DNA of 64,000 bases from Anaerolineales bacterium (GTDB lineage: Bacteria > Chloroflexota > Anaerolineae > Anaerolineales > Villigracilaceae). Positions 1 through 64,000 of the stretch are shown in pieces. Each line of letters opens with the position of its first letter. The first letter of the stretch is position 1. Below the pieces are notes generated by a model, which saw only the letters and a list, made by a program, of their open reading frames with translations, was not told the origin of the DNA and made no database searches. The DNA is taken from NCBI GenBank assembly GCA_042408355.1, contig JBHORD010000165.1:5501-69500 (forward strand), read 5' to 3'. The translations under genes were made by a program, and so were the position numbers.

Positions 1-19
1 GCCTTCGCGGTTCAAAAAA

Positions 20-250
20 CTATTCTTCCATGTTCGGCGCCAGGCGCTTCACGTTCTTGACAATGCTTCGGCCTTTGACGACCTGCATTTCAGTGAATTG
101 CGCTTTTGTACGTTTCGATCTGTTTCGGCGCAAATGGCTCTTGCCGCCTTTGGTGCGGACAAGTTTGCCTGCGCCCGTCAGACGAAAACGTTTTGACGTT
201 GCTTTGTGCGTCTTGAGTTTGAATTTGCCGGATTTGGCTTTGCGAGGCAC
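20..250 (-). CDS. rpmI: 50S ribosomal protein L35 (bL35)
   Basis: 76-aa very basic ORF (MPRKAKSGKFKLKTHKATSKRFRLTGAGKLVRTKGGKSHLRR...). GTG start preceded by AAGGAG. Lies directly downstream of infC, as in the conserved infC-rpmI operon. Confidence 0.9.
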   Translation of the reverse strand: MPRKAKSGKFKLKTHKATSKRFRLTGAGKLVRTKGGKSHLRRNRSKRTKAQFTEMQVVKGRSIVKNVKRLAPNMEE

Positions 251-357
251 TGTGACTTACTCCTTTACGATTGTGGATTTCAAATTGTAGATTGTTGATT
301 TTGACGAACGATTCGAAGATCGGCCCCGTCAATCTAGATCACAATCATCAATCTTCT

Positions 358-933
358 TTATTCTTTCGCTTCATCCCGGACTTCAGCCGGATTCTCAGCC
401 TTTTCCTTTTTCTTCACCGACGGCTTCCCCGGCGCCAGCACCACCAGCATGGTCCTGCCTTCCATCATGGGAGCCTGCTCGATTGTGCTGATATCCGAAA
501 GCGACTGTGCGATCTCTTTCAAATCCTCGAGGGCGATTTCGGGATAATCCATCTCGCGGCCGCGGAACTTGATCGTGACCCGGACTTTGTGTCCCTGGCT
601 CAACCAGCGCCGCGCATCGTCCACTTTGAAACCGCGATGCGCTTCGTTGGTCTTGGGGCGCAGGCGGATTTCCTTGACTTCGATCTTGGTCTGCGCCTTG
701 CGCGCCTCGCGTTCCTTTTTCGTTCGCTCGTAAATGAACTTTCCAAAATCCGTGATACGGCAGACGGGCGGTGTGGCAGTCGGTGAGACTTCCACCAAAT
801 CGAGTTCGGCGTCGCGCGCCATCTGCAAAGCTTGCCTGATCGGAACCACTCCGATATTTTCACCGTTGGGTCCGATCACCCGGACTTCGGGAACTCGAAT
901 GCCCTCATTGACTCGAAATTCGTTAGCGCTGAT
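358..933 (-). CDS. infC: Translation initiation factor IF-3, probable ATC start
   Basis: The ORF track starts at GTG 879, which truncates the conserved N-terminus. Reading upstream in frame gives ISANEFRVNEGIRVPEVRVIGPNGE, with no ATG/GTG/TTG. ATC at 933..931 sits 6 nt after a perfect AAGGAG (945..940). Confidence 0.85.
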   Translation of the reverse strand: MSANEFRVNEGIRVPEVRVIGPNGENIGVVPIRQALQMARDAELDLVEVSPTATPPVCRITDFGKFIYERTKKEREARKAQTKIEVKEIRLRPKTNEAHRGFKVDDARRWLSQGHKVRVTIKFRGREMDYPEIALEDLKEIAQSLSDISTIEQAPMMEGRTMLVVLAPGKPSVKKKEKAENPAEVRDEAKE

Positions 934-988
934 ATTCTTCTCCTTATCAAGACAGAAACCCAGCCCGAGGCTGGTTTTTAGCGGGCTG

Positions 989-1018
989 ATGATACCATGA
1001 AGGCGCGGGAATCGTCAA
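989..1018 (-). promoter_or_regulatory. Candidate sigma-70 promoter for infC (TTGACG-18-TATCAT)
   Basis: -35 TTGACG (1018..1013) and -10 TATCAT (994..989) on the minus strand. Located between a long hairpin after thrS and the infC SD. Confidence 0.35.
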
Positions 1019-1081
1019 CGAAATGACCGTAGACCGCGGACAATGGACAGTTGCCCTCCGGTCTACGGTCTGGCGTCTATT

Positions 1082-2899
1082 TCAAAGCTCTGCCGACCTG
1101 TTTGCGATTCTGTCTTTTACCCTTGCAACAAATTCGCTCAACGCAATGTTGTTTTGCTGTGAGCCGTCGCGCACGCGCAGCGAAACTTGATTCGCTTTCA
1201 TCTCGTTTTCGCCGACAACCAACATGTATGGCACTTTCATCAATTGCGCCTGACGAATTTTGGCGTTCATGCGCTGGGCGCTGATATCGGCGCTGACGCG
1301 GATGCCTTGATCGCGCAGCTGCCGGACGATGTTCAGAGCGTAGTCGTTCTGCGAATCCGTGATCGGAATGACGCGCACGTGTTCGGGCGAGAGCCACACG
1401 GGGAAATTGCCTGCGTAATGTTCGATCAGGAAACCGATCATGCGCTCATGCGTCGAGAGCGGCGCGCGGTGAATGCACAGCGGAACTTCCTCATTGCCTT
1501 CCTTGTTCGTAAAATGCAGGTCGAAGCGCTCAGGCACGGCAAAGTCCACTTGATTCGTCGCCAGCGAGAATTCGCGGCCGATGACGCTCCAGATCTGAAC
1601 GTCAATCTTTGGGCCGTAGAAGGCGGCTTCATCTTCCGCTTCAACGTAAGGCACATTGCCGTTCTTCATGGCATTGCGGACCATCTCTTCCGTCTTGAGC
1701 CACAGGCGTTCGTTGTCCACATATTTCTTGCCAAGTCCGGCTTTGCTATGCAGACTTAATCGCATTATATATTTTTCGATCCCGAACAGCTTGAAGTATT
1801 TCAAATAGAGATCAATCACCGCTAGAAATTCCTCTTCGAATTGATCCTCCGAAACATAGATGTGTGCGTCGTTCATCTGTAGCGAGCGGACGCGCATCAG
1901 GCCGAAGAGTTCGCCCGATTTCTCATAACGGTAGCACGTGCCGTATTCCGCGAGACGAATCGGCAAGTCGCGGTACGAGCGGCCCTTCGACGCGAAAATC
2001 TTGTGGTGCATCGGACAGTTCATCGGCTTGACGTAATACTTCACGCCTTCGAGTTCCATCGGCGGATACATCGACTCGGCATAATACGGCAAATGTCCTG
2101 AACGAATGAACAAATCTTCTTTTGTCAGGTTCGGCGTGCGAACACGCAGATAGCCGGCTTTCTCTTCCATCTCTTTCGCGAGCTTCTCAAGTTCCTCGAT
2201 CATCACGCCGCCGTTCGGCAGCCAGAGCGGAAGACCCGGGCCGACCTCCTCATCGAATGTGAAGATTTCCAACTCCTTGCCCAGCTTGCGATGATCGCGC
2301 TTCTTGGCTTCTTCGAGCTGCCAGAGATAATTATCGAGGTCCTTCTTGCTTTCCCAAGCCGTACCGTAAATGCGCTGAAGCATTTTGTTATGCTCGTCGC
2401 CGCGCCAATACGCGCCGGCTACGCTCATCAACTTGAACGCGTCCGGCTTGATTTCTTTCGTATTCTGAACGTGCGGCCCGCGGCACAAATCAACAAAGGT
2501 ATCATGTTGATAAATCGAAATCTCCGGCTTTTCCTTCAATGGATTGCCGTACTCGTCGAAGCCGCCTTTTTCAAGGCCATCAATCAACTCAAGTTTATAC
2601 GGCTGGTCCTTGAAGATTTTGCGCGCTTCCTCTGCCGAGACGACTTTCTTCTGGAACTCGAATTTGCCCGCGATGATCTGACGCATCCGCTTTTCGATCT
2701 GCTCCAGATCTTCGGGCGTGAGATTGCGCGGCAAATCGAAATCGTAATAAAAGCCGTTCTCGATCGGCGGCCCAATCGTGATTTTTCCGTCCGGGAACAT
2801 CTCGAGCACGGCCTGCGCCATGATGTGCGCGGCTGAATGTCGGATTCGATAAAGGTGCGAGTCCTCGTAACGTTCTTGCTTTTCCTGTTGTTGCGGCAT
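1082..2899 (-). CDS. thrS: Threonyl-tRNA synthetase (lacks N-terminal TGS domain)
   Basis: 605 aa. Editing-domain HxxxH (RHSAAHIMAQAV) about 20 aa from the start. Class II core motifs (CRGPH, MNCPMHH, QMNDAHIY) and a C-terminal anticodon-binding domain. SD AAGGAAG upstream. Confidence 0.95.
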   Translation of the reverse strand: MPQQQEKQERYEDSHLYRIRHSAAHIMAQAVLEMFPDGKITIGPPIENGFYYDFDLPRNLTPEDLEQIEKRMRQIIAGKFEFQKKVVSAEEARKIFKDQPYKLELIDGLEKGGFDEYGNPLKEKPEISIYQHDTFVDLCRGPHVQNTKEIKPDAFKLMSVAGAYWRGDEHNKMLQRIYGTAWESKKDLDNYLWQLEEAKKRDHRKLGKELEIFTFDEEVGPGLPLWLPNGGVMIEELEKLAKEMEEKAGYLRVRTPNLTKEDLFIRSGHLPYYAESMYPPMELEGVKYYVKPMNCPMHHKIFASKGRSYRDLPIRLAEYGTCYRYEKSGELFGLMRVRSLQMNDAHIYVSEDQFEEEFLAVIDLYLKYFKLFGIEKYIMRLSLHSKAGLGKKYVDNERLWLKTEEMVRNAMKNGNVPYVEAEDEAAFYGPKIDVQIWSVIGREFSLATNQVDFAVPERFDLHFTNKEGNEEVPLCIHRAPLSTHERMIGFLIEHYAGNFPVWLSPEHVRVIPITDSQNDYALNIVRQLRDQGIRVSADISAQRMNAKIRQAQLMKVPYMLVVGENEMKANQVSLRVRDGSQQNNIALSEFVARVKDRIANRSAEL

Positions 2900-2919
2900 T
2901 TTCGCTTCCTTTCTTGTTT

Positions 2920-3018
2920 TTAGTTTACTGCCGTTTCGACGGTTTTACGCGCCCCGGAGCGCAACGGTGCCAGGCCTCCGGGTCCCTGTGGCGTGGGAAT
3001 GATTCCATCTTCAGTCAT
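2920..3018 (-). CDS. Candidate 32-codon leader ORF upstream of thrS (MTEDGIIPTPQGPGGLAPLRSGARKTVETAVN)
   Basis: ATG 3018..3016 sits 5 nt after GGAGG (3028..3024). Stop TAA at 2922..2920, 20 nt before the thrS start. No recognisable family. Confidence 0.2.
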   Translation of the reverse strand: MTEDGIIPTPQGPGGLAPLRSGARKTVETAVN

Positions 3019-3044
3019 AGCGACCTCCGTATAAACAACTCTTC

Positions 3045-3122
3045 CTACGCAGTAGCGCGAGTTCTATCTCGTATTTTCAGACGACATGAATGTCGCGCTG
3101 CGGGGAAACTGCGTAACATCAG
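3045..3122 (-). repeat. Copy A of the ~79-nt TGATGTTACGCAG... repeat (mini-ORF MLRSFPAARHSCRLKIRDRTRATA)
   Basis: Aligns without gaps to the copies at 21218.. and 61947.. (13 mismatches over 75 nt to each, hand count). Lies between the T-box terminator and thrS. Confidence 0.8.
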
Positions 3123-3305
3123 TAAATAAAAATTCTCGCCCGATTACGGGGCGAGAATTTACTTCACGCGGTTCCACCCGATTTGAATTAGTTCGATAGT
3201 TTCCCGGTTTTGCAGTTCGATAGTCCGCGCGGCTGTCAAACCATCCAACTGCCCAGCGAAGGAACTGCCGGACTAGTCCATCTCTTGAGCCGATAACGGA
3301 GCCGA
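3121..3305 (-). promoter_or_regulatory. T-box leader (tRNA-sensing riboswitch) with intrinsic terminator, upstream of thrS
   Basis: Minus strand reads AAATCGGGTGGAACCGCG (3184..3167), matching the T-box consensus AAUUGGGUGGUACCGCG. It is followed directly by the terminator AAATTCTCGCCC-loop-GGGCGAGAATTT plus a T-run (3160..3121). AGAGA bulge motif upstream; ACU-A candidate Thr specifiers. Confidence 0.8.
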
Positions 3306-3532
3306 CCGTTTTCCATACTAACTGATCGCTGCTTATTGAACACCGATCACTGTTCTGTTCAACGCTCGCGGGTGGTTTTCAGCGGTTGCTTCTGGAACAA
3401 GCTCTCAATCTTTGGCTTGCTTTCCCTGTCAGAAACAGCGGGTGTAAATGCCATCGAGCCGCCTACTCGTCCCGGTCATTGCGTTTCTTGGATTTGCGAC
3501 ATTATACGCGTTTCAAAGTCGGTCGGCAAGGT

Positions 3533-3901
3533 CTACGACAGCAAATCGCGTTGTCGGTAAACCAACGCCGCGGCAGCCGCGCCCAGAAAACCTGCGGCTC
3601 CAAGCTGGTTCATTGCACTGCCGGTACCGGGCAAGCCTCCTCCAACAAACATCAACACGGATGCGACGGCAAACAGCCAAAAGCCCCAACGTTTCCTCTG
3701 GAGCGTAAAGATCATTCCGACGAGAAAACTGACCACGAGTAATATGGCGATGGTTAAGCTGATGATTGTCATCGGCGTGATCTCGCTTCCCTGAGCGAAT
3801 ATGAATGTGAATCCTGACCATAGCGCCAATAGCAGTACAATCACCGCTCCGGCCATTAGGACGACAATTAGAGTTGAAAATCTTCCTTGCTCTGTATTCA
3901 A
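3533..3901 (-). CDS. Small integral membrane protein (4 predicted TM helices), unknown function
   Basis: 122-aa hydrophobic ORF with four helix-length segments. No recognisable motif. Confidence 0.55.
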   Translation of the reverse strand: MNTEQGRFSTLIVVLMAGAVIVLLLALWSGFTFIFAQGSEITPMTIISLTIAILLVVSFLVGMIFTLQRKRWGFWLFAVASVLMFVGGGLPGTGSAMNQLGAAGFLGAAAAALVYRQRDLLS

Positions 3902-3974
3902 GCCGGTCTCTCCCGAAGTCTATTCTTGTGCTTTTAGGATAGCAAAAATATTTGTTCCTGCCAAATTCATTCGA

Positions 3975-4014
3975 ACTTAAAAGATAATCGGGAAGGCAAT
4001 CCTTCCCGATTATC
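3975..4014 (-). terminator. Intrinsic terminator after the 4031..4621 gene
   Basis: Perfect 14-bp stem GATAATCGGGAAGG/CCTTCCCGATTATC (3983..4014), followed on the minus strand by TTTTAA. Confidence 0.6.
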
Positions 4015-4030
4015 AAATCTATTGGTTGTA

Positions 4031-4621
4031 TTATTTCGCGGCGGGAGTAGCCATTGTTGCAGGGACCCACTTGGCGAAGCTGGCCATATGTCCCCAGAGC
4101 GCGGCGTAGAACGTGACAGCCCAAATCCCTGCGGTCACTACCAAGACAGCAATTGCAATCCAGCGAACGGTCTTGTTATCTCTAAACCACTGGAGGAAGG
4201 GGAAGGCGCAGACGCCGCCAAGCCCGGCCAAAACAAAGCCAATAGCAGCAACAAGGGGTTCCTGTCCTAACTTCAAGGAATAGAGGCGAAGACCGACGAT
4301 AATCGCATCCACGCCGGCGAAAAAGGAGTAGATGGAAACCGGAATCAGATTCCAGCCTTGCCACAGCGCAATAGCGGTGCCAAGGAACACAACACCGAAC
4401 AAAGTTGTGGCATCGCCATAGCCTACGTTAAAACTCCCCGGGAGTGGCCAGGTAAAGGACAGCTGAAAACCCGTAACCAGGCTTACCAATCCGGTTACGA
4501 AAAATGCAGCAGCGTAAGGGCGCTGATCCTTCTCATCAATGCCTTTCCAGAGATAATAGGCCAGCAAAACACTGCCTGCAACCAGATTAATCATGACGAG
4601 AGTGAGGTAATCAATGAACAT
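4031..4621 (-). CDS. Polytopic membrane protein (possibly DUF981-like)
   Basis: 196 aa with about 6 TM segments. The family name is from memory of similar proteins, not verified. Confidence 0.6.
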   Translation of the reverse strand: MFIDYLTLVMINLVAGSVLLAYYLWKGIDEKDQRPYAAAFFVTGLVSLVTGFQLSFTWPLPGSFNVGYGDATTLFGVVFLGTAIALWQGWNLIPVSIYSFFAGVDAIIVGLRLYSLKLGQEPLVAAIGFVLAGLGGVCAFPFLQWFRDNKTVRWIAIAVLVVTAGIWAVTFYAALWGHMASFAKWVPATMATPAAK

Positions 4622-4740
4622 ATTATGATGCTCCTTTTTGGAATATGGTGAACAGCTTTGTGCTATTCATTACAATTAGGATAACACTACTCTTGGTACA
4701 AAGTTATTCCCCTTTGTCACAATTCCCATAGGAGTTTAAT

Positions 4741-4768
4741 AACAAAAAGGCCCCAAATTGGGACCTTT
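4741..4768 (-). terminator. Intrinsic terminator downstream of tRNA-Val
   Basis: Minus strand AAAGGUCCC-AAUUU-GGGGCCUUU followed by UUGUU. Confidence 0.55.
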
Positions 4769-4773
4769 GCGTG

Positions 4774-4847
4774 TGGGCGGAATAGGGCTCGAACCTACGA
4801 CCTCTGCTATGTCAAAGCAGTGCTCTAACCAGCTGAGCTATCCGCCC
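4774..4847 (-). tRNA. tRNA-Val (anticodon GAC)
   Basis: GGGCGGATAGCTCAGCTGGTTAGAGCACTGCTTTGACATAGCAGAGGTCGTAGGTTCGAGCCCTATTCCGCCCA folds as a cloverleaf. Anticodon loop TTGACAT. CCA is not encoded. Confidence 0.95.
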
Positions 4848-5098
4848 GAGGACGCACATTATAACGAGGGCGCTTGGTTTTGACAATGGAAAATCGCCGT
4901 TCGAGCATGGCTTTACCAAATCAGCGCCGGACAAGAACCTTACCGCGAAGCCCGCTTTGGCCGCAAAAGAATCCCAAAAACCTGGCTCACTTTGCGGTCA
5001 TGGCGTTAATGGCCAAATTCAAAAATGCAAACGCAGCTCTGGCAGGGACATGGGCTGTTCGAGAAATTCGCTCTACGAACCGGGCGACCGATGTCCGT

Positions 5099-6199
5099 TC
5101 ATCTCATTTTACATACAATCAGCGTAATGTCGTCTCCCAACGACTGTCCATTGACGAAATCATTCAACGCCTCGAGAATTTTAGAGATCAGGTTTTCAGC
5201 GGGTTGCGCTTCGTTTTGCTGGATTATCTCCGCCAATCGTTCCTGACCGTATTGTTGACGCTGTGGATTGAAGGCCTCTGTTATACCATCGGTGTAGAAC
5301 AAAAGAATATCGCCGCTTTCAAGTGAAACGCTCTTCGGTTGAACGCTAAATTTTTCCATCAGACCAATGGCCGCTCCGGTTGGTGGAAGCCATTCGCTTT
5401 TCCGGCTGTTGCGATGATACAGAAATGCCGGATTATGACCGGCATTGGCATATGTAAGAACTTTTGTGAGCGGATCAATTTTGCCAAAGAGAACGGTTAC
5501 GAAAGTTGTAAAGTTGATGTTGTGAATATAAAGGCGATTGATCCTCTCCAGCACCTTGACCGGCGAATCGCTTTCAGGCACGAGCGTATGAAAAGCTGTT
5601 TGGAGGCTGGACATGAGCATGCCAGCCGACATGCCTTTTCCGCTCACATCGCCGATCACAACGCCGTGTGCGCCGTCGTTAAACTGCAGAAAATCAAAAT
5701 AGTCGCCGCTGACGATTTGAGCTGGCCGGCTGAACGCCGCAATGTCCATTCCCTCAATGGATGGAATCTGTTGGGGCAGGAGTGCGCGCTGGACAATCTG
5801 CGAAAGCTCCAGTTCGTTTTCAAGATCGCGGCGCTCTTGGGCCGAATAATGGTCGAGGCAGATACAAGCGGTGTAATCCATTTGAAGCAGATTATCGTCC
5901 ACAATTCCGTGACAAATTGTGCAGATGCCCAACGTTCCTTCTCCAATCTTTTCCAATGACTCATCAATAATAACGTTTAAATGTGTTTGAAGAACATTTT
6001 CGCCTTGCGGACCGAGAAGAATGCCCTTCTTTTCGGATGGAGCCGCTTTCAGCCAACGTTCGAGTTCCGCGTGCTTTTCATCCAGCCCCTTTCGGATCGC
6101 GTGCATAAGACCATGGTTCATTTTTTCTCCGTTCCAGACAGCCGAGAAGGATAAGAACGAATGTTCTAATATTCTATCAGGGATTTGCTGAAAAAGCAA
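5099..6199 (-). CDS. PP2C/SpoIIE-family serine phosphatase with N-terminal DksA/TraR-type zinc-finger region
   Basis: PP2C motifs SGDYFDF, GDVSGKGMSAG, NAGHNP, TDGITEA. N-terminal segment EKIGEGTLGICTICHGIVDDNLLQMDYTACICLDH resembles the DksA/TraR C4 finger. The likely true start is the internal MNHGLMH ATG near 6120, preceded by GGAG; the TTG at 6199 is doubtful. Confidence 0.85.
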   Translation of the reverse strand: MLFQQIPDRILEHSFLSFSAVWNGEKMNHGLMHAIRKGLDEKHAELERWLKAAPSEKKGILLGPQGENVLQTHLNVIIDESLEKIGEGTLGICTICHGIVDDNLLQMDYTACICLDHYSAQERRDLENELELSQIVQRALLPQQIPSIEGMDIAAFSRPAQIVSGDYFDFLQFNDGAHGVVIGDVSGKGMSAGMLMSSLQTAFHTLVPESDSPVKVLERINRLYIHNINFTTFVTVLFGKIDPLTKVLTYANAGHNPAFLYHRNSRKSEWLPPTGAAIGLMEKFSVQPKSVSLESGDILLFYTDGITEAFNPQRQQYGQERLAEIIQQNEAQPAENLISKILEALNDFVNGQSLGDDITLIVCKMR

Positions 6200-6218
6200 A
6201 TCAAAGCGATTAGAAAAT

Positions 6219-6476
6219 TTGTGCTATACTTTGCCTATGCCGTCTGTGATTCGTGCGTCTGAAATCGGATCCTACCTTTACTGCCGCCGCGCCTGGTGGT
6301 ATCGCAAACAAGGGATGGAGTCGGAGAATCAAGTTGAACTTGCGGCTGGAACTGAACTGCACCGCCGGCACGGACGCAAAGTTCTTGTTGCGAGTCTGCT
6401 TCGGACGCTGGGCATGCTTCTGCTTTTGGCGGCTTTGACTCTGCTCGTAGTTTATCTTACTCTTCGCTTCATCTGA
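6219..6476 (+). CDS. Cas4/DUF83-like nuclease, N-terminal fragment (first Fe-S Cys) with C-terminal TM helix
   Basis: SEIGSYLYCRRAWWY...GTELH resembles the Cas4/RecB-family N-terminal Cys helix, followed by a hydrophobic helix LLLLAALTLLVVYL. The probable start is ATG 6237, 6 nt after an extended -10 TGCTATACT (6222..6230), so the mRNA may be leaderless. Confidence 0.55.
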   Translation: MCYTLPMPSVIRASEIGSYLYCRRAWWYRKQGMESENQVELAAGTELHRRHGRKVLVASLLRTLGMLLLLAALTLLVVYLTLRFI

Positions 6477-6486
6477 CAGCGTCTTA

Positions 6487-7005
6487 TTGACAATGCTTTA
6501 CCTCGCGCTCTTTCTTATTATCCTTGCCATCCTCTTTTTCTGGCAATCCAATCGCCAGCGGCGTCAGGCCGGCCTGCCCGGTGGACGTATCATTTACACG
6601 GACACGCGCACCTGGGGCGAGGTCGAGAAACCGTTGTTTTATTCCGAAATGGGATTGACAGGCAAGCCCGATTATCTCGTGGAGCAGAACGGAAAGATCA
6701 TTCCAGTCGAGGTCAAATCGGGGCGCACGCCCGAAGTCCCGTATGATTCGCACATCTTCCAGGTCGCGGCGTATTGCCTGTTGGTTGAAAAAACTTTCGG
6801 CAAGCGTCCGCCTTATGGAATCATCCATTATTCAAACCGCGATTTCGCCGTGGATTACACGCCCGAACTCGAATCGGCGCTGCTTGATCAATTGGCAGAG
6901 ATGAAGCGCGACGAATATCGTACACAGGTCGCGCGCTCGCACGAGGACGCGGCGCGCTGTCGGAGGTGCGGCTTTAGAAAAGTCTGTGATCAAAAACTGG
7001 TTTGA
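6487..7005 (+). CDS. Cas4/DUF83-like PD-(D/E)xK nuclease core with N-terminal TM helix
   Basis: TM helix MLYLALFLIILAILFFW, then GKPDYLV (D), PVEVKSG (ExK), QVAAYCLL (QxxxY) and C-terminal CRRCGFRKVC (Cx2Cx5C), the canonical Cas4 motif order. The start could be ATG 6493. Confidence 0.75.
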   Translation: MTMLYLALFLIILAILFFWQSNRQRRQAGLPGGRIIYTDTRTWGEVEKPLFYSEMGLTGKPDYLVEQNGKIIPVEVKSGRTPEVPYDSHIFQVAAYCLLVEKTFGKRPPYGIIHYSNRDFAVDYTPELESALLDQLAEMKRDEYRTQVARSHEDAARCRRCGFRKVCDQKLV

Positions 7006-7033
7006 TGATTGGGGAGTTGTATAATATTTCCAT

Positions 7034-7885
7034 ATGCCGGACTCATTCGTTCCAAAGCATCCTGTGGTGGTTTCGTATCCTAAAATACCAGACGCATTTG
7101 CAGAAGCCAATCTGATTGTAGAGTTTCTGAAAGAAAAAGGCTTCGATGCGCCAATTGGTTCACTTTACGATGAAGACTTGCGTGTCCGCCTCAAGCGGGG
7201 CGAATTCGATATATTGATCGCAGTCGGCGGCGACGGGACGATGCTGCGGGCCGGGCATTTGTGCGCGCCCATCGGCGTGCCCATTTTGGGCATCAACCTT
7301 GGACGCCTCGGTTTTTTGATTCAGATCGAACGCGGCGAGTGGCGCGAAATGCTGGAGCGCCTCCTGAAAGGCGAGGCATGGATCGAACCGCGCATGATGA
7401 TTTATGCCGAACACGTGAGGGCCGGTGAAGTTCTTGGCCGCTGGCACGCGCTCAATGAAGCCGTTGTCAGCCGCGGCATGAATCTGCGCCCGGTGCGATT
7501 GGCCGCCAGCGTGGATGGACGTTTGCTCACCACCTATGTTTGCGACGGCTTAATCGCTTCCACGCCCACCGGTTCGACCGCGTATGCGTTGGCGGCGGGC
7601 GGGCCCATCCTGCCTCCCGATTTGCGAAACATTCTCCTCGTTCCCATCGCGCCGCACATGTCGGTGGACCGCGCCGTCGTGCTTGCAGAAGGATCATCGG
7701 TGAGCATCGTTGTCAAAAGCGATAACACTGTTGTCAGCGTGGACGGACAGCCGCCTCTGCCGCTTTCCGAAGACGATCGCGTGGATGTGCGCGCCGCCGA
7801 ATACGCCGCACAATTCGTCCGCTTTGGCGACCCCGGTTATTTCTATCGAAATTTAAATGCGCACATGAATCAACCTCATATTTAG
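7034..7885 (+). CDS. nadK: NAD kinase
   Basis: GGDGTMLRA motif, 283 aa, upstream of recN as in many genomes. Confidence 0.9.
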   Translation: MPDSFVPKHPVVVSYPKIPDAFAEANLIVEFLKEKGFDAPIGSLYDEDLRVRLKRGEFDILIAVGGDGTMLRAGHLCAPIGVPILGINLGRLGFLIQIERGEWREMLERLLKGEAWIEPRMMIYAEHVRAGEVLGRWHALNEAVVSRGMNLRPVRLAASVDGRLLTTYVCDGLIASTPTGSTAYALAAGGPILPPDLRNILLVPIAPHMSVDRAVVLAEGSSVSIVVKSDNTVVSVDGQPPLPLSEDDRVDVRAAEYAAQFVRFGDPGYFYRNLNAHMNQPHI

Positions 7886-7895
7886 GATTCCATTT

Positions 7896-8459
7896 ATGAC
7901 CGAAAACGACCCGACGACTTTGTATTGTTATGTGCATCCCAGCCGCCCCACGACACTGCGCTGCAACCGCTGTGAACGTCCGATTTGCACTGAATGTGCG
8001 ATTCTCACACCCACCGGTTATCGCTGTAAGGAATGTGTGCGCGCTCAACAGAAAGTATTTGACACTGCCCAGTGGTATGACTACATCACCGCATTTGTGG
8101 TCGCCGCGATTGCTTCGGGAATCACCAGCGTGCTCGTGCTCCTCGCCAGCGGAATCTTTTTTGGCATTCTGATCCTGTTCCTGGCCCCCGGCGCGGGCGC
8201 GGTGATTGGCAACATCATCCTGCGTTTCATCCGGAATCGAAGGTCGCGCGCGCTGTTCACGACCGCCGCCGTCGGTATGGTGGTGGGCGGCCTTCCGGCA
8301 ATATTGATGTTTTCCCTGCCTGCGTTGCTGGCGGTTTTATCCGGCAGTTTCAGCGCGGGCTTCGGAGCGTTGTTGCCTGCCATCTGGCAGATCGTTTATC
8401 TTTTCCTCGCCGTGCCAGCCGCTTATACACAGATTTCCGGAATCCGCATCGGCGGATGA
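7896..8459 (+). CDS. B-box-type zinc-ribbon membrane protein, unknown function
   Basis: N-terminus CYVHPSRPTTLRCNRCERPICTECA...YRCKEC (two CxxC pairs), followed by about 4 TM helices. Confidence 0.65.
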   Translation: MTENDPTTLYCYVHPSRPTTLRCNRCERPICTECAILTPTGYRCKECVRAQQKVFDTAQWYDYITAFVVAAIASGITSVLVLLASGIFFGILILFLAPGAGAVIGNIILRFIRNRRSRALFTTAAVGMVVGGLPAILMFSLPALLAVLSGSFSAGFGALLPAIWQIVYLFLAVPAAYTQISGIRIGG

Positions 8460-8468
8460 CAGGCCTCT

Positions 8469-10202
8469 ATGCTGACAGAACTCCGCATCCAGAATTTCGC
8501 GATTATAGACAAACTCGATCTCAAGCCGGGACCCGGCCTCGTGATCCTGACCGGCGAAACGGGCGCGGGCAAATCCATCATCCTCGACGCGGTTGAGATG
8601 TTGATTGGAGGCCGCGCCGACGCAGCGGTGGTGAGAACCGATTCGGACGCGGCGTATGTCGAAGGCGTGTTCGCCCTCAAGGGGCCTGAAAAAGAAGCGG
8701 TAAACGAAATCCTGAAACGCGAAGAACTTTTGGATGATCCCGATTATGTGACGCTGGCGCGCGAAGTCCGGCGCGAGGGGCGAAGCATCGCACGCGTCAA
8801 TGGCCGGACGGTGGGCGTGTCGCTCCTGAAGGAAATTGGCGCGCGGTTGGTGGATATTCACGGTCAATCGGAACATCTTTCCTTGCTCGATCCGCGCGCG
8901 CATCTCGGTCTGTTGGATCGTTACGCAGACATTGCAAACCCCTTAGCCGAATATCGTCAGACGTATCAAAAGTTATTGAGCGTCCGCAAAGAGTTGAACG
9001 AACTCCGTCAGGCGCAGGCCGACGCGGAACGCCGCGTCGAAATGCTGATGTTTCAGGCGGAGGAGATCGAAGCCGCGAAGCTCAAGCCTGGCGAAGATGA
9101 TGAGTTGAAAAAAGAGCGCGACCGTTTGGCAAACGCCGAGTCGCTGGCGCAATATGCGCAGCATGCGCTCGAGGTTTTGGATGAAGGTTCGCAGGAATCT
9201 CCCGCGGCCAGCGATTTGATCGGGCAGGCCGCGCGGGCGTTGGCCGGACTTGCCAAGATTGATAAGGCGCAGGAAGAACTTGCCAATGCAGCCGCCGCGC
9301 TCGAAGATACGCTGGCAGATTTGGTGCGCAATTTGCGCGACTATCTGGATGAAATCGAATTCAACCCCAAACGTTTGGAGGAGGTCGAAGAACGTTTGAA
9401 TTTGATCCACAATCTCAAACGCAAATATGGCGGAAGCATTCCGGCGGTGATTGCATTCGGTCAAAGCGCGCGCCAACAATTGGAAACCATTTCCACTGCC
9501 GGCGAACGCATCCGTGCGCTCGAAACGGAGGAAGATAAACTGCTTCAAACGTTGTCGAAGCAGGCGGTTGCGCTTTCGGAAAAACGCAAAGCCGCGGCGG
9601 AAAAATTGGGCAAAAACATCGAGGCCGAACTCGACGATTTGAGAATGGCCTCGGCGCGCTTCGGCGTGGACTTTCAAACGCGCCCCGATCCAAACGGCAT
9701 CCCACTAAATGATGGTTCGCGCGTCGCGTTCGACTCAAATGGTTTCGACCGCGTGGAATTTCTCGTCGCGCCGAATCCCGGCGAAGGACTCAAACCGCTG
9801 GCGAAAATCGCCTCCGGCGGCGAGACTTCACGGCTTATGCTGGCGTTGAAAAACATCCTCGCCAGCGCGGACGAAATCCCGTCGTTGATCTTCGATGAAA
9901 TTGATCAGGGCATCGGCGGACGCGTGGGCCTGGTCGTCGGATTCAAGCTGTGGCATTTGGGGCGAAACCATCAAGTCTTTTGCGTGACGCATTTGCCGCA
10001 ACTCGCCGCCTTCGGCGATGAACATTATCAGGTGCAGAAGATCATTCAGGGCAACCGCACGTTGACGCGTGTCGAGCGGCTGAGCGGCGAACCGCAGCTG
10101 CTCGAACTTTCGCAGATGCTTGGCGAAGTGGGCGAAGGCACACTGCGTTCCGCGCATGAATTGATGCAGGCTGCGCGTCAGATGGTCAAGAGCGCAAAGT
10201 AA
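8469..10202 (+). CDS. recN: DNA repair protein RecN
   Basis: Walker A GETGAGKS, long coiled-coil middle region, SMC signature ASGGETSR and Walker B LIFDEID. Confidence 0.95.
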   Translation: MLTELRIQNFAIIDKLDLKPGPGLVILTGETGAGKSIILDAVEMLIGGRADAAVVRTDSDAAYVEGVFALKGPEKEAVNEILKREELLDDPDYVTLAREVRREGRSIARVNGRTVGVSLLKEIGARLVDIHGQSEHLSLLDPRAHLGLLDRYADIANPLAEYRQTYQKLLSVRKELNELRQAQADAERRVEMLMFQAEEIEAAKLKPGEDDELKKERDRLANAESLAQYAQHALEVLDEGSQESPAASDLIGQAARALAGLAKIDKAQEELANAAAALEDTLADLVRNLRDYLDEIEFNPKRLEEVEERLNLIHNLKRKYGGSIPAVIAFGQSARQQLETISTAGERIRALETEEDKLLQTLSKQAVALSEKRKAAAEKLGKNIEAELDDLRMASARFGVDFQTRPDPNGIPLNDGSRVAFDSNGFDRVEFLVAPNPGEGLKPLAKIASGGETSRLMLALKNILASADEIPSLIFDEIDQGIGGRVGLVVGFKLWHLGRNHQVFCVTHLPQLAAFGDEHYQVQKIIQGNRTLTRVERLSGEPQLLELSQMLGEVGEGTLRSAHELMQAARQMVKSAK

Positions 10203-10460
10203 ATGTAAAAAAACGACAGTGGACTTGTTCAAATCAGCGGGTTTGAAGTTGGAGTAAATGCTCGTAGCGAAGCCGAGGCGAAACCGCTATTAAATTGAAA
10301 GCCGGGAAAAGAGAGTGTGCGCTCAAAGCGTAAGGGATGGTCGAAGATCGCGCCCGGCAGTACGATCCCGAAGCGCTTCCCGCTGGCGCTTACTGAAACA
10401 ACCGCGAAACGCCTCGCAAAACTGGCGCAAGGCGGCATTCCGAACTCAGGTTTATTACAA

Positions 10461-10486
10461 AAATTCCCGCCGTGTGGCGGGAATTT
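10461..10486 (-). terminator. Intrinsic terminator (AAATTCCCGCC-GTGT-GGCGGGAATTT)
   Basis: Begins 3 nt after the stop of the 10490..10990 gene. On the minus strand it is followed by TTTTGTAAT. Confidence 0.6.
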
Positions 10487-10489
10487 GAT

Positions 10490-10990
10490 TTACTTCTCGA
10501 CTTTTTCCGAAACAACCGGCGGCGAAGCCGGAATGGATTTTCGCATTTGATCTTCCTGCATGGTAAGGATACCATTGCGAACCTGATTCATCACTTTATC
10601 CAGGGTGTCCTGCAATTTTTCCAACGTATCCAGCACGTAATCGTCGGCCTCGCGGCGGATATTTTCCGCTTCGGCGCGCGCCTGCAAAATGATCTGGTCG
10701 GCGCGGCGCTGAGCCTCAACCGTGATGCTGTCCTTCATCGTCATCTGGTCGGCCTTTTCTCGAGCCAGAGCAATCGTCCGATCGGCCTCCTCTTGCGCCT
10801 GCGCCAGAAAGCGGTCGCGCTGGCCTATGATCTGCTGTGCCTTCTTGACCTCATCCGGGACAACGATGCGCATCTGGTCAATGATCTCCAGCATGCGGTC
10901 TTCATCCACGATGACGTTATGTGTAAACGGCAAAGCTTTGGCTTCGTTGAAAAGTTCTTCCAGACGGTCAATCAGTTGCAGGATGTCCAT
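10490..10990 (-). CDS. Coiled-coil protein (ATPase subunit b/H-like), unknown function
   Basis: 166 aa, charged heptad-like sequence (AQAQEEADRTIALAREKAD...RRADQIILQARAEAENIRREA). Confidence 0.6.
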   Translation of the reverse strand: MDILQLIDRLEELFNEAKALPFTHNVIVDEDRMLEIIDQMRIVVPDEVKKAQQIIGQRDRFLAQAQEEADRTIALAREKADQMTMKDSITVEAQRRADQIILQARAEAENIRREADDYVLDTLEKLQDTLDKVMNQVRNGILTMQEDQMRKSIPASPPVVSEKVEK

Positions 10991-11087
10991 AAGTTCCTCC
11001 GCAGAGATCGGCGGACTCTTCGTATGATCAACAGGGACGATAACTCATTATACTGCTTCTTATATAAAAATTTCTCTTCCGAATGCG

Positions 11088-11606
11088 TCAATCTCGCAAT
11101 GCGTTGGGAGGGGAATGCCCGTCCCCCAAATCACTGACTTTTGCCTTCAATGCCTTTTCCACGTGCGGCGGGACCATGCTCGACACATCGCCATTTAACA
11201 TTGCGATCTCGCGCACTGTGCTGGACGAAAGAAACGTGTGCTCTTCCGCGGTGATCAGCGCGACCGTCTCGATATCCGCGGCCAGCCGCTGATTCGCCAG
11301 CGCCATGCGGAACTCAAACTCGAAGTCCGAGAAGACGCGCAGGCCGCGTACGATAACCTGCGCGTGAACTCTGCGCGCAAATTCAATTGTCAAGCCGCTG
11401 TATCCGACCACCTTGATCTTGGGGTTGTCCTTCACAGCCTCCATGACCAGCGCCATGCGCTCGTCCGGGTCGAACATCAATGACTTGAGCGGCTTGTCGT
11501 AAACCGCCATGACGACCTCATCGAAAAGACGCGAGGCGCGCGCGGCAATATCCATATGACCGTAATGGATGGGATCGAACGTGCCGGGAAACAAAGCTCT
11601 AACCAT
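11088..11606 (-). CDS. coaD: Phosphopantetheine adenylyltransferase
   Basis: FPGTFDPIHYGHMDI nucleotidyltransferase motif. Start taken at the MVRALFPG ATG (11606) preceded by GGAGA; the longer track ORF adds an implausible N-terminus. Confidence 0.9.
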   Translation of the reverse strand: MVRALFPGTFDPIHYGHMDIAARASRLFDEVVMAVYDKPLKSLMFDPDERMALVMEAVKDNPKIKVVGYSGLTIEFARRVHAQVIVRGLRVFSDFEFEFRMALANQRLAADIETVALITAEEHTFLSSSTVREIAMLNGDVSSMVPPHVEKALKAKVSDLGDGHSPPNALRD

Positions 11607-11720
11607 GCATTCTCCAATTTTTAAACACAACCGGCGCAAAGACCGCTGCGGTTTGAATCCAAAGGACTTTGCGCACTCGCCCGCACTTGTATGCAGGCGC
11701 AAGCGTCGTGTCTTTTGTGT

Positions 11721-14204
11721 TTAAGATACATCGCCTTTGCCCTGGCTCCAGAAGCGTTGCAAGGATTCCGCCAGCAAAGCATGTTCGGGTTTTTGTAAAT
11801 CGGCATCTTCTTCGAACAATCTTTGCGCCTCGAGGCGCGCTTTCTCGATCAACGCCACATCGGTCAGGCTTGCCATGCGTAAACCAGATGCATAACCCGA
11901 TTGCCGCGTGCCGAGAAATTCGCCGGGGCCGCGCTGCTGCAAATCGCGTTCGGCCAGCACAAAGCCATCGTTGGATTCAGCCATCGCCTGCAAACGTTCG
12001 CTCTCCGCCTTGTCTTCGTGCGTTGGAATCAACAGACAATATGATTGCGCCGGGCCGCGCCCAACGCGGCCGCGCAGTTGATGCAGTTGCGCCAGGCCGA
12101 ATCGGTCGGCGCCTTCGATCAGCATCACCGTCGCGTTTGGAACATCCACGCCTACTTCCACGACGGTGGTCGAAACCAAAATATCGTATTGCCCGTCGCG
12201 AAACTTGAGCATGGTCTCGTCTTTTTCATCGGCCCGCATGCGTCCATGCAAAAGGCCGAGTTTGAGATCAGGGAAAATTTCCTTCGACAGGACCTCATAA
12301 TCATCCACCGCGGCGGGCAGGTCTCCCAGCTTTTCACTTTCCTCGATCAACGGATAAATGATAAAAGCCTGATGTCCCTCTTGAATCTGTCCGCGGATCA
12401 ATGTGTAGGCGCGCTCGCGTTCCTGCGGCCGCAGGACGTAGGTATTGACCGGCTGGCGGCCCGCCGGCATTTCGTCTATGAGGGATAAATCGAGATCGCC
12501 GTAAATCGTCAATGCCAGCGAACGCGGAATCGGCGTGGCAGTCATCACCAGCAAATGCGGATTGGTTCCTTTGGAGCGGAGTTCCGCCCGCTGTTCCACG
12601 CCGAAGCGGTGCTGTTCGTCAATCACAGCCAATTGCAAATCCTTGAACTGAACCGGGCCTTCAATGACCGCGTGCGTGCCGATGACAATTTTGATCGAAC
12701 CGTCTGCCAATCCATTGCGGATCGCCTCTTTCTCCACTTCGGGCGTATCGCCAACCAGCAAGCGAATCTCATCCTCGTGCATGATTCCGCTTTCGCCAGC
12801 GAGTTGATTCTTGAAACTACGATAATGCTGTTCCGCCAGGATTGAAGTTGGAGCCATGACCGCGGCTTGCGCGCCGTTCGATGTGATGATCGCGGCGGCG
12901 AGCGCGGCGACAACGGTCTTGCCCGAACCGACATCGCCTTGCAGAAGTCGATTCATCGGTTTGCCCGAATCCAAATCGGCGCGGATTTCAGCGAGGGCGC
13001 GCTGCTGTGCATTTGTCAGCGTGAAGGGAAGGCTCGTTAAACGCGCCGCCAGCCAATCGTCCGGGACTGAGAAGCGGCGCGCCTCGGCCTGTTTCCAATC
13101 GCGCTTTTGCCGCATCACGCCCATCTGCAAGAAGAAAATTTCATCGAAAGCCAGCCGCTCACGCGCCGCTTTCAACAAGTCCTGCGAATCGGGAAAATGA
13201 ATTTGCAACAAGGCCTGGCCCAGGCTGATTAACTGCGCGGAGGAACGAACGCTTTCCGGCAGTGAGTCGGCCACCGCCGGCGCCCAATACGTCACGACTT
13301 GCTTCATCAAACCGCGCAGCCACTTCTGCGTGATCTTCGCGGTCAGCGGATAAATCGGCACGATGCGGTTGGTGTGCAAATGTTCGATGTCCACCGATTC
13401 CCAATCGGGCTGGTTCATCACGAGGCGGCCCAGATATTGCTCCACTTTTCCCGAAACAGAAATCTGCATTCCCTCTTTGAGGCGATTGGCCATCCACGGC
13501 TGGTTGAACCACGAGAGCCGCAGTGCGCCGGTGCCATCGCTGAGAATGGCTTCGACAATCGTAGCCGAGCCGCTGCGAATGGGGCGCGTATGCACCGATT
13601 GAATCGTGCCGATCACGGTCACCTGCTCGCCGTACCACAAACTTTTGATCGGTTTGAGCTGTGAATAATCGTCGTAGCGGCGCGGGAAATAATAGAGCAT
13701 GTCGCCGAGCGTTTTCATGCCGAGGCTTTCGAGTGTGGCGGCGTGCCTCGGACCGACGCCTTGAAGAACCGTTAGCGGGGCGTCGAGCGCGGCGGGCGTT
13801 TGACTCGTTTTCGCGCCGGGAACAGATTCGGAGCGCGGCGGAGGCGCGGGGCGCTGTTGCTGTAGAGGACGACTCGGTTGCGGGCGCGATTGTGCCGGCG
13901 CGGATTCTGTGGCTTGCGGCCGCGGCCGTTGCTGGGACCTTTGTGCGGCTTCGGGATACGCTTCACCGATGCGCTTCCACAAACCTTTCAACGCGTCGGC
14001 GCGGGACTGCGGGCTGAGGCCCTCATACGAGCGGAGTCTCTGCACGACGGCTTGAATCACTTCTTCGCTAACGCCGTCGGCGCGCGCCTCGCCTTCCCAA
14101 AAATCAAGCATCTTTGCCAACCCGCCGATGATTGCGTTATTGCTGTATCCGTTCTCGTGTTCGAGGCGGAAGAATTTTCGAAGTTTCTCTAGTGAAGGCT
14201 GCAT
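11721..14204 (-). CDS. recG: ATP-dependent DNA helicase RecG with extended N-terminus
   Basis: Wedge domain plus helicase motifs GDVGSGKT and VIDEQHRFG. About 150-aa N-terminal extension including a P/Q/S-rich low-complexity linker. Confidence 0.95.
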   Translation of the reverse strand: MQPSLEKLRKFFRLEHENGYSNNAIIGGLAKMLDFWEGEARADGVSEEVIQAVVQRLRSYEGLSPQSRADALKGLWKRIGEAYPEAAQRSQQRPRPQATESAPAQSRPQPSRPLQQQRPAPPPRSESVPGAKTSQTPAALDAPLTVLQGVGPRHAATLESLGMKTLGDMLYYFPRRYDDYSQLKPIKSLWYGEQVTVIGTIQSVHTRPIRSGSATIVEAILSDGTGALRLSWFNQPWMANRLKEGMQISVSGKVEQYLGRLVMNQPDWESVDIEHLHTNRIVPIYPLTAKITQKWLRGLMKQVVTYWAPAVADSLPESVRSSAQLISLGQALLQIHFPDSQDLLKAARERLAFDEIFFLQMGVMRQKRDWKQAEARRFSVPDDWLAARLTSLPFTLTNAQQRALAEIRADLDSGKPMNRLLQGDVGSGKTVVAALAAAIITSNGAQAAVMAPTSILAEQHYRSFKNQLAGESGIMHEDEIRLLVGDTPEVEKEAIRNGLADGSIKIVIGTHAVIEGPVQFKDLQLAVIDEQHRFGVEQRAELRSKGTNPHLLVMTATPIPRSLALTIYGDLDLSLIDEMPAGRQPVNTYVLRPQERERAYTLIRGQIQEGHQAFIIYPLIEESEKLGDLPAAVDDYEVLSKEIFPDLKLGLLHGRMRADEKDETMLKFRDGQYDILVSTTVVEVGVDVPNATVMLIEGADRFGLAQLHQLRGRVGRGPAQSYCLLIPTHEDKAESERLQAMAESNDGFVLAERDLQQRGPGEFLGTRQSGYASGLRMASLTDVALIEKARLEAQRLFEEDADLQKPEHALLAESLQRFWSQGKGDVS

Positions 14205-14441
14205 GAGATTATTTTATCATGGGGGAGGCGAAAGGACTTCGGCCCCGCCAGGCGAAATACATTCAACCAAAACTTGTTTTCCTCAATTTCAAAATCCCTG
14301 TTTCAGAAAAGCTTCCGCGGCCTCTATGAATTCCCCGGCTCCTCCTGTCATTTCACGAACTTCATCAAGATAGGCTCACCTGCAAGACATCCTATTTTGA
14401 GGCAATTATTTTTTTCTAATGCGATTGCCCTGCGACAACAT

Positions 14442-14732
14442 CTACTTTACCAATTCTTTAAATTCCGGATGCCGCTTGATGTAACCGTCCACAAACCAGC
14501 ACAAGGTTCTCACGTTGAGCGAGTTTTCCTGTGCATACGTCAGCGCGGCTTTCGCCAGTTTACTCCCAATGCCCTGACCTTCCAGCGCGGGCGGAACAAA
14601 GGTGTGAACGAAGAGAATCGTTTGTCCCTGCAAAAGATAGGTTAACTCGGCGAGGTAAGAATGCACGCGGATTTCAAACCGCTTTCGTTCAACGTTGTGA
14701 ACGACGTTCAGGCTGCCAGGTTCAAAACGCAT
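14442..14732 (-). CDS. Small GNAT-like acetyltransferase domain protein (YjdJ-like)
   Basis: 96 aa from MRFEPG. QGQGIGSKLAKAAL acetyl-CoA-binding-like motif. The start lies immediately after the agmatinase stop. Confidence 0.65.
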   Translation of the reverse strand: MRFEPGSLNVVHNVERKRFEIRVHSYLAELTYLLQGQTILFVHTFVPPALEGQGIGSKLAKAALTYAQENSLNVRTLCWFVDGYIKRHPEFKELVK

Positions 14733-14733
14733 G

Positions 14734-15636
14734 TTATTTACTCGATTGTTTCGCCCGCGCAATGACCGCGACGAACTCCATGATGATTTTGAGCGCGGCG
14801 AAAACGGTCGCTTCGGATTCGTCGAGCGGCGGCGCGACTTCAACAACATCCAACCCCGCTAACGGCAAGCCCTGAAGCGATTGAATCAATGTGATGACCT
14901 GGCGCGAAGTCAATCCGCCCGAATCGGGAATGCCTGTGCCGGGCGCGAAGGCGGGATCGAGGCAATCAATATCCAATGAGACATGCACCGCATCGCATCT
15001 CGATAAGATTTTATGAACCTCTGCGGCGATGGGCTTCATGCCGCGTTCGGCCGCGTCCGCGGCGGTGTAAACGTTCAAGCCGCCGTTCTCAATCAAGTCA
15101 ATTTCCTGATCTTCCCACGAGCGCAAACCGACCATGCAAACGTCTTCGGGCTTGACGCCGAACTCCAGTCCGCGGCGCAGGACGCAGGCATGGGAAAGTT
15201 TCGAGCCGTTGAACTCATCGCATAAATCCGGATGCGCGTCCACCCACAAAACGCCGAGGCGTTTATTTTCGAATCGCTCGCGCTGGCCTTGAAAAATTGG
15301 AATCGTCACGGAGTGATCGCCGCCGAGCAGGATGGGCATGTTAGGCAGAGTCGCCACTTTTTGGCGAATCCGCTCGAAGTCCCGCGCGGGATGCGTGATG
15401 GCAATATCGCCCAAATCGCAGATGCGAATCTCTTTGAGCCGCGTCCGGTCTTCGCTGAACGGCGTCATGTGCTGTGACCAAAAGCGAATCCGCTCGGGGC
15501 CGCGCGAGGCGCCTTTGCGCGCGCTGGCAAGCCCGTCGAACGGAATGCCGATGATCGAGAAATCGGAATCGGCGGGGGAATAATCCGGGCGGCAAAGATC
15601 AGCCCAAAGTCCGTGAGTGGCAGCGGGATCGGTCAT
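14734..15636 (-). CDS. speB: Agmatinase / ureohydrolase family
   Basis: Arginase-family metal motifs GGDHSVT, DAHPDL and SLDIDCLDPAFAPGTG. Confidence 0.85.
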   Translation of the reverse strand: MTDPAATHGLWADLCRPDYSPADSDFSIIGIPFDGLASARKGASRGPERIRFWSQHMTPFSEDRTRLKEIRICDLGDIAITHPARDFERIRQKVATLPNMPILLGGDHSVTIPIFQGQRERFENKRLGVLWVDAHPDLCDEFNGSKLSHACVLRRGLEFGVKPEDVCMVGLRSWEDQEIDLIENGGLNVYTAADAAERGMKPIAAEVHKILSRCDAVHVSLDIDCLDPAFAPGTGIPDSGGLTSRQVITLIQSLQGLPLAGLDVVEVAPPLDESEATVFAALKIIMEFVAVIARAKQSSK

Positions 15637-15702
15637 ATTGTTTTGCCTCTTTCAAATTTTATCCGATAAAACGAGAGCAGGCTTTTTGACGGCTCCGTTC
15701 TC

Positions 15703-16566
15703 TCAATCTTCAACCGGATAGTAACACAAGCCCGCCGTGCCCGGCCCCGTATGGACAGCCAGCGCGGGCGAAAGTTCAGCAAACATCGACTCGACCACAT
15801 TCACTTTTGATTCGACCAAATCCTTGATCTTTTCCACTTCGCGCTGTGCCCCTGCATGAACATAAGCGACTCTGGCTTTGCCTTTTCCAATTGCCTGCGC
15901 GACCATATCGGCCATCTGTTGATAGGCTTGGCCGCGGCTGTGAGCTTTGCCAAGCGGCACAATTTCGCCATCCTCCACACCGATCAGCGGCTTGATGTTG
16001 AGCATGGTGCCAAGCAGATTTTGCGCCTTGCCAATGCGCCCGCCGAGGTAAAGATAGCGGAGCGTATCCGCCGTTTGAATCATATGCGTGACGGGAATCA
16101 TCTTTTTAACGCGCGCCGTGATCTCGTTCAAACTCCAGCCCGATAACGCGGCGCGCGCCGCCTCGATCGCCATCCAGCCCTGACAAAGCGACGCGGAACG
16201 CGTGTCAATCACTTCAAGCCGAATGTTCGGATGGCTTTCCTTGAGCATGGATTGCGCGACGGTCGCGGCCTGATATCCGCCGCTTGCTTTGGATGTCATT
16301 TGGATGCTGATGATTTCCTCCGCTCCATTCTCAACCAGTTTTTCATACGCCTGGTAATAATCCCCCGGACCGGGGCTGGCAGTAGTCGGCACAAATTTGG
16401 CGGTGATCAGCCAGCGCAAAAATTCTTCCCGCTGAATCGTGACCAGATCGCGCAGAACTTCCTGTCCGCGATGAATATAATAAGCCACCGTGCTGATTTT
16501 GAGACTGTTTAGAATCGTCTCCGGCAGGCTGGCCGTGCTGTCCGTCAAAACCGCAACATTGGGCAT
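15703..16566 (-). CDS. DegV family fatty-acid-binding protein
   Basis: VLTDSTASLP N-terminus and overall DegV layout, 287 aa. Confidence 0.85.
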   Translation of the reverse strand: MPNVAVLTDSTASLPETILNSLKISTVAYYIHRGQEVLRDLVTIQREEFLRWLITAKFVPTTASPGPGDYYQAYEKLVENGAEEIISIQMTSKASGGYQAATVAQSMLKESHPNIRLEVIDTRSASLCQGWMAIEAARAALSGWSLNEITARVKKMIPVTHMIQTADTLRYLYLGGRIGKAQNLLGTMLNIKPLIGVEDGEIVPLGKAHSRGQAYQQMADMVAQAIGKGKARVAYVHAGAQREVEKIKDLVESKVNVVESMFAELSPALAVHTGPGTAGLCYYPVED

Positions 16567-16635
16567 TTTATCTCGCTTTCTCTCCTCTTCATTTTACACC
16601 CGCAGACGCTGCATCTATGCTTTTGCAAAGTGCGG

Positions 16636-16664
16636 TTGACCTGCATTTTGTTTCCACTTACAAT
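16636..16664 (+). promoter_or_regulatory. Sigma-70 promoter TTGACC-17-TACAAT for kamA
   Basis: -35 at 16636..16641, exact 17-nt spacer, -10 at 16659..16664. Leaves a ~130-nt structured leader. Confidence 0.55.
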
Positions 16665-16799
16665 ACTACTAACGATGGTTAAGGTTTCTAACCATATTGC
16701 CGGTTTCTTTCGGCCCGATCACGATCCTCCGTCGGGGCTGGTTTTCGCGTCCGTTTCACCTTAGCTTCATTTGTCATCTAACATTCGGAGGATTATCTT

Positions 16800-18146
16800 A
16801 TGCCTACACCTATCCTTTCCAAACGCGCTCCTGTCTATGCCGGCGTTCCCGATGAAAAGTGGAACGACTGGCGCTGGCAGTTGAGTCACCGTCTCAATAC
16901 TGTTGAGGAAATTGAGAAGGTCATTCCGTTGACCGATTCGGAGAAAAAGGCTCTGAACACCAGCGGTTTGTTCCGCGTGGATGTGACGCCGTATTTCATC
17001 TCGTTGATTGACCCGGACGATCCCAATGACCCGATTCGCAAGCAAATCATTCCGACCGATGCGGAGATTACGCCATTCACCGGAATGATGGAAGACTCGC
17101 TCGCGGAAGACCGCCACTCGCCTGTGCCTGGGCTGGTTCACCGTTATCCGGATAGAGTCCTCATGCTTGTGACCACACAATGTGCGTCGTATTGCCGGTA
17201 TTGCACGCGCTCGCGCATCGTCGGCGACCCGGGGCAGACATTTTCGCGTCACGAGTTCGAGATGCAGATCGAATATCTCAAACGGACTCCGCAAGTGCGC
17301 GACGTTTTGCTTTCCGGCGGCGATCCGCTTGTGCTTGCGCCAAAAATTCTCGAAGAGATCCTGACGCGTCTGCGCGAGATTCCGCACATCGAAATTGTCC
17401 GCATTGGCTCGCGCGTGCCGGTCTTCCTGCCGATGCGCGTCACGCAGGAATTGTGCGACATGCTCAGCAAATTCCATCCGCTGTGGCTGAACATTCACGT
17501 CAATCATCCCAATGAAATCACAAAAGAACTGGCTGACGCATGCGACCGCATGACGCGCGCCGGAATCCCATTGGGCAACCAGTCCGTTCTTTTGGCCGGG
17601 ATCAATGATTGCGTTCACATCCAGCGCGAATTGGTCCAGAAGCTGACGCGGATTCGCGTCCGCCCGTATTATTTGTATCAATGCGATCTGGTCGAAGGCG
17701 CGGGACATTTCCGCACGCCGGTCGCGAAAGGCATCGAGATCATTGAAGGCCTGCGCGGCCATACCTCCGGCTACGCCGTTCCGCAATTCATCGTGGATGC
17801 GCCCGGCGGCGGCGGCAAGATTCCGGTCATGCCCAATTACCAGATCAGCGCTTCGGATCATAAAGTCATTTTGCGCAATTACGAGGGCTACATCACGACC
17901 TATGAAGAGCCGACCGATTACAAGGCGCACGATCCGAAGACTTGCAAGTTCTGTCAGAACAAGCGGCCCGAGGCCGGTCAAACCGGCATCACCGGCCTGC
18001 TCGATAGCGAAGAAATGTTTATCAAGCCCACAGGCTTCGACGAAGTCCACGACCGCCATGGAATCCAGCATCGTTTGAAAGATGAAAAGAAATGGCAGCC
18101 GTTGGGAATCGGCAGTGGTGAAACGAGTCCGCACGAAGAAGCCTGA
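16800..18146 (+). CDS. kamA: L-lysine 2,3-aminomutase (radical SAM)
   Basis: CASYCRYCTRS CxxxCxxC cluster motif, SGGDPL, 448 aa KamA-length protein. Confidence 0.9.
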   Translation: MPTPILSKRAPVYAGVPDEKWNDWRWQLSHRLNTVEEIEKVIPLTDSEKKALNTSGLFRVDVTPYFISLIDPDDPNDPIRKQIIPTDAEITPFTGMMEDSLAEDRHSPVPGLVHRYPDRVLMLVTTQCASYCRYCTRSRIVGDPGQTFSRHEFEMQIEYLKRTPQVRDVLLSGGDPLVLAPKILEEILTRLREIPHIEIVRIGSRVPVFLPMRVTQELCDMLSKFHPLWLNIHVNHPNEITKELADACDRMTRAGIPLGNQSVLLAGINDCVHIQRELVQKLTRIRVRPYYLYQCDLVEGAGHFRTPVAKGIEIIEGLRGHTSGYAVPQFIVDAPGGGGKIPVMPNYQISASDHKVILRNYEGYITTYEEPTDYKAHDPKTCKFCQNKRPEAGQTGITGLLDSEEMFIKPTGFDEVHDRHGIQHRLKDEKKWQPLGIGSGETSPHEEA

Positions 18147-18170
18147 CTTCAAGCAAGCAAGGAGAATAAG

Positions 18171-18911
18171 ATGCAAGCACTTCAAAAGTTCATGTTGGTC
18201 CTTCTCATCCTCGCGGCACTGCTTACGGCCTGTGCGCCCGCACAAACTCAGGAACAAATCCAATCTCAAATTCAGACCTCGGTTGCGATGACCGTCCAGG
18301 CCCAAAATCAAGTCGGCACATTTGTAGCACAAACTGTCGAGGCGCAATCAAGCCAGACAACCTTGCCGACTGCGACAACCGCGCCAACAGAAACCCCTGT
18401 GGCGCCGACTCTCACGCCCGTGATTATTTCCACGCCGACCTCATTTACGACTTCATCTTCGGGCGGCGGTGGAGGCGGCAGTTCGTCAACGGCCAGTCAG
18501 CCGTATCAGTGCAGTGTGGTCGGCCAGACGCCTCAGGATAACAGCCCGGCGACGATATTGAAGACGAATGACAATGTGCAATTGGATGTTAAGTGGACAA
18601 TCATGAATGTTGGCACGAAGACCTGGGAGGCCGGTTCGCCCTGGGTCTATTATGCTACCTCCGTCGATTCGGACTCCCCCGCCGATTTCGGATTAACAAT
18701 GAGCTCGGTCGGTCTTCAAAGCGGGTTATCCGCGCCGGTCAAGCCGGGCGAAACAGTAACGCTTGGCATCCAATTGACTCCGCCATCGTCTTTTTCCAGC
18801 AAGAAGCCGATCTACATCACCACATATTGGGCGCTCGTGCTCGATGGCGTAAAGAAATATTGCCACCCATGGATCAACGTTGAAATTCTCCGGCCGGGCA
18901 TGAACCCATAG
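18171..18911 (+). CDS. Lipoprotein with T/P-rich linker, poly-Gly tract and C-terminal Nbr1_FW-like beta domain
   Basis: Lipobox LLTAC. SSSGGGGGGSSS linker. C-terminal domain CSVVGQTP...WTIMNVGTKTWEAG...TTYWALV resembles the NBR1 FW fold family. Confidence 0.7.
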   Translation: MQALQKFMLVLLILAALLTACAPAQTQEQIQSQIQTSVAMTVQAQNQVGTFVAQTVEAQSSQTTLPTATTAPTETPVAPTLTPVIISTPTSFTTSSSGGGGGGSSSTASQPYQCSVVGQTPQDNSPATILKTNDNVQLDVKWTIMNVGTKTWEAGSPWVYYATSVDSDSPADFGLTMSSVGLQSGLSAPVKPGETVTLGIQLTPPSSFSSKKPIYITTYWALVLDGVKKYCHPWINVEILRPGMNP

Positions 18912-18937
18912 CTCATCGGCATTCGGGAGATTCAAAC

Positions 18938-19636
18938 ATGAACTGGCGAATGCGCCGCGCTCGTTGGTTGTTGATCGTCACACTTTTTGTTTTGAGTTGT
19001 GATATTTCGACTCTTGCCGCGCCTGCGCCAATTCCAACAACGAATGCAAACTTGGTGAGTACGATTATCGTTCTAACAGCCGGCGCAGCCGCAACGCAGA
19101 CCGCCGCGCTGATTCCGCCCACCTTGACGCCGTCGGTCACACCGTTTCCAAGCCAGACGCCGAGCGTCACACCAACATCCACCGCCACTTATGTTTTCCT
19201 GACGCCAACGATGTTTAAGATCAAAACCCCCACTCCCATGGGGAGCGGAAGCGGAGGCGGAGGAGGTGGAGGAGGCGGGGGCGGCGGCGGAGGCGGATCG
19301 AGCGCCGGGACATGGGCCTGCAAATTGACTGCGCAAGCGCCGGTCAATGGCACTCCTTTCGGCCCTTCGGCTTCGTTTACAACAAACTGGACGGTTAAGA
19401 ACACAGGCAGTAATACGTGGCTGCGCACCTCGGTGGACGTGGTCAACACCGGCGGGACTCTTCTGGCGGCAGATGCCGCTTACGATTTGACATCCACCGT
19501 CTCGGTGAACGGCTCGATCACCATCAGTATTTCGATGACGGCTCCATCAGCGAAAGGAACCTATACATCGAATTGGTCGCTGCGAGTCGGCAAGACATTG
19601 TTCTGTCCGCTGGCAGTTACCATTTCCGTGCAATAG
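18938..19636 (+). CDS. Secreted paralog with T/P-rich linker, 20-residue Gly/Ser tract (including a 14-Gly run) and Nbr1_FW-like domain
   Basis: Signal peptide, GSGSGGGGGGGGGGGGGGSS, then CKLTAQAP...WTVKNTGSNTW...SNWSLRVG. Same architecture as the upstream gene. Confidence 0.7.
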   Translation: MNWRMRRARWLLIVTLFVLSCDISTLAAPAPIPTTNANLVSTIIVLTAGAAATQTAALIPPTLTPSVTPFPSQTPSVTPTSTATYVFLTPTMFKIKTPTPMGSGSGGGGGGGGGGGGGGGSSAGTWACKLTAQAPVNGTPFGPSASFTTNWTVKNTGSNTWLRTSVDVVNTGGTLLAADAAYDLTSTVSVNGSITISISMTAPSAKGTYTSNWSLRVGKTLFCPLAVTISVQ

Positions 19637-19654
19637 AATTTATATTGGCGCTTC

Positions 19655-19694
19655 AAAACAGGGGCGGCCAAATTATCCGCTCCTGTTTTGTTTT
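19655..19694 (+). terminator. Intrinsic terminator after the lipoprotein pair
   Basis: AAAACAGGGGCGG-loop-CCGCTCCTGTTTT followed by GTTTT. Confidence 0.6.
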
Positions 19695-19885
19695 ACGTTT
19701 TGAAAAATCAGCCCCGGCCTGCTTTTTGCTCTCGCATCACCGATTGCCTACAATGCTTGTAATTAGGCATTCTCATTGAACACGCAGTTGGCGCGGTTTT
19801 CTTCGTCAATCCGCTCCGTGAATGTGCGTACAGAATATCCCAAATCCGGATTTTGAAAAAGCCAGGATGCCTGCAAGCCATCAAC

Positions 19886-19914
19886 TTGACGTTTCTCAAC
19901 GCGCGGCATACAAT
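19886..19914 (+). promoter_or_regulatory. Sigma-70 promoter TTGACG-17-TACAAT
   Basis: Exact 17-nt spacer. Drives the cobalamin riboswitch leader. Confidence 0.55.
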
Positions 19915-19920
19915 CCGCTC

Positions 19921-20166
19921 ACAATTGAATAAGATCGGAAAGCGGCGAAGCCGGTGTAATTCCGGCGCTGTCCCGCAACTGTGAATTAGCAATGAGCGAT
20001 TAGCGATTAAGCCCAACGGCTGACAGATAAAAGCTAATAACCAACAGCTAATAAGTCAGGTCGCCCGCCTCCGGTCGGTTCACCACACTCTCGTGGAAAG
20101 GAGGTGGAGGACGGCTGACATAGCGAGCCTCTATCTCCCCAGTCAACGACTGGGGATTTTGTTTTG
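19921..20166 (+). promoter_or_regulatory. Cobalamin (B12) riboswitch with terminator expression platform
   Basis: Core GCCGGTGTAATTCCGGCGCTGTCCCGCAACTGTGA and B12-box-like AAGTCAGGTCGCCCGCC. Terminator CCCCAGTC-AAC-GACTGGGG (20137..20155) plus TTTTGTTTT. Lies upstream of a BtuF-like gene. Confidence 0.8.
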
Positions 20167-20226
20167 GACGGCGGCAACATGGTTACCGCAAATGGAACAT
20201 CAGATTAAATCTCACAGGAGAAAGAT

Positions 20227-21216
20227 ATGTTTCGCAAGATTTTAATTTTTGCTTTGTTGGCAGGATTAGTCTTCGGATGCGCGCCTGCGGTCACGCCTCA
20301 GGCCGCGCCGACGGCTGTTTTCACACAGCCGGCTCAAGTCCAGACGGAAGCGCCTGCCGCGACGGCCACATCATCTGCCATCACGCTGACAGACGGCCTC
20401 GGCCGCACCGTTACATTGTCTCATCCCGCACAGCGAATCGTTTCGCTGGCTCCGTCAAATACCGAAATTCTGTTTGCCATCGGCGCCGGCTCGCAGGTGG
20501 TCGGCCGCGACGATCTTTCGGATTATCCGGCGCAAGTAAAATCACTGCCAAGCGTCGGCGGCTCGATGGGCAATTACAGCACGGAAGCCATCGTTGCGCT
20601 CAAGCCGGATTTGGTCCTTGCCGCGGAAATCAATACGCCTGAATTGGTGAAGTCGCTTGAATCTTTGGGATTAACGGTTTATTACTTAAAGAATCCGGGC
20701 ACGCTGGAACAGATGTATGGCAATCTGCAAATCGTCGCGCAGTTGACGGGCCATGAATCGGACGCGTCCACGTTGATTGATTCGCTCAAGTCGCGCGTTG
20801 CGGCGGTGGACGCAAAACTCTCCGGCGTTACAACCAGGCCGATTGTGTTTTATGAAATTGACGCGACCGATCCGACAAAACCCTACACGTACGGTCCCGG
20901 CACATTTGGCGACGCGTTGATCGCCGAAGCGGGCGGCGAAAATTTTTCCGATGCCGCCGGCATCAAAGACGCATATCCTCAGGTGAGTCTGGAACAGATT
21001 GTGAAAACGAATCCGCAGATTATCATCCTCGGCGATTCAGCATACGGCGTGACGCCGGATTCCGTCAAAGCGCGCCCCGGCTGGAACACAATTGATGCAG
21101 TGAAGAACAACATGATCTTCCCGTTCGACGATAATCTCGTCAGCCGTCCCGGCCCGCGTCTCGTGGATGGACTGGAACAGCTGGCAAAGCTTTTGCATCC
21201 CGACTTGTTCAAATAA
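20227..21216 (+). CDS. ABC transporter substrate-binding lipoprotein, BtuF/FecB (cobalamin/siderophore) type
   Basis: Lipobox LVFGC. RIVSLAPSNTEILFAIGAG cluster-A SBP motif. B12 specificity is inferred from the riboswitch. Confidence 0.85.
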   Translation: MFRKILIFALLAGLVFGCAPAVTPQAAPTAVFTQPAQVQTEAPAATATSSAITLTDGLGRTVTLSHPAQRIVSLAPSNTEILFAIGAGSQVVGRDDLSDYPAQVKSLPSVGGSMGNYSTEAIVALKPDLVLAAEINTPELVKSLESLGLTVYYLKNPGTLEQMYGNLQIVAQLTGHESDASTLIDSLKSRVAAVDAKLSGVTTRPIVFYEIDATDPTKPYTYGPGTFGDALIAEAGGENFSDAAGIKDAYPQVSLEQIVKTNPQIIILGDSAYGVTPDSVKARPGWNTIDAVKNNMIFPFDDNLVSRPGPRLVDGLEQLAKLLHPDLFK

Positions 21217-21217
21217 C

Positions 21218-21303
21218 TGATGTTAAGCAGTTCCCCTGCAGCGCGACATTCACGCCGCCTGAAAATGCGAGAGAAATCTCGCCCTGCTGCGTACGGTGGG
21301 TGA
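21218..21303 (+). repeat. Copy D of the TGATGTT... repeat (mini-ORF MLSSSPAARHSRRLKMREKSRPAAYGG)
   Basis: Starts 1 nt after the btuF-like TAA. The ATG at 21220 is in frame, 3 nt after the stop. Aligns without gaps to copies A and B. Confidence 0.8.
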
Positions 21304-21328
21304 GCAAATAATTCACCTTACGCAGAAC

Positions 21329-21380
21329 GTCCCGAAGGTTTTCTTCTTCAATAATGTTCTTTTCAGAAAACCTTCGGGAC
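21329..21380 (+). other. Perfect 16-bp hairpin in the btuF-btuC spacer
   Basis: GTCCCGAAGGTTTTCT (21329..21344) and AGAAAACCTTCGGGAC (21365..21380) with a 20-nt loop. No T-run follows. Confidence 0.7.
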
Positions 21381-21443
21381 AAGACAAACATCTATAAATA
21401 ATCCAGGCGGGAGCGGAAGCAGCGCTCCGCCCCTGCACGTAAA

Positions 21444-22439
21444 ATGAAAATTCGCCCATATCTTTTTTCCTTGCTTGTCCTCGCTTTGGCGTTAATCTTG
21501 AGCCTCGCCATCGGTTCCGTATTTCTTTCGCCGGCACAGCTTTGGGAGGCGTTGATAGGTCAGGGCACGCGCGTTCCCGATGCTATTTTATGGGACATTC
21601 GTTTGCCGCGCACGGTCCTGGTGGCGTTGACAGGCATGGCATTAAGCGGAAGCGGCGCGGCATATCAAGGTCTGTTCCGTAACCCGCTGGCAGATCCGTT
21701 TTTGATCGGCGTCGCGTCCGGCGCGGGATTGGGCGCGGTCATCGCCATGAGCATCCAATGGCCGTATTCGTTTTGGGGATTGATGGCCGTTCCCATCGCA
21801 TCGTTCGCGGCCGGCTTGCTCACAATTTTTATCGTGTATTCGCTGGCGCGCGTGGGGAAAACCATTCCAACCACAAATCTAATCCTGGCGGGCGTAGCTT
21901 TTTCATCATTCGCAACATCCTTGACTTCATTTCTGATGATTCGCTCAACGGGCGAAGTTCGCCGCGCTTTGGGATGGTTGTTGGGCGGCGCGACGCAAGC
22001 CGGATGGCCGGCGGTAATTGCCATTCTGCCATATCTGCTGATTGGCCTCGGCATCCTGACTTTTGGCGGGCACGCGTTAAATCTGCTTCAATTTGGCGAT
22101 GAACAGGCTCAACAGCTCGGGCTCAACGTGACGCGCGCCAAAACCATTCTATTGATTGCGGCTTCGATGGCGACGGCCGCGGCGGTCGCTTTTTCCGGCA
22201 TCATTGGTTTTATCGGACTCATTGTTCCGCACGTGATGCGCTTGTGGTTCGGCGCGGATTATCGCCGTTTGATTCCGCTGTCCATCATCGGCGGCGCCTC
22301 GGCGTTGATCTTTTCAGACGTGATGGCGCGCATCGTAATCGCGCCGCAGGAAATTCCGGTTGGAATCGTGACGGCGCTGGTCGGCGCGCCGTTCTTCCTG
22401 TGGGTCTTGCGCCGCGCCAAGAATCAAGGATATTGGTGA
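21444..22439 (+). CDS. ABC transporter permease, FecCD/BtuC family
   Basis: 331 aa with about 9-10 TM segments and the typical FecCD family layout. Confidence 0.9.
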   Translation: MKIRPYLFSLLVLALALILSLAIGSVFLSPAQLWEALIGQGTRVPDAILWDIRLPRTVLVALTGMALSGSGAAYQGLFRNPLADPFLIGVASGAGLGAVIAMSIQWPYSFWGLMAVPIASFAAGLLTIFIVYSLARVGKTIPTTNLILAGVAFSSFATSLTSFLMIRSTGEVRRALGWLLGGATQAGWPAVIAILPYLLIGLGILTFGGHALNLLQFGDEQAQQLGLNVTRAKTILLIAASMATAAAVAFSGIIGFIGLIVPHVMRLWFGADYRRLIPLSIIGGASALIFSDVMARIVIAPQEIPVGIVTALVGAPFFLWVLRRAKNQGYW

Positions 22440-22460
22440 TGTTGGCCGGAGCAAACTTGC

Positions 22461-23300
22461 GTGTCTGACCCGATTGGATTCATCCGGCCAGACGCGCAGA
22501 TCGGCCTGGATGAGAAACGGAATATGTTAAAAATAGAATCTCTTTCCGTCAATTATGGTTTGCATCACGTCCTGCACGATGTCTCACTGAATGTGCACAG
22601 CGGCGAAGTGGTCGCGTTGATCGGACCGAACGGCGCGGGAAAGACCACGCTGATCCGCGCCGTCAGCGGCGTAATTTCCCCGCAAAGCGGACACATCCGC
22701 ACCAACGGCGACGATTTCCATTCACTGACGCCAATGCAGCGCGCCAAATATGTGGCGGTCGTCCCGCAGGCTGTTGCGCTTCCGCCTGCCTTTACGGTTT
22801 GGGAAACCGTATTGATGGGACGCACGCCGTATCTTGGTTTTCTGGGTCAGACTTCACCCTCCGATGAAGAGATTGCCGGCGAGGCTTTGAAACGCGTCCA
22901 TGCGCTTGAACTGGCCGAACGCCGCGTCGGTGAACTTTCAGGCGGCGAGGCTCAGCGCGTTCTACTGGCGCGCGCATTGTGCCAGTCCACGCCGATTTTA
23001 CTGCTCGATGAACCCACCGCACATTTGGATTTACAATATCAGGTCAGTTTGCTGGAATTGGTCCGCAATCTCGCCCATCACGATAAACTTGCGGTCTTGA
23101 TCGCTTTACATGACCTCAACCTCGCCGCGCGCTACGCAGACCGCGTGGCGCTGATGGTCGCCGGACGAATTCAGGCAATCGGCACGCCGCGCCAAGTCCT
23201 CACGCCGGAAGCGATCTCGCAGGCATATTGCCTGCCGGTGCGGGTCGTGGAGCATCCTTTTCTTTCGGGTCCCCTTGTGTTGCCTGAGGCGCACGAATAG
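22461..23300 (+). CDS. ABC transporter ATP-binding protein (BtuD/FepC type)
   Basis: Walker A GPNGAGKTT, signature LSGGEAQRV, Walker B LLLDEPT. The true start may be ATG 22524 (MLKIESL). Confidence 0.9.
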   Translation: MSDPIGFIRPDAQIGLDEKRNMLKIESLSVNYGLHHVLHDVSLNVHSGEVVALIGPNGAGKTTLIRAVSGVISPQSGHIRTNGDDFHSLTPMQRAKYVAVVPQAVALPPAFTVWETVLMGRTPYLGFLGQTSPSDEEIAGEALKRVHALELAERRVGELSGGEAQRVLLARALCQSTPILLLDEPTAHLDLQYQVSLLELVRNLAHHDKLAVLIALHDLNLAARYADRVALMVAGRIQAIGTPRQVLTPEAISQAYCLPVRVVEHPFLSGPLVLPEAHE

Positions 23301-23422
23301 AATTGCGGAAGCGAATTCAGGCGCGGGATTGTTCACTGCGCGGATGATCGAAATAAAAACGGCAGAGCCTGAAAAAATTTTGATGATCTGCGCCATAACA
23401 TTCCCATACCGAGGAGAATTGC

Positions 23423-23758
23423 ATGCAAGCCTTTCAACTGCTCGACATCATCAAACAGCAGTCCAGAAGCGGAAAACCGTATTTCGAATTTCTGCGCCTC
23501 CCCGATTTGAGCGTGGGCGTCTACCAATTGCTTGTCGGCGACACGGACATTCAATCGCCGCACACGGAAGACGAAGTGTATTATGTGGTCGAAGGCCGGG
23601 CGAAGATCAAGGTTGCGGATGAAGACCGCCAGGTGAAAGCAGGCTCGGTGATTTATGTGGCAAAGAATGTGCCGCATCGTTTCCATTCGATTGAAGAAGA
23701 TTTGATCGTGCTGGCATTCTTCGCTCCGGCAGAAAATTCATTGAAGGGCGGGTTGTAA
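23423..23758 (+). CDS. Cupin domain protein
   Basis: 111 aa. HTEDEVYYVVEGRAKI ... NVPHRF two-motif cupin pattern. Confidence 0.75.
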   Translation: MQAFQLLDIIKQQSRSGKPYFEFLRLPDLSVGVYQLLVGDTDIQSPHTEDEVYYVVEGRAKIKVADEDRQVKAGSVIYVAKNVPHRFHSIEEDLIVLAFFAPAENSLKGGL

Positions 23759-24955
23759 ATGTTTCAGCTCAAAACCACTCCTTTCCACGAACGAACCTCC
23801 AAACTGTGCCTGCCTCAAAATTGGCGGCGATGGGCAGGCTATCTCGCGGCGGGCTCGTATGAACTGACGCTTGACCGCGAATATTGGGCCATCCGTAACT
23901 CGGCCGCGCTGATTGACGTGACGCCGCTGATGAAATACATCCTCAAAGGAAAAGACGCGGGACGATTGTTGAATCGCGTCGTCACGCGCGACATTGACAA
24001 ATTGAAAGTCGGTCAGGTGTATTACACGGGCTGGTGCGATGACGACGGCAGGATGATTGACGATGGCACCGTCTCGCGGCTGGATGAAACCACATATCGC
24101 CTCACCTCCGCGGACCCGAACCTGCGCTGGCTTTCGATGAACGCCGCCGGCCTCGAGGTCGAGATTGCGGATGTCACCGACAGGGTGGCGGCGCTCAGTT
24201 TGCAGGGACCCCATTCAAAGTCCGTGTTGAAGCGGGTTTGTGAGACCGATGTGGACGGCCTCAAATATTTTCGTCTCATGCAAAACAAAATGGACGGAAT
24301 CCCCGTCACGATTTCGCGCACGGGATATACAGGCGATCTCGGTTATGAAATCTGGATGGATAACGAACATGCCCTGCGCGTCTGGGATTTGTTGATGGCC
24401 GCCGGCTCCGATGACGGCATTGCGCCGGTGGGTATTCTCGCCATGGATATGGCGCGCGTGGAGGCGGGATTGTTTATGATCGAAGTGGATTACACCTCCG
24501 CAAGCCACGCGTGGATCGAAGCGCAAAAGTCCTCGCCATTCGAACTGGGACTCGATTGGACAGTCGCGCTGGATAAGAAAGGTTATTTCGTCGGGCGCCG
24601 CGCCCTGGAACGCGAAAAACGCCAAGGTTCGGCGTGGAAACTGGTGGGACTCGAAATCGAGTGGAATGGAATGGAGCGGTTATTCAAGGAGGCCGGTCTG
24701 CCGCCGCAAATCCCCGGCATGGCGGTTCGGGCGAGTCTGCCCGTTTTGGCGGGAAACGCGCAGGCGGGGTACGCATCCACATCGAGCTGGTCGCCGCTGT
24801 TGAAGAAGTACATCGCCCTCGCACATTTGCGAAAACCTTATTATGAAATCGGCGCGGAGGTGCGCATGGAAATCACGGTGGAACATCATCGCCAGTACGC
24901 ACCGGCGCGCGTCGTCAAATTGCCCTTTTATGAGCCGCCGTGGAAAAAAGAATAG
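23759..24955 (+). CDS. Aminomethyltransferase (GcvT-fold) family protein
   Basis: 398 aa with GcvT-like folate-binding layout (ALIDVTPLMKY, SRTGYTGDLGYE). Confidence 0.8.
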   Translation: MFQLKTTPFHERTSKLCLPQNWRRWAGYLAAGSYELTLDREYWAIRNSAALIDVTPLMKYILKGKDAGRLLNRVVTRDIDKLKVGQVYYTGWCDDDGRMIDDGTVSRLDETTYRLTSADPNLRWLSMNAAGLEVEIADVTDRVAALSLQGPHSKSVLKRVCETDVDGLKYFRLMQNKMDGIPVTISRTGYTGDLGYEIWMDNEHALRVWDLLMAAGSDDGIAPVGILAMDMARVEAGLFMIEVDYTSASHAWIEAQKSSPFELGLDWTVALDKKGYFVGRRALEREKRQGSAWKLVGLEIEWNGMERLFKEAGLPPQIPGMAVRASLPVLAGNAQAGYASTSSWSPLLKKYIALAHLRKPYYEIGAEVRMEITVEHHRQYAPARVVKLPFYEPPWKKE

Positions 24956-24967
24956 CGGCGAAGCTTT

Positions 24968-25669
24968 TTATGCGGACGTTTTTTCGAGATAGAAAACGTT
25001 GAGGAAACACCAGTTGGGATAACCCAGCAATCGGTTGTAAATCTTGTGCAGCCAGATCACGTTGGACGGCATGATGACCGTGAAAATCGAAATGACGGGG
25101 AATGTTGGGAAAACGCCCAGCCGTTTTGTGATTCGAAAATGTTTTTGAAACATCTGCACATATTCGCCTGCAGGCCGGTCGCCGGGATGACGGTCAATGC
25201 TCGAAGTGCGGACCAGCTTGCCGGTGAAAAAAAATGAAATGCGCGAAGCGAGATGTGCGAGATTCGGCACGCTGATCAAGGCGCGCCCGCCGGGCTTCAA
25301 CATACGGGCAAACTCGGCAATCGCTTTTTCCTGATCCGAAAAAATCAAATGCTCGATCACATCGGTGCAGATAATGACGTCCACGGAATGATCCGGGATT
25401 CCGGATTGTAAAAAATTGCGTTGAATAATTACCTCGGATGAATAATTCAAGTCCATTCCGGTGATTTGATAACCGGCCTGGCGATATTCATTGACCAGCA
25501 CGCCCTCGCCACAGCCCATATCGTAAATGACCTGATCCTTCGAGCACGAATCTAAAAACCGACGCGCCAGCTTCATCTTCTCCAAATAGACCGGCAGATA
25601 CGGCCAGTCTTTTTCGGGATGGATGTGATAGTCGCCGCGGTGGGCGTATTCACCAAATCGTTTTTTCAT
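24968..25669 (-). CDS. Class I SAM-dependent methyltransferase
   Basis: Motif I DMGCGEG and post-I/II motifs (DVIICTDVIEHL, LKPGG). Confidence 0.85.
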   Translation of the reverse strand: MKKRFGEYAHRGDYHIHPEKDWPYLPVYLEKMKLARRFLDSCSKDQVIYDMGCGEGVLVNEYRQAGYQITGMDLNYSSEVIIQRNFLQSGIPDHSVDVIICTDVIEHLIFSDQEKAIAEFARMLKPGGRALISVPNLAHLASRISFFFTGKLVRTSSIDRHPGDRPAGEYVQMFQKHFRITKRLGVFPTFPVISIFTVIMPSNVIWLHKIYNRLLGYPNWCFLNVFYLEKTSA

Positions 25670-25778
25670 TTCAGTTTTTTGTAATCCCTTGCATAATTAA
25701 TCTAAATGAATTCCTCATCCGCCAATCGCCGCAACCTTTTGAGGGCTCCCGCAGGCCGACTTAAATTGCGGGTCCAGG

Positions 25779-27758
25779 TCAAGGCCGCACGCCCGCAGGC
25801 GAAAGCGCCGGACATTCCGGCGCAGCGCGCGGCACGAAGACTTGAATGTTCGAGGAGGGCAAAGTCAAAATCGGCTGGTACTCGCACAACAAATGATAAG
25901 CCACGCGTTCATTCCACATCGCGCTTTCTTCGGCAAAGTCGCCGCTGTACGCGTCGAGGTTTTGCCTGGTGGCGACGATGGCGGCAAAACGATGATTTTG
26001 CAGGTCTCGATAGAACCGCTCGAGATACGGCTGATTATCGGAAATCGCCATCTCCATCAACGCGATCACTTCATAATCCTGAACCATCGGAACATTCGGG
26101 ATCATGTCAAAGGTCAATAGATGGCGTTCGTAAATAAAAAGAACCGGGCCGGATTTGCTATAAGACTGAACTGTCTGACTCAGCGTGGATAAATCCTGCG
26201 CGGCTTGTATTTTATTGTATTGGATAGGCGGGACGAGGCGCGATAAAGAGAACGCGACCGGCACAATCAACATGAGCGCCATCAGGGGCCACGTCAGCGC
26301 CTCAAAGCCGGACGGGCTGGCGGACTCCGTTTCGACGCGTCCGGCGATGAAATACGCCGCGATCAACGCCAGCATGACCATGAACGCGTCCATGTTGTGC
26401 AAATCGCCGCCGCCGCCGATCTTCGCGCTGACGACGAGTCCGCCGGCGAACAAAATCAACAGCATGGCAAGCAGTCCGAGCCAGCGGAGAGGATGCAAAT
26501 CGGTCAGATGCCCGCGCAGTGTCCAGAAAAGAACCGCGATCAGCGGCAATGAAACCAGAAGAATACCGGGAAGAATCCCCAACGGATTCGTGTCGTTCGG
26601 AAACCAGCGATAAAAAAGCAGGGGCGAATGCAGGCTGGAAGTGAATCCGCTTGTGTCGGCGTTGCCGGAAATGGCGACATAAAATATTTGACCGGCCAAT
26701 GCCGTGACGAGTCCAACGACGGCCCAAAGCGCAGGCTGAGCAATGTATCGCCAAAAGTTGTTTTCGCGGGCGAACGGTTCTTCGAGCAAATAGAGCGTGA
26801 TTGCCAGCATCGCCGGAACAGGATACCAGTTGAGCCGGCTCATGCCCGCCCAAAACGAAGCAACGACGACCGCAATCAGCGAACGCCATGGATGTTTTGA
26901 TGAAACGCCTATCAAAATGATGATGATGCAAATCTGCAAATGATAATAGACCGCGCCCTGGAAAACGTATAAAAAGAACCACGCGCCCAAAACGAATTTT
27001 GTGATGGCGTCTTTTGGCTGGAGGCGGCGGACAAACAACCACGCGGTCAAACTCGTCACGCCAAGCCAGAGAAGGGACTGCCAGAGTCGATCGGCCCAAA
27101 GCGGCAAGCCTTTGATTAGAAATGGAACCGCCAGCATAAAGTAACGCGTCGCGTGCCAGATCGAAAGCGGAAGTTGAACGCCGTAAATGGATTTGCTGAA
27201 AAGAAGCGAGCCGTAATAAAAGCGGCTGGCTTCCGACCAGCCCATCGAAAAGGGATAATCCGTGACCGGCTGGAAAATCGTATACGTTTGGAAAACGAGA
27301 CCATCGAATAATAAAGTTAATGCGAACGATGCGGCCCACGAGGCGCGTGTGAACGTCTTCCAGCCTGCGGCTTGAATCAAAGCCAGCCACCAGAAGACCC
27401 ACAACAACGGAAAGAAACCCGGAACGGCTCTGCCGAAGAAATCGAATTTGGCATACCAGAGAATCGGGAAGGCGATGATCAATAAAATCACGCCCAGAAT
27501 TTTCAAAATAAAGTTGGACGGATTGATTTCGAATCTTCGCCAGAACGAATCGTCTTTATCACGGCGCAAAAGCAGATAAACGCCAACGATCAGGTTGAGG
27601 GCGAAGACTGTCATCACAACCGCCCACTTGTAGCGCGTGCGGATTTTTAAAAACGCCTGCGTCTGCTGTTCGGTTTGATAGATTGCCAGCAGGCTCAGCG
27701 CCGCCGCGGACAAAAAAAACGTCTGCCAGAATCGTTTGAGAGAAGAGTCCATGTTCAT
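25779..27758 (-). CDS. Large polytopic membrane protein with C-terminal soluble domain, unknown function (GT-C-like?)
   Basis: About 660 aa from the MNMDSSLKRFW start, which avoids overlap with the upstream gene. At least 14 hydrophobic segments. No motif that I can name. Confidence 0.65.
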   Translation of the reverse strand: MNMDSSLKRFWQTFFLSAAALSLLAIYQTEQQTQAFLKIRTRYKWAVVMTVFALNLIVGVYLLLRRDKDDSFWRRFEINPSNFILKILGVILLIIAFPILWYAKFDFFGRAVPGFFPLLWVFWWLALIQAAGWKTFTRASWAASFALTLLFDGLVFQTYTIFQPVTDYPFSMGWSEASRFYYGSLLFSKSIYGVQLPLSIWHATRYFMLAVPFLIKGLPLWADRLWQSLLWLGVTSLTAWLFVRRLQPKDAITKFVLGAWFFLYVFQGAVYYHLQICIIIILIGVSSKHPWRSLIAVVVASFWAGMSRLNWYPVPAMLAITLYLLEEPFARENNFWRYIAQPALWAVVGLVTALAGQIFYVAISGNADTSGFTSSLHSPLLFYRWFPNDTNPLGILPGILLVSLPLIAVLFWTLRGHLTDLHPLRWLGLLAMLLILFAGGLVVSAKIGGGGDLHNMDAFMVMLALIAAYFIAGRVETESASPSGFEALTWPLMALMLIVPVAFSLSRLVPPIQYNKIQAAQDLSTLSQTVQSYSKSGPVLFIYERHLLTFDMIPNVPMVQDYEVIALMEMAISDNQPYLERFYRDLQNHRFAAIVATRQNLDAYSGDFAEESAMWNERVAYHLLCEYQPILTLPSSNIQVFVPRAAPECPALSPAGVRP

Positions 27759-27795
27759 TGCGCCTGTAATATTCTCGAAGGCTGTCGGCTGGATT

Positions 27796-28710
27796 CTACT
27801 TTTGATCATTTTCATTGCGGTCGGCATCCATCGCCGCAAGGATGAGAGGCATATAAACCGCGCCGGGCAGACTGGCGGCAAGATAAAGCACTCGAATCAA
27901 AACCGCGACCGTCAGGCTGGTTGCCGTGCTCAATCCGCCAACCGTTGAGAAAAGAAAAGTGAGCGAAAGTTCCTGAACGCCGTATCCGTTGATGGAAATC
28001 GGCACAAGCGTTACGAAATATGCGAGACTCCAGAGTCCGGCGATCAGCCAGAAGCCGATATGACCGCCCAGGCCCTCGATCAATAAATACAAAGTCCAGA
28101 AGGTACACAGCATGTGTCCCCATGTACATCCCAGGGCGGCAAGCACTGCCAGAGGCTGCTTGAGCCAGGTTGTGAACGTTTGAAAAGTGCGTTTGATAAA
28201 GTCCCACGAACGCGTAAAGGCGGCAGTGAATGCAGTAGTTTCAGAAACCGCATGGCCCAGGTTTGCCCAGGCGGGGATCAAACCGAGGGGCAGTGTAAAG
28301 ATCATTCCCAGCATGCCCACCACACGGTCCGCGGCGATCGAGGCCAGACAAACGGCGCGGTCGAAGCCCATTTGCATTGCGCCAGCCAGACGAACCACAT
28401 CCCCGCCAATCGTCGTGGGAAGAAAATTGGAGGCAAATAAACCGGTGAACGTCAGCGCGGCGGCATCTGAAAAAGAAATTTTGACTCCGCCGGAACGCAG
28501 GAGAATATACCAGCGGGCCGCCACAAAAAGGCGCGAGAGGAGGATCAAGATCAATCCCCAAAAAATCTGCGTCCATGAGATTTGTTGGAAAGCCGCGAGA
28601 ACCTCGCTCCATCCGCCTTCTCGAATCAACACGAAAATGAGACCGATGGCCAGGACGGTCCCGATAAAACGCAGAAGAAAGCGGCGGTTGCCTGAAAGCC
28701 AGTCTGTCAT
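27796..28710 (-). CDS. Flippase-like membrane protein (UPF0104 / LPG-synthase TM-region family)
   Basis: 304 aa, 8 TM. RWYILLR...FLPTTIGGDVVR motif typical of this family. Its ATGA overlaps the upstream GT2 stop. Confidence 0.75.
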   Translation of the reverse strand: MTDWLSGNRRFLLRFIGTVLAIGLIFVLIREGGWSEVLAAFQQISWTQIFWGLILILLSRLFVAARWYILLRSGGVKISFSDAAALTFTGLFASNFLPTTIGGDVVRLAGAMQMGFDRAVCLASIAADRVVGMLGMIFTLPLGLIPAWANLGHAVSETTAFTAAFTRSWDFIKRTFQTFTTWLKQPLAVLAALGCTWGHMLCTFWTLYLLIEGLGGHIGFWLIAGLWSLAYFVTLVPISINGYGVQELSLTFLFSTVGGLSTATSLTVAVLIRVLYLAASLPGAVYMPLILAAMDADRNENDQK

Positions 28711-29663
28711 TTTTTAGATGTTCCGTTTATCACTTCGCGTACGGTATAAGTGGGCTTGCTTTGCGATTCATGATATGTGCGGGCCAGCAATTCGGCCATC
28801 AAACCCATCAGGATGGATTGAAATCCAAGGATGAGAAACATAACGGCCAACTGGAAGAGCGGCGAACCGGTTACAGGAACGCTTTGAAGCGAACGCCGGA
28901 TGAACAGATACAGCAAAAGAAGCACGCCCCCAAATATCATCGTGAGGCCGGTTCCGCCGAACAAGCGAATGGGTTTGCTGGAATAACTAAGCAAAAATTT
29001 CACCGTAAAAAGATCGAGCAAGACCTTGATCGTTCGATCCAGACCATAATTGGCTTTGCCAAAACGGCGCGGGTGATGTTGAACGGGAATCTCTGTAATC
29101 CGCGCGCCGATCGAATGGGCAAATACGGGGATAAAGCGGTGCATTTCGCCGTACAATCGAAATCCTTCTAGCGCGTCGCGGCGATATGCCTTTAACGTAC
29201 ATCCGTAATCATGCAAGCGAACGCCCGTCACCCATGAAATGAGACCATTTGCCATGACGGATGGAAACGTTCTGGTAATGGCGTTGTCCTTGCGGTCTTT
29301 CCGCCAGCCGCTGACCACATCGTAGCCCTCGTCCAGTTTTGCGAGCAGAAGAGGAATATCAGCCGGATCGTTCTGGAGATCGGCGTCGAGCAGAACGATA
29401 ATTGCGCCTTTCGAATAATCAATGCCTGCGGCAATGGCGGCTGTCTGACCGAAATTGCGGCGAAAGACGATCACGCGGACGTGCTGCGCGTCGCCCTCCG
29501 CCAGGCCTCGAAGAACCTCCAGGCTTTTATCCGCGCTTCCATCGTCCACAAAGATGACCTCCCACGTTTTTTGGATGGAATTCATGGAGCGGCATATCGC
29601 TTCGTAAAGAAACGGCAGGTTTTCCGCTTCGTTATAAACCGGGATGATAAGAGAAAGCTCCAT
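28707..29663 (-). CDS. GT2 polyprenyl-phosphate glycosyltransferase (GtrB/ArnC/DPM1-like)
   Basis: IIPVYNE, VDDGSADKS, DADLQNDP, plus two C-terminal TM helices. Confidence 0.9.
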   Translation of the reverse strand: MELSLIIPVYNEAENLPFLYEAICRSMNSIQKTWEVIFVDDGSADKSLEVLRGLAEGDAQHVRVIVFRRNFGQTAAIAAGIDYSKGAIIVLLDADLQNDPADIPLLLAKLDEGYDVVSGWRKDRKDNAITRTFPSVMANGLISWVTGVRLHDYGCTLKAYRRDALEGFRLYGEMHRFIPVFAHSIGARITEIPVQHHPRRFGKANYGLDRTIKVLLDLFTVKFLLSYSSKPIRLFGGTGLTMIFGGVLLLLYLFIRRSLQSVPVTGSPLFQLAVMFLILGFQSILMGLMAELLARTYHESQSKPTYTVREVINGTSKK

Positions 29664-29985
29664 AGATATCCTTACATATTTGGATCAACCGCCTTCGTTG
29701 ATAATGAGGCGACTGCCCGCGAAAAGGGAAGGGGCCGGCGTCAACCCAGATAAATCAGACGATCCGGATGGAATGCGCTCATGATAAAACGTTTGTGGAA
29801 CCATGTTCTGCGCCGTGCCGTGTAATAAACGATTCTGTATTCTCCACGGGATTTTCCAATCATATCATGGGCCGCAGCTTCTCACAGCGGGGCTTTCGAC
29901 CCGCCATTTTCACACAGCAAGGTGAAAAATGCGGACGAATCAGGATGAAAGACGGCCTCCCGCCCAGAACGGTTTCCGCCGGTCG

Positions 29986-32403
29986 TCAATTCGATGGGTT
30001 GGTATTCCACTTCCAGATATATTGATCGCCGTATGTCCCGATGTACTCGATGGTCTTGTTGCCAAACTTCACTGTGGTGCGAGGAAAAGAAATCGAGGTC
30101 CCGTACAAAAAATTGTCAAGGACAATCCAGCCCGCGTCATTTTGGCTGACCAGCGAAAGGATGTAGTCCTGAGGGTTTGATTGAGTATAAAAGTTGAAAT
30201 GATAGAACGCCTTGAAAACCGGTTTACCCGTCCAAAGCACATAACTTTGAAAGACGGAGGAAATCAGTGCATCATTCGCATTGGCTTTGTTGAGCAGAAA
30301 AACATAAGCGGGCTTTACATCATAATGATATTCCTCCGTGATTGGCATGTAACCCTGCTTATCATAAAGAGCCGGCAGCAACACTTGTCCGGGATTAAAG
30401 CTGACAACCAGCAGCGCCAGGCCGATCCACAGATTGACCATCGTTCTATGCGAGATGATGGACCGCAGGCCAATCCAGATACCATACAGGCCGATTGCCA
30501 CGAGCACAAGAAACCAATATTCCGCATTAATGATGTAACGGGGTCTGATATTGCGATTAAAGAAAACCATAAAAAAAAGCATCTGAGCCGCAAAAATTGA
30601 AAAGAAAAAGGACGGGACAAAATTGGAACGATAAAGGAGAAAGCCTAAAAAAATACCACCGAAAAATGCGATTGCCGGAATTATCATCAATCGGTCAAAA
30701 TACCATTGTTGCTGGGGGTTGGCGAAAAAATAACGCAACGGATAAGCGTTGAATTTGGGAATGAGGGAAACATTAACATTGTTCTGTTTGACAAGAAAAT
30801 AATATCCGCCCCACACAATGCCGGCGATAACAACGAACAGGATCAAAATATTCGTTTTGTCTTTAAAGTCAATCTTTGTCAGCAAGTACAATCCAAAGAC
30901 GCCGTATGCAACGAGGATGATTTGAAACGTGGAGGTCGGATCTATAGTCAGACTATAGATAACGGGCAGGATCAAAAGCAAGCCGACAGAGAGGAGCTTT
31001 GGCTGGAGCAATTTTCTCCAATCTCGAGGCACAACAAAATGATCGGGAAAACGCCTGACAAATATAATCATTCCCAAAACGATCAAATAAAAGAAGAACG
31101 GATAATAGCCGTATTCCCTCACATTTCGGGACACGGATATGATCCACGGATTGGTCGCATAAAGGATGCAGGCAAGTACGGCAACCGGTTTATTGATTTT
31201 TCCCGCGAGCAGGTATAAGGGGATGATAGCCGCGGTGTTGACCAATACACCTACCAGCCGCGCCGCCCATAGATGGGCTCCAAAAATCCGGAAGAAGAAA
31301 GCCACCGGCAGGGTAACCAAAAACAGGCTGCGTTGATAGACAACATGCAGAGGCGCGCCCTCCAGAATCTGCTTTGCCGCAATCAGATGAGCATACTCGT
31401 CTATGTAAGGATTCAGGTTCTCCAAATTAAAAACCCGAAGCAGGAACGCCAAGACGACAATGCCGCCCAAGATGCCCCAACTCCAGGCGTCTTCGCCGGC
31501 GCGTTTGGGTTTCCGGCTGTCCGATCGTTCAGATAGAATCGCAAAGGACGCCGAAAGGTCGTTCAGGATCGCTATCCGTTTTTCCCAAATCAACAGAATG
31601 ATTGCAAAACAGACCACAATAAAATTAAGGGTGATCAACAACAAAGCCATTGACTTCGATGCGTAAAAGGGAACCGCAAAGTTGTGCGTATACGGATATT
31701 TACCCTTGACTTCGGATGATAAATTCAAAACCTCTGTTGTGCCGTTCCACGAGATTTCCGCCACGCCGCCCTGTGGAGATTTGCTAAACATGATCGTGAC
31801 TTCTTCGCCGGTTCTGCCGGTCCATTCCAACAGATTGCTGGACGGATCGGTAAGGACAAGTTCGTAATCGGTCTTTTCCCAACCGCGATAATGTAGGGCG
31901 TCATAGGAAACATCGCCAATGGATGTGTTAAGCCAGAAAATTCCGGCATCCGTCTGTGCGGCGTGAGGGGATGGAGAGATGGATATTTTGAGCGTTTGCG
32001 GCGGAAGTAAAAACGTCAGGTAGCTCGATGGCGCATTTCTGGCTCCCGTGCCAACCAACGCCAAAATGACGCCAGTCAAAACGCCCGCGCCCATCAGACT
32101 TAACCGCGTATCTTGCGCGAGTCCGGATAAATGAGGCGCCAGCCATAATTCGAGAAGCAGGTAATAGCCTGCAATCCCAATGAGGCTGGCCGCCGCCGTA
32201 TATAGCATAATCCTGATGCTCGTCGGGGGGACGATGTTAACAAGCCAGTAACTATATACAGACAATCCAAAGCTCACGCCCAAGATCAAAGCGCAATATG
32301 TATAAAAACTCTTTAAACGCGGCGCCGGGATTCGGGCAATGTAGTCCATAATCCTGGAGAAAAAGCTGCGCATTCTTGAACCGGACATGCTGAACCTGGA
32401 CAA
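29986..32403 (-). CDS. GT-C glycosyltransferase (PMT_2/ArnT-like) with extra N-terminal TM and beta-rich module
   Basis: 805 aa. From about residue 300 it shows the ArnT/PMT-like start (LLRVFNLENLNPYIDEYAHL...). The N-terminal ~290 aa add 4 TM helices and an extracytoplasmic domain. Confidence 0.75.
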   Translation of the reverse strand: MSRFSMSGSRMRSFFSRIMDYIARIPAPRLKSFYTYCALILGVSFGLSVYSYWLVNIVPPTSIRIMLYTAAASLIGIAGYYLLLELWLAPHLSGLAQDTRLSLMGAGVLTGVILALVGTGARNAPSSYLTFLLPPQTLKISISPSPHAAQTDAGIFWLNTSIGDVSYDALHYRGWEKTDYELVLTDPSSNLLEWTGRTGEEVTIMFSKSPQGGVAEISWNGTTEVLNLSSEVKGKYPYTHNFAVPFYASKSMALLLITLNFIVVCFAIILLIWEKRIAILNDLSASFAILSERSDSRKPKRAGEDAWSWGILGGIVVLAFLLRVFNLENLNPYIDEYAHLIAAKQILEGAPLHVVYQRSLFLVTLPVAFFFRIFGAHLWAARLVGVLVNTAAIIPLYLLAGKINKPVAVLACILYATNPWIISVSRNVREYGYYPFFFYLIVLGMIIFVRRFPDHFVVPRDWRKLLQPKLLSVGLLLILPVIYSLTIDPTSTFQIILVAYGVFGLYLLTKIDFKDKTNILILFVVIAGIVWGGYYFLVKQNNVNVSLIPKFNAYPLRYFFANPQQQWYFDRLMIIPAIAFFGGIFLGFLLYRSNFVPSFFFSIFAAQMLFFMVFFNRNIRPRYIINAEYWFLVLVAIGLYGIWIGLRSIISHRTMVNLWIGLALLVVSFNPGQVLLPALYDKQGYMPITEEYHYDVKPAYVFLLNKANANDALISSVFQSYVLWTGKPVFKAFYHFNFYTQSNPQDYILSLVSQNDAGWIVLDNFLYGTSISFPRTTVKFGNKTIEYIGTYGDQYIWKWNTNPSN

Positions 32404-32423
32404 GCACGATGAGCGCCGGAGGG

Positions 32424-33386
<963 letters not shown>

Positions 33387-33443
33387 TCATTTCTCCTTGT
33401 CCCAAAATTCAATCGCTGAATTATAAGCACTCCATCAAGCATG

Positions 33444-35054
33444 TCAAGCACGCTTTTTTACGCCGCGCCAACGATCCCATGCCCATCCGCCGATGAATAT
33501 CAACGCCGCCAAAATCAAACTGAGGAGAAGCACAACCGTGATCGGCAGATGCATACTCAAATTCTTGGTCACATAGCGGGCTACATACCATTGACCGTAA
33601 AGAAGAATGCATAATATCTCCAATGCAAGAATGCGGGGCAGCCACGAATCACGATGATCGCGCCACCACAACCACGCGTGCCCGATGACCAGCGCTTCGA
33701 TTCCAAAGAAGATGAGACGGTAGCGCGGATTATCCCATTGACTGCCGCCGGCGCGGATGTCTGCAATCAAGATCCAAACCCAGACGAAAGCCGTCAGCCA
33801 CAGCCAAAGCCTCCGTTCGCGCCCGGGCGCGGATCGCCACGCGGCAATCGGCGCGTAGATCAAAAACGGCAGCACAACGTACCAGCCAATCGAACGGAAG
33901 ATGGCGATAACATGCCAGGTCAATGTCGTCGGCTCGAAGAACGCCGGAGGCAAAACCGGCTGGGTGATTCCATAACCGACCACAAACAAAAATTGCATCA
34001 GCGGATTCATCTTCGAGAAAACGTTTTGAACCTGGCCCGACCCGCGCGCAAGTTGATAGATGACATATTTAACTGAATTGCGAATCCAGTTCAGGATCAC
34101 CGTGATAGGCGACCCGCCGCTGAAATCGTGCTGGCGGCTAAGGCTGAACGCCAAAAACAAAATCCCGACGAGGAACAAGGCTCCGGCAGTGATCAAAACA
34201 GGCAGGGGCAAACGTTTGCGTTCGCCCCGGAACCATAACCAGCCGCCGAATAGAATAATCAGCGCCAATGCCATGGCAGGCGAAACCAGTAACATGCCAA
34301 TCAAAGCCGCGCCCATCCAGATAAAACTGCTTCGGTTGGACGCGCCGCCAATTTGATTCTCGCCTTGCTTCAACCAGCCTGCAAATCCCCACAACGCCAT
34401 CGCGATAAACGTCAACAGGAAAGGCTCGCGCATCTGCGCGCCGCCTGTCAGAATGGATTCCGGATAAAGCACGAACAGCCAGGAGGAAACCAGAGCCAGC
34501 CTCTCGTCCCAGAGCAGACGCGTGGCTTTATAAAAAAATGGAACGCCGAGCGCCGCGGTCAACGCCGCCAGGAGGAGAATCAGCAACGGGCGGTGAGCGT
34601 CCGGCGAAAAGATTTTATAAGTCAACGCGCTCAAGGCGAGCAGACCGCCGTATTGATCGGTGTAATAGGTTTTATCAAACGCGGCCATGAGCGATTGACC
34701 GGAACTCGCCAACTGCCAGGCCTGATCGTCGCGGCGATGCGCGTCGGTGAACACAAAACCGGCTTTGTCATCGGGAACATTATGACCATTGATCGGCAAG
34801 GCAATATAAACCGCAACGCCCGAAGCAAGGCGAAGCAGAAGCGCCAGGCCGGTCATCCACGCCAACGCTTTGCCATTTCCGGCCCAGCGCCATAAAGCGA
34901 TCATGCCAATGAGGCCAAGCAAAAGCAACGCGGAAAATCCAAGCCAGCCGATCCAAAACGGAGGGCTTTGAAGCGCAGCCAATCCCGCGCCGACGATCAA
35001 TGCAGTTGGGGTAAGAAATATAAAGTCTTTGCTAAAAAGATATTTTGATTTCAT
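33444..35054 (-). CDS. Large polytopic membrane protein (putative GT-C glycosyltransferase or polymerase)
   Basis: 536 aa with about 13 TM segments and one early extracytoplasmic loop containing acidic residues (FTDAHRRDDQAW). No firm family assignment. Confidence 0.65.
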   Translation of the reverse strand: MKSKYLFSKDFIFLTPTALIVGAGLAALQSPPFWIGWLGFSALLLLGLIGMIALWRWAGNGKALAWMTGLALLLRLASGVAVYIALPINGHNVPDDKAGFVFTDAHRRDDQAWQLASSGQSLMAAFDKTYYTDQYGGLLALSALTYKIFSPDAHRPLLILLLAALTAALGVPFFYKATRLLWDERLALVSSWLFVLYPESILTGGAQMREPFLLTFIAMALWGFAGWLKQGENQIGGASNRSSFIWMGAALIGMLLVSPAMALALIILFGGWLWFRGERKRLPLPVLITAGALFLVGILFLAFSLSRQHDFSGGSPITVILNWIRNSVKYVIYQLARGSGQVQNVFSKMNPLMQFLFVVGYGITQPVLPPAFFEPTTLTWHVIAIFRSIGWYVVLPFLIYAPIAAWRSAPGRERRLWLWLTAFVWVWILIADIRAGGSQWDNPRYRLIFFGIEALVIGHAWLWWRDHRDSWLPRILALEILCILLYGQWYVARYVTKNLSMHLPITVVLLLSLILAALIFIGGWAWDRWRGVKKRA

Positions 35055-36205
35055 GCCATTCCATCCAAAGCTCGCCGGGCACGCGCGAGCCAGGTATATT
35101 TTTCAACCTCGCCTCGCGCATTCGACGCCAATGCAAGGCGATCCTTTTCATCACTCAACAAATTTTCAACCGCCAACTTCCACGCGCCCACATCGCCCGG
35201 CGGGCAAAAGACCGCGCGCCTTTCATCCAGCACTTCGCGAATCACCGGCAAATCCGCTGTGATGATGGCGCGCCCAGCCGCCATGTACTCGAACATCTTC
35301 ATCGGGTTGATGCCCTCGGCAATGTCCTGTCCACTGCTGCCGGCAATCGAACGGCTGTAGGGCATCAACAAAATATCGGCGGCGGCTTGATAAAGCGGCA
35401 GGCGGCTGTTTTCGATGAAGCCGGTCAGCGTCACATTCGAAATTTGGGCGGCGTTCAACTTTATGCGCCATTCTTCGACGGCGTCCGGCGTGCCGCCCGC
35501 CCAGAGAAAATTCACATTGGGCAATGTGCGCGCCAGCTCGAACAACAACTCCATGCCGCGGCCCGCATAAAAATGACCGGTGAATCCAACCGTCAATCCG
35601 TCTTTAAGATTCAATTGACGACGCGCCTCGGCGGGATTTGGCAGATGCGCGTACCGGCCGAGGTCAACGCCGTTCGGGGCGATCTGCACCGCCTCGTCCG
35701 GGAAGTGGAGGCGGGTCGAACGTTCCAGGGCTTTTCTCAACGCTGACGTTGTGACCAGCAATCGCTTATGCCCGCGCCTCATCCAAAACTGACGCAGCCA
35801 CCACGGGCCGAGCCGTCCGACCACATCCGCATGCATTTCCAACACGACCGGATAATTCCGCCAAAGTCCAAGCGCGGCGGATTGCGGAAGCCAAGTATAA
35901 ATGACATCAGCCTTGAACTTGCGCGCCGCGGATTGAGCATACCATATAAAATCGAAACGTTTGAATGCAGAGATTGAGGGCAGCCAATCAATTGGAAACG
36001 CAAAACGCAAACCATAATGTTTGGCAAGTTCATTCCACGAGGCGGGTTCGGTTTCGCGCGGCGCAAAGACGCGCAATTCGTGGCCAAGTTCCGTCAGCGC
36101 GTCGCAGACTTTCATGGCTTGAATCGAATTGGCGGTCAGCGATGGAATGCGTGAATTTGTGATTACAGCGATTCGCATGAGATTCTTCAACCGCCAAGCT
36201 CGCAA
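35051..36205 (-). CDS. GT4 (group 1) glycosyltransferase
   Basis: GT-B layout with C-terminal NPMKMFEYMAAGRAII motif. The likely start is MRIAVIT at 36178. Confidence 0.85.
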   Translation of the reverse strand: MRAWRLKNLMRIAVITNSRIPSLTANSIQAMKVCDALTELGHELRVFAPRETEPASWNELAKHYGLRFAFPIDWLPSISAFKRFDFIWYAQSAARKFKADVIYTWLPQSAALGLWRNYPVVLEMHADVVGRLGPWWLRQFWMRRGHKRLLVTTSALRKALERSTRLHFPDEAVQIAPNGVDLGRYAHLPNPAEARRQLNLKDGLTVGFTGHFYAGRGMELLFELARTLPNVNFLWAGGTPDAVEEWRIKLNAAQISNVTLTGFIENSRLPLYQAAADILLMPYSRSIAGSSGQDIAEGINPMKMFEYMAAGRAIITADLPVIREVLDERRAVFCPPGDVGAWKLAVENLLSDEKDRLALASNARGEVEKYTWLARARRALDGMA

Positions 36206-36232
36206 AGTTCTTTTAACTTTCTCTTCGCGCGC

Positions 36233-37591
36233 TTAGCGTTCTTCGCGGTTAATTGACTCCTGATGTCGCAATTCTCTCATCCCGCGCCAGACGATCAATC
36301 CGACAGAAAGAATGTAATACATCGAAAGCAGTCCGGCTTCCATCACATATCCGTAACGCGGCACGAGCGGAAACGCCAGCCCGACCTTAAGCAGACCCGC
36401 AATAAGCGTCGCCCAAAGCGGAAAGGCAGGCAAGTTGAACGACAATAACAGCGGACGATTCCAAAACAAAGTGTAATTGAAAACCATGCCGATTAATAAC
36501 GCCATCAAGGCTGGATATGCCACAACGTATTTCGGTCCATAAACCCAAAGCACCCAGCGTCCGAGAACGATAAAGCCAACTGCCAGCGCCATATTATATG
36601 CAAACGAAAGCGTGGTGACTTTGCGGAGGAAATCGCGCAGGCGCGGCCAGGCTTTCTGAACGATGAGCCGGTTGAGTTCCGGATAGACCGTCAAAATCAG
36701 CGGGTCGGCCGGGACGGAAAGCAGGCTGATAATCGTGTACGCCACTTTATAATAACCCGCCGCTTCGCTGGTCAAAAAATAACCGACCCACAAAATTTCG
36801 CTTTCGCGAAAAATCAAAATGGCGGTCGCGCTCAAATTGGACGTGAACGCAAAACGAAACAATTCCCCGAACGATGGAAGCACAGAAAACGGCGCGCGAA
36901 ACCAGCCCTGACCCAACACGCGGTGTAATTGAATCTGCGCGGCGAGGAAAAGCCCAAGTCCGAGAATGGCTTTGCCGAGTAAATAAGCCATCAGGACAAT
37001 CGTCAGACTGCCTTTCAATAAAAACGCCGCTCCGATAACCAGCGCTGAAACGATGGTTTGAATCAAATTGATCGTTCCGCGCAATTTCACATGATCTGTG
37101 ATTTGCAGGATGCCGGTGGACGTTTCCGTGTTGAAGTTTGCCAGCAAGCCGAGGCTGTAAACGATAAACATCCATTCCGTGCCGGGCGTTTTGGCAATCG
37201 AACGCGCGGCAATCCCGGCCGATAAAACGACAACAATAAAAGCCAGCACCGAGACCGTCGTCTCGCCGAGGCTGGCGGCTTTGATCAGCGCCGACGCTTT
37301 TTGCTTTTCGTTTTTCTCGAGATACTCACCGCCATAACGAACCACTGTCTCGCTCATGCGGAATGAAAACAGTCCATTCACCGTCGAGGCGTAACTCATC
37401 ACGATGGCGATCAAGCCATAATTGGCGGGGCCCAGCAGCCGCGCCGCAAGAATCCCCTGAACGACGCTAAGAACCAGACTGATGGAATTACTGCTGAATA
37501 AATGCGCGCTGTGACTGATGACCTTGCTCAGCAAATCATCCTGGCGCAGTTTCCGAACCAAATTCATGGAGTCAAAATTCCGCTCGCCCAC
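36233..37591 (-). CDS. Wzx-like polysaccharide flippase (MOP superfamily)
   Basis: 452 aa with about 12-14 TM segments, located in a glycan cluster. Confidence 0.75.
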   Translation of the reverse strand: MGERNFDSMNLVRKLRQDDLLSKVISHSAHLFSSNSISLVLSVVQGILAARLLGPANYGLIAIVMSYASTVNGLFSFRMSETVVRYGGEYLEKNEKQKASALIKAASLGETTVSVLAFIVVVLSAGIAARSIAKTPGTEWMFIVYSLGLLANFNTETSTGILQITDHVKLRGTINLIQTIVSALVIGAAFLLKGSLTIVLMAYLLGKAILGLGLFLAAQIQLHRVLGQGWFRAPFSVLPSFGELFRFAFTSNLSATAILIFRESEILWVGYFLTSEAAGYYKVAYTIISLLSVPADPLILTVYPELNRLIVQKAWPRLRDFLRKVTTLSFAYNMALAVGFIVLGRWVLWVYGPKYVVAYPALMALLIGMVFNYTLFWNRPLLLSFNLPAFPLWATLIAGLLKVGLAFPLVPRYGYVMEAGLLSMYYILSVGLIVWRGMRELRHQESINREER

Positions 37592-38535
37592 GACCGTTCA
37601 GCGGCGTACCAGTCAACGAGTTTCTGCACGCCTTCGCGCAGTCCCACGCGAGGTTCCCAGCCGAGCAATTGTCCCGCCTTCGATACATCCGCCCAGTTCG
37701 AAAACATATCCGCCAAATTGGGCGGGCCGTATTGAACGTTGGCTTTTTTGCCGATCAATTCTTCCAGCAGTTTGATTAAATTATTGATGGTGATGACTTC
37801 ATGTCCGCCGATGTTGATGATCTCATAACCAAGCGGCCTCAACGCCAATATCGTTCCGCGCGCAATGTCATCGAGATAGGTAAAGCCGCGCGACTGTTCG
37901 CCGTTGCCGTTGACGCGCACCGGCTGTCCTTCGTTGATCCATTGGCAGAATCGGAACATCGCCAGATCGGGGCGCCCCGCCGGACCGTAAACGGTGAAGT
38001 AACGCAAAATACTCACGTCAATTTTGTGCAGGTAGTGATATGTGTACGCCAGCACTTCCGCGGCTTTCTTGCTGGCCGCATAAGGTTGCAGCGGCTCACT
38101 GCTGGAGGCGCTCTCCGGGGTGGGATAAGGCGGATTTGCGCCGTAGATGCTCGAAGTCGAGGCCTGAACGAATTTTTTAATTCCCGTGCGGCGGCTCAAC
38201 TCAAGCAGATTCAAAGTGCCGGTTAGATTCGTCTCATAGAACAGCCACGGATTATCCACGCTGGCGCGGACGCCGGCGCGCGCCGCAAGGTTGATGATCC
38301 CATCAAGCGTTTCATCGTTCAACGTTTCGACCTCCTGCCTGATGGAAATATCTATTTTACGAAAATCAAAACCGGGCAGTGTGCGGAGATGCGCGAGGCG
38401 ATGCTCTTTCATGCGGACATCGTAGGCGTCGTTCATGTTGTCAACGCCGATGACGGTGTGCCCGTCTTGAATGAGAAATTCAGAAGTGCGCGCGCCGATG
38501 AACCCGGCCGCGCCGGTAACCAGATATTTGGCCAT
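37564..38535 (-). CDS. NAD-dependent nucleotide-sugar epimerase (UDP-glucuronate 4-epimerase-like)
   Basis: VTGAAGFIG Rossmann motif and YAASKKAAE catalytic YxxxK. CapI/WbnF-like length. Confidence 0.8.
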   Translation of the reverse strand: MAKYLVTGAAGFIGARTSEFLIQDGHTVIGVDNMNDAYDVRMKEHRLAHLRTLPGFDFRKIDISIRQEVETLNDETLDGIINLAARAGVRASVDNPWLFYETNLTGTLNLLELSRRTGIKKFVQASTSSIYGANPPYPTPESASSSEPLQPYAASKKAAEVLAYTYHYLHKIDVSILRYFTVYGPAGRPDLAMFRFCQWINEGQPVRVNGNGEQSRGFTYLDDIARGTILALRPLGYEIINIGGHEVITINNLIKLLEELIGKKANVQYGPPNLADMFSNWADVSKAGQLLGWEPRVGLREGVQKLVDWYAAERSWASGILTP

Positions 38536-38595
38536 AACTGCTCACTTGCGCTTTCCGCTCTGCGTTTTGTTTGTAAAACGCAAACCGCAAAACGC

Positions 38596-39918
38596 TTATA
38601 ACTTCACCACCTTCGGATGATCTTTGGCGATTCTGCCCAACGCGTTGCGGCTGTCGAAAATGAAAGACGCCGAATCGAGAATGGCTTTGTAATCATAAAC
38701 CTTATGATTTGTGACGATGACCACCGCGTCGGATTCTTTGACAGCCTTCATCACATCCTTGACGGTCTCCATTCTCCAGCCTTCCTTCTCGTGATGAATC
38801 TGGGGGATGTACGGATCGTGATATGAAACCTCCGCGCCTTTTTTCTTGAGCAAAGCAATCACATCCAGCGCGGGCGATTCGCGCACGTCATCAACGTCGG
38901 GCTTGTATGCCGCGCCGAGCACCAGAACTTTCGAGCCTTTCAGCGCCTTGCCGCGGTCGTTCATTGCATCCAGCACGCGGTTGACCACATAGCGCGGCAT
39001 GTTCGTATTGATCTCCGATGCCAGCTCGATGAAGCGCGCATTGTAATTCATTTCCTTCATTTTCCATGAAAGATACAACGGATCAATCGGGATGCAATGT
39101 CCGCCGAGTCCGGGCCCGGGCGTGAATTTCATAAAGCCAAACGGCTTGGTGGCCGCCGCGTCAATCACTTCCCAAACGTCCACGCCGAGGCGTTCGCACA
39201 TCATCGCCAGCTCGTTGACCAATCCAATATTGATCATACGAAACGTATTTTCAAGCAGTTTCGCCATCTCTGCCGCTTCCGCCGACGAGACTGGCACAAC
39301 CGTTTTGATCGCGCCGCCGTACCACACGGTTGCGACCTCGGTGCATTCCTTTGTGATGCCGCCGATGACTTTGGGTGTGTTGAGCGTGGTCCAATCCTGC
39401 CGTCCGGGGTCGACGCGTTCGGGCGAGAAACAGACGAAGATGTCCTCGCCGACTCGAAGTCCGGATTGATCCGTCAATTTCGGAACCATCAATTCCCGCG
39501 TCGTGCCCGGATAGGTGGTGGACTCCAGCACAACCACCATTCCCTTGTGGACATATTTCTCCAACTGATCGAGCGCCGAATTGATGTACGACATATCCGG
39601 GTCGCCGGTATGACGCAGGGGCGTCGGCACGCAAATGCTGACCGCGTCCATTTCTTTGAGCGCGGCGAAATCGGCGGTCATGTTGAGTCGGCCCTCGTTC
39701 CGCAAGCGGACAACTTTTTCGGTGGGCACATCCTGAATGTAAGACGCGCCTTTGTTGAACGTATCCACTTTGCGTTGATCGGGATCAATGCCCAATACAT
39801 CGAATCCCGCCTCGGCAAATACGACCGCCAGCGGCATGCCCACATAACCCATGCCGAGGATTCCAATTTTTGCAGTTTTGTCCTGCAATTTCTTGATGAG
39901 AGTTTCTTTGGTGTTCAT
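38596..39918 (-). CDS. Nucleotide-sugar 6-dehydrogenase (UDP-GlcNAc/ManNAc dehydrogenase type)
   Basis: GMGYVGMP NAD motif and catalytic-Cys motif GGHCIPIDP, 440 aa. Confidence 0.9.
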   Translation of the reverse strand: MNTKETLIKKLQDKTAKIGILGMGYVGMPLAVVFAEAGFDVLGIDPDQRKVDTFNKGASYIQDVPTEKVVRLRNEGRLNMTADFAALKEMDAVSICVPTPLRHTGDPDMSYINSALDQLEKYVHKGMVVVLESTTYPGTTRELMVPKLTDQSGLRVGEDIFVCFSPERVDPGRQDWTTLNTPKVIGGITKECTEVATVWYGGAIKTVVPVSSAEAAEMAKLLENTFRMINIGLVNELAMMCERLGVDVWEVIDAAATKPFGFMKFTPGPGLGGHCIPIDPLYLSWKMKEMNYNARFIELASEINTNMPRYVVNRVLDAMNDRGKALKGSKVLVLGAAYKPDVDDVRESPALDVIALLKKKGAEVSYHDPYIPQIHHEKEGWRMETVKDVMKAVKESDAVVIVTNHKVYDYKAILDSASFIFDSRNALGRIAKDHPKVVKL

Positions 39919-39952
39919 TTATTGTTTGTTTCCTTCATGACCCAACGTTTAT

Positions 39953-40002
39953 TTCGATACTCGATATTCAATATTCGATATTCGGCTTGCAAATATCGAG
40001 CA
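39953..40002 (-). promoter_or_regulatory. Cluster of ATATCGA repeats in the promoter region of the glycan cluster
   Basis: Minus strand reads CTCGATATTTGCAAGCCGAATATCGAATATTGAATATCGAGTATCGAA, with GATAT/(T)ATCGA motifs recurring (direct and inverted), 35-85 nt before the first gene. Confidence 0.3.
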
Positions 40003-40005
40003 TCG

Positions 40006-40644
40006 TCAAAACAAACTCAATTGCTTCGGCTCGTCCTTTGGCTTTTCCTCGCGCGCGGCTTCGGGAGCGGACCGCCCCAGGCCCTTGCGCGCCTGCTCCA
40101 ACAATTCGGGCAATTTGGCAAAGTCTGCCAGGATGGCCGGCTTGAGCGAAGCCTGATGCAAGGCCGCGGCGGGATGAAACATGGCGATCACGTATCGGTT
40201 GCCGACTTTGCGCATTTGCCCATGCACCGAGCTGATCTTCGCGCCCGGCATGAATTTGCCCATCGAATAACGTCCAAGCGTGATGATGATGCTTGGGTTG
40301 ATGGCTTGGATTTGCCGCTCCAGATATTCATCGCACGTTGCCAGTTCTTCCGGCAGGGGATCGCGATTTCCCGGCGGGCGGCATTTGACCACATTTCCGA
40401 TCCAGACGTCGGAACGTTTGAGGCCGGCCTGCGCCAGCAATTGATCGAGGAACTGTCCCGAGGCGCCCACGAACGGACGCCCCTGTTCGTTTTCATAAAA
40501 GCCGGGACCTTCGCCAATTAACATGATTTCCGCATTCGCTGGTCCCTCGCCCGGCACGGGCTTTTTGCGCGAATGATATAACGCACACTTCTCACAAACC
40601 GCGACTTCCTTTGCAACCTGCGCTAAGATTTCTTCGGCGTTCAT
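40006..40644 (-). CDS. Uracil-DNA glycosylase, family 4 (Fe-S)
   Basis: CEKCALY...IGEGPGFYENEQGRPFVGASGQ family-4 motifs. Confidence 0.9.
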   Translation of the reverse strand: MNAEEILAQVAKEVAVCEKCALYHSRKKPVPGEGPANAEIMLIGEGPGFYENEQGRPFVGASGQFLDQLLAQAGLKRSDVWIGNVVKCRPPGNRDPLPEELATCDEYLERQIQAINPSIIITLGRYSMGKFMPGAKISSVHGQMRKVGNRYVIAMFHPAAALHQASLKPAILADFAKLPELLEQARKGLGRSAPEAAREEKPKDEPKQLSLF

Positions 40645-41099
40645 TTCATCTCCAAAGGGTCGAGCGTCATCAGGATTGCATCCTCGCCGTTATCCTTGTA
40701 ATATTTTGGACGCCGGCCCACAACTTCAAAACCAAATTTGCGATACATGGCCTGCGCGGCCTCGTTCGATTCGCGGACTTCGAGAAAAGCGCGGCGCGCC
40801 CCGGCTTTGTAGCCGTCTTGAAGCGCTTCCGCCAAGATCCGCTTTCCGATGCCTCGCCGCCGAAAGTCCGGGTGAGTGGCGATGGTGGCGATGTGAAGTT
40901 CGTCAATGATAACCCACGAGACAACCGCGGCCACGATCCGCTTATCCTCCGTTTCGCCGACGAAACAGCGCGCGGCGCGGTTATCGCTCACTTCATAGCG
41001 AAAGGCGCTTTCGGGCCACGGAAGCGTGAACGACATACGGTCAATTGCAGAGACCGCAGGGACATCCGCCGCCGTCATCTTTCGGATGATCACATTCAT
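40641..41099 (-). CDS. rimI: Ribosomal-protein-alanine N-acetyltransferase
   Basis: GNAT motif RRRGIGKRIL. Start taken at MNVIIRKM, directly after the tsaB stop. tsaE-tsaB-rimI synteny. Confidence 0.85.
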   Translation of the reverse strand: MNVIIRKMTAADVPAVSAIDRMSFTLPWPESAFRYEVSDNRAARCFVGETEDKRIVAAVVSWVIIDELHIATIATHPDFRRRGIGKRILAEALQDGYKAGARRAFLEVRESNEAAQAMYRKFGFEVVGRRPKYYKDNGEDAILMTLDPLEMK

Positions 41100-41101
41100 G
41101 C

Positions 41102-41770
41102 CTAAATAGGTTCGCCCACCTGCAAATAGATTGGCGCGAGCGAAGCGGGTGCATCCGCTTTGCCTTCCTGCCAGCGCGCCCATGCCAGTTCGGCGAGGAT
41201 GGACGGTCTTCGAACGCATAAAGCTGGCGGAGCCAAAACAACGTTGACTTTTTTGCGCGCCAAACGCTGGCGTTCTTCTGCGGTCAGTTCACCCGCGACC
41301 AGCGTCGGCCGATCAATTGACTCAGCCAGTGCATCTACACTTGTAACCTGCGCCGCTCCGTCGGACTTCCATTTATGATTCTCCGACGATTTTTTATACC
41401 AGACCAACGCAATGCGGCCGCGGCCCGCTTGCAGAACCGCCGCCAGCGGCATGTCTGAAGCCGGCTGTGCCGCGGCGAGGATGTCCAGAGTTGGGATTCC
41501 GGCAATCGGCAATTTTCTCGATAGCGCCAGACCTTTGACAAATGCCAACCCGACGCGCAGGGCGGTAAACGAACCGGGGCCAATGGCAACGCCCAGCGCC
41601 TGGACATCGCTGATTTTTACGCCGGTATGCTTCAACATATTCGCGAGCGCCGGCGCCAATTCGACCGTGTGATGCTGGCGGCTGATCCAGGATGATTCGG
41701 CGACGACCTGCGTACCGTCGAACAGTGCCAATCCAATTTGGGCGGTGGAAGTATCAACAGCCAGGAGCAT
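41102..41770 (-). CDS. tsaB: tRNA t6A biosynthesis protein TsaB
   Basis: MLLAVDTST N-terminus, YeaZ-like, 222 aa. Confidence 0.9.
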   Translation of the reverse strand: MLLAVDTSTAQIGLALFDGTQVVAESSWISRQHHTVELAPALANMLKHTGVKISDVQALGVAIGPGSFTALRVGLAFVKGLALSRKLPIAGIPTLDILAAAQPASDMPLAAVLQAGRGRIALVWYKKSSENHKWKSDGAAQVTSVDALAESIDRPTLVAGELTAEERQRLARKKVNVVLAPPALCVRRPSILAELAWARWQEGKADAPASLAPIYLQVGEPI

Positions 41771-42303
41771 TATGAGACTCCGAACAAGGATTGCTGTAAT
41801 TCCGCGATCATGCGATCATAGCGGCGGCCTTTGGCTTTGAACCGCATCTGGCGCTGTTCGTCGGCGACGTAATCCAGATTGATCCACAGCGCCTCGACAG
41901 GAAGGACCGATGAAACGCGCTCCGGCCATTCGATGATCAACGCGCCTTCCGCCAGCATCGAGTCGAGGTCGAGTTCCGCCGCTTCCGGTCCGGACTCGAG
42001 GCGGTAGGCGTCCATGTGAAAAAGCATCGCGCCGTCGGGGCGTCTGTATTCGTTTACTAAAACAAACGTCGGACTTGAGACGCCGTCAAGCGAACCCCAG
42101 CCCTGCGCCATTCCCTGAACAAGCGTGGTTTTGCCCGCGCCGAGATCGCCCTGAAGACAGATCAAATCGCCGCCTCGAATCAAGCCGCCGAGGCGCATTC
42201 CAATACGGCGCGTCTGCTCGGGACTGCGGCTGAAAAATTCAAACGTATGTTCATCCAGGATGGGCACGGTGGCATTATACTGCTTGTTTCGGTAAACTCT
42301 CAA
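41770..42303 (-). CDS. tsaE: tRNA t6A biosynthesis ATPase TsaE
   Basis: GDLGAGKTTLVQG P-loop. The start is uncertain: TTG 42303, or GTG about 36 nt downstream that sits 6 nt after a TATAAT. Confidence 0.85.
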   Translation of the reverse strand: MRVYRNKQYNATVPILDEHTFEFFSRSPEQTRRIGMRLGGLIRGGDLICLQGDLGAGKTTLVQGMAQGWGSLDGVSSPTFVLVNEYRRPDGAMLFHMDAYRLESGPEAAELDLDSMLAEGALIIEWPERVSSVLPVEALWINLDYVADEQRQMRFKAKGRRYDRMIAELQQSLFGVS

Positions 42304-42700
42304 CGGATTTCACGTTCATAGCAGGGCTTTCTCAGCGTCGGGTGTGTCCGCATGACACGAAAAAAAAATTAACCGCAAAGTTTAACGAATTTTCTTTGCA
42401 TCCTCGCGGGCCTGGCGGTTCAAAAGGCTTATCACTGGTGATTACTCCCATCTTGGTTGAGCCTGCTTCGGCAGGGACTTAAGCCCCGCCTCAAGTCGTT
42501 CAAGTCGGCTTTCAGCCCTGCGATAGGAATTGCGGGGAATCGCCGCGCGATCAGTATTACTTTGAGAAAAGCCATACCGTTCATGCTCGGTACGCGCAGT
42601 TGAGCAATTGGCGGGGCTGTTTGCTTCTCGAAGTTTTTATGCTAAGATAAATATATCGTTTCTTTCGTTTCGCATTTATGGACAGTTGTTTGAGGCTGGC

Positions 42701-43273
42701 ATGTTAGCTGAAGGTGTGAAAGCCGATCTGCCTCTCTTGAAGGCGGCCCGGGGGCTGGATAAGCAGGCGCTGGTCGCAATCTTCAATGAATACGCGCCCA
42801 AGTTATATAACTATGCTTTGCGGTTGTGCGGGAATCCCGTCGAAGCCGACAATACGGTTGGAGATGTTTTCACGAAATTTCTCGAGCAGTTGGCGGCCGG
42901 CAAGGGCCCCACTGTAAATCTGCAGTCGTATCTTTATCGCATGACTTACCATCTTGTGGTGGACAGGGCGCGGCTTTCACAGCGTGAGGCTCCCATCGAA
43001 CTTGTGGACATCGAGCCGGCCATCGGCCGCGGGCATCCATCCCTGCACGTCGGTCTGGAAAAACAAATGTTGATCGAAGCGGTAATGCTTGCCATCCAAA
43101 ACGATTTGACGGCTGATCAACGGAATGTGATCATTCTGCGATTTGTAGAAGGACTGAGTCTGCCTGAAACCGCCGAGGTCCTTGGCAAGGGGCTTGATAA
43201 CGTTAAGGTGATTCAGAGCCGGGCAATTGCCAAATTGCGGAAAGTCCTGCATGACAGAAAAGTGAGCCTGTGA
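42701..43273 (+). CDS. ECF-type RNA polymerase sigma factor
   Basis: 190 aa from MLAEGV (GAGG SD). Region 2 (YNYALRLCGNPVEADN) and region 4 HTH (LSLPETAEVLG) are recognisable. Confidence 0.85.
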   Translation: MLAEGVKADLPLLKAARGLDKQALVAIFNEYAPKLYNYALRLCGNPVEADNTVGDVFTKFLEQLAAGKGPTVNLQSYLYRMTYHLVVDRARLSQREAPIELVDIEPAIGRGHPSLHVGLEKQMLIEAVMLAIQNDLTADQRNVIILRFVEGLSLPETAEVLGKGLDNVKVIQSRAIAKLRKVLHDRKVSL

Positions 43274-43551
43274 AACCAGGTTCTGAGCCGCAGGATGATG
43301 AGATCGTAAAACTTCTGAAGGCCATGAAGGCGGCCCCACGCGCCTATCCTCCAGAATTGTTGTCCCGGCGGCAGGCTTTTCTGGCACAATTGAACGCGCT
43401 GAATGAATCGAATATTGAAGATGCACAGCCGCGCCGGTTGATATTGGGCCATCTGCAACGTCTGCGCCGCAATCTGCCGATACATTTTCCAACCCCGCCG
43501 ACTCGTCGCCGACTTCTTCCGAGCCCTGACACCGCCTTTGAAGGGCGCTAA
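43270..43551 (+). CDS. Possible anti-sigma factor remnant or partner (no TM helix)
   Basis: GTGA start/stop overlap with the sigma gene. 93 aa, basic, with no membrane anchor. Confidence 0.35.
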   Translation: MKPGSEPQDDEIVKLLKAMKAAPRAYPPELLSRRQAFLAQLNALNESNIEDAQPRRLILGHLQRLRRNLPIHFPTPPTRRRLLPSPDTAFEGR

Positions 43552-43929
43552 AGCAAACGATTTTTGAATTTGCTCCGCAGTGTGCAGTCACTCTGTCGTA
43601 TGTTCACGCTAATCCAACTCAGGGCGCCAGGCCGAAAGATTTGCACAACGACGCCGTGATAACGGATGCGGGAAATCAGCGGACTGCTTAGCGATATACT
43701 TGTTGCAGTTGATTTTTGGAAAATCTGACTGCCTGGAAAGACTAAAAGATGGATATGCGTTCTGTAAAGGCGCTTGTGATCCCGGTTTTACACAACGCCC
43801 TCCCATCGCTCAGACAGGCCGAATCCAAAAGGAATCCAACCGCAATAGAAAACCTTTATGTCCCCTGCGCGTCCTGCGCGGTAAAAATTTTGCACGAAAA
43901 CAAGAAATTCATTGACAAGGTATTAAACT

Positions 43930-44427
43930 ATGAGCGTCGAATCGACAGACATACATGAACGCTTGCGCGCATTGCTGGATGGCGAAGGGACAGTCTATCG
44001 CCTCGTGGAACACGAACCGGAAGGCCGCACCGAATTCATCGCCAGGATTCGCGGCAACCGGCCCGAACAGGCAATCAAATCCATTGTAGTGCAGGTCCGC
44101 TTTGCGAAAAGGAAGAGTCAATATTATCTGGCAAATGTTCCCGGCGATTGCCATGTGGATTTGAGGGGAATTAAAATTTTGTTCGATGCGAACAGCGCCG
44201 CCTTTGCTGCGCGCGAAAAAGCAGAGCAATTAACGGAATGCGTGATCGGCGCAATCCCGCCCTTTTCGTTCAACGACCGGCTCGCCGTCCTGGCTGATCC
44301 GTTGATTTTTGAAAATGAAGAAGTTGTCTTCAATGCCGGCCGGCTCGACCGATCCATCTTTATGAAGTCCAGCGATTACCTTCGCGTGGCCCGCCCCAGA
44401 TTGGAGAAAATCGCCATCCGCCCATGA
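43930..44427 (+). CDS. YbaK/ProX-like aminoacyl-tRNA deacylase domain protein
   Basis: 165 aa with YbaK-fold pattern (KSIVVQV..., GAIPPF). Confidence 0.7.
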   Translation: MSVESTDIHERLRALLDGEGTVYRLVEHEPEGRTEFIARIRGNRPEQAIKSIVVQVRFAKRKSQYYLANVPGDCHVDLRGIKILFDANSAAFAAREKAEQLTECVIGAIPPFSFNDRLAVLADPLIFENEEVVFNAGRLDRSIFMKSSDYLRVARPRLEKIAIRP

Positions 44428-45197
44428 ATAGTTTATTGCTCAAAGTCATCCTCACTCCCGCATTGATTGGAACGGCCAGCCTGGCTGGCCGGCGCTGGGG
44501 ACATTCGATCAGCGGCTGGATTATTGCCTTGCCGCTGACCACTGGCCCGATCACGTTTTTTCTCGCGTTGACTCACGGCGCATCCTTCGCGGCAACGGCA
44601 GCCACCGGCACCGTCGCGGGCGGGCTCTCGCAGGCGGCCTTCGCGCTCACATACGCAAGGCTTGCCCCGCGCTTGAAATGGTGGGCGGCGCTGGCATCCG
44701 CATGTCTGGCTTTTGCAGTCGTCACATCCATACTGAATCAATTCACGTTTTCGCTCCTGCCGCTTTACGCGGCTGTACTGCTTTCTTTTATTGTTACACT
44801 GCGACTGCTTCCCAAAGAATCCAGGCCCGCGCCTGTCGAAGAAAGCATTCCCTCGCGCTGGGATATTCCGATGCGCATGATCATCGCGACGGTTTTCGTC
44901 GTGCTTCTCACCGCCATTGCTCCCAACCTCGGGCCCCGCCTGACTGGATTGATCGCGCCATTTCCGCTTTTCACCGCGACGCTGGCCGCCTTCGCTCATC
45001 ATCAGCATGGCCCGAACGCGGCCGTCAGCGTTTTACGCGGCTTATTGATGGGACTATTTTCATTTGCCAGTTTCTTCTTTACGATTGCCGTGCTGATTGA
45101 AAGCGCGGGAATCGCGATTGCCTTTACAACAGCCGTTCTTGTTGTGCTTGCCATGCAGAGTATTTCATTATGGCTGCTGCAAAACAAACGCGTTTGA
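44424..45197 (+). CDS. Polytopic membrane protein, unknown function
   Basis: 257 aa with about 8 TM segments. ATGA overlap with the upstream gene. Confidence 0.6.
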   Translation: MNSLLLKVILTPALIGTASLAGRRWGHSISGWIIALPLTTGPITFFLALTHGASFAATAATGTVAGGLSQAAFALTYARLAPRLKWWAALASACLAFAVVTSILNQFTFSLLPLYAAVLLSFIVTLRLLPKESRPAPVEESIPSRWDIPMRMIIATVFVVLLTAIAPNLGPRLTGLIAPFPLFTATLAAFAHHQHGPNAAVSVLRGLLMGLFSFASFFFTIAVLIESAGIAIAFTTAVLVVLAMQSISLWLLQNKRV

Positions 45198-45240
45198 GCC
45201 GCCGCACATCTGTGCTAAGATTGGGCGGTACGGAGACGCC

Positions 45241-46128
45241 ATGAACCTGACTTTGACCGCCCGTTCCCCTTTCAATTTTCTATCCGTTGTTCAATCGCAT
45301 GGATGGCTTCAACTGGCTCCCTTTCAATTCGAGGAGGGCGCGAAAATTCTTTTCTATACGGACCGCCTTGCCAACGGCCGCGTCGTTCAATATCAAATGA
45401 GCGGCGATTCGAAAAACGTAACGGTGGGCATCAAAGGCAGGCTTGGCAAAGCCGAGCAAAATGAAGTCAAAGAGAAAGTCACATGGATGCTGGGACTCGA
45501 TCAGGATTTTTCTTCATTCTACAAAGCGGCGCGCAAAGAACCGAAACTCCGTCACGCCGAAAGATTCGCACGCGGCCGCGTGCTTCGTTCGCCGACATTT
45601 TTCGAGGATGTTTTAAAAACGATCCTGACCACGAATACATTATGGGCCGCCACCAAACGGATGAATCTCAATCTCATCGCCTCGTTCGGGGACGCGTTAG
45701 CGGAATCCGATAAAAAAGCTTTTCCCACGCCTGATAGAATCGCCGCGTCCAGCCCCGAGGTCCTGAAAGAAGCGGTACGCGTCGGATACCGCGCCCCAGC
45801 GATTCACGAATTGGCTGTCCGCGTGGCATCCGGCAAATTGGATATTGAATCCTACAAGACATCAACGTTGCCCACGCTCGAACTCCGCAAAGAATTGATG
45901 AATATTCGCGGCGTCGGGCCGTATGCGGCGGCGAACCTGCTGATGATTTTGGGGCGATCCGATTTCATCCCGATTGACTCGTGGGCGCTGAAAGTCGTCT
46001 CGCACGAATGGTACCGCGGCAGGCCGGTGACGCCGAAACAGGTTGAAAAGAAATTCGAAAAATGGGGCGAGTATAAAGGTCTGGCATATTGGTTTTGGGA
46101 CTGGAATTTGAAATACGAAGGAGTCTAA
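45241..46128 (+). CDS. HhH-GPD base-excision DNA glycosylase (AlkA/Ogg-like)
   Basis: Helix-hairpin-helix NIRGVGPYAAANLLM followed by IPIDSW. Start taken at MNLTLTA (45241). Confidence 0.8.
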   Translation: MNLTLTARSPFNFLSVVQSHGWLQLAPFQFEEGAKILFYTDRLANGRVVQYQMSGDSKNVTVGIKGRLGKAEQNEVKEKVTWMLGLDQDFSSFYKAARKEPKLRHAERFARGRVLRSPTFFEDVLKTILTTNTLWAATKRMNLNLIASFGDALAESDKKAFPTPDRIAASSPEVLKEAVRVGYRAPAIHELAVRVASGKLDIESYKTSTLPTLELRKELMNIRGVGPYAAANLLMILGRSDFIPIDSWALKVVSHEWYRGRPVTPKQVEKKFEKWGEYKGLAYWFWDWNLKYEGV

Positions 46129-46129
46129 A

Positions 46130-46477
46130 GTGTACGAACATTTCAAGCAGCCGCTTGCCAGTCGAAAGGTTTTCGTACAACGTCTGGCGCGCAACGCGAC
46201 AATCGCGGCGGGAATCGTTTTGATCTCACTTGGCATTGGCGTGTTGGGTTATCATTTTCTCGAAGGATTGTCGTGGATCGATTCGCTTTTGAACGCTTCG
46301 ATGATTCTCGGCGGCATGGGGCCGGTGGATACATTGCATACAACGGCGGGGAAAATATTTGCCTCATTTTATGCGCTTTATTCGGGCGTTGTCTTGCTGG
46401 CGGCAATTGGCGTGCTGGCCGCGCCCCTGATTCACCGCTTTATGCATCATTTTCATTTACAAGTAGATAAGGGCTAA
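46130..46477 (+). CDS. Small two-TM pore-loop (ion-channel-like) membrane protein
   Basis: 115 aa with TM, pore-like loop (SMILGGMGPVD) and TM. GTG start 1 nt after the upstream stop. Confidence 0.5.
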   Translation: MYEHFKQPLASRKVFVQRLARNATIAAGIVLISLGIGVLGYHFLEGLSWIDSLLNASMILGGMGPVDTLHTTAGKIFASFYALYSGVVLLAAIGVLAAPLIHRFMHHFHLQVDKG

Positions 46478-46601
46478 CGCGAACGTTCAAGCCGAACGCG
46501 TTTGAAATTATGACCGCGCCATGAAAGCAAGACTTGGATAATCGTAAGAGCCAGTGGTTTACAGGGAAACGATTCCGTGAGGGCACAACAACGCGGCATC
46601 C

Positions 46602-47852
46602 CTACTCTTTCGTGATCAATCGCACCTGACTTTCATAGAAGAAATAATCCCACGCCCAATTGATCAACACAACCAATCGGTTGCGGAATCCGATCAGGCG
46701 ATAGATATGAAGCGCGACCCAGATCGCCCACGCGATGAATCCGCTGAACGATAATCCCCAGATGCGCGCCACCGCCGCGTTGCGTCCGATCGTTGCCAGC
46801 AAGCCGGGATCTTTATAATGGAACGGCTTGGGCTGTTCACCTTTCAACATTCTTCGAATGTTTTCCACTGCGGCTTTTGCCTGTTGTTGCGCGACCGTCG
46901 CCAGCATGGGCAAAGGCTGACCGTTCCCATTGACAAAATAAGCCGCGTCGCCGATGACGAAAACTTCGGGATGATTTGGCAATTGCAGAGTCGCTTCGGT
47001 CACGACTCGACCGGAGGCGGCTTGCCGGACTCCGAGTTGATCCACAAGTTCCGCCGCGCGTACGCCCGCCGTCCAAATCAACGTGTGAGAGGCAATCTGC
47101 TTCCCGTCGCTTAATGTGATCCGTTCGCCGTTATAGTCCGTGAGCCTGGCGTTGACCATCACTTCCACATGTTTCTTGATCAAAAGGTCGCGCGTTGCTT
47201 TGCGGAGTTCATCAGGATAACTCGGCATTACATTTGGTCCGGCTTCCAAAAGAAGCACGCGCGCCTCCCGCAAATCCATCTGCGGATAATCCTTCGCCAG
47301 CACATGCAAAATCAATTCGGCCAACGCGCCGGCAGTTTCCACGCCGGTCGGTCCAGCGCCGACAACGACAAAGGTCAATAATGCGCGGCGTTTATCGGCA
47401 TCCGCTTCACGGCTGGCGCGCTCGAACATTTCCAGCAGATGATTGCGTGTTGCAATCGCGCTTTCGATATTTTTCAATTGAAAAGAGCCGCGTTCCACAG
47501 ATTGCAAACCAAAGAAATTCGTCTGACCGCCGACAGCAAGAATCAAATAATCGTAGGCGATCACCGAGCCGTCCATCTTGACAAAACGCGCCTCAAAGTC
47601 AATGCCGGTGACTTCACCCATTTGAAAATTCAAATTCTTCTGGCGTCTGAAGATCGTCCTCACCGGATATGCAATTTGCGAAGGGACAAGTCCCGCGATG
47701 GCGACTTGATAGAGCAATGGCTGAAACAAATGATAATTTTGTCTGTCAATCAACGTAATGTTGACAGGCGCGTTTGCCAGCCGCTTGGCTGATTCCATCC
47801 CGCCGAAGCCCGCGCCGAGGATGACAACATGGGGAAGTTTCTGTGGCGGCAT
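46602..47852 (-). CDS. ndh: Type II NADH dehydrogenase (NDH-2)
   Basis: Two dinucleotide motifs: VVILGAGFGG and VVVGAGPTGVE. 416 aa. Confidence 0.9.
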   Translation of the reverse strand: MPPQKLPHVVILGAGFGGMESAKRLANAPVNITLIDRQNYHLFQPLLYQVAIAGLVPSQIAYPVRTIFRRQKNLNFQMGEVTGIDFEARFVKMDGSVIAYDYLILAVGGQTNFFGLQSVERGSFQLKNIESAIATRNHLLEMFERASREADADKRRALLTFVVVGAGPTGVETAGALAELILHVLAKDYPQMDLREARVLLLEAGPNVMPSYPDELRKATRDLLIKKHVEVMVNARLTDYNGERITLSDGKQIASHTLIWTAGVRAAELVDQLGVRQAASGRVVTEATLQLPNHPEVFVIGDAAYFVNGNGQPLPMLATVAQQQAKAAVENIRRMLKGEQPKPFHYKDPGLLATIGRNAAVARIWGLSFSGFIAWAIWVALHIYRLIGFRNRLVVLINWAWDYFFYESQVRLITKE

Positions 47853-47879
47853 TTTGACTCTTTTCTGAGATTGTCCAAA

Positions 47880-47897
47880 TTGTGATTTTGTTCACTA
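47880..47897 (-). promoter_or_regulatory. Rex-like (or CRP/FNR-like) palindromic operator overlapping the ndh transcription start
   Basis: Minus strand TAGTGAACAAAATCACAA versus Rex consensus TTGTGAA-N4-TTCACAA, matching 12 of 14 specified positions. Lies immediately downstream of the -10. Confidence 0.45.
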
Positions 47898-47899
47898 CT

Positions 47900-47928
47900 A
47901 TTATAACCAACTTTGTCTTATTTGTAAA
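47900..47928 (-). promoter_or_regulatory. Sigma-70 promoter TTTACA-17-TATAAT for ndh
   Basis: -10 TATAAT at 47905..47900, -35 TTTACA at 47928..47923, 17-nt spacer. Confidence 0.55.
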
Positions 47929-47949
47929 GAATATCACAAACAACTCCCC

Positions 47950-47986
47950 CATAAAACGACCCTCCCGCCAATTGACGGGAGGGTCG
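47950..47986 (-). terminator. Intrinsic terminator after the galE-M50 pair
   Basis: CGACCCTCCCG-loop-CGGGAGGGTCG (47957..47986), followed on the minus strand by TTTTAT. Begins 3 nt after the stop. Confidence 0.6.
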
Positions 47987-47988
47987 CA

Positions 47989-48642
47989 TCATCTCCAGAA
48001 TTGGAAAAGCGTGAGTCCCATGGAAGCCAAATCAAGCGGAATGCCGATCAGTTCTGCAACCAAACTGATAAACCCCCAGAATGAATTTCCGATGATGGGC
48101 ACATACCACAATAGAAGAAAAACGATCCAGACCAACATGCCGCGCGTCTCCGCCATACGCGCTTGAAGTTCGCTGTCCAGGAAGGGTTCGATCACGCCGT
48201 AGCCGTCGAAGGGCGGAAGCGGAATCAGATTCAAGATCACAGCGGAGATTTGCAAAAAGGCGAGAAAAGCCAGCCCGGGCCAGACTCCGTGATTGGTCAG
48301 GGGAGCGAAGCGCAAAATGATGGCGAGGACGATGGCGAGAATCAAATTGGCGGTCGGTCCCGCTAGTGAGACCGCGCTTTTCCACCCGCGGCTTCTTAAT
48401 CGCCACGTTTCAATGTAGACTGCGCCTCCCGGCAAACCGATTCCGCCAAGCACAAGAAATAACAATGGCAGGAGCAGCGAATAAACCGGATGAGTATATT
48501 TGAGCGGATTGAATGTGAGATAGCCTTTGTCTTTTACAGTTGTATCGCCGCCGAAATAGGCAACGAGCGCGTGCGAGAATTCATGCAGACACAATGAAAA
48601 AACCCAGCCGATCAAAACAACAGTGAAAGTGAGGACGTTCAT
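47989..48642 (-). CDS. Site-2 protease family (M50) membrane metalloprotease
   Basis: HEFSHAL HExxH embedded in a TM helix, 217 aa. Confidence 0.85.
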   Translation of the reverse strand: MNVLTFTVVLIGWVFSLCLHEFSHALVAYFGGDTTVKDKGYLTFNPLKYTHPVYSLLLPLLFLVLGGIGLPGGAVYIETWRLRSRGWKSAVSLAGPTANLILAIVLAIILRFAPLTNHGVWPGLAFLAFLQISAVILNLIPLPPFDGYGVIEPFLDSELQARMAETRGMLVWIVFLLLWYVPIIGNSFWGFISLVAELIGIPLDLASMGLTLFQFWR

Positions 48643-49616
48643 TCTTCATATCCCTTCGGATGCGCCCTGTGCCACTCCCAGGCGCTCGAAATGATATCGT
48701 GCAGATTTTCGTGCTGCGGAGTCCATCCAAGCTCGCGGCGGATTTTAGCCGACGAGGCAATCAGGCGCGCCGGATCGCCGGTTCTGCGCGGGGACTCGAT
48801 GGCGGGGATGGCGTGACCCGTGACTTTGCGCGCCGTCTCGATCACCTCGCGGACCGAATAGCCGCTTCCGCTTCCGAGGTTGTAGATCAGCCTGTCGCTT
48901 TTTTCCAATGCATCGAGAGCCAGCAAATGCGCGGACACCAGATCCGCGATGTGAATGTAATCGCGGATGCACGTGCCGTCCGGCGTCGGATAATCCGTGC
49001 CATAAATCATAGCCGCATCGGACTGTCCCAATGCGACTTTAAGAACACGCGGAATCAAGTGCGACTCGGGCCGGTGCGCTTCGCCGCGCCCGGGCAATGC
49101 GCCGCAGGCATTGAAATATCGCAGCGCGGCAAAATGCAATCCGTGAATTTGACGATACCAATCCAACGCCTGCTCGACCATTAACTTGGTATGGCCGTAA
49201 ACGTTCGTGGGGCCGAGCGGCGATTCTTCGGTCAGCGGCTGGTCGCTGGATTGATAAACGGCGGCGGTGGACGATAACACAAATCGTTCTATGCCTGCGT
49301 TTTTGCAGGCCTCGATCAATCTTAACGAGTTCATCAAATTGTTGTGATAAAACCGCCCCGGTTCCTTCATCGACTCGCCCGCCTCGATGAACGCCGCAAA
49401 GTGCATGACCGCGTCGAACTTTTGCGTAGTCAGCGCTTCAACCAGCGCGTGTGAATCGTCCAACGAGGCATGGATGAACTTTGCGCCGTCCGGCACCGCC
49501 GCACGATGACCCGTAACGAGCGAATCATAAACCGTGACGGAATGTCCCGCTTTGATCAAGGCTTCAGCGGTTGCAGAGCCAATGTATCCCGCCCCGCCGG
49601 TGATAAAGATATTCAT
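48639..49616 (-). CDS. galE: UDP-glucose 4-epimerase
   Basis: ITGGAGYIGS and YGHTK catalytic motif, 325 aa. Confidence 0.9.
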   Translation of the reverse strand: MNIFITGGAGYIGSATAEALIKAGHSVTVYDSLVTGHRAAVPDGAKFIHASLDDSHALVEALTTQKFDAVMHFAAFIEAGESMKEPGRFYHNNLMNSLRLIEACKNAGIERFVLSSTAAVYQSSDQPLTEESPLGPTNVYGHTKLMVEQALDWYRQIHGLHFAALRYFNACGALPGRGEAHRPESHLIPRVLKVALGQSDAAMIYGTDYPTPDGTCIRDYIHIADLVSAHLLALDALEKSDRLIYNLGSGSGYSVREVIETARKVTGHAIPAIESPRRTGDPARLIASSAKIRRELGWTPQHENLHDIISSAWEWHRAHPKGYEE

Positions 49617-49678
49617 AATTCCTCTTCTCCAAACACAAAGGACACAAAGGCGCGAAGGAAAAAATTTGTGTGCTTTGG

Positions 49679-51154
49679 TTAAAAACCTGGCGCCTGTTTA
49701 TGCCAATCCGTGACCTGCTGATACGCGTGCGTAACCTGCAATAACAAATCCTCGCGGAAGTGCGGGGCAATCAATTGCAGTCCAATGGGCAGATGATTTT
49801 TATCAAAGCCGCAGTTGAATGAAATGCCCGGCACGCCCGCCAGGCTTGCCGGCAAGGTGAACACATCTTCCAAATACATCGCCAGCGGATCGTTCACATG
49901 TTCGCCGATCTTGAACGCGGTCTCGGGCGCGGTCGGGGCGGCGATCAAATCCACGTCGCGGAACGCCGCTTCAAAATCCCGTTTGATAAGCGTACGGACT
50001 TTCTGCGCCTGTCCGTAATAGGCGTCGTAATATCCGGCAGAAAGCGCGTACGTCCCGATCATGATTCTGCGCGTCACTTCGGGACCGAATTTTTGTCCGC
50101 GTGTCTTGAAGTAGACATCCCATAAATTATCCGCATCGACGCGCGGGCCATAGCGGATACCGTCAAAGCGCGCCAGATTTGCGGACGCCTCGGCGGGCGC
50201 GATGATGTAATAAACCGGCAGCGCATATTCGGTATGCGGCAGGCTGATCTCACGAATTTCCGCGCCGAGCTCTCTCAATTGTTGGATGGCTATCCGCGTC
50301 TTTTCCTCGACGTCGGGCTGGATGCCGCGAATAAAATATTCTCTCGGCACGCCGATCTTTAATCCGCGCAACGCATCGCCGTCAAAATTGATTTCCGGAA
50401 CCGGCATGTCTGCGGATGTCGCGTCCAATTCATCGCGCCCCGCCATCGCCGAAAAAATGTGCGCCACGTCCTGCGCGCTTCGGCCAAACGCGCCGACCGT
50501 ATCGAGCGATGAGCCAAACGCGATCAAACCGTAACGTGAGACGCGTCCGTATGTTGTTTTGAGTCCGGTGACGCCGCACAACGAGGCGGGCTGGCGGACG
50601 CTGCCGCCGGTGTCTGTGCCGAGCGCGGCGGGAACACAGCGCGCGGCGACAGCCGCCGCGCTTCCGCCCGATGAGCCGCCGGGGACGCGCCTCAAATCCC
50701 AGGGATTGTGTGTATAACCGTACGCTGAGTGTTCGGTGGACGATCCCATCGCAAACTCATCGTTATTGGTTTTTCCAACGATGATTGCGCCGGCATCCTT
50801 CAATCTTTTAACGGATGTGGCGGTGAAGGGAGGCACATAGCCCTCGAGAATTTTCGAGCCGGCCGTGCAAGGTAAACCTTCAACCGTCAACACATCTTTG
50901 ATCGCGATGGGAATGCCGAGCAGGGGCGGCTGACCGGTCTTTCCTTCAGATTTACGTTTCTTATCCGCTTCATCTGCATCTGCAAGCGCCTGTTCGCCGG
51001 CAATGTAAAGAAAGGCGTGCAATGCTGGTTCCACTTGCGATAAACGATCCAGCGCGGCCTGCACAAGTTCCCGGCTAGAAAATTCGCCTTTGTTCAAGCC
51101 GGCTTGCATTTCAGTGAGAGTGAGATCAGTCAGGTCAGTCATAACTTGGGCCAC
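49679..51154 (-). CDS. gatA: Glu/Asp-tRNA amidotransferase subunit A
   Basis: Amidase signature GGSSGGSAAAVA. Downstream of gatC. Confidence 0.95.
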   Translation of the reverse strand: MAQVMTDLTDLTLTEMQAGLNKGEFSSRELVQAALDRLSQVEPALHAFLYIAGEQALADADEADKKRKSEGKTGQPPLLGIPIAIKDVLTVEGLPCTAGSKILEGYVPPFTATSVKRLKDAGAIIVGKTNNDEFAMGSSTEHSAYGYTHNPWDLRRVPGGSSGGSAAAVAARCVPAALGTDTGGSVRQPASLCGVTGLKTTYGRVSRYGLIAFGSSLDTVGAFGRSAQDVAHIFSAMAGRDELDATSADMPVPEINFDGDALRGLKIGVPREYFIRGIQPDVEEKTRIAIQQLRELGAEIREISLPHTEYALPVYYIIAPAEASANLARFDGIRYGPRVDADNLWDVYFKTRGQKFGPEVTRRIMIGTYALSAGYYDAYYGQAQKVRTLIKRDFEAAFRDVDLIAAPTAPETAFKIGEHVNDPLAMYLEDVFTLPASLAGVPGISFNCGFDKNHLPIGLQLIAPHFREDLLLQVTHAYQQVTDWHKQAPGF

Positions 51155-51177
51155 AGATTACGGCGGTTCGTGGTTCG

Positions 51178-51465
51178 CTATTCAAACACCGGCGGAATTT
51201 TAAATTGATCGTCCTCGACGCTGGGCGCGTTCTTGAACAACGCCTCTTTGGGCAAACCCGGACGCGATTCGTCCCCGCGCGGGATCATTTGAGTCAATCC
51301 GCCGCCGGCAGTCGGGGGGACATCCTTTGTATCCAGTTCGCGCAGTTTTTCGATGTACTCCAGAATCGCAGAAAGCTGTTCACGGTAGAGTTCTTTCTGT
51401 TCCCCGGTCAATTCGAGCCGCGCCAATCTGGCGATATGTTCGACTTCTTTTTCGGTAAGAGCCAT
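51178..51465 (-). CDS. gatC: Glu/Asp-tRNA amidotransferase subunit C
   Basis: 95 aa. IARLARLEL... typical GatC N-terminus. Confidence 0.9.
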   Translation of the reverse strand: MALTEKEVEHIARLARLELTGEQKELYREQLSAILEYIEKLRELDTKDVPPTAGGGLTQMIPRGDESRPGLPKEALFKNAPSVEDDQFKIPPVFE

Positions 51466-51496
51466 GACAAAATTATATCAGTTGAAAGTTGAAGGT

Positions 51497-52381
51497 TTAA
51501 GGTTGAGGCGTGGGGCTTTCCGCGCTCCAGCCTTCGGCATACCATTGCAAATATTCTTCAACATGTGCGTGCCAGTAGTTTTCGCTATGGTCGCCGGTAT
51601 ATAAATGCCACTCATGCGGAATCTGATAATCGCTCAACAGGCTTTCAAATTGCATGATGGTTCCCAATTCTTTATCCTGATCGCCTGCGTCCATCCAAAT
51701 GCGCGGCCATGAATTGGACGGGACCATGCGAATCCAGTCTTCGAGGTAAGGCGCGTCTGTCACAAAGATGGCCGGCGAATGCATTCCCAGGGCGCCGAAC
51801 ATATCGTAATGTTTCAAACCCAATTCGATGGTCCAGCCGCCGCCGCGCGACAGACCGCCCAAGGCGCGATGGGCACGATCGGCGAGGGTGCGATAGTGCT
51901 GGTCAACATATGGAATGATCAGGTTGATCAGCCGGTCGCCAAAGCCGGGCCCCGGAGGAAGATTCCAGTAGCGGTCATCGGGAAAGACAATGATGAACGG
52001 CGGCGCTTTGCCGGAATGAATCAAAGCGTCCGCGGCGGACGGCGCGCCGAGGCGAATCCATTCGTCGTCATCGTATGTTTGACCGTGAAGCAAATATACA
52101 ACGGGATAACGCTCACTGATATTCTGGTCGTAGCAGGGCGGCAGATAAATCAGAAATAATTGCGGAGGCTTGGTCGAGTCAAGCTCGCCGCTGTCCACGC
52201 GGCCGGGCTGCGAGAGACAGGTCAACGGCGTGGCGGTTGGAATGACGGTCAGTGTGGCAGACGGCGCGATGGCCGCGGGCGATGGAAAATCTGCCGGCGT
52301 TGAGGTCGGCCGGTTTAACGGCGAGCAGGCTGAAAGTCCGGGCAGGAACGAAAGGATTAAAATCATGCGAAGATAAGTCAT
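51497..52381 (-). CDS. Secreted esterase-family alpha/beta hydrolase (lipoprotein)
   Basis: Start taken at MTYLRMILILSFLPGLSAC (lipobox). GLSRGGG nucleophile-elbow-like motif. The longer track ORF would overlap tRNA-Pro. Confidence 0.75.
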   Translation of the reverse strand: MTYLRMILILSFLPGLSACSPLNRPTSTPADFPSPAAIAPSATLTVIPTATPLTCLSQPGRVDSGELDSTKPPQLFLIYLPPCYDQNISERYPVVYLLHGQTYDDDEWIRLGAPSAADALIHSGKAPPFIIVFPDDRYWNLPPGPGFGDRLINLIIPYVDQHYRTLADRAHRALGGLSRGGGWTIELGLKHYDMFGALGMHSPAIFVTDAPYLEDWIRMVPSNSWPRIWMDAGDQDKELGTIMQFESLLSDYQIPHEWHLYTGDHSENYWHAHVEEYLQWYAEGWSAESPTPQP

Positions 52382-52459
52382 CAAAAGCCCTGTGCTTGAC
52401 GGGGGATAATCCTTCGCATTATACTCGCCGTGCCCGGCGCACAGAACAGCGCCAGGCCG

Positions 52460-52535
52460 CGGGGTGTAGCGCAGTTGGTAGCGCGCTTGCTTTGGGAGCA
52501 AGAGGTCCCGGGTTCAAATCCCGGCACCCCGACCA
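52460..52535 (+). tRNA. tRNA-Pro (anticodon UGG), CCA encoded
   Basis: CGGGGTGTAGCGCAGTTGGTAGCGCGCTTGCTTTGGGAGCAAGAGGTCCCGGGTTCAAATCCCGGCACCCCGACCA. Anticodon loop TTTGGGA. Confidence 0.95.
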
Positions 52536-52543
52536 AGGTCCAA

Positions 52544-52612
52544 CCACAGAGACACAGAGTTCACGAAGATTTAGAAAAGTCTAAGCGTTCTCTGTCTCTC
52601 TGTGGTTTTATT
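52544..52612 (+). terminator. Long hairpin terminator after tRNA-Pro
   Basis: CCACAGAGACACAGAG ... CTCTGTCTCTCTGTGG (one mismatch), followed by TTTTATT. Confidence 0.55.
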
Positions 52613-52644
52613 AAGCGGTGTGTTAAAATAAATATGGAGGGTTT

Positions 52645-52944
52645 ATGGCAAAGTTCGATGGAGTAATCGAAGCAGTCCGCTACAAAGGCGGAAAAATTGA
52701 GGTGGTACGCGCTTATGAAAGACGCGGCGCAACTTTTTCGGATTGTGTCTTGCTCGACCGGAAGACTTTGATGGAACGTCTCAAACAAGGCAAACGTTTT
52801 GTGACCGGCCAGCGCAAGGAATTTTGGGCCAGCACCTTCGATGTTGGCAAGCCGGTGAGGCTGGTTGGTGCGGACGATAAATTAGCGGTGACGACTTTGG
52901 CGCAGGCGGACCACGACGAATTGGAAGGTGTGCCTGCTTTCTAA
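52645..52944 (+). CDS. Hypothetical 99-aa soluble protein
   Basis: Clean ORF with an ATG start. No motif recognised. Confidence 0.55.
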   Translation: MAKFDGVIEAVRYKGGKIEVVRAYERRGATFSDCVLLDRKTLMERLKQGKRFVTGQRKEFWASTFDVGKPVRLVGADDKLAVTTLAQADHDELEGVPAF

Positions 52945-52982
52945 CCGCCTTTCCTGCTCTGGACTTCGGATCGGAACCCGTT

Positions 52983-53912
52983 ATGAGAATTATTGACAAG
53001 ACCCCGCTTCAAGACGAGAAAGGCCAGATTGGACTTCTGCAGCGTTTGCAGGGTACGCTGCAATATGGATTCTCCTGGTATTCCGAGCTGGAAGCCCAGA
53101 AAGGAATCATCGCCCAGCTTGACCGCGCCATTGAAAAAGGATTTGTTCTCATCCGCAACCTGACATTGCCCGGCACTGAGATTGTCATACCGATTATTCT
53201 GGTGGGCTTGTCCGGTGTATACGTGATCTATGTGACTCATCTCACCGGCGTGTATGAAGCCAGAGGAGACCAATGGGGCACAAGCAGCAATGGACGGTTT
53301 ACCCCGGCTCCCGTCAACCTCATGACTCGCGCGGCTCAATTAGCCAAAGTATTACAAAAATATTTGGATCAGCAAGGCATCACCCTGCCTGCGCCCATCG
53401 AACCGGTCCTGATTGCGTCAAGTCCTGCAATGCACATCGAATCGAATCGCCCGCTGGTGCGCGTGGTGATGAGCGACGCCGTCAAACAATTTGCGGCGTC
53501 GTTGTTGCAGGCGCGGCCCGTCATGAGGTCTGATCTTGTTTATGATCTGGCAGACCGCATCGTGAATCCGCGTCCCAAAACCGAACCACAGCCTGCCATG
53601 CCCGCGCCGGCCTCACAAGCCCATGCCCCTCAGCAACAGCCATCACGCGCGCAGGCCATTTTCAAAGCCTCACAGGAAGCCCAGCCTTTTGATCCAAATG
53701 ATTTGAGTTTTGCTTTGGATGAAACGGCCGCGCCCGCGCAGAACAGCGTTCCGCAGAAACTGCGCGAGACGAGTCCCTCCCGCGCTCTGCCGCAGCCTGC
53801 CAAACGTCAGGGCTTGAGCGTGATGCAGTGGGCCGTTTTGGGGGCAATGATCGTGATCGAATGCTGCGTGATTGCCGGGTTTGGATATTTCATCTTCTTT
53901 GCCAATCGTTAG
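52983..53912 (+). CDS. NERD-like domain protein with P/Q-rich linker and C-terminal TM anchor
   Basis: The N-terminal ~190 aa pattern (FVLIRNLTLPGTEIVIPIILVGLSGVYVIYVTHLTGVY) resembles NERD nuclease-related domains. C-terminal helix WAVLGAMIVIECCVIAGFGYFIFF. Confidence 0.5.
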   Translation: MRIIDKTPLQDEKGQIGLLQRLQGTLQYGFSWYSELEAQKGIIAQLDRAIEKGFVLIRNLTLPGTEIVIPIILVGLSGVYVIYVTHLTGVYEARGDQWGTSSNGRFTPAPVNLMTRAAQLAKVLQKYLDQQGITLPAPIEPVLIASSPAMHIESNRPLVRVVMSDAVKQFAASLLQARPVMRSDLVYDLADRIVNPRPKTEPQPAMPAPASQAHAPQQQPSRAQAIFKASQEAQPFDPNDLSFALDETAAPAQNSVPQKLRETSPSRALPQPAKRQGLSVMQWAVLGAMIVIECCVIAGFGYFIFFANR

Positions 53913-53917
53913 CCGTC

Positions 53918-54667
53918 TTGTCTTCTCCTTATCTTTCAATTGTTATTCCTGCACACAACGAAGAGCATCGTCTGCCCCGAACCCTGGAGCAGGTCTTCGC
54001 TTTTCTTGCGCAACAGGACTATGCCGCCGAAGTGCTGGTCGTTGAAAACGGAAGCACCGATCGCACATTGCAACTCGCGCAGGATTATGCCAGACTGCAC
54101 AACACACTGCGTGTGATCCGCGAAGAAGGACGCGGCAAAGGTCTGGCTGTCCGGCGCGGAATGCTCGAAGCGCGCGGCGAATACCGCTTCATGTGCGACG
54201 CCGATCTCTCCATGCCGGTGGAAGAAATCAACAAATTTTTTCCGGCCGCCTCCGCCGCTTTCGATATTGCCATTGCCTCGCGCGAGGCCCCGGGGGCGAC
54301 GCGTTACAACGAGCCGCGCTATCGTCACCTGGGCGGGCGCTTCATCAATCTGATCATTCGCTGGTTGATTCTTCCCGGACTGCAGGATACGCAATGCGGC
54401 TTCAAATGTTTCCGCGCGCCGGTTGCGGAGGATCTCTTTCGGCGGCAGACCCTGATGGGCTGGTCGTTCGACATCGAACTGCTTTTTATCGCGCGGCGGC
54501 GCGGTTACCGCGTGATCGAAATTCCGATTGATTGGTATTATCAGGCGGAAAGCAAGGTCAACGCCTTGAGCGATGCCCTGCAAATGATCCGCGATATTTT
54601 TCGCATTCACGCCAACGCGCGGCAGGGACTCTACGACGATGCGAAATCATCCGAATCTACAATTTGA
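53918..54667 (+). CDS. GT2 glycosyltransferase (dolichyl/polyprenyl-phosphate sugar synthase-like)
   Basis: LSIVIPAHNEE, VENGSTDRT, CDADLSMP motifs. Start set at in-frame TTG 53918, just after the upstream stop; the track ORF from 53828 overlaps the preceding gene. Confidence 0.8.
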   Translation: MSSPYLSIVIPAHNEEHRLPRTLEQVFAFLAQQDYAAEVLVVENGSTDRTLQLAQDYARLHNTLRVIREEGRGKGLAVRRGMLEARGEYRFMCDADLSMPVEEINKFFPAASAAFDIAIASREAPGATRYNEPRYRHLGGRFINLIIRWLILPGLQDTQCGFKCFRAPVAEDLFRRQTLMGWSFDIELLFIARRRGYRVIEIPIDWYYQAESKVNALSDALQMIRDIFRIHANARQGLYDDAKSSESTI

Positions 54668-55259
54668 ACGGGCGCTTTGGGAAAGCGGAATCCGTTTTGT
54701 CGCAGGATTGGACGAAGCCGGGCGCGGCGCATTGGCGGGACCGGTGGCCGTCGGCGCGGTCATCCTCCCAAACGACTCGAATCTTTCCCTGACCTTGAGC
54801 GGCGTGCGCGATTCCAAGCAGATGACTCCGCTGGAGCGTGAATCCGCCGCGCCGCGCATCAAGGAAGCCGCGCTGACATGGGGCGTGGGATTCGCCTCGC
54901 CCGAGGAAATTGATTTGCTCGGCATTGTCGCGGCAACGCGATTCGCCGCGCTACGCGCCCTCGAATCTTTATCCCTTGTCCCTGCTTACCTTCTTACCGA
55001 TTTCCGTCTGGAACTTCCCGAACTCGATATTTCCCAAACCGCGCTGGTCAAAGGCGACGCGTTATGCCTGAGCATCGCGGCCGCCTCCGTGCTGGCGAAG
55101 ACCGCGCGGGATGAATTAATGCGCGGCCTGGATTCGCTGCATCCGGGCTACGGGCTTGGAAAACATAAAGGGTACGGCACGCCGGCCCATCGTCTCGCGT
55201 TGAAGCGATTGGGAATGTCAGCCGTTCACCGCAAAACGTTTGCGTTCGGCAAATCGTAA
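54639..55259 (+). CDS. rnhB: Ribonuclease HII
   Basis: GLDEAGRGALAGPV catalytic motif, 206 aa. Confidence 0.9.
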   Translation: MRNHPNLQFERALWESGIRFVAGLDEAGRGALAGPVAVGAVILPNDSNLSLTLSGVRDSKQMTPLERESAAPRIKEAALTWGVGFASPEEIDLLGIVAATRFAALRALESLSLVPAYLLTDFRLELPELDISQTALVKGDALCLSIAAASVLAKTARDELMRGLDSLHPGYGLGKHKGYGTPAHRLALKRLGMSAVHRKTFAFGKS

Positions 55260-55290
55260 AACGCGTCTGCCGTTTTTGTTTTGCGTTTTC

Positions 55291-58206
55291 TTATTTCCCC
55301 TTCATTCGCAGGAAGAATTTGGTGATCTCTTCCGTGACGGCGGGTATCAACGAAAATCCCAAAACCACAGCCCATTCGCGCGCAGACATAAAATGCGTGT
55401 TGAAGACGGTTTGCAAAAATGGAACAGTGCAGACAGCGAACAACAGCGCGATGGAAGAGCCTACCGCCCATTGCATGTAACGGTTGGAGAAGATTCCAAT
55501 CTGAAAAAGCGAGGCGCGCTCCGAGCGGACCGTGTATGCGCGGAAAAGTTCACACAACGAGAGCGTAATGAAAGCCATCGTCTCCGCGGTTTGAACGTCG
55601 GCTCCGCGCCAATCGTGTTGGAGAATATAAACCAGCGGATTCGTTCCAGGCGGCATCGCCGCCCCCGCCTGAAGATGCCAGATCAAGCCAAGTCCAAACG
55701 CAAGGAGAACCGCGCTGGTCTGAGCGATGGTTTGAATGACGATGCCAAGTCCCATCGTCTGGTTGATGATGGGTTCTTTTTTGGCGCGCGGCTTGCGTGA
55801 CATAATGTCGGGATCGCCCTTTTCCATCGCCAACGCCAGCGCGGGCGCGCCGTCGGTAATGAGGTTCAACCAAAGCAGTTGAATCGCGGTCAACGGCGTG
55901 GGCAATCCCGCCAGCGTAGCGAGAAAGATAACCATGATCTCGGCCACATTCGAGGAAAGCAGAAAGAACACAAATTTGCGGATGTTGGCGTAGATCACGC
56001 GTCCCTGTTCCACGGCGGCGACAATGCTGGCATAGTTGTCATCGGTGAGAACCATGTCGGCGGTTTCTTTGACAACATCCGTGCCGGTGATTCCCATTGC
56101 AATGCCGATGTCGGCGCGTTTGATGGCCGGCGCGTCGTTGACGCCGTCGCCGGTCATCGCGACCACTTCTCCGTTTGCCTGCAACGCGTCAACGATGCGA
56201 AGTTTATGTTCCGGCGAAACGCGCGCAAACACGTCGATCTCTTCGATTTCGTGTTTGAGTTTGTCGTCGCTCATCGCGTCGAGGTCCGCGCCGGTTGCGA
56301 CTTTGCGTCCTGGCTTGAGCAAACCGATTGTCTGCGCGATGGCGCGCGCCGTATTGGGATAATCGCCTGTGATCATTACAGTCCGTATTCCGGCATGACG
56401 CGCTTTTTCGAGCGCAGGTTTTATCTCCTCGCGCGGCGGATCAATCATCCCGACCAGGCCGACAAAGACAAGATCCTCTTCGAGCGCGCTCAATTTTCCG
56501 CGTTTTGTTTTGACGTCGCGGTACGCCAATGCAAGCACGCGCAGCGCGTTTCCCGTCATCGAATCAGTGGCTTCATTTATTTTCTTCAGAACGGCTTTTG
56601 TCAGGCGGCGCTTTTTATCGTCCATCGTTTGATACCATTTGCACAGCGGAAGCACAACTTCCGGCGCGCCTTTGACCGCGATCACATGTCTGCCTCGCAT
56701 GGCGTCATCGTAATAATGTGAGAAGTCATCAGGTTGTGGATTCTCAACCAGGTGAAACGTCACCATGCGCTTGCGAACCGAGTCAAAAGGAATCTCGTCC
56801 AGGCGCGGATAGGCTCTACGTTCATGGCTGACCGGCAATTTGGATTCGCCCGCTTTGACGGCGGCCACCAGCAGGGCGGCCTCCGTTGGATCGCCAACCA
56901 CACGGTACGTATGTTTCGAGCCTTCGATCGGTTCGATTTGCGCGTCGTTGTTCAATACGCCCAGCCAGAGCGCGGTGCGGATTGCCCGGTAATCGTTCCA
57001 CTTTTGAATCTTTTTTCCGTTTACAAAAAAGTCTCCTTGCGATGAATATCCGCTTCCAGTGACCTCGACATTTCGCCCGTCAACCCACAAACGAGTGACC
57101 GTCATTTCGTTTTGAGTCAGCGTGCCGGTTTTATCGGAACAAATCACAGTCGCCGATCCAAGCGTCTCAACGGAAGCCAGCTTGCGGATGAGCGTGTGGC
57201 GCCGGATCATTTCGCGCATCCCAAGCGCGAGGCTGATCGTTACAACCGCGGGAAGTCCCTCCGGCACCGCGGCAATGGCGAGGCTGACGGCAATGATGAA
57301 AACATCCGTGATTGCCTTCAGGTTTTCCTTTAAATAAGAAAATGGATTGACGAACAACCCGCCGAGGCCGGCATAATCATTCAGCGCCGTGATAAAAACC
57401 ACTGCGACCAAAATCAACGCGCCGACGCTCAAGGTTTGCCCCAATTGATCGAGCCGGCGCTGAAGCGGCGTTTCTTCCTCTTCTACGTTCTGAAGCATGT
57501 CGGCGATCAAACCCAACTGCGTATGCATGCCCGTGCCGATGACCATGCCGCGCCCGCGTCCATATGTAACCAAGGTGCCCATGAAAGCCATATTGTTCCG
57601 CTCGCCAATCGGCGTATTTGGCTTCAACACATTTGCCGCGTTCTTTTCAACCGGCAGCGATTCGCCGGTCAGTGAGGCCTCTTCAATTCGCAAATTGACG
57701 GCTTCGAGCAGGCGCAAATCCGCCGGAACATAATTGCCTGCTTCGAGAATCACAACATCGCCCGGCACAAGCTCGTGCGAGGGCATCGTCACGCGGCGTT
57801 TATCGCGCAGGACGTGCGCTTCAGGCGCGGCCAATTTTTTCAACGCCGCCAGCGCTTCCTCGGCGCGCCGCTCTTGAAAAATACCCAGCACCGTATTCAG
57901 CACAACAATGGACAAAATTGCGGCGGCGTCCACCCATTCGCCCAGCAGGGCAGAAACAAGCGAGGAGACGATTAAGAGAATGACGACAAAACTGTTCAAT
58001 TGATCCCACACCATGGACAGGAAGCCCGGACGTTTGGCCTCCGCCAGCTGGTTGGGACCATAATAATGTAAGCGCCGCGCCGCCTCCTCCGACGTCAAAC
58101 CGTCTGCATGCGCGTCGAGGAGGCGCAGAGTTTCCCTGACGCCGAGCGCGCACCATGCTTCTTGTTCGGGGATATTACTTTTTTTTGTTTTGAGTTCTGC
58201 AGGCAT
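55291..58206 (-). CDS. P-type (P2) cation-transporting ATPase, Ca2+/Mn2+ type
   Basis: [13 protein letters not shown] phosphorylation site, [18 protein letters not shown] hinge, 10 TM, 971 aa. Preceded by a Mn2+ riboswitch. Confidence 0.95.
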
Positions 58207-58235
58207 TAGTTACTCCAGTGAATGCGGGTTGTGAA

Positions 58236-58380
58236 GAAAAAAAAAGACCACCACGATGTTCGTGGTGGTCTTGCCAACGCTTCAAAGCGCATGGATTGCC
58301 GATGGCAGCATTTCTGCCAATGTCATGACGACGATCCATCCTGCGGGAGTACAGGCGGCTACTCCCCAACCAGCAACGAG
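58236..58380 (-). promoter_or_regulatory. yybP-ykoY (Mn2+) riboswitch with terminator expression platform
   Basis: Minus strand contains GGGGAGTAGCC, TGACAT and GGCAAGACC in the order of the yybP-ykoY consensus. AAGACCACCACG-AACAT-CGTGGTGGTCTT plus a T9 terminator (58271..58236) shares its 5' arm with the P1 3' strand. Confidence 0.8.
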
Positions 58381-58407
58381 TTTATTCGGTTGAAAACAGA
58401 ATGTCAA
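58379..58407 (-). promoter_or_regulatory. Candidate promoter TTGACA-17-TAAACT for the riboswitch/ATPase
   Basis: -35 at 58407..58402 and -10 at 58384..58379. The predicted start lies a few nt before the aptamer. Confidence 0.4.
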
Positions 58408-58453
58408 GTCAAAAAACCCACACCTTTGATATGTGTCTCTCTGGAACATGCAG

Positions 58454-58927
58454 TTAATTCGCCGGCCGATATTCGAGCCACCAATTATGAGTGTCGCGCA
58501 ATTGATCGAGGGAGACCAAGCCAAAATCCGTCAATCCTGAAAGGAGCCTGTGACTGATTCCGATATCGAAGCAGACGTAACCGGGCCTTTCCTGCCGGGG
58601 GCAGAGCCACCCCGAAAGCCCATACGTAAGAATCTGCGCCGGAAAAACGGAGGTCTTTAGTTTCAGCGAATCGTCAACGTAACTGTTCGGGGCCAGATAA
58701 AACTCGATCCAGTTTTGATGCTCGCGGCATCCGTCCATGCAGAGATGAGTGGACGCCGGATAGGCAATATGAACGTCGCCGCCTGCCGCACGGCTCGAAG
58801 AATCTGCAAAATTTTTGGCCGGCGGAAGGACCGCCAGCGTCATTACGAACAACGCCAATATACTCCATCCGAGGATGGATGACCTGCCTTGCATGTTACC
58901 GTCCTGCTTGAGTTTTGAAATAGCCAA
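58454..58927 (-). CDS. Secreted hypothetical protein (signal peptide, Cys-containing)
   Basis: 157 aa with an N-terminal hydrophobic signal-like segment. No family recognised. Confidence 0.5.
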   Translation of the reverse strand: MAISKLKQDGNMQGRSSILGWSILALFVMTLAVLPPAKNFADSSSRAAGGDVHIAYPASTHLCMDGCREHQNWIEFYLAPNSYVDDSLKLKTSVFPAQILTYGLSGWLCPRQERPGYVCFDIGISHRLLSGLTDFGLVSLDQLRDTHNWWLEYRPAN

Positions 58928-58981
58928 GCGTGCAGGATTATAACCACAAAGCCGTTACAGTTTGAATTACAGGTGTATTAA

Positions 58982-59075
58982 CCGATGTGACGCATTGTGC
59001 AGCAACATGAGGTTTATCTTGCATTTGCAGGCGGCATGTTGCATGGTTCCGCATTATTCCAACAATCCAGAAATG
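58982..59075 (-). repeat. Diverged copy C2 of the TGATGTT... repeat
   Basis: Minus strand AACATGCCGCCTGCAAATGCAAGATAAACCTCATG aligns to CATTCATGCCGCCTGAAAATACGAGATAAAGCTCATG of copy B. The homologous reading frame remains open. Confidence 0.55.
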
Positions 59076-59166
59076 GGCTTATGCGCCGCCACAGATCGTC
59101 CCCGAATGGGAGGCATGTCGCAGCCCATATCTGGAACATCCGCGTAAAGGCGAGATAAAATTCGCG

Positions 59167-59234
59167 CTACGCCATTGTCAGATTAATTTGTAAATTTGCA
59201 AAACGCCGCCCTGCGGGAAAACTGCGCAACATCA
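59167..59234 (-). repeat. Copy C1 of the TGATGTT... repeat (mini-ORF MLRSFPAGRRFANLQINLTMA)
   Basis: TGATGTTGCGCAGTTTTCCCGCAG starts on the glgC stop codon (UGAUG overlap). The 3' half is diverged. The ORF ends GCG TAG, as in copy A. Confidence 0.7.
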
Positions 59235-60476
59235 GCTGTTATTATCCGGCGTAATGTGCGTACCGGCGGGAATCTCCACGTCTTTGGGAAGAACAACGAT
59301 TCCATCGCGGACAAACCATTTATTGCGATCGAGGTCAGTGTTGCGCGGAAAGGGGTGGATGACGACGCCTTCGCCAATTCGCACATTTTTATCGAGGATG
59401 GCGCCTTGGATATCGCAATTCGCACCCACGCCAATCTCCTCGGAGTAATAATCCGAGCCCATCAAAATCGAATCCCGGATGCGCGTTCCTGCCGCGACTT
59501 GACTGCGGATACCGACCACCGAATGCGTGATCTCGGCTTTTTGGATACGGCAGCCTTCCGCCAAAAGAACATCGGTCAAGTGGCTGTCCACCACGACGCT
59601 TCCGGGCAGGAATCGTCCGTGAGTGTAGATCGGAAGTTTCGGGTCATAGAAATTGAACGGCGAGTCCGGCAGGGTTAATTCCAAATTGGTTTCATAGAAC
59701 GAACGGATCGTCCCAATATCCCGCCAGTAGCCGTCGAAATCAAAGCCGTAAACATTATGAGAGTGAATGGCCTCGGGAATGATCTCGCCGCCAAAATCAT
59801 CGTGGCGGCGGTGGTACGTCAGAAGCTCAACCAGCACCCTGGTCTTGAACATGTAAATTCCCATCGAACCGAGGAATGGACGCTTCTCGTCCTCGCGGCT
59901 GACGAATTTATCCTGCACCGATTTTTCTTTCGGTTTCTCGACAAAATCCGTGATGCGGCAGTTGGGTTCGCGCTTTAAGATTCCGAAACGCGGCGCTTCT
60001 TCGCGCGGGACGGGTTGAACGGCAATCGTTATATCGGCGTCCTGCCGCCAGTGGAACTCCGCCATCTTTTCGTAATCCATGCGATACAAATGATCGCCGG
60101 CAAGGATCAAAACATATTCGGCGCCGGTTGCCTGAATCTCGAATAATTGTTTACGCACCGCGTCCGCCGTGCCTTGATACCAGTCTGCAGATTCCGGCGT
60201 TTGCTCGGCGGCCCAGATCTGCACCCAGCCGGTGTGAAACGCGTCGAAGCGGTAAGCCTGCGAGATGTGACGATGCAGGGAGACGGAATTGAATTGCGTC
60301 AGGACCGCGATGCGATAAATCCCCGAGTTGATGCAATTGCTGATGGGAATATCAATCAGGCGGTATTTTCCCGCAATGGGCACCGCCGGTTTCGAACGCA
60401 TCCACGTCAGTGGATACAGGCGCGCACCGCGCCCGCCCCCCATGATCACTGCTAAAATCTCGTTCATTGTCGGCAT
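59232..60476 (-). CDS. glgC: Glucose-1-phosphate adenylyltransferase
   Basis: GGGRGARLYPLT and KPAVPIAGKYRLIDIPISN motifs, plus a C-terminal left-handed beta-helix. GGAGG SD. Confidence 0.95.
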   Translation of the reverse strand: MPTMNEILAVIMGGGRGARLYPLTWMRSKPAVPIAGKYRLIDIPISNCINSGIYRIAVLTQFNSVSLHRHISQAYRFDAFHTGWVQIWAAEQTPESADWYQGTADAVRKQLFEIQATGAEYVLILAGDHLYRMDYEKMAEFHWRQDADITIAVQPVPREEAPRFGILKREPNCRITDFVEKPKEKSVQDKFVSREDEKRPFLGSMGIYMFKTRVLVELLTYHRRHDDFGGEIIPEAIHSHNVYGFDFDGYWRDIGTIRSFYETNLELTLPDSPFNFYDPKLPIYTHGRFLPGSVVVDSHLTDVLLAEGCRIQKAEITHSVVGIRSQVAAGTRIRDSILMGSDYYSEEIGVGANCDIQGAILDKNVRIGEGVVIHPFPRNTDLDRNKWFVRDGIVVLPKDVEIPAGTHITPDNNS

Positions 60477-60503
60477 CGAGGAACCTCCAGGTGGGAAGGG
60501 ATA

Positions 60504-60614
60504 TTACTGTCGGCGCAGTTGTATAACGCGGCGGATCTTATTGGCGACGTAAAGCACCGGATAAAACAGAAATAATAATACATCCAATAACAGGAACACC
60601 CAAGACGGCCTCAT
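60504..60614 (-). CDS. Candidate 36-aa single-TM peptide (MRPSWVFLLLDVLLFLFYPVLYVANKIRRVIQLRRQ)
   Basis: ATG sits 5 nt after GGAG (GAGAGGAGAAAGCATG). Hydrophobic helix plus basic tail. Ends 28 nt before glgC. Below the ORF-track length cut-off. Confidence 0.35.
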   Translation of the reverse strand: MRPSWVFLLLDVLLFLFYPVLYVANKIRRVIQLRRQ

Positions 60615-60670
60615 GCTTTCTCCTCTCACCTTCAATCCTTCCCCTCAATCCGAAGGAAGAATCGAGGGAA

Positions 60671-60702
60671 CCAAAACGCGAGAGCATAAAGGCACTCTCG
60701 CG
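60671..60702 (-). terminator. Hairpin plus T-run after tRNA-Leu
   Basis: CGCGAGAG-loop-CTCTCGCG followed by TTTTGG on the minus strand. A second GC hairpin lies at 60714..60729. Confidence 0.5.
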
Positions 60703-60769
60703 TTGAAACCAAAGCGGGCGAGTGCCCGCGCTGGAATGATATAATGGTTTTCCACTTACCAAAATCGAA

Positions 60770-60851
<82 letters not shown>

Positions 60852-60890
60852 TCGACCAAAGTATAAACCAACCCCACGGACAAGGTCAAG

Positions 60891-61949
60891 ATGAAACTTG
60901 GAATCATCGGATTACCCCAATCAGGAAAAACAACCATCTTCAATGCGCTGACGCGCGGCAATACGCCGACGACCGCCAGCGCGGGACGCATCGAAGTTCA
61001 TACGGCCGTGGTGGATGTCCCCGACCCGCGCGTGGACAGGCTCTCGGCCATGTTCAAACCGAGGAAAACGATCTACGCCAAGGTGACTTATGCAGATATC
61101 GCGGGACTCGAAGGCGGCGCGGCCAAAAGCGGAATCTCCGGCCAACTGCTGAATCAACTCGCGCAAATGGACGGTTTCATCCTCGTCGTCCGCGCCTTTG
61201 ACGACGCGAACGTGCCGCATCCATCCGGAAGCGTGGACCCCCAACGCGATGTCGAAGCGATGCTAAGCGAACTCCTGCTCAACGATTTGATTGCGGTCGA
61301 ACGCAAGCTGGAGCGCCTCAACGAGGAGCGCCGAAAAGGCGGCACGGACAAAACCATCAATGCCCGCCAGACCGAATTGTTCGAGCGGCTGAACAAAGCG
61401 CTTTCAGAAAACAAGCCCCTGCGCGTGATGGAGTTCAACGCGGAGGAACAAAAAGAACTGGCCTCCTATGGTTTGTTGACTCGCAAACCGATTCTCACGG
61501 TATTCAATCTCGGCGAAGGACAGAAAACGCCTTCCATCGAACTGGATCATCCCTGCGTGGCTTTGATGGGAAAACTCGAAATGGAGATCGCACAGCTCAA
61601 TCCGGAAGACGCGGCCGTTTTTATGCAGGAATACGGCATCGAAGAACTCGGTTTGAGCAAAATGATCAGGCTTTCGTATGATTTATTAAAGTTGCAATCT
61701 TTCTTCACCGTCGGCGAAGATGAAGTCCGCGCCTGGACGACGCGCCGCGGCGCAACCGCAGTCGAGGCGGCGGGCGAAATTCATACCGATTTACAGCGCG
61801 GCTTTGTGCGCGCCGAAGTCGTCTCTTATGAGGATTTGATTTCGCTGGGCGGAATGAACGAAGCCAAAGTCAAAGGCAAGTTGCGGCTGGAAGGAAAAGA
61901 ATACCTCGTCAAAGACGGGGATATTATGCACATCCGCTTTAACCTCTGA
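60891..61949 (+). CDS. ychF: Ribosome-binding ATPase YchF
   Basis: GLPQSGKTT P-loop and C-terminal TGS-like end ...GDIMHIRFNL, 352 aa. Confidence 0.95.
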   Translation: MKLGIIGLPQSGKTTIFNALTRGNTPTTASAGRIEVHTAVVDVPDPRVDRLSAMFKPRKTIYAKVTYADIAGLEGGAAKSGISGQLLNQLAQMDGFILVVRAFDDANVPHPSGSVDPQRDVEAMLSELLLNDLIAVERKLERLNEERRKGGTDKTINARQTELFERLNKALSENKPLRVMEFNAEEQKELASYGLLTRKPILTVFNLGEGQKTPSIELDHPCVALMGKLEMEIAQLNPEDAAVFMQEYGIEELGLSKMIRLSYDLLKLQSFFTVGEDEVRAWTTRRGATAVEAAGEIHTDLQRGFVRAEVVSYEDLISLGGMNEAKVKGKLRLEGKEYLVKDGDIMHIRFNL

Positions 61950-62025
61950 TGTTACGCAGTTCCCTCGCAGGACAACATTCATGCCGCCTGAAAATACGAG
62001 ATAAAGCTCATGCTACCGCGTAAGG
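61947..62025 (+). repeat. Copy B of the TGATGTT... repeat (mini-ORF MLRSSLAGQHSCRLKIRDKAHATA)
   Basis: Begins on the ychF TGA stop (UGAUG overlap). ATG at 61949, TAA at 62021..62023. Aligns without gaps to copies A and D. Confidence 0.8.
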
Positions 62026-62091
62026 TGAGTTAACGTAGGAGCATGCCTGACATGGAAAACGCAATCCCTCAAATCTGACCACGGAGAGATT

Positions 62092-63855
62092 ATGACCTAT
62101 ATTCAAACGAAATGGAATCTTGCCGACCTCTTTCCCGCCTTCGACAGCCCGGAGCTTGCGTCGGCGTTCGAACAAGTCGAGGAGCAGGTAACCAGCTTCG
62201 AGGGCGTGCGCGGCAGATTGAAGTCCGGGATGGATGCGGAACAATTCGTCGAGGTGGTGCGCGCTTCTGAGACGATCCGCCGCACCCTGAGCAGGGTATA
62301 CGCCTTCGCCGGTCTTTCTTTCGCGGCCAACACGCAGGATCAGGCCGCGCAAACTCTGCTGGCGCGCATCGAACAGTTTTCGGCTGAAATCCAAAACCGT
62401 ACATTGTTTTTTGATTTATGGTGGAAAGATCTGGATGAGGCGAATGCCCAACGTCTGATGAACGCCTCCGGCGATTATCGTTATTATCTCGAACGGATTC
62501 GACATTTCAAACCGTACACGCTGAGCGAGGCGGAGGAGAAGATCGTCAATCTCAAAAATGTGACGGGCGTGAGCGCGCTCAACACGTTGTACGATTCGAT
62601 CGTCAACCGATATGTTTACAAACTCGAAGTGGACGGCAAAACCAGGGAATTGACGCACGGCGAATTATCAGGTTATCGCTACAGCCCGGACCCGGATTTG
62701 CGCGCCCGTTCGTATCAGGAACAATTCCGTGTCTTTGGCGCGGACGGCTTGATCCTCGGCCAGATTTATCAAACGATTGTCCGCGACTGGCACAATGAAA
62801 ATTTGTCCTTGCGGAAATTTCCCAGCGCCATCGCGGCGCGGAATTTGGGCAATGATATTCCCGATGAGGCTGTGGAGGTTTTGTTGGATGCGGCGCGGAA
62901 TAACACAAAAATTTTCCAGCGGTATTTCCGGCTGAAGGCAAAATTGCTTGGCATGGAAAGATTGCGCCGCTACGATATTTACGCGCCGGTCAGCAAATCG
63001 CAAAAACAATTTGAGTTCGGCAAGGCCGCGCAGATGGTTTTTGATTCTTTTCGCGCCTTCGATCCAAAACTGGCGGAACTGGCGCAACGCGTCTTCGATT
63101 CGAATCATCTGGATGGCGAAATTCGCAAGGGAAAGGACAGCGGCGCGTTTTGCTGGTCGGTCACGCCGGAGATGACTCCGTTTGTTCTGTTGAATTATCA
63201 GGGCCGCGCCCGCGACGCGGCCGTGATGGCGCACGAACTGGGTCACGCCATTCACTCGATGCTGGCCGAACATCACACCGCGTTCACATTCCACGCGTCA
63301 CTGCCGCTGGCGGAAACCGCGTCCACCTTCGGCGAAATGATGCTGACCGATAAATTGCTGGCCGAGGAAACGGACGAGGCGGTGCGCCGCGACCTGCTTT
63401 TCAAACAGGTGGACGACGCCTATGCCACGATCATGCGCCAGTCATTCTTTGCGTTGTTCGAGAAACAGGCGCATGAAATGATTTTGAAAAACGCCTCGGT
63501 GGATGAAATCTCCGCCGCGTATTTTGAAAATCTCAAGGAGCAATTTGGCGATTCTCTCGAACTGAGCGGCGAGTTCAAATGGGAATGGGTTTCCATTCCG
63601 CACATCTATCACACGCCGTTTTATGTGTACGCCTATGCGTTCGGACAATTGCTGGTGCTTTCGCTTTATCAGCAATACAAAATCGAAGGGGATTCGTTCA
63701 AACCAAAATATCTGAAGATTTTGTCCACCGGCGGATCGGAGGCGCCTGCAAAAATTTTAACGGACGCGGGCGTTGATATCCGCTCGGCAAAATTCTGGCA
63801 GGGCGGGTTTGATGTAATTGACCAGCTGGTAACCGAATTGGAAAAGCTGAAGTAG
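62092..63855 (+). CDS. pepF: Oligoendopeptidase F (M3B family)
   Basis: HELGHAIH zinc motif, 587 aa M3B layout. Confidence 0.9.
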   Translation: MTYIQTKWNLADLFPAFDSPELASAFEQVEEQVTSFEGVRGRLKSGMDAEQFVEVVRASETIRRTLSRVYAFAGLSFAANTQDQAAQTLLARIEQFSAEIQNRTLFFDLWWKDLDEANAQRLMNASGDYRYYLERIRHFKPYTLSEAEEKIVNLKNVTGVSALNTLYDSIVNRYVYKLEVDGKTRELTHGELSGYRYSPDPDLRARSYQEQFRVFGADGLILGQIYQTIVRDWHNENLSLRKFPSAIAARNLGNDIPDEAVEVLLDAARNNTKIFQRYFRLKAKLLGMERLRRYDIYAPVSKSQKQFEFGKAAQMVFDSFRAFDPKLAELAQRVFDSNHLDGEIRKGKDSGAFCWSVTPEMTPFVLLNYQGRARDAAVMAHELGHAIHSMLAEHHTAFTFHASLPLAETASTFGEMMLTDKLLAEETDEAVRRDLLFKQVDDAYATIMRQSFFALFEKQAHEMILKNASVDEISAAYFENLKEQFGDSLELSGEFKWEWVSIPHIYHTPFYVYAYAFGQLLVLSLYQQYKIEGDSFKPKYLKILSTGGSEAPAKILTDAGVDIRSAKFWQGGFDVIDQLVTELEKLK

Positions 63856-63866
63856 GGAAGAAATAC

Positions 63867-63899
63867 AAAAAGAGCGATACATCTTGTACCGCTCTTTTT
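63867..63899. terminator. Bidirectional intrinsic terminator
   Basis: AAAAAGAGCG-loop-CGCTCTTTTT between convergent genes. Confidence 0.6.
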
Positions 63900-63927
63900 G
63901 TTCGCCCGATCGGTTGCCAAAAGCAAA

Positions 63928-64000
63928 TCAGGAAACCACACTAAACTGCATGGGGTTGGCGGGATTGTATTTGATTTTGATCGTATCGCCCACGCGCGGT
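63928..64000 (-). CDS. 3' end of a gene running off the window (hypothetical)
   Basis: The minus frame reads ...PRVGDTIKIKYNPANPMQFSVVS, with the stop at 63930..63928. Only 23 codons are visible. Confidence 0.35.
   Translation of the reverse strand, partial: PRVGDTIKIKYNPANPMQFSVVS

Follow-up and report, generated by a model that had tools for sequence, protein, structure and literature searches.

A recurrent repeat at stop codons in Anaerolineales, very probably a non-coding MITE with the ends of IS701-family (ISAba11-group) insertion sequences

A short sequence recurs in the 64,000-nucleotide stretch of Anaerolineales DNA analyzed here (the window), and in several places it is joined to the stop codon of a gene in such a way that an ATG within the repeat overlaps or closely follows that stop. 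The earlier note on this DNA interpreted the geometry as termination-reinitiation coupling of a conserved basic mini-ORF (MLRS...) and kept a REP/MITE-like repeat and a structured 3′-UTR RNA as further readings. The question is what kind of element this is and how it came to be fused to stop codons. Comparison of sequences leads us to conclude that the repeat is very probably a non-coding MITE carrying the ends and the 7-bp duplication of insertion sequences (IS) of the IS701 family (ISAba11 group).

Copies of the repeat in the window

Alignment of the repeats revealed three clean, co-linear copies in the window, aligned over 61946-62031(+), 21217-21302(+) and 3037-3122(-), with pairwise identities of 80-85%, and a 26-nt core pattern matched three times, against 0.00 matches expected by chance. 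From one terminal inverted repeat to the other, the element is 84 nt long in the clean copies; in copy 2 four nucleotides, GGTG, are duplicated at the right end. Together with a disrupted copy, the window contains four copies of this 84-nt subfamily and one copy of another subfamily (Table 1). The proposal that the repeat is present at several loci was correct for these three clean copies and the disrupted one. It did not extend to a short relative placed after a GNAT gene (14406-14441), where there was no model match with filters off, no terminal repeat at up to two mismatches and no flanking duplication; this segment is a badly decayed relative at best.

Analysis of the neighboring genes identified YchF, GlgC, a BtuF-like binding protein, ThrS, an M3 oligoendopeptidase and BtuC. 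The T-box leader at 3144-3488(-) scored 66 bits (gathering score, 93).

Table 1. Putative MITE copies in the window, their parts and flanks, and insertion sequences with the same ends
Feature	Location	Strand	Sequence or remarks
Candidate MITE copy 1	61946..62029	+	directly 3′ of ychF; covariance model 84.4 bits
Copy 1, left terminal repeat	61946-61959	+	CTGATGTTACGCAG
Copy 1, right terminal repeat	62016-62029	+	CCGCGTAAGGTGAG
Copy 1, core hairpins	about 61967-61988 and about 61996-62016	+	REP-like, inverted
Copy 1, spacer between hairpins	61988-61995	+	CTGAAAAT
Copy 1, left target-site duplication	61939..61945		TTAACCT
Copy 1, right target-site duplication	62030..62036		TTAACGT; matches left at 6/7
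Candidate MITE copy 2	21217..21304	+	3′ of BtuF-like gene; covariance model 85 bits
Copy 2, target duplications	21210-21216 and 21305-21311		CAAATAA; perfect 7 bp
Candidate MITE copy 3	3039..3122	-	thrS leader, between T-box terminator and start codon (2899); 97.1 bits
Copy 3, target duplications	3123-3129 and 3032-3038		TTATTTA and TTGTTTA; 6/7 matching
Candidate MITE copy 4, disrupted	58982..59235	-	after glgC; covariance model 35.5 bits, model positions 1-92
Copy 4, left terminal repeat and 5′ part	59235 to about 59200	-	
Copy 4, extra hairpin in insert	59150-59170		GTAG-tagged
Copy 4, 3′ half	about 59038-58999	-	right end decayed, ATGCGTCACATCGG, ending at 58982
Second candidate MITE subfamily	21312..21394	+	tandem to copy 2; same terminal-repeat type, TTCACCTTACGCAG
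Third copy of re-used target	21395-21401		TAAATAA; after second subfamily
IS, 1,102 bp	Polaromonas naphthalenivorans pPNAP01, NC_008757, 326434-327535		CTGATGTTACGCAG...CTGCGTAACATCAG; duplication TATTTAA
IS	Acinetobacter schindleri plasmid		duplication TTATTTA
IS, 1,138 bp	Caldilineaceae (Chloroflexota) MAG GCA_009837805.1		duplication TCATTAA; right end CATGAG

Two segments downstream of glgC had been listed as a copy (59167-59234) and a diverged copy (58982-59075). Both do contain the repeat sequence; they are not separate loci, being the two ends of the single element copy 4, which the covariance model spans from end to end (58984-59238(-)). Its 5′ part and 3′ half are separated by a mosaic insert of about 160 nt that includes, besides the extra hairpin, a ATCGTCCCCGAATGGG module in reverse orientation.

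The second subfamily is distinguished by its core, which is a long hairpin CGTCCCGAAGGTTTTC...GAAAACCTTCGGGAC, and has a decayed right end. Its tandem arrangement with copy 2 represents re-use of a duplicated target by successive insertions; the same pair is present in locus L045, and a single copy lies at 6970-7061 of L016. The window copies have diverged, with two duplications matching at 6/7 and one, read by eye, at 4/7. Being no more alike than given above, these copies are probably old and immobile.

Terminal repeats, target duplications and autonomous relatives

Every clean copy is bounded by CTGATGTTACGCAG and by the reverse complement CTGCGTAA-GGTGAG/CATGAG. These are imperfect 14-nt terminal inverted repeats of the form C-T[G/C]A[T/C][G/C]-TTACGCAG. 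In 120 metagenome loci these ends surround numerous unrelated cores, 56 to 460 nt in length. Copies of the subfamily itself were found in five GTDB genomes (DYID01, DAOUBY01, DAOUBQ01, DAOUAN01 and JABRVZ01) and in many metagenomes, with lengths of 71, 90, 92, 93, 111, 113, 115, 134 and 139 nt. The elements are small and multi-copy, and conserved coding capacity is absent.

Direct duplications of a 7-bp target flank the elements. Of 58 small elements that carry these terminal repeats at both ends, a non-redundant set from genomes and metagenomes, 37 had perfect duplications and 44 had duplications matching at 6/7 or better. A strict comparison of flanking 7-mers gave at least 6/7 in 10 of 18 copies, and in two more once the anchors had been corrected by eye, whereas mismatched left/right pairs reach 6/7 in 1.6% of cases. 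The target logo was T-T-A-N-T-A-A with 89% A+T, and its consensus, TTANTAA, is an AT-rich palindrome. Targets with a first base other than T or a last base other than A (GTCTTAA, ATGGTAA, CAAATAA and GTAATCA) were duplicated in full, which demonstrates that the 7-bp duplication is real for the elements studied. Flanking 7-bp direct repeats were absent from the earlier description of the repeat.

In the genomes most closely related to that of the window, orthologous sites without the element were found for two of the insertions. The 3′ end of ychF lacks it in L141, L143 and L145 (YchF 91-93% identical), where the empty sites read ...TTTAACGTATAG/TAA-TGA.... At the 3′ end of glgC, L146 has GGATAG-TTAACTG-ACCTGTAATTCAA in place of the 254-nt element of the window.

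A protein of about 355 aa is encoded by elements of 1.1-1.2 kb that share the ends and the 7-bp duplications of the small ones. This protein scored 356 bits with the NCBIfam model NF049921 'IS701 family transposase' (cut-off 250) and 51-60 bits with Pfam DDE_5, against 27, and a homologue is annotated as 'group ISAba11 transposase'. An IS with identical ends and equal duplication length thus encodes a transposase. The Caldilineaceae example (Table 1), the nearest autonomous IS found in the phylum Chloroflexota, has the right end seen in the 'form B' copies of Anaerolineales. No transposase of this type was detected by tblastn in the window or in 16 Anaerolineales genome loci (L001-L016).

The IS and the window element have the outer 14 nt of their terminal repeats in common (CTGATGTTACGCAG / CTGCGTAACAT[C/G]AG), and they agree in the 7-bp AT-rich target duplication and in the target logo TTANTAA. 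They differ in that the window element is 84 bp long, has no transposase gene and has nothing internal in common with the IS; its right tip is usually GGTGAG rather than CATCAG. ISAba11 itself is described in the literature as having 5-bp direct repeats, not 7 (bioRxiv 10.1101/2020.10.08.331108). In the mechanism that we propose, the ends would be recognized by an IS701-family (ISAba11-group) DDE transposase acting in trans; insertion duplicates a 7-bp target with a strong preference for TTANTAA. The REP/MITE-like reading of the earlier note is thus borne out by the terminal inverted repeats and 7-bp duplications, which are those of an IS701-family (ISAba11-group) IS.

Like the classical MITEs (Correia/NEMIS, ERIC/IRU, RUP, YPAL, Nezha), the element is small and non-coding, has terminal repeats and a target duplication, adjoins genes, with which it would be co-transcribed, and can fold into stem-loops. 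Classical MITEs also contain chance open frames that are sometimes fused to adjoining ORFs (PMC2229807, PMC3184786). It differs from them in its unrelated sequence, in a 7-bp TTANTAA target instead of TA and in its host, Chloroflexota (Anaerolineales). Nezha, a cyanobacterial MITE with a Polaromonas link, was rejected as the identity of the element since its direct repeat is 10 bp (PMC6042816). A literature search for MITEs in Anaerolinea/Chloroflexi or for ISAba11-derived MITEs found nothing specific, and the 84-nt consensus matched nothing in a plasmid collection searched by blastn. This is apparently the first documentation of a MITE family of IS701/ISAba11 type in Anaerolineales.

Hairpins of the core

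The core consists of two inverted REP-like hairpins, tagged with GTAG or GCAG, around the spacer. Transcribed together with the upstream gene, it would fold as a three-way hairpin structure at the 3′ end of the mRNA. There is no U-tract, and the element is therefore not an intrinsic terminator. Stabilization or processing of mRNA by such structures has been reported for REP, ERIC and Correia elements, and RNA hairpins of MITEs affect neighboring mRNAs in other families (PMC2229807, PMC3733652). This raises the possibility of an exapted MITE retained by the host in 3′ UTRs and leaders as a structured RNA whose three-way junction stabilizes or processes the upstream mRNA. All window copies do adjoin genes in the transcribed orientation. 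Standard pairs fill 88% of cells, compensatory double changes occur at seven pairs against 2.8 in shuffles, and the insertions in L011, L001 and L012 lengthen hairpins and do not destroy them. However, shuffling is known to be a lenient control when sequences are related, and the single-sequence folds of the window copies are unexceptional: z-scores for the sense strand were -0.8, -0.7 and -3.5, with about equal folding of the opposite strand. Palindromes would be equally expected from recognition at the DNA level by a transposase or as REPs. The same orientation relative to the upstream gene, suggested previously as a rule, was confirmed for the window copies only; in other genomes it is mixed. 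The shared direction of the four window copies with respect to transcription is suggestive, though well short of significance.

Covariation is weak to modest (16, then 33 copies) and does not separate constraint on an RNA hairpin from constraint on a DNA hairpin. We consider host selection for an RNA unlikely as an account of the element, and the modest excess of covariation may leave room for a secondary role at the level of the host. Rfam returned nothing relevant on the element at the gathering threshold or at E-values up to 10. A hammerhead-like reading of CUGAUG...GAAA was dropped in view of the variable tip, which is CTCACC in many copies, and of the lack of an Rfam match.

The consensus core is an inverted doublet of short palindromes, each preceded by GTAG (GTAGCGCGACATTCATGTCGC; on the other strand GTAGCGCGAGATTTATCTCGC), of which the window copies are GCAG variants. 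Similar tagged hairpins and dimers that lack the terminal repeats are present in the same genomes. The core is probably cargo, acquired from a family of REP-like repeats that exists separately in these genomes. The element could be a chimera, a REP doublet (normally the substrate of a RAYT) inside the shell of a DDE-type MITE, whose function is selected; we regard this combination, too, as improbable. If true, spread by two unrelated transposition systems would be possible, and a shell that targets TTANTAA and brings its own TGA would deliver a cassette of stop codon and mRNA 3′-end hairpin to the gene ends of Anaerolineales, with some copies retained for stabilization or processing of transcripts.

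The resemblance to REPINs and GTAG-tagged REP dimers (two inverted tagged palindromes with a short conserved spacer) could also mean that the whole element is a REPIN, mobilized by a RAYT, i.e. an IS200/IS605-type tyrosine transposase, rather than by a DDE enzyme. GTAG-tagged REP dimers nested in longer palindromes have been described, and REPs are likewise located mostly downstream of genes (PMC3733652). This is very unlikely here: the unit that moved has DDE-type terminal repeats at its ends and 7-bp duplications around it, features that REPINs lack and that RAYT/IS200-type transposition does not produce, the same ends also enclose many REP-free cores, no RAYT gene was encountered in the sequences analyzed, and the tag in the window copies is GCAG, not GTAG. 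IS200/IS605-type or REPIN mobility of the whole element was rejected on the strength of the duplications and of the DDE-type IS.

Stop codons and the short reading frame

The geometry at the stop codons was confirmed as previously described. The ychF stop is the element's own TGA (61947-61949) and the present glgC stop is the TGA of copy 4 (59234-59232), both with a 1-nt overlap with the ATG (UGAUG), and the end of the BtuF-like gene reads TAA-CTG-ATG. This apparent fusion is explained by the preferred target together with the start of the element. TTANTAA reads TAA toward the element from both sides and the commonest left tip is C-TGA-TG, so that an insertion at a gene end is closed at once in two of the three frames. 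Selection would remove insertions located deeper in genes, leaving survivors clustered at stop codons and in leaders of this genome (54% G+C).

At ychF, the insertion went into TTAACGT, 3 nt upstream of the old stop. The C and TGA of the element restored the last codon (as GTC, later CTC) and provided a new stop, and the length of YchF is therefore unchanged; the C-terminus is RFN[IVL] in 120 of 120 homologues among the matches listed. At glgC, the landing site was just after the old stop, and since the loss of 1 nt upstream the element's TGA has terminated the gene. For the BtuF-like gene, the original TAA is contained in the left copy of the duplicated target CAAATAA.

In the competing proposal, ribosomes that finish at the UGA re-initiate at the overlapping AUG and produce a functional basic peptide of about 24 aa (MLRS...). 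Besides the stop-start geometry, it can claim a frame open for 21-27 codons in 4/4 window copies, whose peptides had been read correctly, and for 24 codons in many others. The likeness to UGAUG-coupled small ORFs is confined to the geometry, which stems from the transposon tip, and start codon, frame and peptide are not conserved. Among 15 copies found by a core pattern that excludes the ATG, and so sampled independently of the start codon, only four have ATG; the others have ACC/ACG/ACA (eight), ATT/ATC (two) or GTG (one). Insertions of 19, 23 and 42 nt, of which the first two are common, and small indels break the frame; the peptide end switches from ...ARHSCRLKMRDKSRATA to ...ARHIVPEWGFMSPENAR, and the C-terminal halves are unrelated after the 19- and 23-nt insertions, with complete divergence of the peptides after the former. 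The thrS copy lies in a 5′ leader, behind the T-box terminator and not behind the stop of an ORF. In other genomes genes adjoin either end of the element and most copies adjoin no gene: an ORF stop adjoins 11 of the 58 elements, at the left end in five cases and at the right end in seven, and a constant place after a co-oriented ORF is not seen. The ATG itself is part of the terminal repeat and is shared with the 1.1-kb IS. The annotation of the source contig has no gene called at the element. The peptide and translational coupling are thus largely refuted, a functional mini-gene being extremely improbable, and the 24-codon frame is a by-product of the ATG in the tip and of sequence conservation among copies.

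Identification of the repeat as a probable MITE removes a false candidate for a small protein and for reinitiation, and matters mainly for annotation and interpretation. In environmental metagenomes, the MITEs that bear these 14-nt ends form a very large and diverse set. Such elements are useful as markers, are a cause of assembly breaks and call for caution in screens for small ORFs and non-coding RNAs. Finally, ychF and glgC provide real cases of a MITE-supplied stop codon in a conserved housekeeping gene, with no effect on the protein for ychF and barely any for glgC.

Copies, ends and duplicated targets

The sequence at 61947-62025, which an earlier note had described as recurrent in the window, was recovered both by a repeat search and by a core pattern. 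The search paired 61946-62031 with 21217-21301 at 80% identity and with 3037-3122, which is inverted, at 83%; it also paired 21216-21293 with 3046-3123 (85%). A 26-nt core pattern matched these three places of the window only (0.00 expected by chance). The neighbouring genes are as named in that note: YchF, GlgC, a BtuF-like binding protein, BtuC, ThrS and an M3 oligoendopeptidase. Its three clean copies stood. A covariance model built from clean copies aligned over its positions 1 to 92 with 58984-59238(-), so that the note's separately listed 'glgC copy' and 'diverged copy' are two ends of one interrupted element. The proposed 'GNAT relative' (14406-14441) was dropped, as it matched neither the model run without filters nor the terminal-repeat pattern.

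A 23-nt core pattern, scanned once against GTDB species genomes, found 16 loci in five Anaerolineales/Chloroflexota MAGs. The consensus of the copies is C-TGATG-TTACGCAG-TTTCTTC-GTAG-CGCGACA-TTCA-TGTCGC-CTGAAAAT-GCGAGA-TAAA-TCTCGCG-CTAC-TGCGTAA-GGTGAG, with inverted repeats formed by the outer 14 nt. In many copies CTCACC, CTGACG or CTGACA replaces the left tip CTGATG, and hairpin loops contain insertions of 19 nt (CATCGTCCCCGAATGGGGG) or 19-23 nt, which extend the stems. The 19-nt module, a small CCCC/GGGG hairpin, recurs within loops of different REP-like hairpins, in one and the same position after GCGA[C/G]A (many copies, among them loci L002, L005, L006, L007, L009, L051, L118 and, in reverse, the window). 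Comparison of L010, L013, L016, L005 and L001 with the window copies, L004, L012 and L011 distinguished two end-forms, A (CTGATG...GGTGAG) and B (CTCACC...CATGAG): the outer 6 nt are swapped and the core is unchanged, as if an inversion had turned round the segment that lies between the inverted repeats TTACGCAG/CTGCGTAA.

A metagenome scan with the left end alone (ACTGATGTTACGCAGTT) gave at least 120 loci, in which very diverse cores of 56 to about 460 nt lie between the same ends. A family of 260-450-nt MITEs (miniature non-autonomous transposons) with the same 14-nt ends, starting CTGATGTTACGCAGTTAGTCGAATTTCGACCGCTTTAACATTAAGGAGTCGCTAGCGCGACAC... and ending ...GTGCGTAACATCAG, is very abundant in environmental metagenomes (L017, L035, L046, L050, L056, L076, L079, L081, L085, L088, L091, L101, L110, L123, L129, L131, L136 and others). 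In L062 (from 899) and L089 (on the reverse-complement strand, with the match about 900 nt into it) an ORF resembling reverse transcriptase (...KKTAGIDGQRA...) directly follows the left terminal repeat, possibly a group II intron or retroelement that entered beside or into the element end.

Reading of the flanks revealed 7-bp direct repeats around each copy (see the table for the window); perfect duplications elsewhere are TTACTAA, TTGGTAA, TTATACA, TTTGTAA and GTAATCA. In a strict comparison the flanks matched at 6/7 positions or better in 10/18 copies, as against 1.6% for mismatched left/right flanks, and two more copies reach at least 6/7 after correct placement of the right end. Among 58 non-redundant small elements bounded by these repeats, taken from all genome and metagenome sequence collected, 37 have a 7/7 duplication and 44 at least 6/7. 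The logo of the duplicated target is T-T-A-N-T-A-A, with 89% A+T; the window has 54% G+C. Even where the first or last base of the target is not T/A (GTCTTAA, ATGGTAA, CAAATAA, GTAATCA), the whole heptamer is duplicated, which gives a duplication length of 7 bp. Repeats of 5 bp are reported for ISAba11 proper (10.1101/2020.10.08.331108). Identity with Nezha was rejected, since its repeat is 10-bp (PMC6042816).

Directly behind the BtuF-gene copy and followed by TAAATAA lies a MITE of a second subfamily, whose terminal repeats are of the same type but whose core differs, being a long hairpin CGTCCCGAAGGTTTTC...GAAAACCTTCGGGAC. The two are a tandem insertion re-using the duplicated target; the same pair is present in metagenome contig L045 between three copies of TTACTCA. 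They occupy the first intergenic gap of the btuF-like/btuC operon, upstream of which is a cobalamin riboswitch. Between the thrS start at 2899 and the MITE there is a 32-codon ORF with a GGAGG Shine-Dalgarno sequence, in a frame other than that of thrS, which may be chance or a leader peptide. A hairpin motif directly after a tRNA gene recurs in a MITE insertion in L015 and in the cores of L027 and L040.

Coordinates of features in the window and, where a locus is named, in other contigs
Feature	Position	Strand	Remark
Window duplication	3129/3038		TTATTTA/TTGTTTA
Window duplication	21210/21305		CAAATAA/CAAATAA
Window duplication	61939/62030		TTAACCT/TTAACGT
32-codon ORF	2920-3018	-	MTEDGIIPTPQGPGGLAPLRSGARKTVETAVN
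T-box leader	3144-3488	-	Rfam match below gathering score
Cobalamin riboswitch	19887-20086	+	Rfam 36.4 bits, above gathering score
Second MITE subfamily	21312-21394	+	then TAAATAA at 21395-21401
Second MITE subfamily, L045	about 6792-6882		
Second MITE subfamily, L016	6970-7061		
tRNA gene	52460-52532		
Hairpin motif	52542-52607		AACCACAGAGACACAGAG...CTCTGTGTC...GTGGTT
Hairpin motif, L015	about 6880-6950		
19-nt module	about 59100-59135		in reverse
Stand-alone tagged hairpin	59150-59170		
Stand-alone tagged hairpins/dimers, L007	2857-2925, 3348-3410		
Same, L016	3516-3565		
Same, L002	2525-2555		
Same, L011	1848-1870		
Same, L013	6175-6205		

Filled and empty sites and the stop-codon geometry

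YchF homologues 91-93% identical to that of the window were located on their own contigs in three relatives. There the gene ends ...CG[TA] TTT AAC GTA TAG/TAA, followed by TGA..., without the element; the window reads ...CGC TTT AAC CT-C TGA TG...element...GGTGAG-TTAACGT AGGAGC. By this comparison the element inserted into the heptamer TTAACGT, at a point 3 nt short of the ancestral stop. The first base of the element completed a Val codon (GTC), which today reads CTC (Leu), and the stop is now the TGA of the element. All 120 YchF homologues among the matches listed end in RFN[I/V/L], so protein length was kept despite the insertion. At glgC, relative L146 has GGA TAG-TTAACTG-ACCTGTAATTCAA and the window GAT AAT AAC AG-C TGA TG...254 nt...CATCGG-TTAATAC-ACCTGTAATTCAA; thus the element inserted immediately behind the old stop. 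Relative to L146 (2880-2900), the window (59232-59250) has lost 1 nt just before the gene end, so that glgC bypasses the ancestral TAG, gains three extra codons (DNNS) and ends at the TGA of the MITE. The TAA stop of the BtuF-like gene lies within the duplicated target CAAATAA.

Inspection confirmed the positions of stop codons and ATG given in the earlier note, which proposed a translated mini-ORF (MLRS...) coupled to the upstream stop. This coding/reinitiation reading was rejected. In 15 genome copies found via the core pattern without the tip, the 'start' is ATG in four, GTG in one, ATT/ATC in two and ACC/ACG/ACA in eight. The expected conservation of frame is absent: copy lengths of 71, 90, 92, 93, 111, 113, 115, 134 and 139 nt imply indels that are not multiples of three, and past the 19-nt insertion the conceptual peptide changes wholly, from ...ARHSCRLKMRDKSRATA to ...ARHIVPEWGFMSPENAR. 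The ATG is part of the transposase-recognised end and is also found on 1.1-kb insertion sequences (IS). The mostly non-synonymous differences counted earlier are consistent with a non-coding element.

The apparent fusion to stop codons is explained by the target and the tip. TAA is read inward from both sides of TTANTAA and the commonest left tip is C-TGA-TG, so two of the three entering frames are closed at the element's edge. Insertions deeper inside genes would be lethal or deleterious, and in a moderately G+C-rich genome TAA-containing AT-rich heptamers are probably concentrated at gene ends and leaders. Only 11/58 elements lie directly next to a stop codon that ends an ORF of 80 codons or more (left end 5, right end 7), and at the Anaerolineales loci some genes run into the left end and others into the right. 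Constant co-orientation with the upstream gene is limited to the four window copies and is absent elsewhere.

Autonomous relatives, core and identity

At several loci the same ends, here perfect, bound elements of 1.1-1.2 kb that contain one ORF of about 355 aa. On NCBIfam NF049921 'IS701 family transposase' its protein reaches 356 bits against a cut-off of 250, and it also matches Pfam DDE_5; one homologue, from a cyanobacterium, carries the annotation 'group ISAba11 transposase'. Polaromonas naphthalenivorans pPNAP01 carries a 1,102-bp IS (ends CTGATGTTACGCAG...CTGCGTAACATCAG, duplication TATTTAA), and an Acinetobacter schindleri plasmid has an IS with identical ends and duplication TTATTTA. 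A protein search found a transposase 74% identical to one metagenomic copy in a Caldilineaceae (Chloroflexota) MAG, within a 1,138-bp IS (ends CTGATGTTACGCAG...CTGCGTAACATGAG, duplication TCATTAA). The mobilising enzyme is identified by family as IS701, ISAba11 group. No IS701-type transposase gene was found in the window or the 16 Anaerolineales loci; a partner in the element's own genome is therefore putative. Most contigs with such a transposase (protein matches P0121-P0240) are only 1.1-1.5 kb, about IS length, as is usual where a multi-copy element breaks up metagenome assemblies.

The core comprises two inverted hairpins separated by CTGAAAAT, each preceded by GTAG in the consensus (GTAGCGCGACATTCATGTCGC; other strand GTAGCGCGAGATTTATCTCGC). 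GTAG-tagged REP dimers have been described with this arrangement (PMC3733652), and similar tagged hairpins and dimers without terminal repeats are present in the same genomes; we therefore infer that the core is REP-like cargo within a DDE-MITE shell. The stand-alone GTAG/GTAC-tagged hairpins suggest that these Anaerolineales genomes harbour a distinct REP-like repeat family. Over 33 copies, 88% of the proposed three-way structure is paired, with double changes at seven pairs versus 2.8 in shuffles, a modest signal with which DNA-level and RNA-level constraints are equally compatible. Single-copy folds are unremarkable for the sense strand and similar for the antisense. Lacking a U-tract, the element is not an intrinsic terminator. 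As a hairpin at the mRNA 3′ end it might serve a secondary role, of the sort reported for REPs and other MITEs (PMC2229807).

Rfam contains no family matching the element; the 84-nt consensus had no match in a plasmid collection, and a literature search turned up no account of MITEs from Anaerolineales or of the ISAba11 type. By every sequence-level mark the element is a MITE, the alternative that the earlier note had kept beside the peptide: it has terminal repeats, a target duplication, small size and multiple copies, no conserved ORF, ends common to autonomous IS, and both filled and empty sites. Taken with the literature search, these marks make it new within a well-known kind, to which it adds; the original observation is real and its stop-codon geometry is explained.
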